A stretch of 20,000 bases of DNA. Origin: an uncultured virus (IMG/VR IMGVR_UViG_3300027785_000021) (taxonomy: Duplodnaviria > Heunggongvirae > Uroviricota > Caudoviricetes). Both the position numbers and the translations under genes were made by a program. Each line of letters begins with the position of its first letter. The first letter of the stretch is position 1. Below the pieces are notes generated by a model. That model saw only the letters and a list, made by a program, of their open reading frames with translations. It made no database searches and was not told the origin of the DNA. The stretch is from positions 58,615 through 78,614 of the IMG/VR virus record IMGVR_UViG_3300027785_000021. One strand, given 5' to 3'. Positions 1-20,000 of this stretch are shown in pieces.

Positions 1-153
1 GTCAGTTTTAGCAAACACACTTTTATCAATAGAAACTCTGTTCTTATTGATTAGCGTGCTCAACTCCTGACGTAAGTTGTTGGAAGCGTTAGATGCATCA
101 GACTTTGGTACAAGCTTAGCACTACCTCTAGTGGCATTGTTTGAATTCTGCAT
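1..153 (-). CDS. Hypothetical phage protein, partial (runs off the left edge)
   Basis: ATG at 153 after an AT-rich leader; open for 51 codons to the edge (MQNSNNATRGSAKLVPKSDASNASNNLRQELSTLINKNRVSIDKSVFAKTD); same strand as neighbours. Confidence 0.6.
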   Translation of the reverse strand, partial: MQNSNNATRGSAKLVPKSDASNASNNLRQELSTLINKNRVSIDKSVFAKTD

Positions 154-182
154 ATGTTATAATTAAAAAAATGAATACTAAT

Positions 183-437
183 TTATAGATTGTCTAGCGT
201 AATCAAGCTGTCAAGTTCAGAATATTTACCTGAATACACATTTTTGCTATCAACACCTTCTACCCAGATACTATCTTCTGATACTTCCAGGTAGTATTCA
301 ATATCAATATTGCCACCAATTTTTACATCTTCAAATCTTTTAGCAGGATCAGCATTGTATACAGCTCCTATAAATAGTCCTGTTCCAAATGCTAATACTA
401 CTGATGCAATTGCCCACTTTAAATTTTCTCTTTTCAT
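183..437 (-). CDS. Small membrane-anchored hypothetical protein (84 aa)
   Basis: Basic N-terminus followed by a hydrophobic segment (WAIASVVLAFGTGLFIGAVY); A-rich leader. Confidence 0.75.
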   Translation of the reverse strand: MKRENLKWAIASVVLAFGTGLFIGAVYNADPAKRFEDVKIGGNIDIEYYLEVSEDSIWVEGVDSKNVYSGKYSELDSLITLDNL

Positions 438-468
438 TTGTTTTATTATTGGTTATTAAATTTCTGAT

Positions 469-502
469 AAAAAAAAAGGAGGAATGTATTACACACTCCT
501 CC
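469..502 (-). terminator. Rho-independent terminator
   Basis: Minus strand GGAGGAGUGU-GUAAU-ACAUUCCUCC followed by U9, just downstream of the 525..815 gene. Confidence 0.85.
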
Positions 503-524
503 TCCTTGCTTTAACTTCCCACGG

Positions 525-815
525 TTATTGCATTATTTCTCTAAGAGGTAACTCACTGACTTCTTTCATCACTTTGGTCACGTCTCCTGGTGTCAAATAA
601 CCTATAACATCACAAGTAATAGGTGTATCATACACAAGGGTAGACTCTTTGTCTTTAGGTCCCATGTGTATTACTGCAAGTTCATACAAACCTTCCTTAC
701 CACCCTTAGTGTATTCTCCACGTATAACAGACACACCATAGTGGTTGTCAAAAAGATGATGAGAATATTCACCCATCCACTCATTGTTTTCAAATTTCAA
801 GTCTTCAAATGTCAT
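525..815 (-). CDS. Conserved phage hypothetical protein (96 aa)
   Basis: Pattern F.N.YG.SV...Y..GG..GLYELAV...YDTPIT.DV.G.L resembles a small uncharacterised protein common in phages (recognised from memory). Confidence 0.8.
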   Translation of the reverse strand: MTFEDLKFENNEWMGEYSHHLFDNHYGVSVIRGEYTKGGKEGLYELAVIHMGPKDKESTLVYDTPITCDVIGYLTPGDVTKVMKEVSELPLREIMQ

Positions 816-844
816 ATTTTTGATTTATAAGTTACTATTTTGTA

Positions 845-946
845 GATCCCCTCTGTACTCAGTTGTAACCTATAGGTAGTATGTGTTATATACATACATC
901 TAATTTCGATTACAACTGCCTGACCTTGGGAATCAGGAATGGTACA
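845..946 (-). ncRNA. Candidate structured RNA: three-way junction with pseudoknot
   Basis: Stems 854-858/942-946, 860-868/910-918 (9 bp perfect), 919-923/933-937, 879-884/892-897. Loop UUCCC can pair with the 3' GGGGA; that pairing has G-U on the minus strand but a C-A mismatch on plus. Confidence 0.5.
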
Positions 947-948
947 TT

Positions 949-980
949 AAAAATAGACTACCCTACTAGAGAGTAGTCTA
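949..980 (-). terminator. Rho-independent terminator
   Basis: Minus strand UAGACUACUCU-CUAGU-AGGGUAGUCUA followed by U5. Confidence 0.75.
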
Positions 981-1169
981 TAACACAGTTTGTTATGAGC
1001 ACTGTATAAGCTGTTAGCTTTTTGAGCTGTTATCCATAGCTTGGAGAAAACATCAGTTAGTTCACTATTACCACCACAGTAATATCACCTAACCTAGTTT
1101 TTTTCTTTGTTTGACTGTTGGTTAGACAGCTTAAGGGAATAAAAGAAGCTATATTAAAATCCCTTTTCG

Positions 1170-1290
1170 TACTCTCACAAGGTTGCAACCCTTGACTTAA
1201 TTTTCCATACCACTGATGGTGTGCAAGTTACTGCCAATATAAATTGTATTCTTTATACACCTCTTCAGGTGTCCTGCTTGGATGAGAGTA
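1170..1290. ncRNA. Candidate structured RNA with tRNA-like acceptor/T-arm geometry
   Basis: 8-bp closing stem 1170-1177/1283-1290 directly abutting a 5-bp stem with 7-nt loop (1178-1194); further hairpins at 1206-1223 and 1257-1272. Confidence 0.4.
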
Positions 1291-1431
1291 ATAGGTTGTT
1301 TCAGTAGTTCCACAAGGGAACTTAACGCATACGCCATGAGTATCTAAACTCTGAGGGCAACAACAATGTATACTTAAATCAGGACTCTTACCTGCAAATC
1401 CCTACATAGTCAATAGGAATGGCTTTCTCAT

Positions 1432-1453
1432 AAAAAACTGACTTGCAAATCAG
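1432..1453 (-). terminator. Rho-independent terminator
   Basis: Minus strand CUGAUU-UGCA-AGUCAG followed by U6, downstream of 1482..1703. Confidence 0.6.
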
Positions 1454-1481
1454 AATAATATGATAAGAAAAAAGGGAGAAC

Positions 1482-1703
1482 TTAATCTCCCATATCAACA
1501 GAGTACGCAATCCTTTTAACAGGATCAACATATAGACAGGATGAACCTGACCTATTACTAAATGCTTTCTCATAATTACCCTTAGGAAGAGTAATACCAG
1601 AGTTAAGCCAACCAAGCCAATTAACTCCTTGTGCTAACATATGTTGTTTAGCTTCTTCATAGGAGTAATACTTATCAATGGTAACTAATAGAATGTTTGT
1701 CAT
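1482..1703 (-). CDS. Hypothetical phage protein (73 aa)
   Basis: ATG start, protein-like composition, followed by a terminator. Confidence 0.7.
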   Translation of the reverse strand: MTNILLVTIDKYYSYEEAKQHMLAQGVNWLGWLNSGITLPKGNYEKAFSNRSGSSCLYVDPVKRIAYSVDMGD

Positions 1704-1773
1704 AGACGTGGGTTTTAATGTGGTTAATAGCTATATAGTACGTAAATTCATTGTGTTATTGTGGCAAAAAACT

Positions 1774-1820
1774 AAAAGCAAAGAAAGGTATAGTGAGGGA
1801 CTGATCCCCCACTCTTACCT
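1774..1820 (-). terminator. Rho-independent terminator
   Basis: Minus strand AGUGGGGGA-UCAG-UCCCUCACU (extendable by AGGUA/UACCU) followed by a U-rich tract, downstream of 1844..2341. Confidence 0.7.
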
Positions 1821-1843
1821 CCTCTAAATCAGGTAGTTACTTG

Positions 1844-2341
1844 TTATTCACCACCTGGCAACATGCCTTTACCACTCTCAAGTGCTTTAGACGCGCTAAC
1901 CTCTGCTTGATTATCGTGAGAAACATTCACATCATGCAATTGATCAGCAGTATCCCACTTAACAAAGCGTAAAATACGTTCTCCATTGCTTGTCAACGCA
2001 GGACCATCAGCACCAGCACGCTTGATATAACTATCAATAGCCTCCTCATAGCTTACGTCATCACGCAGAAACTCCTTAGCTACATCAGCAGGTACTTGAG
2101 ATTCTAGGAACTCAAGGGCTACCAATTTACCAGCTACTTGCAAACCTTTACAAGAGCTTACGAACTGCTCAAGCGTAGCAGTCTTACCGCGTAATAAGCA
2201 CGTGCGCTTAACTTCGCGAATCCATCCAGCGGTCATTACAATAGCACTTTGCTCTAATTGCACATAACCAAAATCAGCGTTTGAATCATACGCTGTCACT
2301 ACAGATCCCTTCTTTCCAGGGACAATTCTTACATTACTCAT
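1844..2341 (-). CDS. Hypothetical protein (165 aa), paralogue of 3445..3936
   Basis: Shared blocks GWIR..KRTCL.RG, PADVAK..LRDDV, KRAG.DG, RI.RF, SHDN.AEV.ASKA. Confidence 0.9.
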   Translation of the reverse strand: MSNVRIVPGKKGSVVTAYDSNADFGYVQLEQSAIVMTAGWIREVKRTCLLRGKTATLEQFVSSCKGLQVAGKLVALEFLESQVPADVAKEFLRDDVSYEEAIDSYIKRAGADGPALTSNGERILRFVKWDTADQLHDVNVSHDNQAEVSASKALESGKGMLPGGE

Positions 2342-2373
2342 ACATCAAGAGTTTAAATTTATACTGAGTTCAA

Positions 2374-2389
2374 TGGGGGTTGCTGTATT
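2374..2389 (-). promoter_or_regulatory. Repeated upstream box TGGGGGTTGCTGTATT (minus: AATACAGCAACCCCCA), copy 1
   Basis: Exact 16-bp match to 4027-4042; lies 33 bp upstream of the 2341 start. Confidence 0.55.
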
Positions 2390-2604
2390 GGACAGATCAA
2401 CGTGTTGTACACCATTCCCCATGGGTTGTTTATTACCTTTCATCACCCTGGGGAAAAAACTGCATGCGTATCGTATGTCAACCTACATTCCACCATTCAT
2501 CTCCACCAAGAGGACAAAAAACTGCACAACTTGACGCAACGTGTGACAGAGTGTACTCCATCATCTATGCATCGTGTGTGCAGTTTGTCCCCAATGGGTG
2601 GTTA

Positions 2605-2844
2605 TTAGTAGCTCATGGGTTCCCCCATCTGGTTCTCCATTGAAGCTACATCAGCATCAATAGCTTTTTGCAAATGATGGCTTAATAATTCAAGAGCAAC
2701 TGTTGCACCTGCTAGTCTTTCAAAGCTTAGTTTTTTACTAAGTACTGAATAGCCACTAGCATCAATAGCTTTCTTGTCTTTATTAAGTTGATCAATTCTT
2801 GCATCAATCATAGCTACAACATCAATCAAAGTTCCTTTGTCCAT
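2605..2844 (-). CDS. Hypothetical helical protein (79 aa)
   Basis: More likely start MDKGTLID at 2844 (A-rich leader) than the 2907 start in the track; amphipathic helical sequence. Confidence 0.7.
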   Translation of the reverse strand: MDKGTLIDVVAMIDARIDQLNKDKKAIDASGYSVLSKKLSFERLAGATVALELLSHHLQKAIDADVASMENQMGEPMSY

Positions 2845-3045
2845 AATACATAGTTTTAAAATACAGGGTGAGATACAGCACCCTGTTAACTGTTTATTTT
2901 GAGCCAAGCATTGGCATTAGCATACACGCCCAGAAGACGCACATGAATCCAACTGCTTGAAGCATGTGAGAGCCAAAGCTCATCAGCAAGCCACTAAATA
3001 CCCCTAGACATAACACTGCCCAGAGGTATAAGATTACTGTCTTTG

Positions 3046-3378
3046 TCATACCTTGCCATAGTTTTTAAGGGTGACAGAAACAGACTCAGATAGTTCAGAG
3101 TCATGTACCTCAGTGAACTTGCTTCTACATAGTAGAACAAACTCACGTGGATGACTCTTGTGTTTTGGATTAGTAACCCAGCACACATTCAGATTCAGGT
3201 GTAGACCTGATACTGTGGAGGCAAGAGGAATGACAACATAGCGTCCATTCTTCATATTGCCAATAGCGTATCTAACGCCATCTGACTCCTCATGCAGAAA
3301 CATATTTTGTATCTGCTTATCTTTCATGAACTCTGCAAGAGGTTGTGAGTCCATGAATGTAAAATTGTACTTACACAT
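3046..3378 (-). CDS. Hypothetical protein (110 aa)
   Basis: ATG preceded by an A-rich leader (TTTAAAACAAATTACT); co-oriented with neighbours. Confidence 0.65.
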   Translation of the reverse strand: MCKYNFTFMDSQPLAEFMKDKQIQNMFLHEESDGVRYAIGNMKNGRYVVIPLASTVSGLHLNLNVCWVTNPKHKSHPREFVLLCRSKFTEVHDSELSESVSVTLKNYGKV

Positions 3379-3397
3379 AGTAATTTGTTTTAAAGAT

Positions 3398-3434
3398 TAA
3401 TAAAAGAGAAGCACGCCTATTTGACGTGCCTCTC
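3398..3434 (-). terminator. Rho-independent terminator
   Basis: Minus strand GAGAGGCACGUC-AAAUA-GGCGUGCUUCUC followed by UUUUAUU, immediately after the 3445 stop. Confidence 0.8.
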
Positions 3435-3444
3435 ATAGGACTGT

Positions 3445-3936
3445 TTAGAATGGTGCGTCCTCTTTCTTAACACCACCTGCTTTGGAAGCAGTCACCTCAG
3501 CGACATTGTCATGAGAGATGGTCATGTCAGTAATGATAGCAGCGCCATCATACTCACAGAATCTCACAATGCGTTTGCCACCTCTAGTGAGTAGCACGCC
3601 ATCCTGACCTGCGCGTTTAACATATGGCTCAATAGCCTCGTCAAACGTCACGTCATCACGCAAGTTGGCTTTAGCCACATCTGCAGGAATTTCATCCTCC
3701 AAATACTCGCGCACTGCAATGCGTCCTGGAAGAGACTTGGTTGCAGCGACCAATTTCTCCAAACGCTCAACTGTACCTCTCATGAGGCAGGTGCGTTTAG
3801 AATCACGTATCCAACCGCCATCAAAGACAGTAGCTACGGTTTCCAGAACAATGTATCCATACTCCTTGTTAGTAGCATAGACGTTAACTAATACTCCCTT
3901 AGTATTAGCTTTGATAGTTACAGCGTTTGTTGCCAT
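3445..3936 (-). CDS. Hypothetical protein (163 aa), paralogue of 1844..2341; SSB-like acidic-PF tail
   Basis: Start reassigned to MATNAV at 3936 by alignment with the paralogue; C-terminus KKEDAPF. Confidence 0.9.
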   Translation of the reverse strand: MATNAVTIKANTKGVLVNVYATNKEYGYIVLETVATVFDGGWIRDSKRTCLMRGTVERLEKLVAATKSLPGRIAVREYLEDEIPADVAKANLRDDVTFDEAIEPYVKRAGQDGVLLTRGGKRIVRFCEYDGAAIITDMTISHDNVAEVTASKAGGVKKEDAPF

Positions 3937-3948
3937 AATCGTGGGAAT

Positions 3949-4018
3949 GGTTGACCTGCACCAAAAGGTTAAATTAAAATTGTGTACTATAATTCTAAAG
4001 GCCATAGTACGTATGCCT
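3949..4018 (-). repeat. Leader repeat copy A with covarying hairpin
   Basis: Imperfect ~70-bp direct repeat of 4314-4387; stem 3984-3990/4004-4010, loop AATTCTAAAGGCC. Confidence 0.8.
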
Positions 4019-4026
4019 GAATATCT

Positions 4027-4042
4027 TGGGGGTTGCTGTATT
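4027..4042 (-). promoter_or_regulatory. Repeated upstream box TGGGGGTTGCTGTATT, copy 2
   Basis: Exact match to 2374-2389; 4021-4042 also matches 4621-4642 at 19/22. Confidence 0.55.
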
Positions 4043-4044
4043 TG

Positions 4045-4302
4045 TTAGATAACTTGTATCCACTCTACATCACCATGCTTGTCATACTGCAATTCAGCAT
4101 TGCGCAGGTAGTGAAACTCCTTGCCATCAATTCTGCTCTTGAATGTTGGAGTAGAACTGATGAGTCTTTCAAGGATGTCTATTGAACCTTTGATCTGCAT
4201 CGTAAGTGAGTTACTTAAGTCATGTAACTCTAGAATGCCATAGGCCTTATCATCAGTGATGTGATCAAGGACTACTGTTGGGTTTGTGATTATAACTCGC
4301 AT
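4045..4302 (-). CDS. Hypothetical protein (85 aa)
   Basis: Start MRVIITNP at 4302 sits at essentially the same distance from the leader repeat as the 3936 start. Confidence 0.7.
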   Translation of the reverse strand: MRVIITNPTVVLDHITDDKAYGILELHDLSNSLTMQIKGSIDILERLISSTPTFKSRIDGKEFHYLRNAELQYDKHGDVEWIQVI

Positions 4303-4313
4303 AACATAGGTGT

Positions 4314-4387
4314 GGTTGACCTGAAGTACCACAAGGTTCTAAATTAAAATGTGCATTGTAATTCTAATGGCCACAATGCTAATGCCT
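4314..4387 (-). repeat. Leader repeat copy B with covarying hairpin
   Basis: Stem 4353-4359/4373-4379, loop AATTCTAATGGCC. Confidence 0.8.
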
Positions 4388-4620
4388 ATCATGAGTAATC
4401 ATGTACGTAAGAGAGTAGGACAACAGTTAATAGAGTATCACAGAGAGATGATTAGTCTCCCTGTGGCTCGTCCTGCGCAGGCACTTGGCATCCCACCAAG
4501 TCTTTGAAATCACATGCAGTTGTTTCTGTAGTAAGCGTATGCTTCTGACAGAGACAATGCAATGATTTGTACTCCTGCAATGTAGTATGTTTTGTACATT
4601 GTATAGGTTTTTTGTCCTGG

Positions 4621-4666
4621 ATATCATGGGGGGTGCTGTGTTCTGGCGTGGACTGGGGGAGCTGTA
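4621..4666 (-). promoter_or_regulatory. Degenerate copies 3 and 4 of the G5-GCTGT box
   Basis: ATATCATGGGGGGTGCTGTGTT (4621-4642) and TGGGGGAGCTGTA (4654-4666). Confidence 0.4.
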
Positions 4667-4776
4667 GCATAGACAGTACCCATAATCTCTTCCTCAGAGA
4701 AATTTCAGTACTTGAAAAATTTTTATATAGAAATTTTTTTTTGTAACTTATAGTGTAAACATAAACACATTGCGCA

Positions 4777-5682
4777 ATGAAAACACAAAAAATTAACTTA
4801 ATTAATGTAGACTTCTCTGGGTTTTCTGCTACTGAAGCAGATCGTAGAGATGGTGCAGTTGGCCACGTAAACTATGCGTTGTCACAAATTGATTTAGCTA
4901 CTGGTATTGACACAGATTATAATGCTCGTGGTAGAGTATTATTTAACATCTTAGGACAAGCTTCTAATAACGATGGTATTAATAGTGGTAGTTCTCTTGT
5001 TATTGGTCAGAAGTATATTATTGACTATTTAGAAGAAGGTGATGATTTTACTAATGTAGGTGCTGCTGAGAATGCTGTTGGGGTAGTGTTCACTGCTACT
5101 GGTGAAACTCCTGACGTTTGGAATGGAAGCGTTTTACATGAAAACTTATCCAAAGATATTAGTGATATTGTTAGGAAGTATAGTGATGCAGAATTTTACA
5201 AATGGGTATTTCTTGCAGATAGTGCACTTGCAAGTTTTAATAAAGGATTTGAATATATTGGTGGACCATCTGTGCTTACAGGTGATGACATGTTTGATTA
5301 TATTTCTGTTGATCCTGAGCTTGTTACTGAAAATGTAGAATATTACTATGGAAATATAACTCTACTTAACATGGATACTAGAATTTATGATTCTACATTT
5401 CCAGTACTTAATTTTAGTACGTATACAGATCTTGAGATGGATCAATCATTTCTTGTATTAGAAGGTGTTGATTTTAGAAATTACACAGTATGGTCATCTC
5501 CATTGGCAGGGGTTTATCGTAGCCTTGATGCAGGTTCAGCATACTTGTCAGAATTTGTTAATTCAGAAGATGGTAAAATTTACATTCCTGTAGTTGATAC
5601 AAAGATAGGATTGAGATTTGACTTTGAGATTCGCTTGTATGACTATGTGGCGCCAGTTCCTGTAGTTGATGTTGATAGGTAA
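4777..5682 (+). CDS. Putative virion structural/fibre-type protein (301 aa, acidic)
   Basis: Long ORF containing G.KY.I...GDDFTNVGA..N.VG..F.ATG, a motif type seen in phage virion fibre proteins (from memory). Confidence 0.55.
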   Translation: MKTQKINLINVDFSGFSATEADRRDGAVGHVNYALSQIDLATGIDTDYNARGRVLFNILGQASNNDGINSGSSLVIGQKYIIDYLEEGDDFTNVGAAENAVGVVFTATGETPDVWNGSVLHENLSKDISDIVRKYSDAEFYKWVFLADSALASFNKGFEYIGGPSVLTGDDMFDYISVDPELVTENVEYYYGNITLLNMDTRIYDSTFPVLNFSTYTDLEMDQSFLVLEGVDFRNYTVWSSPLAGVYRSLDAGSAYLSEFVNSEDGKIYIPVVDTKIGLRFDFEIRLYDYVAPVPVVDVDR

Positions 5683-5699
5683 TTTACTCTAGAAAGAGG

Positions 5700-5734
5700 A
5701 AAGGGGGTAGTTGCTGATGCTACCCCTTTTTTTT
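5700..5734 (+). terminator. Rho-independent terminator between convergent genes (possibly bidirectional)
   Basis: GGGGUAGU-UGCUGAU-GCUACCCC followed by U8; purine/A-rich on the 5' side. Confidence 0.85.
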
Positions 5735-6227
5735 ATGACCAGTGGTTATTAGGTTTTTCCCAATAGAATTCTAGTTCGCGATCTGAGTGTTTGTAGTATC
5801 TTCCTACTACATCTGATTTATAGATACTATCTATGTTTTCAAACAATGCCGCTGTGTAGTAATCTATACCAGCCACTTCTAAGCATTCTGTGATCCATGT
5901 ATAGTTCTTACCAGTAATCACACCTGCTTCTATGAGGATTACGTTTTTGTATTTTTGAAATTTACGAATACCCATAGAGCTTGTTTGATCTAGCATTTGC
6001 TTTATGTAAATGTTTTTGTCCTCATCTGGGTATGGTACGTCAATGAAGGTTATATCTAGCATTTCACCATCTTTACTCAAATGATGTGCTGCATGCATTC
6101 CTACTGTTGCGCTGTAATCTGGACTTACTATGACTACAAGTGTATTACTTGGGTGGGTGTCAAGTTTTTCTAAACCTCTACAAAAAGATTTGAGTACTGT
6201 CCATTCTAAATCACGTGATACATACAT
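5733..6227 (-). CDS. Phosphoribosyltransferase (type I PRTase)-like protein
   Basis: KNVILIEAGVITGKNY resembles the PRPP-binding loop (hhhhDDhhxTGxT); alpha/beta pattern; ends EFYWE like the F/YPWE ending of purine PRTases. Confidence 0.55.
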   Translation of the reverse strand: MYVSRDLEWTVLKSFCRGLEKLDTHPSNTLVVIVSPDYSATVGMHAAHHLSKDGEMLDITFIDVPYPDEDKNIYIKQMLDQTSSMGIRKFQKYKNVILIEAGVITGKNYTWITECLEVAGIDYYTAALFENIDSIYKSDVVGRYYKHSDRELEFYWEKPNNHWS

Positions 6228-6256
6228 ATTAATAGTTTTGATAAAGATAATATAAA

Positions 6257-6287
6257 TTTGTTTAGTTTAAACTTTTAAGTATATTTG
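6257..6287 (+). promoter_or_regulatory. Bacteroidota housekeeping-sigma promoter (-33 TTTG / -7 TAnnTTTG)
   Basis: TTTG 6257-6260, 19-bp spacer, TATATTTG 6280-6287, 22 bp before the ATG at 6310; spacer contains the palindrome AGTTTAAACT. Confidence 0.75.
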
Positions 6288-6309
6288 TCAAAACTTTAAT
6301 AAAATTTTT

Positions 6310-6537
6310 ATGGTAGAAGAAGAAACAAAAGATGTATCACGCGAAGATGTAGTAGCTTGGTACAAAGACCAACTTGAATTGGCAACGTTGCGTGCTGATC
6401 TTGCAGAGCAACAAGCACGTGCGACAGGTTATGAGTCACAACGTTTGCAACACATGGTGATGATTGCTAACATTAAAACAGCTAGTGAGAACATTGCTGA
6501 AGAAGAAGATGAATCACCAGAAAATATTAAATCTTAA
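6310..6537 (+). CDS. Small coiled-coil hypothetical protein (75 aa)
   Basis: First gene after the promoter; heptad-like helix and acidic tail. Confidence 0.8.
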   Translation: MVEEETKDVSREDVVAWYKDQLELATLRADLAEQQARATGYESQRLQHMVMIANIKTASENIAEEEDESPENIKS

Positions 6538-6548
6538 AAGTTTAAAGT

Positions 6549-6824
6549 ATGAAGTTAGTAGGAAGACGCGTTTTATTAAACGTACCAAAAAGACCAGAGT
6601 CAATTATTGAGTTGACTCCAGAGACAGAGCGTGAGTTAGAAATGAAGATGATAGATAAGTGGATAGCACTTGAAGTCTTTGAAACAGGAGAAGATGTGGA
6701 AACTGTAAAATCAGGTGACAAGGTTTATGTACCTTCTTCTGCTTTACAGAATGCAGAACGTATACCTGTGGATGGTGATACAAAAATGATGATTGCAGAA
6801 TTTGACATTGCAATTGTATGGTAA
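6549..6824 (+). CDS. groES: GroES-like co-chaperonin
   Basis: 91 aa; MKLVGRRVLL (cf. PLxDRVLV), GEDVETVKSGDKV (cf. VKVGDxV), MIAEFDIAIV (cf. ilxExDIlA). Confidence 0.75.
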   Translation: MKLVGRRVLLNVPKRPESIIELTPETERELEMKMIDKWIALEVFETGEDVETVKSGDKVYVPSSALQNAERIPVDGDTKMMIAEFDIAIVW

Positions 6825-6842
6825 ACTTAAAAATCAAATAAG

Positions 6843-7193
6843 ATGAATACAGAAGAAAAAAACCTAGAAACAATTAATGAAAAACCAACATTAGAACAAC
6901 CAACAATTGTTGATGAACAACTAATAGACATGTCAAAAGTTTCCACAGAGAGTCGTGGAGAGAAGTTGGTTGGCATTAATTTTAATCCATCTAGAGATAA
7001 TGATGTTGACACAGTAAAACGCGCGTGTGCGTACTTGATTGATGTAATTGAAAAGCATCGCGAGAATTGCATGCATGATGGAAGCTTGACCACAAACAAA
7101 GAATTTTTGATGAACCATGCTCTTGGTGAGATTATCAATGCGCAGATGAATGTTGTTAAGGTGCTTACTTTTACAGAAGATGGAAGTAAGTAA
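6843..7193 (+). CDS. Helical-hairpin phage protein, possibly Acb2/Tad1-like nucleotide sponge
   Basis: GE..VGINFNPS...VD.VK...A.LID followed by a second helix ending A...I..AQM.VVK. The CDS is clear; the family assignment is tentative. Confidence 0.45.
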   Translation: MNTEEKNLETINEKPTLEQPTIVDEQLIDMSKVSTESRGEKLVGINFNPSRDNDVDTVKRACAYLIDVIEKHRENCMHDGSLTTNKEFLMNHALGEIINAQMNVVKVLTFTEDGSK

Positions 7194-7569
7194 AGTTGAA
7201 AAAAAGTACAGATTGACTCATTATGACCTGGTTAAATATCAGGTCATAACTGAGTTTGTGTTCTTTAAGAAAGAGAATCTTATTGACACTGATCTGGAAC
7301 TACTTACGCTTTTGGCACTTGAAGGACCTATTGATTTAACTAAGTTTTGTAACACTGTGGTTAAGAAAACATATCCTGAAATAAACCCAGAAGAATTTGG
7401 AGTAAGGGCGCAGAACATACGTAATAAGTTAACTAAACTTGAGAAACGTGGTATGATACGCAAATCTGAGGCATATAAAAAGACAATAGAAATTGCTATG
7501 TCAGTTCCTGTTTTAAAGTCTGGTAATGTAATGTTGGACTACAAATTTCTAGCACTTGCGACCAGTTAA
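7180..7569 (+). CDS. Winged helix-turn-helix DNA-binding protein (129 aa)
   Basis: Start MEVSKVEK at 7180; LELLTLLAL...RAQNIRNKLTKLEKRGMIRK resembles MarR-type wHTH recognition helix and wing. Confidence 0.6.
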   Translation: MEVSKVEKKYRLTHYDLVKYQVITEFVFFKKENLIDTDLELLTLLALEGPIDLTKFCNTVVKKTYPEINPEEFGVRAQNIRNKLTKLEKRGMIRKSEAYKKTIEIAMSVPVLKSGNVMLDYKFLALATS

Positions 7570-7984
7570 ACGTAAACAGATTTCTGAAAAAGTTGCAGAA
7601 AAGTTAAATTTATCTGTTGAGACAGTTGATGAAATAATATCATGTTATTATAATTCTATTCAAAGACAACTTAGTAATTTAGCTTATCCACAAATTTCTG
7701 TAGGATTTCTGGGTACTTTTTTTATTAAACGTAACAAGTTAGAAAACAAGTTAATGATATATGAAAAAGCACTTGCAAAATTGGAAGATATTATTGAACC
7801 AAATCTATCACAATTCAAATCAATCAAAGAACTAAAAGAAGACATCTTGAAATTTAAAAGTATGATTGAAATGCTTGATGAAATGGATGATAAAAAGATT
7901 ACAAAGAACAACGAAAAACAAATTTATAAACTTAAAAATTATGAGTCTAATAAACCTGTGGAAACAAAAAGGAAAGATATTTGA
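7556..7984 (+). CDS. HU/IHF-like DNA-binding protein with C-terminal coiled coil
   Basis: KQISEKVAEKLNLSVETVDEII...QISVGFLGTFFIK matches the HU/IHF N-terminal helices and hxhxGFGxF motif; TTG start overlapping the upstream gene. Confidence 0.7.
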   Translation: MRPVKRKQISEKVAEKLNLSVETVDEIISCYYNSIQRQLSNLAYPQISVGFLGTFFIKRNKLENKLMIYEKALAKLEDIIEPNLSQFKSIKELKEDILKFKSMIEMLDEMDDKKITKNNEKQIYKLKNYESNKPVETKRKDI

Positions 7985-8246
7985 AGGCGTGAAAAACAGC
8001 ATCTTCAAGCAAGAGCATATTGAAGAAATTGCTAGATCAAGAATGCTTATATGTGAGGATTGTTTTTTTATTGATAAGGAAGGTTCTAAATGCTACATGC
8101 CTGGCACGCAGCCATGCTGTGGGGATTGTGGTTGCAAATTATCATTTAAAACACGATCTTTATCATCAGAATGTCCAAAAGGAAAATGGGATGCTGTCAC
8201 TTCAGAAGAAGAAGAAGAAGCTATTATTAACAGTATAAAAGATTAA
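7941..8246 (+). CDS. Cys-rich putative metal-binding protein (101 aa)
   Basis: Start MSLINLW at 7941; R..IC..C...C......CC..CGC....K.......CP.GKW. Confidence 0.75.
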   Translation: MSLINLWKQKGKIFEGVKNSIFKQEHIEEIARSRMLICEDCFFIDKEGSKCYMPGTQPCCGDCGCKLSFKTRSLSSECPKGKWDAVTSEEEEEAIINSIKD

Positions 8247-8248
8247 GT

Positions 8249-9094
8249 ATGTTAACATTTGAACCAGAGCATCATAAATATACTTCACTTGATCCTAATG
8301 ATAAAACAAACTGGATAAGTGTCACAACCTTAATAAGTTTTTTCAAGCAACCTTTTGACGCAAAATCAATATCAAAAAAAAGTTCTAAAAGTAGCAAGAA
8401 GTGGCAAGGTATCCCACCAGATAAAATACAAGAAATATGGAAAGCTGAAGCCAAGCGTGCAACAGATTTAGGAACATGGTATCATGATCAACGTGAACAT
8501 GACATAGTATCATGTGATACTATCAATCGCCATAATTCTAATCTTCAAGTTATTAGACCAATGCTAAATGATAAAGGATATAAAATAGCATCTTCGCAAA
8601 AGCTACTTGTTGGTATTTATCCTGAGCATCTTGTGTATGTTAGATCTGTTGGTGTTTGTGGTCAATCAGACTTAGTTGAAATTGCACATGGTAAAATACA
8701 CATCACTGATTACAAGACAAACAAAGAGATTAAGCTAAAATCATTTGTAAATTGGGAAGGAATTTCTCAAAAATTAAATCAACCTCTTTCACATCTAGAT
8801 GATTGTAACTACTTTCACTATGCATTACAACTTTCTGCATATATGTATATGATTCAAAAACATAATCCAAAACTACAACCAGGCAGTTTGATCTTGCATC
8901 ATGTTGTGTTTGAAGTAGAAGGAGAAGATGAATATGGTTATCCAATTGTCAGTCGCACTGCACAAGGAGATCCAATTGTCAAAGAAGTAATACCCTATGA
9001 ACTTCCCTATTTAAAAGAAGAAATTGTTGCATTATTTGAATGGCTGAAAAATAACAAAAATGAGATATTAAATTTCTCAAAAAATAAAAAATAA
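8249..9094 (+). CDS. PD-(D/E)XK (RecB/Cas4-like) nuclease
   Basis: SVTT, GTWYH, PEHLVY, GQSDLV, ITDYKTNK and YALQLSAY motifs. Confidence 0.85.
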   Translation: MLTFEPEHHKYTSLDPNDKTNWISVTTLISFFKQPFDAKSISKKSSKSSKKWQGIPPDKIQEIWKAEAKRATDLGTWYHDQREHDIVSCDTINRHNSNLQVIRPMLNDKGYKIASSQKLLVGIYPEHLVYVRSVGVCGQSDLVEIAHGKIHITDYKTNKEIKLKSFVNWEGISQKLNQPLSHLDDCNYFHYALQLSAYMYMIQKHNPKLQPGSLILHHVVFEVEGEDEYGYPIVSRTAQGDPIVKEVIPYELPYLKEEIVALFEWLKNNKNEILNFSKNKK

Positions 9095-9609
9095 TGATTA
9101 AATTATTTGATATACAAAATAGTGTAATAGTACCAACAGAACACTGTTATTCACTCAAGGCTTTAAAAGACATAATGGATAAGTATCCTGATGATTTTTT
9201 AAAAATCTATCAGTATTTGTTCTACATGACTTGTCCTAATCCTGATGTCAATCCATTTTTTGATGTACGTACACATGAAAAAGAAGAACTTATACTTACA
9301 CAACTTCAAGCAGAATTTTCTACTGAAGATGAGGATATTTTTATTGCTTTGGAATTCTGCAAAAAGTTGTATGAAACACCTTCGTACAGGGCTTACATGG
9401 GTATCAAATCTATGTTGGATCGCCTTGCTACATACATGGAACATACCCCAATACACCATGGTCGTGATGGTAATATCACACCGCTGGTCAATGCAGCTGC
9501 AAAGTTTGAACAGATACGTGGCTCGTATAAAGGAGCATATAAAGACCTCATGGAAGAGCAAAAAAGCACAGTCAGAGGAGGACAAAATCTTGCATACGAT
9601 CAATTCTAA
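9094..9609 (+). CDS. Conserved phage protein, putative terminase small subunit
   Basis: 171 aa, helical, ending in basic/Gly VRGG; shortly upstream of TerL. Function inferred from position. Confidence 0.5.
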   Translation: MIKLFDIQNSVIVPTEHCYSLKALKDIMDKYPDDFLKIYQYLFYMTCPNPDVNPFFDVRTHEKEELILTQLQAEFSTEDEDIFIALEFCKKLYETPSYRAYMGIKSMLDRLATYMEHTPIHHGRDGNITPLVNAAAKFEQIRGSYKGAYKDLMEEQKSTVRGGQNLAYDQF

Positions 9610-9613
9610 AACC

Positions 9614-9808
9614 ATGGAACAATTTATGTTTTTTGTAAAAGTAGAACACATAACAGAAGGACTGTTAATACAAAGAGACTTACCATGTGTGCCCTCAAAA
9701 GGCGACTGGATAGAACTTGGAAAAGAAAATTATGTAGTTAAAAATGTTTCTTGGAACTTTTCTGACAGAAGAACAGTAACTTTATTGGTTGATAGACCAA
9801 AATTTTAA
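9614..9808 (+). CDS. Small beta-rich hypothetical protein (64 aa)
   Basis: MEQFMFFVKV...VPSKGDWIELGKENYVVKNVSW; fills the gap between 9609 and 9810 exactly (C-terminal part of track ORF 9245..9808). Confidence 0.7.
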   Translation: MEQFMFFVKVEHITEGLLIQRDLPCVPSKGDWIELGKENYVVKNVSWNFSDRRTVTLLVDRPKF

Positions 9809-9809
9809 G

Positions 9810-12014
9810 ATGTATAGAGAGATACCCACATACGATTGCAATCTTAAAGAGTGGAGTTACACTTCTTTTGAGACACAAGAAGATCTTGCTGATTATGTTG
9901 AAAGCATATTTAAAGAACCTGGCAAATATGAATTTGATGAATGCTCTGTAAATTTTAATGCAGAAGGTAGAAAGTTTAATAAAGATAGAGTTTATTGTAT
10001 TGCACCAGAACGTTCAAAAGACTTTGTAGAATATTGGAATACAGAAAAGAATAAATGCAGAAATGGAGTAATATATAAACACAATAGTAAGACTTGGTAT
10101 TTACCACGTGATTACTATATGTGGTTAAACTTTTTACCAATCTATAATAAAGAAGTAAATAAGTTTACTTTTGCTGATGTGCGTGATGCACAGTATCACA
10201 TGGCATTATATGAAGAGTTAGCAAAGTTAAAAAATAAACATGCTGCTATTCTTAAGAAACGTCAAATTGCTTCTTCTTATTTTCATTCAGGAAAGATTGC
10301 AAATCTGTTTTATTTTGAAGAGGGTTCTGTATCCAAAATGGCAGGATCATTAAAAGATTACATCAATGAAAAAGGTACATGGCGTTTTCTTGAAGAGTAT
10401 CGTAACTTTTTAAATAAACATACTGCATGGTATCGTCCATGTAATCCAGACAAGGTTCTTAACTGGGAACAGAAAGCTGAAACCACACAGGGAGGTAGAA
10501 AGGTGGATATTGGTTTGAAGTCAGTTATATTTGGATTGGTTCTTGAAAAAGATCCTACAAATGGTGTAGGTGGTCCATGTACTTTATTCTTTCATGAGGA
10601 AGCAGGAATTGCCCCAAAGATGAACATTACTTTAGAGTACCTTTTACCAGCCATGAAATCTGGTATGATGTATACAGGTATGTTTGTAGTGGCAGGTTCT
10701 GTAGGTGATTTAGATCAATGTGAACCTTTAAAAGAATTAATACTTAACCCTGACTCAAAAGATGTTCTTGCAGTAGCAACAGATCTGCTTGATGATAAAG
10801 GCACTAGAGGATTTTGTGGATTGTTTATACCAGAACAATGGTCAATGCTTCCATGTATAGATGAGTATGGAAATTCACAAGTAGAGAAAGCATTAGAGAT
10901 GATTCTGCTTGAGCGTGAAGACTGGAAGAAAAAAGTTAAACCTGAAGATTATAGATTGCGTATTTCTCAGAAACCTATTAACATTAAAGAGGCTTTTGAT
11001 TATAGAAAAGATGCAAGGTTTCCAGAACATCTTGTAGCACAGCAAATTAGACGCATAGAGGAAAAACAATATCCTACAGAATATGTTGATTTGATATGGG
11101 AAGATGATAAGATTATACAACAGTTCACGCGTAAGCTTCCAATCATGGAATTTCCAATCTCTCCAAAAACAGAGAATAAAGAAGGTGCAATAATAATCTA
11201 TGAGAAGCCAATTGAGAATCCTAAGTTTGGAACATACTATGCATCTATTGACCCTGTGTCAGAGGGTAAAACAACTACATCTGAATCTTTATGTTCTATC
11301 TTTGTTTACAAAACTTCACAAGAAGTAAAAGTGCATAAAAAAGATGGAACAGTAGAGATAAGAATGGAACGTGATAAAATTGTAGCTGCATGGTGTGGTA
11401 GGTTTGATGACTTAAAGAAGACACATGAACGTCTTGAGTTAATCATACAGTATTATAATGCGTGGACCATTGTTGAAAATAACGTTCATTTGTTTATACA
11501 ATACATGATTTCAAAACGCAAACAGAAATACCTTGTGCCTAAAAATCAAATCATGTTCTTGAAAGAACTGGGTAGTAATAACAATGTGTTTCAAGAGTAT
11601 GGTTGGAAAAATACAGGTACAATGTTTAAGTCAAATCTTGTATCTTATGCAATACAATTTCTTGAAGAAGAGATTGATACAGAAACAAAACCAGATGGAA
11701 CAATAACAAAGGTTACATATGGTGTAGAAAGGATACCTGATTTAATGTTGTTAAAAGAAATGCAAGCATACAGAGATGGACTTAACGTTGACCGTTTGGT
11801 AGCATTCTGTGCGTTAGTCGCATTTGCACAAGTACAAGAATCAAATAAAGGATTTGGAAAACGCACAGAGCATGAAAACACTGATCATTTGCAAAACCCA
11901 AATAAAAATAGTAACTTATTAGTGAGTCCATTTCGTCATATTGGCAATTCTACAAATACTGCAGAATCAGCACTTATGAGGAAACCTAGGAATCCATTTA
12001 AAAACATGAGATAA
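9810..12014 (+). CDS. terL: Terminase large subunit (crAss-like, 734 aa)
   Basis: Walker A-like ILKKRQIASSY, Walker B LFFHEEAG, coupling motif GSVG, RNase H-like YYASIDPV, IVENN, NVDRL; ATG at 9810. Confidence 0.93.
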   Translation: MYREIPTYDCNLKEWSYTSFETQEDLADYVESIFKEPGKYEFDECSVNFNAEGRKFNKDRVYCIAPERSKDFVEYWNTEKNKCRNGVIYKHNSKTWYLPRDYYMWLNFLPIYNKEVNKFTFADVRDAQYHMALYEELAKLKNKHAAILKKRQIASSYFHSGKIANLFYFEEGSVSKMAGSLKDYINEKGTWRFLEEYRNFLNKHTAWYRPCNPDKVLNWEQKAETTQGGRKVDIGLKSVIFGLVLEKDPTNGVGGPCTLFFHEEAGIAPKMNITLEYLLPAMKSGMMYTGMFVVAGSVGDLDQCEPLKELILNPDSKDVLAVATDLLDDKGTRGFCGLFIPEQWSMLPCIDEYGNSQVEKALEMILLEREDWKKKVKPEDYRLRISQKPINIKEAFDYRKDARFPEHLVAQQIRRIEEKQYPTEYVDLIWEDDKIIQQFTRKLPIMEFPISPKTENKEGAIIIYEKPIENPKFGTYYASIDPVSEGKTTTSESLCSIFVYKTSQEVKVHKKDGTVEIRMERDKIVAAWCGRFDDLKKTHERLELIIQYYNAWTIVENNVHLFIQYMISKRKQKYLVPKNQIMFLKELGSNNNVFQEYGWKNTGTMFKSNLVSYAIQFLEEEIDTETKPDGTITKVTYGVERIPDLMLLKEMQAYRDGLNVDRLVAFCALVAFAQVQESNKGFGKRTEHENTDHLQNPNKNSNLLVSPFRHIGNSTNTAESALMRKPRNPFKNMR

Positions 12015-12015
12015 T

Positions 12016-14763
12016 ATGCAAGTATTTAACGCACTGCAACTTAAGAATGGCGCCAAAGTTGAAAGTAACAGAATGGGTACATTTACTCAACCTGTACAAT
12101 TTTTAAGAACATCAGAAAAAGACGAAGCATGGGGTGCTTGGAATATGGATTGGTTTGAGATGCAAGGTCTAAAGCAAATACGCAGAAATGCTAGACGTTT
12201 GCTAAAGAACTACAAATTGGCCAATGGTATTATTGACAAGACAGACTATATTGTTGAAGAAGATAATGACATGGCAGAACTTATTGATGTTCTGACAAAA
12301 GAAGATGTGTCTGCATTTGAGTTAAAGTTTTTTCCAATTATACCAAACGTTATAAATGTAATGGTTGGTGAGTTTGCAAAGCGCAATGATAAAATCATGT
12401 ACAAATCTGTAGACGATGCATCATACAATGAGATGCTTGAGGAAAAACGTGCAATGCTTGAACAAACTTTATTGTCTGCAGCAGAGGGAAAGATGCAAGC
12501 AAAAGTTCAGGAAATGGGACTTGACATGAACAATGAAGAGCAAGCACAACAAGCTCAGCAAATGATGTCACCAGAAGCTATAAAAACATTACCAGAAATA
12601 GAAGAATTTTTTAAGAAGAACTATAAATCATTAATAGAAGAATGGGCAGGACATCAGCATAATGTTGATACAGAACGCTTTAATCTTAAAGAGCTTGAAA
12701 CTGTTGGATTTAGAGATAGTCTTGTTGCAGATAGAGAATTTTGGCATTTTAATATGCTTGAAGATGACTATGAACTTGAAGTATGGAATCCAGTTATAAC
12801 ATTCTATCATAAATCTCCAGGAGCTAGATACATATCACAATCTAATTTTGCAGGTAAGGTTGATTTAATGACACCAGCAGACGTAATTGATAAATATGGA
12901 TATGCTATGTCAGGAGAACAGTTAAAGAGCCTTGAGGCTATTTATCCTGTAAAATCTGCAGGTTACATTTTACCAGGTGTACAAAATGATGGTTCATTCT
13001 ACGATGCCACGCGCTCACATGAGTGGAATGTTGATGGTCCATCATTGGGAATGCGTCAGTTTACTTCTTATCGCGATACTGTTAATAGTACTGGTGATGA
13101 TATAATTCTTAGAATTCTTGCAGAGTCTGAAGACTTAATGGATTTTGATAATACTGGTCTACTACGTGTTACAACATGTTATTGGAAGTCTCAGAGAATG
13201 GTTGGTCATATGACTAGAATTGATGAAACAGGTATGCTTGTGGATTTAATTATTGATGAGAATTATAAAGTTACTGAGAAGCCAGTTTATGACACAAAGG
13301 TTATTAAGCAAAAGTCACGTGACACACTTGTCTTTGGCGAGCATATAGATTGGATATGGATTAACCAAACATGGGGTGGTGTAAAGATTGGTCCTAATAG
13401 ACCAACGTTCTATGGTAACACAGACAACCTTAACTTTTCTCCTATCTACTTAAACGTAGCACCAGTAAAATTCCAATTCAAAGGAGATTTTACATTGTAT
13501 GGTTGTAAGTTACCAGTAGAAGGTGCTATATTCTCAGATAGAAACACTAAGTCACGTTCTATGGTTGACAAAATGAAACCATATCAAGTTGGATATAATC
13601 TTGTAAATAACCAAATAGCTGATATCTTAATTGATGAATTAGGTACTGTTATTATGTTGGATCAAAACGCATTGCCACGTCACTCTGCTGGTGAAGATTG
13701 GGGACATGGTAATTTTGGTAAAGCGTATGTTGCTATGAAGAACTTTGGTATATTACCTCTTGATACATCAATTACAAATACTGAAAATGCATTGAACTTT
13801 AATCATTATCAAGTACTTAACCTAGAGCAAACAAATAGATTAATGTCAAGGATACAACTTGCTAATCATTTTAAACAACAGTGTTTTGAAACTATTGGTT
13901 TATCACCTCAGCGTATGGGTGCTGTAAATGCACAAGAAACAGCGCAAGGTATAGAACAAGCTATTAATCAAAGTTATTCTCAGACTGAGATGTATTTTGT
14001 ACAACATTCAGAATACTTAATGCCACGTGTACATCAAATGCGTACTGACTTAGCTCAGTATTACCACTCAACCAGACCAAGTCTTAGACTTCAGTATATG
14101 ACAACTATGGATGAGAAAGTAAATTTTGAGATGAATGGTACAGAACTTTTGGCAAGAGAGTTAAATATCTTTATCTCTACCAAAGTCAATCAACGTCAGA
14201 TAATGGAGCAGATACGTCAGTTGGCTATACAGAATAATACATCTGGAGCATCTATTTATGATTTAGGTAATTTGATTAAAGCTGATTCACTTGCAGAAAT
14301 AACACATACTCTTAAAGCGGTTGAAGAGAAAGTTCAAGGTCAACAACAACAACAAATGCAGTCTCAACAACAATCTGAACAAATGCGTCAAGATGGTGAA
14401 AACAAACGTCAAGATGCTGAACTTCAGTACAAAGCAGAACAAGCACAACTTGATAGAGATACAGAAATTCAAGTTGCTGAAATACGTGCAGCAGGATTTA
14501 CTGGTATGAAAGATCAGAATCTTAATCAGCAAACTGACTACATTGATACGCTTGAATATCTTGACAAACGTAGAGAAAGAGATAGAGGTCAAGCAATTGA
14601 TGAAAGTCGTGAGACTAATAGAATGGTTGAAACTCAAATGAATGCTGATATAAAACGTCAAGAGATACAATCACGTAGAGATATTGCAGATAAGCAAGTA
14701 CAAATTGCTCTTGCAAACAAGAATAAGTATGATGTTAAAGATACAAACAAGAAGAAAAAATAG
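12016..14763 (+). CDS. Portal protein (crAss-like, 915 aa)
   Basis: Immediately after TerL; FPIIPNVINVMVGE, SMVDKMKPYQ..YN, GLSPQRMG, and a Q-rich coiled-coil C-terminus typical of P22/crAss-type portals. Confidence 0.88.
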   Translation: MQVFNALQLKNGAKVESNRMGTFTQPVQFLRTSEKDEAWGAWNMDWFEMQGLKQIRRNARRLLKNYKLANGIIDKTDYIVEEDNDMAELIDVLTKEDVSAFELKFFPIIPNVINVMVGEFAKRNDKIMYKSVDDASYNEMLEEKRAMLEQTLLSAAEGKMQAKVQEMGLDMNNEEQAQQAQQMMSPEAIKTLPEIEEFFKKNYKSLIEEWAGHQHNVDTERFNLKELETVGFRDSLVADREFWHFNMLEDDYELEVWNPVITFYHKSPGARYISQSNFAGKVDLMTPADVIDKYGYAMSGEQLKSLEAIYPVKSAGYILPGVQNDGSFYDATRSHEWNVDGPSLGMRQFTSYRDTVNSTGDDIILRILAESEDLMDFDNTGLLRVTTCYWKSQRMVGHMTRIDETGMLVDLIIDENYKVTEKPVYDTKVIKQKSRDTLVFGEHIDWIWINQTWGGVKIGPNRPTFYGNTDNLNFSPIYLNVAPVKFQFKGDFTLYGCKLPVEGAIFSDRNTKSRSMVDKMKPYQVGYNLVNNQIADILIDELGTVIMLDQNALPRHSAGEDWGHGNFGKAYVAMKNFGILPLDTSITNTENALNFNHYQVLNLEQTNRLMSRIQLANHFKQQCFETIGLSPQRMGAVNAQETAQGIEQAINQSYSQTEMYFVQHSEYLMPRVHQMRTDLAQYYHSTRPSLRLQYMTTMDEKVNFEMNGTELLARELNIFISTKVNQRQIMEQIRQLAIQNNTSGASIYDLGNLIKADSLAEITHTLKAVEEKVQGQQQQQMQSQQQSEQMRQDGENKRQDAELQYKAEQAQLDRDTEIQVAEIRAAGFTGMKDQNLNQQTDYIDTLEYLDKRRERDRGQAIDESRETNRMVETQMNADIKRQEIQSRRDIADKQVQIALANKNKYDVKDTNKKKK

Positions 14764-14883
14764 TCTAATAGCTATATAGTGTCAAAAATCTTTACTAAGC
14801 ATCATTGCTAGTTTAAATTTTTGAAGTTTATTTGCTAACTTATTATTGAAGGAAGAAGAAGAAAAAACCAAAAAACAAATTGT

Positions 14884-16104
14884 ATGGAAGAAATAACAAA
14901 AGCAATGACTGATCCACAAGAGGTGAATTCAGTAACACTTGAAAACATTGATGACTTTTTACCTTTACCAGGTGCAGACAGTGTGGTTACAACAGATGAA
15001 GAAGAAACTAAAACAGTTTTTTCAAAAAATGATAAACCAACTGACTTTAGTTTCATTGACAAAGATGATGAAAACACTAAGGTAACTAAAGAAGAAGTTG
15101 ATGAGGCATTGTCAGAACTAGATGGCGCATTTAGCGAGGATGATGATTCAAGCAAAGTAGGTAGAAAGAAGATTGACAAAAGTGGAATGGTTGAAACATT
15201 CTCAAAACTTATTGAAGAAGGCGTCTTAATGGGTTTTGAAGATGACAAGTCCATGGATGAATACTCTATAAAAGATTGGAGAGAATTAATCCAAGCAAAT
15301 ATAGATGAAAAGGAGAGAGCCTTACGTGAGCAAACTCCAAAAGAGTTCTTTGAAGCATTACCTGAAGAGTTGCAATATGCAGCTCAGTATGTAGCAAAAG
15401 GTGGAAAGGATATGAAAGGATTGTTTAGAGCACTGTCACAAGTAGAAGAACAACGTTCATTAGATCCTGGAAATGACGAACATCAAGAAATGATTGTACG
15501 TCAATACTTACACGCTACTAATTTTGGAAGTGGTGATCAAGCATTAATTGAAGATCAGATTGAAGAGTGGGTTAATAGTGGCACAATAGCCAAACGCGCA
15601 AATCAATTTAAACCAAAATTAGATGACATGCAATCAGAAGTGTTACAGTCTAAACTTGCACAACAAGAGCAGTTTAAATTGCAACAACAACAGCAAAAGG
15701 AAATGTATATGGATAACATATATAATACTTTAAAGCCAGGTGATTTGAATGGTGTAAAGGTAGACAACAAGCGTCAAAAGTTCTTATGGGAAGAATTGAC
15801 CACTTTGAAATATGAAAGTCTACAAGGAAAACCAACAAATCTTTTGGGTAGATTACTTGAAGAGTATCAATTTAGCAATAGTCCTAGATATGACCTCATC
15901 GCTGAAACGTTATGGTTATTGTCAGATCCAAATGATTACAAGGAACAGATAAGAAAACAAGGACGTAGTGAAGCAACACAAGAAACTGTAAAAAAATTAA
16001 AAACTGAAGAAGCAAGAAAATTATCTTCAACAGTAACAGAAGAAAAAGAAGTTCAAAGTTCAAGACCTTCATTAAAGAAACCACGCAATATTTTTGCAAG
16101 ATAA
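14884..16104 (+). CDS. Putative capsid scaffolding/assembly protein (406 aa)
   Basis: Very acidic low-complexity N-terminus, coiled coil, basic C-terminus; between portal and MCP as in crAss-like gene order. Confidence 0.7.
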   Translation: MEEITKAMTDPQEVNSVTLENIDDFLPLPGADSVVTTDEEETKTVFSKNDKPTDFSFIDKDDENTKVTKEEVDEALSELDGAFSEDDDSSKVGRKKIDKSGMVETFSKLIEEGVLMGFEDDKSMDEYSIKDWRELIQANIDEKERALREQTPKEFFEALPEELQYAAQYVAKGGKDMKGLFRALSQVEEQRSLDPGNDEHQEMIVRQYLHATNFGSGDQALIEDQIEEWVNSGTIAKRANQFKPKLDDMQSEVLQSKLAQQEQFKLQQQQQKEMYMDNIYNTLKPGDLNGVKVDNKRQKFLWEELTTLKYESLQGKPTNLLGRLLEEYQFSNSPRYDLIAETLWLLSDPNDYKEQIRKQGRSEATQETVKKLKTEEARKLSSTVTEEKEVQSSRPSLKKPRNIFAR

Positions 16105-16133
16105 AAATTTATTAACTCTAAATACAACAAAAA

Positions 16134-17762
16134 ATGGCAACACCAGTTTTAAACAACGGTCTGTTTCTGAGAGACACAAGCTACAAAGTTTCGTCTCACC
16201 TAGATTCATACCACCTAGTAAACATGCTGAAGTCTGCAGAACCTATGGATTTGGGTCCTGTTGATCTTTGGGCAATGTCTCAAAAAGTAGAAATGCCTCT
16301 TTACCAAATGTCTTCATTTGGAGGTAAGAACACAATTTTGGTAGACACACCACGTGGCGAGTACAAGTGGCAAACTCCAATTGTGCAAGACCTTCCTTAT
16401 ATTACTGAGGATATTGAATCAGCTTCTGCTATTCTTGGTCAAGATGGTACTACCTTCAAGATCAAACTAAACAGACGTGTATTTGGTCATGGTGATATAA
16501 TCACTTATGACAAGTATAAAGGTTTGGAGATGTACATCGTTGCTGATGACATTCTTCCTTCTGCTGATGGATTTATCTACACTGTTCAACTTGTTAACAA
16601 TAACAACAGTGCATCTTTGGATCATAAGTACTTAAAACCAGGAACTAAATTCTTTAGAAAAGGTTCTGCGCGTGGTGAGTATGGAGAAAGATTCTCTGAC
16701 ATTGGTGAATTGACAAATGGATACCGTGAGTACTACAACTTTGTTGGTGGTGCTGAAGCTCACGTACACTATTCAGTATCTTCTCGTGCAGAGATGATGA
16801 TGAAAGGTGGTTTAAATGCAGATGGTTCAGTTCCTGTAACTGAAATCTGGAGAACATTTGACAAAAATCTTGATCCATCTATCGCAAACATTGACCAAAT
16901 GTTAGCAGTTATGGGTAAAGAGTATATCAAAAAAGCATATGACAATGGATCATTGACACGTTCTTTCTTGACAAAAATGGAAGCTGCTCACTTGACTAAG
17001 ATTGCTACAGATATTGAAACTTACTTAATGTGGGGTCAAGGTGGTAAGATTAAACAAGATGGTCCAGATGACATGAGATTATCTGTTGGACTTTGGGCAC
17101 AGTTAGACAACTCTTACAAAAGAATCTACAACAAATCAGGATTTACTCTTGACTTGTTCCGCTCTGAGATCTTTAACTTCTACAATGGTAAAGTTGAGTT
17201 CAAAGGACCAGATCCACAACGTAACTTGATTGTACAAACAGGTATGGCAGGTATGAAAATGATCAACCAACAAATCAAGAGAGAAGCGTTTGGTACAGGT
17301 CTTACTGTCAACATGGATCAATCAGGTGTTGGTGCTATCTCTGGTAACAGTGCAATGGACTTGAACTTTGGATTTGCATTTACAAGCTACACAATTCCTT
17401 TCTTGGCAAATGTGAAATTTGTATTGAACCCTGCATTTGACAATGTTCACACTAACGATATTGAAAACCCAATCATTGATGGTTTCCCATTATCTTCTTA
17501 CAACTTTATTATCTTTGACATCACTGACAACACAAATGACAACATCTTCTTGTTGAAATTGAAATGGGACAGTGAGTTAAAATGGTTCTACCAAAATGGT
17601 ACTATGGACTACATGGGACGTTCACAAGGATTCCAGTCTTCTGGAAACTTTAATGGATATCGCGTTATGATGTCTCAGACAATGCCATCTATTTGGGTTA
17701 AAGATCCAACTAAAGTGTTGAAGATAGTTATGAGAAATCCAGTGACTGGAGGATCATTCTAA
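16134..17762 (+). CDS. Major capsid protein (crAss-like, 542 aa)
   Basis: Size and position; EYKW, YTVQL, S.RGEY.E, LMWG.GG, GLWAQL, VQTG.AG, SIWVKDPTK; biased high-expression codon usage. Confidence 0.88.
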   Translation: MATPVLNNGLFLRDTSYKVSSHLDSYHLVNMLKSAEPMDLGPVDLWAMSQKVEMPLYQMSSFGGKNTILVDTPRGEYKWQTPIVQDLPYITEDIESASAILGQDGTTFKIKLNRRVFGHGDIITYDKYKGLEMYIVADDILPSADGFIYTVQLVNNNNSASLDHKYLKPGTKFFRKGSARGEYGERFSDIGELTNGYREYYNFVGGAEAHVHYSVSSRAEMMMKGGLNADGSVPVTEIWRTFDKNLDPSIANIDQMLAVMGKEYIKKAYDNGSLTRSFLTKMEAAHLTKIATDIETYLMWGQGGKIKQDGPDDMRLSVGLWAQLDNSYKRIYNKSGFTLDLFRSEIFNFYNGKVEFKGPDPQRNLIVQTGMAGMKMINQQIKREAFGTGLTVNMDQSGVGAISGNSAMDLNFGFAFTSYTIPFLANVKFVLNPAFDNVHTNDIENPIIDGFPLSSYNFIIFDITDNTNDNIFLLKLKWDSELKWFYQNGTMDYMGRSQGFQSSGNFNGYRVMMSQTMPSIWVKDPTKVLKIVMRNPVTGGSF

Positions 17763-17766
17763 GGAC

Positions 17767-17897
17767 GCTCCACCTCCTCAATATCAGATGTGAATCTGAT
17801 GGAAGCAAACGCCAAGAGAGTAAAATCTCTTGGTTCTCTTGAAAGCAACACCTTGGCGTGGTTCAGGAGCTTAGGCAGAAATGCTGACTAACGTTGC
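17767..17897 (+). ncRNA. Candidate structured RNA between MCP and the fibre cassette
   Basis: GNRA-capped hairpins AUCAGAU-GUGA-AUCUGAU and GCA-GAAA-UGC; long-range pairings 17767-71/17866-70, 17809-16/17852-59, 17845-49/17893-97. Confidence 0.55.
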
Positions 17898-17922
17898 AAA
17901 CTAATAACTTAAAAAAAAAATC

Positions 17923-18288
17923 ATGGCAAGAACACCTCAATTAAATTTTGAAAATTCAACTTATTTTGAATCATTGGTAGCAAATGGTGCTGTTGCATCT
18001 GTCATCAATAATACACAAGAAACATATATCATTGTAACAACAGCTTTAATAAATGGTAATGCAATATCATTTGAAGATGCTATTATAAATACTGAGGATT
18101 TTTTAAGTTATGCTGTAGGAACAAACAGTGGTGGTAGTATTTACACAAATGGATTTAGAATAATTGGACCATTGGCTGAAAATATTACATTACCTGTTGG
18201 AGCAAATGTCCAATATACTGGACCATTAGCAATAGCAAGTGGATACACATTAACTATCCCTGTAGGAACAACTTTAACAATCGTATAA
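17923..18288 (+). CDS. Small virion/fibre-associated protein (121 aa)
   Basis: C-terminal NITLP...GPLAIASGYTLTIPVGTTLTIV resembles the GP.TI..G.TLTI..G..LTIV ends of phage fibre-anchoring proteins (from memory). Confidence 0.65.
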   Translation: MARTPQLNFENSTYFESLVANGAVASVINNTQETYIIVTTALINGNAISFEDAIINTEDFLSYAVGTNSGGSIYTNGFRIIGPLAENITLPVGANVQYTGPLAIASGYTLTIPVGTTLTIV

Positions 18289-18291
18289 ACT

Positions 18292-18317
18292 TAAAAAATA
18301 AATAAGATGAGTACAAT
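18292..18317 (+). repeat. 26-bp gene-junction repeat, copy 1 of 3 (also 19148-19173 and 19932-19957)
   Basis: TAAAAAATAAATAA(G/A)ATGAGTACA(A/C)T spanning each fibre start codon. Confidence 0.75.
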
Positions 18318-19161
18318 AAACGTAGACATAGTTTCTCCTCAGTCTGTTGCAAACGTAACAGTAAGTAGTGGGTTAAATGTAACAGGTGATATAATGAGTT
18401 CACCAGGAGGTTTACCTTCAGTAGGAGGAATAAAAGTTGGAGGAGCTAGCAATGGAATAATTCAGATTTCTAATTACAATGTATTAGGTTCTCTGGGTGG
18501 TGGTACAGTAGCTATCGGTAATACTGGACAACCAACAGGAGCTGATAACATTTTGATAGGAAGGCTTCCAGGTCAACAATTAACAACAGGTACATTAAAT
18601 GTTTGTGTTGGAGCTTTAGCTGGCAATCAACTTAGTACTGGTGGGGGAAATGTTTTTATTGGTACTAATTCTGGAGCTACTAATTCAACAGGTCAAAATA
18701 ATACATACATTGGATCTAATGCTAATCAATATTTAGATACTACTGGAAGTAACAATATATGTATAGGTGCTGCATCTGCTATACCAGCATTAAATTCAGC
18801 TAACTCTATTACATTAGGTAATGCAGCTAATAATGTATTACGTTGTGCTGTAACAAGCATTACATCCTTGTCTGATTCTAGAGATAAGAAAAATATTGAA
18901 GAATCTACTTATGGCCTTGATTTAATTGAGTCTCTTAAACCTGTTACATTTGAATGGGACACTAGAGATGGTGCTAAGAAAGATATTAAAGACTTAGGTT
19001 TTATAGCACAAGATTTAAAAGAATTAGATGATGATTATTTAGGATTAGTGTATGATGAAAATCCTGAGAAATTAGAGGCATCTTATGGTAAATTGATTCC
19101 TGTCTTAGTTAAAGCTATTCAAGAGTTATCAGCAGAAGTTAAAGAATTAAAAAATAAATAA
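18307..19161 (+). CDS. Short fibre protein with C-terminal intramolecular chaperone (peptidase S74) domain
   Basis: N-x-x-I-G repeats at ~14-residue spacing; SDSRDKKNI cleavage motif, LKPVTFEW, GFIAQD, YGKLIPVLVKAIQEL coiled coil. Confidence 0.88.
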   Translation: MSTINVDIVSPQSVANVTVSSGLNVTGDIMSSPGGLPSVGGIKVGGASNGIIQISNYNVLGSLGGGTVAIGNTGQPTGADNILIGRLPGQQLTTGTLNVCVGALAGNQLSTGGGNVFIGTNSGATNSTGQNNTYIGSNANQYLDTTGSNNICIGAASAIPALNSANSITLGNAANNVLRCAVTSITSLSDSRDKKNIEESTYGLDLIESLKPVTFEWDTRDGAKKDIKDLGFIAQDLKELDDDYLGLVYDENPEKLEASYGKLIPVLVKAIQELSAEVKELKNK

Positions 19162-19162
19162 A

Positions 19163-19945
19163 ATGAGTACAATTTATGTAGATCAGGTTTTGAATGGAGT
19201 TTCATCACCAACAAATACAATTTTTCCTGTTAATATCAATGGAGCAAATGTAAAAGTAATACCTAATAATTTAGGTGATAATGTTAGTATAGGTATTGGT
19301 AATGGAGCTTTAGCTGCCTCTACATTAAATACTGAATTAAATAATACAGCTTTTGGATTTAGGGCTTTATTAAATTGTAGCGGAGATGATAACACAGCTG
19401 TTGGTAATGCGGCATTACAGACAATTACTGGATTTGGATCTGGTAATAATACTGCTATAGGACAAAATGCAGGATATGGAATGACAGGATCTCAAAACTG
19501 CATTTTTATTGGTCGAGGAAGCACAGGCTCTACACCTACAGCTATTAATGAAATAACATTAGGAAATTCTGCAAATACAGTTATTAGAGCTGCTGTAACC
19601 ACTATTACATCATTGTCAGATGCTAGAGACAAAAAAGATGTTAAGGATTTAAGTACAGGTTTAGAGTTTGTAGAAGCCCTTAGACCAGTTGAGTTCACAT
19701 GGAACGATAGAGATGAAAATGGTAGACATGATATAGCTGATTTTGGATTCATAGCACAAGATTTAAAGAAAGCACAAGAAGATGCTGAAAAAGCAGAAGT
19801 TCTTAAACTTGTCTACGAAGAGAATCCAGAGAAACTTGAAGCTAGTTATGGTAGATTAATACCTGTATTAGTAAAAGCAATTCAAGAAATGAATACAGAG
19901 ATCAAATCTCTAAAAGAAGAAATATTAACGCTAAAAAATAAATAA
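19163..19945 (+). CDS. Short fibre protein with S74 chaperone domain, paralogue of 18307..19161
   Basis: NTAFG/NTAVG/NTAIG repeats; SDARDKKDV, LRPVEFTW, GFIAQD, NPEKLEASYG.LIPVLVKAIQE. Confidence 0.88.
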   Translation: MSTIYVDQVLNGVSSPTNTIFPVNINGANVKVIPNNLGDNVSIGIGNGALAASTLNTELNNTAFGFRALLNCSGDDNTAVGNAALQTITGFGSGNNTAIGQNAGYGMTGSQNCIFIGRGSTGSTPTAINEITLGNSANTVIRAAVTTITSLSDARDKKDVKDLSTGLEFVEALRPVEFTWNDRDENGRHDIADFGFIAQDLKKAQEDAEKAEVLKLVYEENPEKLEASYGRLIPVLVKAIQEMNTEIKSLKEEILTLKNK

Positions 19946-19946
19946 A

Positions 19947-20000
19947 ATGAGTACACTTAATGTAGATAACGTATTGCCTCAAGGGACAAATATAGTTAAT
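19947..20000 (+). CDS. Third fibre-family gene, partial (runs off the right edge)
   Basis: MSTLNVDNVLPQGTNIVN shares the MST(I/L).VD.V N-terminus and the junction repeat. Confidence 0.75.
   Translation, partial: MSTLNVDNVLPQGTNIVN

Follow-up and report, generated by a model that had tools for sequence, protein, structure and literature searches.

A predicted type-P1 twister ribozyme with a P5 arm, and its relatives on uncultured phage contigs

Twister ribozymes are built from helices P1, P2 and P4, to which P0, P3 and P5 may be added (PMC5408937). According to the passages of that paper cited here, cleavage occurs at a U-A step beside P1, in which the A is highly conserved and the U less so, P2 is formed by four Watson-Crick pairs, and a catalytic guanine is present. 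The loop of P4 makes two long-range contacts, T1 (three pairs with the 3' strand of L1) and T2 (two pairs with a dinucleotide of L2) (PMC5408937). P1 is dispensable for cleavage (PMC5408937; PMC11662667), and the tested twisters that carry P5 all cleaved above 0.80 (PMC11662667). Among annotated twisters, P3 occurs in 78% and P5 in 1% (PMC6154101). One published example reads, in order, L1 UAA, P2 CUCC, L2 GC, P3, P4 CCG, L4 GUCCCAAGC, P4 CCGG, L2 GUAAA, P2 GGAG and L1 GAGGG (PMC8501958, Table 1).

Bacterial hammerhead, twister and pistol ribozymes located near phage genes have been proposed to process polycistronic transcripts (PMC6765202), and a crAss-like phage of Cellulophaga produces abundant early intergenic transcripts that are high from the earliest time point (bioRxiv 10.1101/2020.03.07.982082). 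A literature search returned no description of twisters in crAss-like phages among the entries and passages it covered; supplements, such as the candidate lists of PMC11662667, might hold related environmental sequences.

The element and its setting

The element lies in a stretch of 20,000 nucleotides (the window), which forms the final 20 kb of an IMG/VR record of 78.6 kb (IMGVR_UViG_3300027785_000021) with an estimated completeness of 62%. Terminase, portal and major head proteins of the record match phage families, and the terminase has ~25% identity with its counterparts in crAss-like phages of Bacteroides, Flavobacterium and Cellulophaga, so that "distantly crAss-like" is a fair description. 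The genes around the element, including the one directly downstream (815..525), are small and without a Pfam match. Judging by the size and orientation of the genes, we infer that this is the early arm of the genome, as the initial annotation called it.

That annotation had placed a pseudoknotted RNA on the minus strand at 845..946, and its transcription of the letters agrees exactly with the sequence in a pair-by-pair check. It proposed a closing stem (its P1), a hairpin (its P2), a long arm (its P3) and a pairing between the hairpin loop and the 3' tail; all four are confirmed, and they are kept in more than 100 distinct copies on uncultured phage contigs. Its interval captures the right element and is slightly short, missing 3 nt at the 5' side: the conserved unit begins with U949, A948 and A947, and its core ends at G849. 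A covariance model of the family (R1) matches window positions 957..841 (102.4 bits, E 2.4e-27), and the R1 search returns a single copy in the whole 78.6-kb record. The element was also correctly placed between a terminator and a gene, as it is flanked by the terminator-like hairpin 981..953 and the ORF 815..525.

In twister terms, P1 of the initial annotation corresponds to P2, its P2 to P4, its P3 to the optional P5 and its loop-tail pseudoknot to T1. With these names, the features are as follows.

849..949, minus strand: predicted twister-type ribozyme core, from U949 (5' of the scissile bond) to G849 (last G of T1)
947..949, minus strand: 5' strand of L1 (UAA); predicted cut between U949 and A948, with A948 as putative general acid
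942..946, minus strand: 5' strand of P2 (UGUAC), pairing with GUACA 858-854
938..941, minus strand: 5' strand of L2 (CAUU); C941 together with C942 is the candidate T2 partner of G925 and G924 in L4
919..937, minus strand: P4 hairpin, CCUGA 937-933 pairing with UCAGG 923-919 around loop L4 (UUCCCAAGG, 932-924)
860..918, minus strand: P5 arm, with a base of 10-11 bp and a variable apex containing a 6-bp hairpin
854..859, minus strand: junction A859, then the 3' strand of P2 (GUACA 858-854), pairing with 946-942
849..853, minus strand: 3' strand of L1 (GAGGG); G853 as putative general base, then A852, then G851-G849 pairing with C928-C930 as T1
847..848, minus strand: 3' strand of a weak P1, G848 and A847 opposite U950 and U951
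953..981, minus strand: 12-bp hairpin followed by a U run (terminator scan), terminator-like or an optional twister P0, ending 3 nt before the cleavage U
525..815, minus strand: downstream gene of 96 aa, PHROG 4074 (unknown function), with its ATG 33 nt past the ribozyme core

Roles of the L1 residues are taken from passages of PMC5408937 and PMC11662667. The P5 base starts at 918 with CAGUUGUAA (in a longer reading, CAGUUGUAAU) and pairs with a strand that finishes in UUACAACUG at 860, while the tail GAGGGG occupies 853-848 of the minus strand.

Folded alone, 845-946 reaches -29.3 kcal/mol (z = -2.76), a stability matched by none of 200 shuffles, and in its minimum-energy fold a pairing of GAUUCCC with GGGGAUC displaces the P4 hairpin. 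The minimum-energy fold of 960..835 (-32.5 kcal/mol) includes P2, P4 and P5, and the apex structure of P5 given above is that of these two predicted folds. That the element is not a chance arrangement follows from the comparison across copies described below, not from folding energy.

Twister core features and covariation

Based on the nucleotides that are conserved and the pairs that covary, the element is likely, at roughly 80%, to be a self-cleaving ribozyme of the twister class, type P1, that has a P5 arm and lacks P3, and to be carried on a minus-strand read-through transcript. In the window its parts follow each other as L1 UAA, P2 UGUA(C), L2 (C)CAUU, P4 CCUGA, L4 UUCCCAAGG, P4 UCAGG, an extra arm, A, P2 (G)UACA and L1 GAGGG. 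We take the extra arm, which is located between P4 and the 3' strand of P2, to be P5, in keeping with the layout of the class as drawn in 2014 and with the column order of Table 1 in PMC8501958. The initial annotation had judged by eye that the twister core was not matched. The U-A step, the L1 strands UAA and GAGGG, a P2 of 4-5 bp, a P4 with an xUCCCAAGx loop, T1 and the optional P5 overturn that exclusion.

The likeness extends over the whole core. Type-P1 twisters (Roth et al. 2014, reviewed in PMC5408937 and PMC6154101; RF03160), as characterized in the passages cited, share with the phage element the order P1-L1-P2-L2-P4-L4-P4'-L2'-P2'-L1'-P1', the L4 loop xUCCCAAGx, a CCC:GGG T1 flanked by A on both sides, an invariant A after the cut site, an invariant G at the bottom of P2, a dispensable P1 and optional arms. 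The L1 strands UAA and GAGGG are identical to those of the Schistosoma twisters listed as Sma-1-15 (PMC8501958, Table 1), and UUCCCAAGG agrees with the published Schistosoma L4 GUCCCAAGC at 7 of 9 positions, with one more nucleotide (an extra U) between the closing pair and UCCCAA than in the published examples. L4 of the window also includes the TCCCAAG of the rice P4/L4 string in PMC11662667, and among the descriptors given there the element matches the "NA" cleavage site, the A as general acid, the G as general base and the "NC" of the 5' strand of PK1, the last of which fits the T2 candidate. Unlike most published twisters, the phage family lacks P3 and carries P5 in every copy, its P4 has 5 bp in place of 3 plus 1, and its candidate T2 is CC:GG as opposed to GC:GC.

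The putative catalytic residues and the T1 nucleotides are the most constant positions in the family. Among the 101 distinct aligned copies, A948 and A947 are A in all 101, and the nucleotide 5' of the predicted cut is mostly U (98 copies), with C in 2 copies and A in 1; a firm A with a looser U is the pattern that PMC5408937 gives for twister. G853 is kept in 99 of 101 copies, A852 in 101, the GGG at 851-849 in 100 and A859 in 101.

T1 positions are complementary in 101/101 copies, and the contact covaries, since a CAC loop is accompanied by a GUG tail in all 8 copies of this kind that have an intact 3' half. Scanning for variants of the middle loop C yielded 9 stretches, comprising 7 CAC/GUG members, one CUC member and one unrelated sequence; the eighth CAC/GUG copy (L098:3426-3499) was already in the alignment, and the CUC copy (L269) has lost its tail altogether.

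The T2 candidate is complementary in 100/101 copies, with one U-G, and otherwise invariant, so that it shows no covariation. Scans for variants of both loop G's gave, amid chance hits, four family members, all uncompensated (L279, L281, L287, L290); viral contigs contributed none at the first G and one at the second, and metagenome contigs three at the first. Because the first C (C942) covaries with G858 as the fifth pair of P2 (U-A in 2 copies), T2 perhaps consists of one pair only. We regard T2 as a plausible candidate.

P1 is short. In the 95 distinct copies with flanks, its positions 1-3 are paired in 73, 75 and 62 copies versus 61.5, 50.6 and 46.8 in shuffles; P1 is absent in 22 of the 95, and in the window only 2 bp are found beside the core.

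Homologues were collected and a covariance model built, as the initial annotation had proposed, and the stems and the pseudoknot were retained, with covariation in all helices and in T1. Exact matches to the 19-nt hairpin are present in 62 viral-contig stretches, 59 of which have the 3' half 21 to 252 nt downstream (4-kb flanks examined). Of the remaining three, two run into a contig end; for L077 the 3' half was not found within 3 kb, and a weak match on the same contig (L151) shows a degenerate 3' half. The 3' half alone is found in at least 121 stretches. A model built from 36 copies, with copies accepted at E <= 1e-14, retrieved 114 copies, 101 of them distinct, in 100 sources. As the bait was the P4/L4 19-mer for one copy set and the 3' half for the other, the conservation figures partly reflect how copies were retrieved; in each set only the half not used as bait is free evidence, and the UAA is free in both.

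Standard pairs make up 95.4% of the pair cells over the 101 distinct copies versus 83.9% in shuffles, with none of 500 shuffles reaching the observed value, and 21 of 27 pairs have changes on both sides; this alignment was fitted to the covariance model and is biased toward the structure, and an anchor-based, model-free count on 49 copies gives the same picture. When partners are slid by 1 to 3 columns, pairing falls to 30-48%. P2 is paired in 100% of cells, with changes on both sides in 2 of its 5 pairs: the third is C-G in 86 copies, U-A in 12 and U-G in 3, and the fifth C-G in 99 and U-A in 2. In the P4 stem (99.6% of cells paired) each of the 5 pairs shows two-sided changes, which affect 18 to 50 of the 101 copies, around a loop that is invariant except for the compensated CAC variant; copies found with the 3'-half bait display this as diverse stems (CUCAC/GUGAG, UCUAC/GUAGA, UCAGC/GCUGA, CUAGC/GCUAG and others) on a constant loop. 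The base of P5 has changes on both sides in 10/10 pairs and 96.4% of cells paired, including a G-U as pair 3 in 5 copies. Its arm spans 16 to 160 nt in the aligned copies, and loci outside this alignment have longer arms, with spacings up to 252 nt. At the short end, a natural relative of 62 nt (L153) has P5 reduced to a short hairpin.

Twister-sister has a similar stem layout and similar letters in the P4 loop (PMC5408937; PMC6154101). We rejected it as the class of this element because, in the passages cited, twister-sister has no pseudoknots, is cut on the opposite strand and lacks key twister nucleotides (PMC5408937), whereas here T1 covaries and the twister L1 is present.

A cmscan search against Rfam, also proposed in the initial annotation, produced neither a twister nor any other relevant match for the window at the gathering score or for 500-1500 at E <= 10 (hits elsewhere were snoRNA and lncRNA noise), and nothing at E <= 10 for six loci with short P5 arms. 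RF03160 (twister-P1), searched alone, detected nothing at E <= 10, whether in the phage record or in those of five relatives with short P5, and this failure extends to natural copies of 62-82 nt. Since RF03160 models mostly P3-bearing twisters and the family is without P3 and always with P5, we treat the miss as a limit of the model and not as a test of the fold. Judged by its sequence features, then, the fold class is one already described, and the novelty is a phage variant that the Rfam catalogue misses. The initial annotation's "undescribed ribozyme" accordingly stands as a structured, pseudoknotted RNA of ribozyme type and falls on the word undescribed.

Relatives, gene context and alternative readings

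The family appears to be confined to uncultured material in the databases searched. Megablast of window positions 1-8000 gave no match among GenBank phages, and blastn of 840-960 at E <= 1 found the family absent from 50,697 GenBank phage records. In 185,579 species genomes there are five stretches (L260-L264), each from a metagenome-assembled genome, and the phylum labels of these genomes differ. The contigs measure 3.5-4.6 kb in four cases and 86 kb in the fifth; they are probably phage contigs binned with bacteria, and they offer no clue to the host.

Copies vary in ways that set the core apart from its surroundings. Five loci have only the downstream gene in common (66-69% protein identity), and in these both halves of the element are nearly unchanged while its middle varies in sequence and length. 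In two loci (L009 and L010) the entire ribozyme, including the P5 apex, is 94% identical to window positions 828-953, and the flanks and a 303-aa downstream gene are unrelated, which suggests that the ribozyme unit either moves between genomes or is far more constrained than what surrounds it. Several contigs contain two or three copies each (L079, L147, L181, L088, L076, L108, L114, L125, L135, L082, L221), spaced from head-to-tail (L079) to ~1.2 kb apart.

Two kinds of variant depart from the standard layout. In the first, an insert of ~150-290 nt is located inside P4, where it separates the 5' strand from the loop, with CUCCCAAGG coming next (L146, L149, L158, L160, L164, L198, L201, L206; also L152, L173-L175, L181 and L190). 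The insert contains the conserved strings GUGGAUAUGAAGAC..., ...UAAGAUGUGAAACCAC and CUGAUUAA...UUAAUCAG together with variable hairpins. In the second (L156, L157, L167, L142), P5 and the 3' half are kept, the 5' side CCCUUUGCAC pairs with GUGCAGAGGG as a plain 10-bp helix, and both the UAA step and the CCC of the hairpin loop are missing. These four are probably non-cleaving derivatives, going by the parts they have lost, and such unknotted forms account for 4 of 82 matches in the 80 loci examined by a Hamming scan.

Such relatives raise the question of whether the element is a twister-derived scaffold that no longer cuts, its fold serving either to stabilise the RNA or to display variable arms (P5, and P4 as well in relatives) to a partner such as a protein. 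Arm sequence is indeed common to otherwise unrelated loci, as in the 94% identical P5 apex next to differing flanks, and the second kind of variant shows P5 and the 3' half persisting without a twister core. However, a scaffold would not need A948, A947, G853 or the nucleotides of T1, which are the most conserved positions, T1 changes solely in compensated form, and unknotted forms are rare among the matches. We consider the scaffold decidedly unlikely and retain the self-cleaving twister as the preferred reading.

Copies of the element are intergenic and co-oriented with their neighbours: downstream ORFs are on the same strand in 42 of 51 cases and upstream ORFs in 41 of 51. An ATG occurs 25-70 nt downstream in 18/51, and in 24/42 more than 70 nt separate the element from the start of the following ORF on its strand. 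Proteins encoded downstream (31 loci and the window) fall into 15 unrelated clusters, and no conserved terminator or start-site-masking helix was found 3' of the element across copies.

These counts bear on the possibility that the element is a ligand-sensing riboswitch or another cis-regulator of gene 815..525, as the initial annotation had offered. The element is situated in a 5' leader, 33 nt before the ATG, and its pseudoknotted junction resembles aptamer architectures. The diversity of the downstream clusters, the distance to the next ORF, the missing expression platform and the lack of any Rfam riboswitch match speak against it, and the twister core already accounts for all conserved nucleotides; a riboswitch is therefore very improbable.

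The third proposal of the initial annotation was a nuclease-resistant fold, that is, an exonuclease-resistant or 5'-end-protecting structure without chemistry of its own. A three-way junction with a pseudoknot from loop to 3' tail would suit such a role, and nothing more specific speaks for it: the particular features of protective folds were not found, and the conserved letters coincide with those of twister L1 and L4. This reading, to which we give very little weight, also overlaps with the twister assignment, as protection of the mRNA may follow from cleavage.

It is extremely unlikely that the element acts as DNA, be it in recombination, as a signal for replication or packaging, or as a hairpin promoter: conserved inverted repeats around a variable insert, in a unit found beside different genes, would suit such a role, but the compensatory changes tolerate G-U and hardly ever A-C, on one strand only, copies are co-oriented with genes, and loop-tail covariation is not required of a site in duplex DNA. 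The frequent G-U and almost absent A-C pairs instead indicate an RNA made from the minus strand, which is that of the element. Other candidates were considered by eye and dropped, namely a nested double pseudoknot of the HDV kind (its helix order differs), a retron ncRNA (no adjoining reverse transcriptase, and a closing helix of only 5 bp), tRNA-like T-loop or anticodon arms and integron attC-like or MITE-like DNA repeats.

A hairpin that ends within 6 nt of the cleavage U, 2-5 nt ahead of the predicted cut, is present upstream in 63/109 copies versus 37/109 control segments. The one in the window (981..953) has a U run, which is missing at this place in most relatives, and for that reason we read the upstream hairpin as a P0-like or end-protecting stem. 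With its U run, 981..953 might also end transcription before the ribozyme is made. Altogether, five terminator-like sites are found in 400-1900 versus 0.8 expected from shuffles. Two of these hairpins with U runs on the minus strand directly follow genes, one at 473-507 (after gene 815..525) and one at 1474-1491 (after gene 1703..1482).

Between the terminator-like hairpins 1491..1474 and 981..953, upstream of the element, is a non-coding stretch of ~500 nt, which shares several pieces with other loci. A motif of ~27 nt (UCAAGGGUUGCAACCUUGUGAGAGUAC; minus strand, 1166-1199) consists of a 5-bp hairpin with a tail. In the 62 loci, all 23 occurrences of its 19-base core GGTTGCAACCTTGTGAGAG are on the twister strand and none on the opposite one. 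The motif precedes a twister by 25 to 1142 nt, and in L093 and L103 it directly adjoins one. A 171-nt non-coding module (minus strand, 1296-1466) has 93% identity with L115 and L125, in both of which a twister ends 14 nt ahead of it, and parts of it recur in L136 and L082; it has no Rfam match, and its frame 2 is open from 1398 to 1228 (57 codons) with no start codon before codon 49. A further non-coding block (minus strand, 981-1198) has 80-84% identity with L078, L121, L126 and L110. The whole of 950-1480 looks like a mosaic of modules shuffled between phages.

A tRNA scan of the window found none. In 16 of the 62 loci (L075-L136), a tRNA-Arg(TCT) gene is encoded on the same strand 1.2-3.7 kb downstream; L081 has a tRNA with anticodon CUA, of the amber-suppressor type, and L117 has 9 tRNA genes.

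Two of the systems mentioned at the outset offer comparisons at this level. Like the ribozymes of PMC6765202, the phage copies are intergenic and may split a transcript into parts that differ in stability or translation, as proposed there; unlike them, the family is seen on uncultured phage contigs, whereas the ribozymes described in the cited passages are mostly from bacterial genomes or prophage regions. The Cellulophaga crAss-like phage (bioRxiv 10.1101/2020.03.07.982082) likewise has long non-coding stretches among its early genes, but there is no sequence match, and the passages of that preprint cited here do not mention a ribozyme.

Predicted cleavage and its meaning for the phages

In our model, a minus-strand read-through transcript would span the region of small genes and non-coding modules. 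Formation of P2, P4 and P5 and the T1 pairing of CCC (L4) with GGG (tail) are the part of this model with comparative support. The CC of L2 may in addition pair with the GG of the loop as T2, which together with T1 would bring A948 and G853 to the U949-A948 step. As expected of the class, the 2'-OH of U949 would attack its own 3' phosphate and cut the chain between U949 and A948. The upstream product would end in the 981..953 hairpin and a few U, with a 2',3'-cyclic phosphate, and the downstream mRNA would begin with a 5'-OH at A948 and carry a compact folded ribozyme, with the ATG of gene 815..525 another 33 nt on.

The predicted cleavage thus probably splits the phage transcript just ahead of the small gene 815..525, and the cut would uncouple the stability or translation of its message from the ~500-nt non-coding stretch upstream. 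Across the family, the role would be that of a general processing or insulating site and not of a sensor for a single gene.

A broader possibility, which we hold to be unlikely, is that the twister core serves as a reusable chassis that punctuates an early-region array of shuffled non-coding modules, with the P5 arm and, in relatives, the conserved P4 insert as functional cargo. If this were true, the cargo might gate cleavage, making a natural allosteric twister, or might be freed by the cut as a small, defined RNA with effects on the host.

If the twister assignment is correct, the family exposes a blind spot of the curated twister models and widens the architecture of the class, with an obligatory P5, an absent P3, an altered (candidate) second pseudoknot and acceptance of very large inserts in P4. 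For annotation, twister descriptors should be tried before non-coding gaps in these phages are called undescribed RNA classes. The biological role of twister ribozymes is described as largely open (PMC5408937; PMC6765202), and more than 100 distinct copies at comparable positions of transcription units in uncultured crAss-like phages, often several per genome, would constitute a large and uniform natural set.

Follow-up and report, generated by a model that had tools for sequence, protein, structure and literature searches.

The window analysed here, a stretch of 20,000 nucleotides, is the final 20 kb of the record of a crAss-like virus, which carries a Crass_capsid match, a terminase and a portal, and over positions 1-6000 the 123-kb record G001 is 100% identical to it. 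Genes at positions 1-4700 are encoded on the minus strand, and a co-oriented block extends leftward over ~39 kb from a divergent region at ~4700; ORFs of 4019 and 2028 aa are located upstream in the record. The ~39-kb block encodes DNA polymerase, primase, a DnaB-like helicase, ribonucleotide reductase and dUTPase, which indicates that it represents the replicative module. In phi14:2, the replicative module constitutes the early class and is transcribed by the injected virion RNAP gp66, an enzyme that transcribed only denatured DNA in vitro, and the sections of the preprint considered here state that a common early motif was not found; they assign the crAss virion RNAPs to the DFDxD two-barrel type (10.1101/2020.03.07.982082).

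The block opens with a 29-codon ORF (MYKTYYIAGVQIIALSLSEAYAYYRNNCM; 4510-4599, minus strand), in which third-position changes keep the peptide in relatives. It is followed on the same strand by gene B (85 aa; 4045-4302) and gene A (163 aa; 3445-3936), and an intrinsic-terminator-like hairpin with a T-run stands directly 3′ of gene A (3406-3434, minus strand). Genes A and B are each preceded by an intergenic minus-strand leader with one 27-nt hairpin, here called HP1, and the HP1 copies are found before the second and third ORFs of what is presumed to be the early block. Searches for a function of gene A with Pfam, PHROGs, PDB sequence profiles, Foldseek, VIA-align, Atlas and a 5.8-billion-protein search gave no family match, and no RNA-binding family was recognisable in profile, fold and protein searches; the 263 relatives of its protein are all unnamed. 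Its structural model (pLDDT 86.6) shows an N-terminal small beta-barrel with weak fold matches (Z ≤4.6), and the product is mildly acidic (pI 5.9).

HP1 heads three unrelated families, namely gene A (with its paralogues), gene B and a 104-aa gene. Wherever a locus carries HP1, a member of the gene A family lies directly 3′ of its final or sole copy; the gene A paralogue in the window has no HP1 before it. Gene B forms a cassette with its own leader, which contains HP1 and a second hairpin, HP2. This gene and its leader are missing from G002, relative to which they are an indel, and from most relatives, where a single HP1 stands directly after the upstream leader; gene B homologues were found at loci L159, L161, L162 and L166.

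HP1 and the structured leader around it

HP1 was defined by sequence, folds and covariation. Copy A (3984-4010, minus strand) has the stem GTACTAT/ATAGTAC with the loop GGCCTTTAGAATT and lies 47 nt 5′ of the gene A ATG (3936), and copy B (4353-4379, minus strand) has the stem GCATTGT/ACAATGC with the loop GGCCATTAGAATT and lies 50 nt 5′ of the gene B ATG (4302). The 13-nt loop of both copies reads GGCC(T/A)TTAGAATT. A first-pass annotation of this DNA had described a duplicated leader hairpin with a 7-bp stem and a 13-nt loop, and both copies are indeed present when the minus strand is read. The arms of the copies differ at positions 2, 4 and 6, and all three differences are compensated on the partner arm (T-A to C-G, C-G to T-A and A-T to G-C), as that annotation had noted; a simple estimate gives odds of ~1 in 945 that three random substitutions per arm would hit the same pairs and be complementary. 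The flanks that it had reported as retained were all recovered in both copies: CAGGTCAACC at 3949-3958 and 4314-4323, ATTTTAATTT at 3971-3980 and 4341-4350, and AGGCAT at 4013-4018 and 4382-4387. Within the last of these, the 5′ flank AGGC of HP1 (4015-4018 in copy A and 4384-4387 in copy B, minus strand) is invariant in 23 of 23 aligned instances and complementary to the GCCU of the loop. Both sides are invariant, so that an AGGC/GCCU pseudoknot, if formed, would leave no trace in covariation. The leader pair was also returned by a repeat finder as repeat D10 (47 nt, 74% identity, 369 nt apart), and the loop occurs only twice in the 78,614-bp record when up to two mismatches are allowed.

As RNA, HP1-A folds with nine pairs, two of which are G.U pairs at the loop base. 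The predicted energies of the two hairpins are −5.4 and −7.0 kcal/mol as RNA and −2.0 and −4.3 kcal/mol as single-stranded DNA, and the stems are A+T-rich, with 2-4 G-C pairs out of 7. Single-sequence folds of the HP1 leaders are close to those of shuffled controls (z about −1.65), which counts against an RNA reading. An Rfam search of positions 1-6000 on both strands with E up to 1 returned no match. HP1 does not resemble an intrinsic terminator either, being unlisted in the terminator scan and having an A+T-rich stem and a 13-nt loop. The trinucleotide ACA separates its stem from the following T-rich stretch, and the A/U-rich linker on its 3′ side is single-stranded up to HP2.

HP2, written TGGT-GCTTAGGTCA-ACCA, ends 10-11 nt before the ATG. 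In copy A (3948-3963, minus strand), TGGT and ACCA enclose the loop GCAGGTCA, and the 3′ arm stops 11 nt short of the ATG; in copy B (4311-4333, minus strand), which is present in the minimum-energy fold of the B leader, TGTGGT and ACCACA enclose the loop ACTTCAGGTCA, and the 4-bp core ACCA ends 10 nt before the ATG. Together, HP1 and HP2 span about 63-69 nt. The HP2 stem covaries, as illustrated by GCGGT/ACTGC (L161), CAGT/ACTG (L192) and TGTGGT/ACCACA (copy B), and it contains G.U in L161 and L162. It is nevertheless a weak element, with 76% of cells paired, changes on both sides in 3 of 5 pairs, no prediction by RNAalifold and its absence or replacement in 4 of 20 instances. A loop-loop kissing interaction between GGCCU of HP1 and AGGUC of HP2 was considered and found unsupported, as no compensating change was seen and the L135-type and L192 variants weaken the pairing.

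The leader farther upstream is structured as well. It contains two covarying RNA helices on the minus strand, the hairpin CTTGG-TGGGATG-CCAAG (4484-4500) and a terminator-like hairpin with the arms CACAGGGAGA and TCTCTCTGTG (4439-4465). In these helices, numbered 6 and 8 in the upstream leader, 97% and 91% of the cells are paired, respectively, and four pairs in each have changed on both sides. Over the 300 nt 5′ of HP1 in 14 relatives, 92.8% of the cells are paired, compared with 30-47% in slid controls, and compensation is seen in 22 of 55 pairs; the upstream helices outside HP1 contain 58 G.U versus 9 A.C cells, these pairing and G.U figures being inflated because the structure was predicted on the same alignment, on the sense strand and with G.U allowed. 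The covarying, G.U-rich upstream helices suggest that the region works as sense RNA, with HP1 located downstream within it.

A repeated C-run box, CCCCC-N8-CAG(G/T) (CAGK), occurs three times in the record, each time in a minus-strand intergenic position. The class 1 box (ACAGCACCCCCCATGATATCCAGG; 4616-4639) lies 5′ of the 29-codon ORF as well as of the structured leader, the class 2 box (ACAGCAACCCCCAAGATATTCAGG; 4016-4039) directly 5′ of HP1-A, where it is a candidate early promoter, and the class 3 box (ACAGCAACCCCCATTGAACTCAGT; 2363-2386) 21 nt 5′ of the ATG of the gene A paralogue, with no hairpin after it. One box thus stands, with its CAGG, 4-7 nt 5′ of HP1, and the two others have no hairpin. 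On the sense strand, the near-complete genomes have 3, 2, 2, 3 and 0 boxes, with one extra match on the opposite strand in G004 and 0-1 matches for a reversed-pattern control, and every match in these genomes falls within a few kb of the HP1 locus; looser boxes occur in more distant relatives, including the G006 type. The C-run box is a better candidate for the early promoter than HP1, and if transcription starts at the box, HP1 would be the first structure of the transcript.

Covariation and conservation of HP1 in relatives

Dozens of environmental contigs were collected as relatives through gene A protein searches and loop patterns. The descriptor search for further copies that the first-pass annotation had suggested retrieved stem-retaining copies in these relatives, in addition to the two in the virus's own record. 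HP1 was found in 29 distinct contexts at loci L119-L196, and loci L119-L259 provided 15 arm/loop/arm combinations with 13 different stems. The 15 combinations comprise 105 stem cells, which are Watson-Crick pairs in 101 cases, G.U in three and C.A in one. In alignment A4 (23 rows, 21 of them distinct), 146 of 147 stem cells pair and six of the seven pairs show two-sided change; none of 500 shuffles reached any of five measures, and slid controls paired in 9-52% of cells. At least 16 pair changes are needed to join the 11 distinct 5′ arms. HP1 is therefore a hairpin under selection, as had been proposed from the two copies alone, and the finding that its stem letters vary only in matched pairs indicates that it is a real control element.

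The loop varies at only three of its 13 positions, namely position 1 (G, once A), position 5 (T/A) and position 7 (G/T/A), so that its central nine nucleotides, CC[U/A]U[G/U/A]AGAA, vary in two letters. It is fixed at the nucleotide level in relatives whose gene A protein identity is down to 42-69%. As a control for chance occurrence, the loop plus the AGGC flank was searched without a stem requirement. In viral contigs, 48 contexts were obtained; 17 had the stem, all of them from this phage group, and the other 31 paired at fewer than six of seven positions and had no HP1 stem. Among the matches listed for cellular genomes, none of 120 loop-plus-AGGC matches had the HP1 stem (7 pairs), and on this ground a cellular origin of the motif was rejected.

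When five near-complete genomes of ~120 kb were searched with a covariance model, they yielded 2, 1, 1, 1 and 0 copies, always at the same locus, and G006, a sister lineage that is 98% complete, has zero copies. HP1 always lies in gene orientation. Of 20 instances, 16 are separated from the ATG by 47-51 nt and the others by 30, 31, 41 and 76 nt. These comparisons establish its location and orientation, and also that it is modular with respect to the genes it precedes. In lineages with two copies, the stems of the two differ in four of four cases, a difference to be expected if mispairing between two hairpins of the same transcript has to be avoided. The genome G003 has terminal repeats and carries HP1 near its middle; as assembly repeats are not necessarily true ends, no conclusion was drawn from this placement.

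Coding on either strand was considered as a source of the conservation. A sense upstream ORF starting from ATG, GTG or TTG at the stem-loop junction was rejected, being open into gene A in two of 21 relatives (L130 and L159) and in the window, where the sense ORF through HP1 covers 3445-4005; elsewhere it ends early or changes frame. No synonymous variation was seen in the HP1 loop. An antisense ORF through the loop (I-L-K/M-A) was likewise discarded, as a stop occurs within 30 codons upstream in 17 of 20 instances and within 45 codons downstream in 16 of 20; of the three variable loop positions, two fall on third codon positions in this antisense frame, and several instances have no start codon between the stop and the loop. 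Since the ORFs on both strands are unconserved, coding cannot explain the conservation of HP1. A search for a trans complement of the loop found none of 9 nt in the record, and the two sense-strand 9-mer loop complements in G001 are at the level of a reversed-pattern control.

Strand evidence and possible modes of action

The non-Watson-Crick cells of HP1, read on the sense strand, are three G.U versus one C.A, an asymmetry that consists of four cells. RNAalifold adds two invariant G.U pairs at the loop base on the sense strand only, and in L192 one loop-base G.U is replaced by A-U. Consensus folds are more stable for the sense than for the antisense strand, at −8.9 versus −6.7 kcal/mol (A3) and −32.3 versus −25.2 kcal/mol (A6). 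These patterns favour sense-strand RNA over DNA as the form in which HP1 would act.

With a probability of roughly 0.55, we consider HP1 to be a cis-acting RNA leader hairpin, the loop of which would be the binding site of a factor controlling how the next gene is expressed. From the comparative sequence data we infer action as RNA, binding of the loop by a factor and a post-transcriptional control step. In the early (replicative) operon, HP1 would belong to the 5′ leader preceding the first genes, where the stem, with seven Watson-Crick and probably two G.U pairs, would serve only to display the loop, and the loop would form the surface recognised by a trans-acting factor, most probably a phage or host protein. 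Binding would set the expression level of the immediately downstream cistron through translation initiation or mRNA fate, jointly with HP2. The element itself is modular and moves with gene cassettes. What speaks against an RNA leader is that HP1, at 30-76 nt from the AUG, is too far away to block the ribosome alone. The first-pass annotation had offered two readings, a hairpin promoter for a virion RNAP and a protein-binding RNA leader element. The latter fits best, given the sense-strand wobbles, the position of HP2 10-11 nt before the ATG, the covarying G.U-rich upstream leader and the three gene families served; the former is weakened, although it has the right genomic setting, the head of the block that the virion RNAP transcribes in phi14:2.

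A role in transcription has to be weighed against this reading. One tentative alternative is that HP1, alone or together with HP2 and the C-run box, is read directly by the injected crAss-type virion RNAP, either during initiation, with the DNA exposed, or in the nascent RNA, which would confer processivity in a put-like manner; in both cases this polymerase class would have its first defined cis-signal. It is unlikely that HP1 with HP2 forms a nut/put-like nascent-RNA signal, one that alone or together with a phage protein would alter the polymerase to allow read-through of the terminators at the head of the ~39-kb block, or a promoter-proximal attenuator that such a factor would relieve. Such a signal would suit the place of HP1 just 3′ of a promoter-like C-run box at the head of the co-oriented block, the presence of a terminator-like hairpin also 5′ of HP1, and the five minus-strand terminator-like sites at positions 1-5000, the one directly 3′ of gene A among them, compared with 2.5 ± 1.7 in shuffles for both strands together. 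The 0-2 copies per genome also agree with it, as does the likeness to HK022 putL and putR, which are ~70 nt long with two stem-loops, occur in two copies per genome 3′ of early promoters and act over at least 10 kb as cis-acting nascent RNA that needs no protein (PMC9378689). However, the put stems are long and bulged, the RNA forms a triplex, serves two divergent operons and acts on the host RNAP by binding its beta′ zinc-binding domain (PMC9378689), whereas HP1 and HP2 have stems of 7-9 and 4-6 bp, stand in tandem in one operon directly before successive genes, and include in HP2 a weak (4 bp) partner that some lineages do without (4 of 20 instances lack it). The mostly fixed distance of 47-51 nt to the ATG further weakens the antitermination reading, since an antiterminator does not need such spacing; a similar block operates in the G006 lineage in the absence of HP1, and there would be no precedent for such a signal if the block is read by a virion RNAP as in phi14:2. 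A doubtful reading is an N4-style DNA hairpin promoter for an injected crAss-type virion RNAP, which would be recognised in extruded or single-stranded form with transcription starting in the A+T-rich linker. HP1 does head the replicative block, whose phi14:2 counterpart forms the early class transcribed by the virion RNAP, our literature search found no published crAss early promoter, and the N4 promoters P1-P3 share several traits with HP1: they are few (three in N4), head the early genes of a phage that brings in its own RNAP by injection, and have a conserved loop and variable stem bases that need only to pair (PMC4496689); the HP1 copies are likewise few and all in gene orientation. The N4 hairpin, on the other hand, has a GC-rich heptamer and a 3-nt loop, is centred at −11 and is read on the template strand by a T7-like enzyme (PMC4496689), to which the two-barrel crAss polymerase is unrelated, and HP1 differs in its 13-nt loop, its A+T-rich stem and its low stability as DNA (−2.0/−4.3 kcal/mol). 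The template strand would moreover carry a C.A mismatch wherever the sense strand has G.U. The location disagrees as well: the features of the block that would be transcribed first, comprising the structured leader, the 29-codon ORF and the box at 4616-4639, have no HP1 on their 5′ side. A repeated box of more general occurrence, CCCCC-N8-CAGK, is found immediately 5′ of HP1, and G006 lacks HP1 yet has C-run-like boxes. The only mapped promoter of a two-barrel virion RNAP, that of P23-45 gp96, is a linear AT-rich motif, and the word "hairpin" is absent from the main text of that preprint (10.1101/2022.12.01.518664).

Two further readings dispense with a factor that recognises the RNA loop. HP1 is rather improbable as a structural RNA element without a dedicated factor, a 5′-terminal or intercistronic stem-loop that would protect the mRNA segment on its 3′ or 5′ side from nucleases or mark a cleavage site in the A/U-rich HP1-HP2 linker. 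The single-stranded character of this linker would be in line with such a role, as would the distance of 4-7 nt from the CAGG of the box, which would place HP1 at the very 5′ end if transcription starts there, and the situation in the more distant L194, where another hairpin occupies the corresponding position 3′ of the box. A loop of fixed sequence would not be required for protection alone, and the invariance of 10 of 13 loop positions and of the AGGC flank across 13 stem variants thus weakens this reading. Very improbable is a signal in double-stranded DNA, whether an operator formed by inverted repeats that enclose a −35-like hexamer or a promoter located on the other strand. The loop contains TTGAGA, with TAATTT or TATATT 16-17 nt downstream, and the antisense strand has TTGACC and TAAAAT with 18 nt between them at 3951-3980 and 4316-4345; TAnnTTTG is the consensus of the −7 box of Bacteroidota, and the G002 linker (TATATTTG) fits it. 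Promoter-like hits are, however, no more frequent than in shuffles (14 versus 15.5 ± 3.8), and the loop varies at hexamer positions 1 and 3, which such hexamers keep; a sigma-70-like promoter on either strand was rejected on these two grounds. The arms, too, change freely while keeping their pairing, even between the copies in one genome, whereas a dimeric binder would keep its half-sites.

Comparison with known systems

HP1 is a new motif of a familiar kind, and what makes it interesting is that it stands where crAss early expression begins; no published description of it was found in our literature search, which left the supplements of two preprints outside its scope. In lambda, the nut site combines boxA with boxB, a small hairpin that has a conserved loop and conserved linear flanks, occurs twice per genome in early leaders and is bound by a phage protein encoded just downstream; the stem of boxB comprises 5 bp and its GNRA-like loop 5 nt, and two operons are served. 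HP1 shares with boxB the conserved loop and linear flanks and differs in stem and loop size. The translational operator of T4/RB69 gene 32 likewise is a structured 5′ leader of an early gene of the replication module, in which the sequence diverges and the structure is kept, as in HP1, but it is autogenous, gp32 binding its own leader (PMC535899), whereas HP1 heads three unrelated families. The gene A model has some likeness to SSB-type small barrels, which at Z ≤4.6 is not evidence of a gene 32-type role.

The crAss-like phages are among the most abundant phages. For this clade, the cis-elements at the head of the early block now form a compact, very well supported set, comprising a covarying fixed-loop hairpin, a hairpin close to the start codon, a structured leader RNA and a repeated C-rich box. 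If HP1 binds a factor, it would offer a handle on an immediate-early regulator in phages without a cultured host, and if no factor is bound, it would still be a clean new RNA motif for family databases. A comparison of positions 3400-4800 with a collection of deposited phages gave no match, and no sequence similarity to phi14:2 was found. The layout of the phi14:2 genome is the same as in this clade, and long, apparently non-coding stretches among its first replicative genes are very highly transcribed from the earliest time sampled, with no structure or motif reported in the sections of the preprint considered here (10.1101/2020.03.07.982082). In Thermus phage P23-45, the pre-early promoters of gp96 at the head of the genome share a strongly conserved linear motif 5′ of the starts; they are comparable to the C-run box rather than to HP1, and differ in that the motif is AT-rich and belongs to another phage family (10.1101/2022.12.01.518664).

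C-run box, and a hairpin after a similar box in a relative

On the minus strand of the window, a C-run box, ACAGCA(A/C)CCCCC-N8-CAG(G/T), was found at 4616-4639, 4016-4039 and 2363-2386. All three occurrences are confined to the start of the replicative block, a presumed early set of co-oriented genes that runs leftward for ~39 kb from ~4700. Across five near-complete relatives, the sense-strand pattern CCCCC-N8-CAGK was counted 3, 2, 2, 3 and 0 times, and the reversed pattern 0-1 times. Judged from sequence, the box is a candidate early promoter. At ~60-110 of L194, the locus of a relative whose gene A paralogue has 44% identity, another hairpin, GTCGC-12 nt-GCGAC, lies directly 3′ of a C-run-like box, at the place equivalent to that of HP1, the covarying 7-bp leader hairpin preceding genes A and B. 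Therefore, the presence of a hairpin immediately 3′ of the box may be more widespread than HP1.

Structured leader upstream of gene B

Between the first box and the HP1 copy of gene B, a structured leader of ~250 nt (4388-4640, minus strand) contains several helices, for which covariation was seen across 14 relatives. Among them are a hairpin at 4484-4500, whose loop TGGGATG is fixed, and one at 4439-4465 that resembles a terminator. The domain may be closed by pairing of GGACA with TGTCC, both invariant, and the leader is reminiscent of the early non-coding RNAs of the crAss-like phage phi14:2, as described in a preprint (10.1101/2020.03.07.982082). A 29-codon ORF on the same strand (MYKTYYIAGVQIIALSLSEAYAYYRNNCM, 4510-4599) is retained in relatives at 29-34 codons, with substitutions at third positions that conserve the peptide. 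This ORF shares its sequence with covarying helices, so that 4510-4599 may be both coding and structured.

Gene A family and the gene B indel

Gene A (3445-3936) has a paralogue of 47% identity located 1.1 kb downstream (1844-2341, minus strand; repeat-finder entry D2), and its family, with 263 relatives of which none is named, seems to be restricted to this crAss-like phage group. The 260-nt intergenic stretch at 2342-2604 (minus strand) carries two CAGTTTTTT(G/C) units, and similar units were found upstream of the gene A paralogue in distant relatives (L186-L193). A long hairpin, GGACAAACTGCACA ... TGTGCAGTTTTTTGTCC, is also possible in this stretch.

Gene B and its leader constitute an indel flanked by two HP1 leaders (window 4036-4312 versus the relative genome G002, locus L121, 1501-1591): in place of the two leaders of the window, G002 has a single hybrid one, a pattern consistent with recombination between leader copies.

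Terminator-like sites, late genes and base composition

Hairpins followed by T-runs, resembling terminators, are scattered over the block's first 4.7 kb on the minus strand (among them 3406-3434, 1474-1491, 953-981 and 473-507); five were counted on this strand alone, versus 2.5 +/- 1.7 expected for the two strands combined. On the plus strand, three successive late genes open with a shared start region, TAAAAAATAAATAA(G/A)ATGAGTACA (18292-18341, 19148-19197 and 19932-19981), and look like tandem tail-fibre-like paralogues, one of which has a Peptidase_S74 chaperone domain. G+C is 41-45% at 2000-4500 versus 28-38% in the remaining window, and the head of the early block is therefore unlike the late genes in composition.
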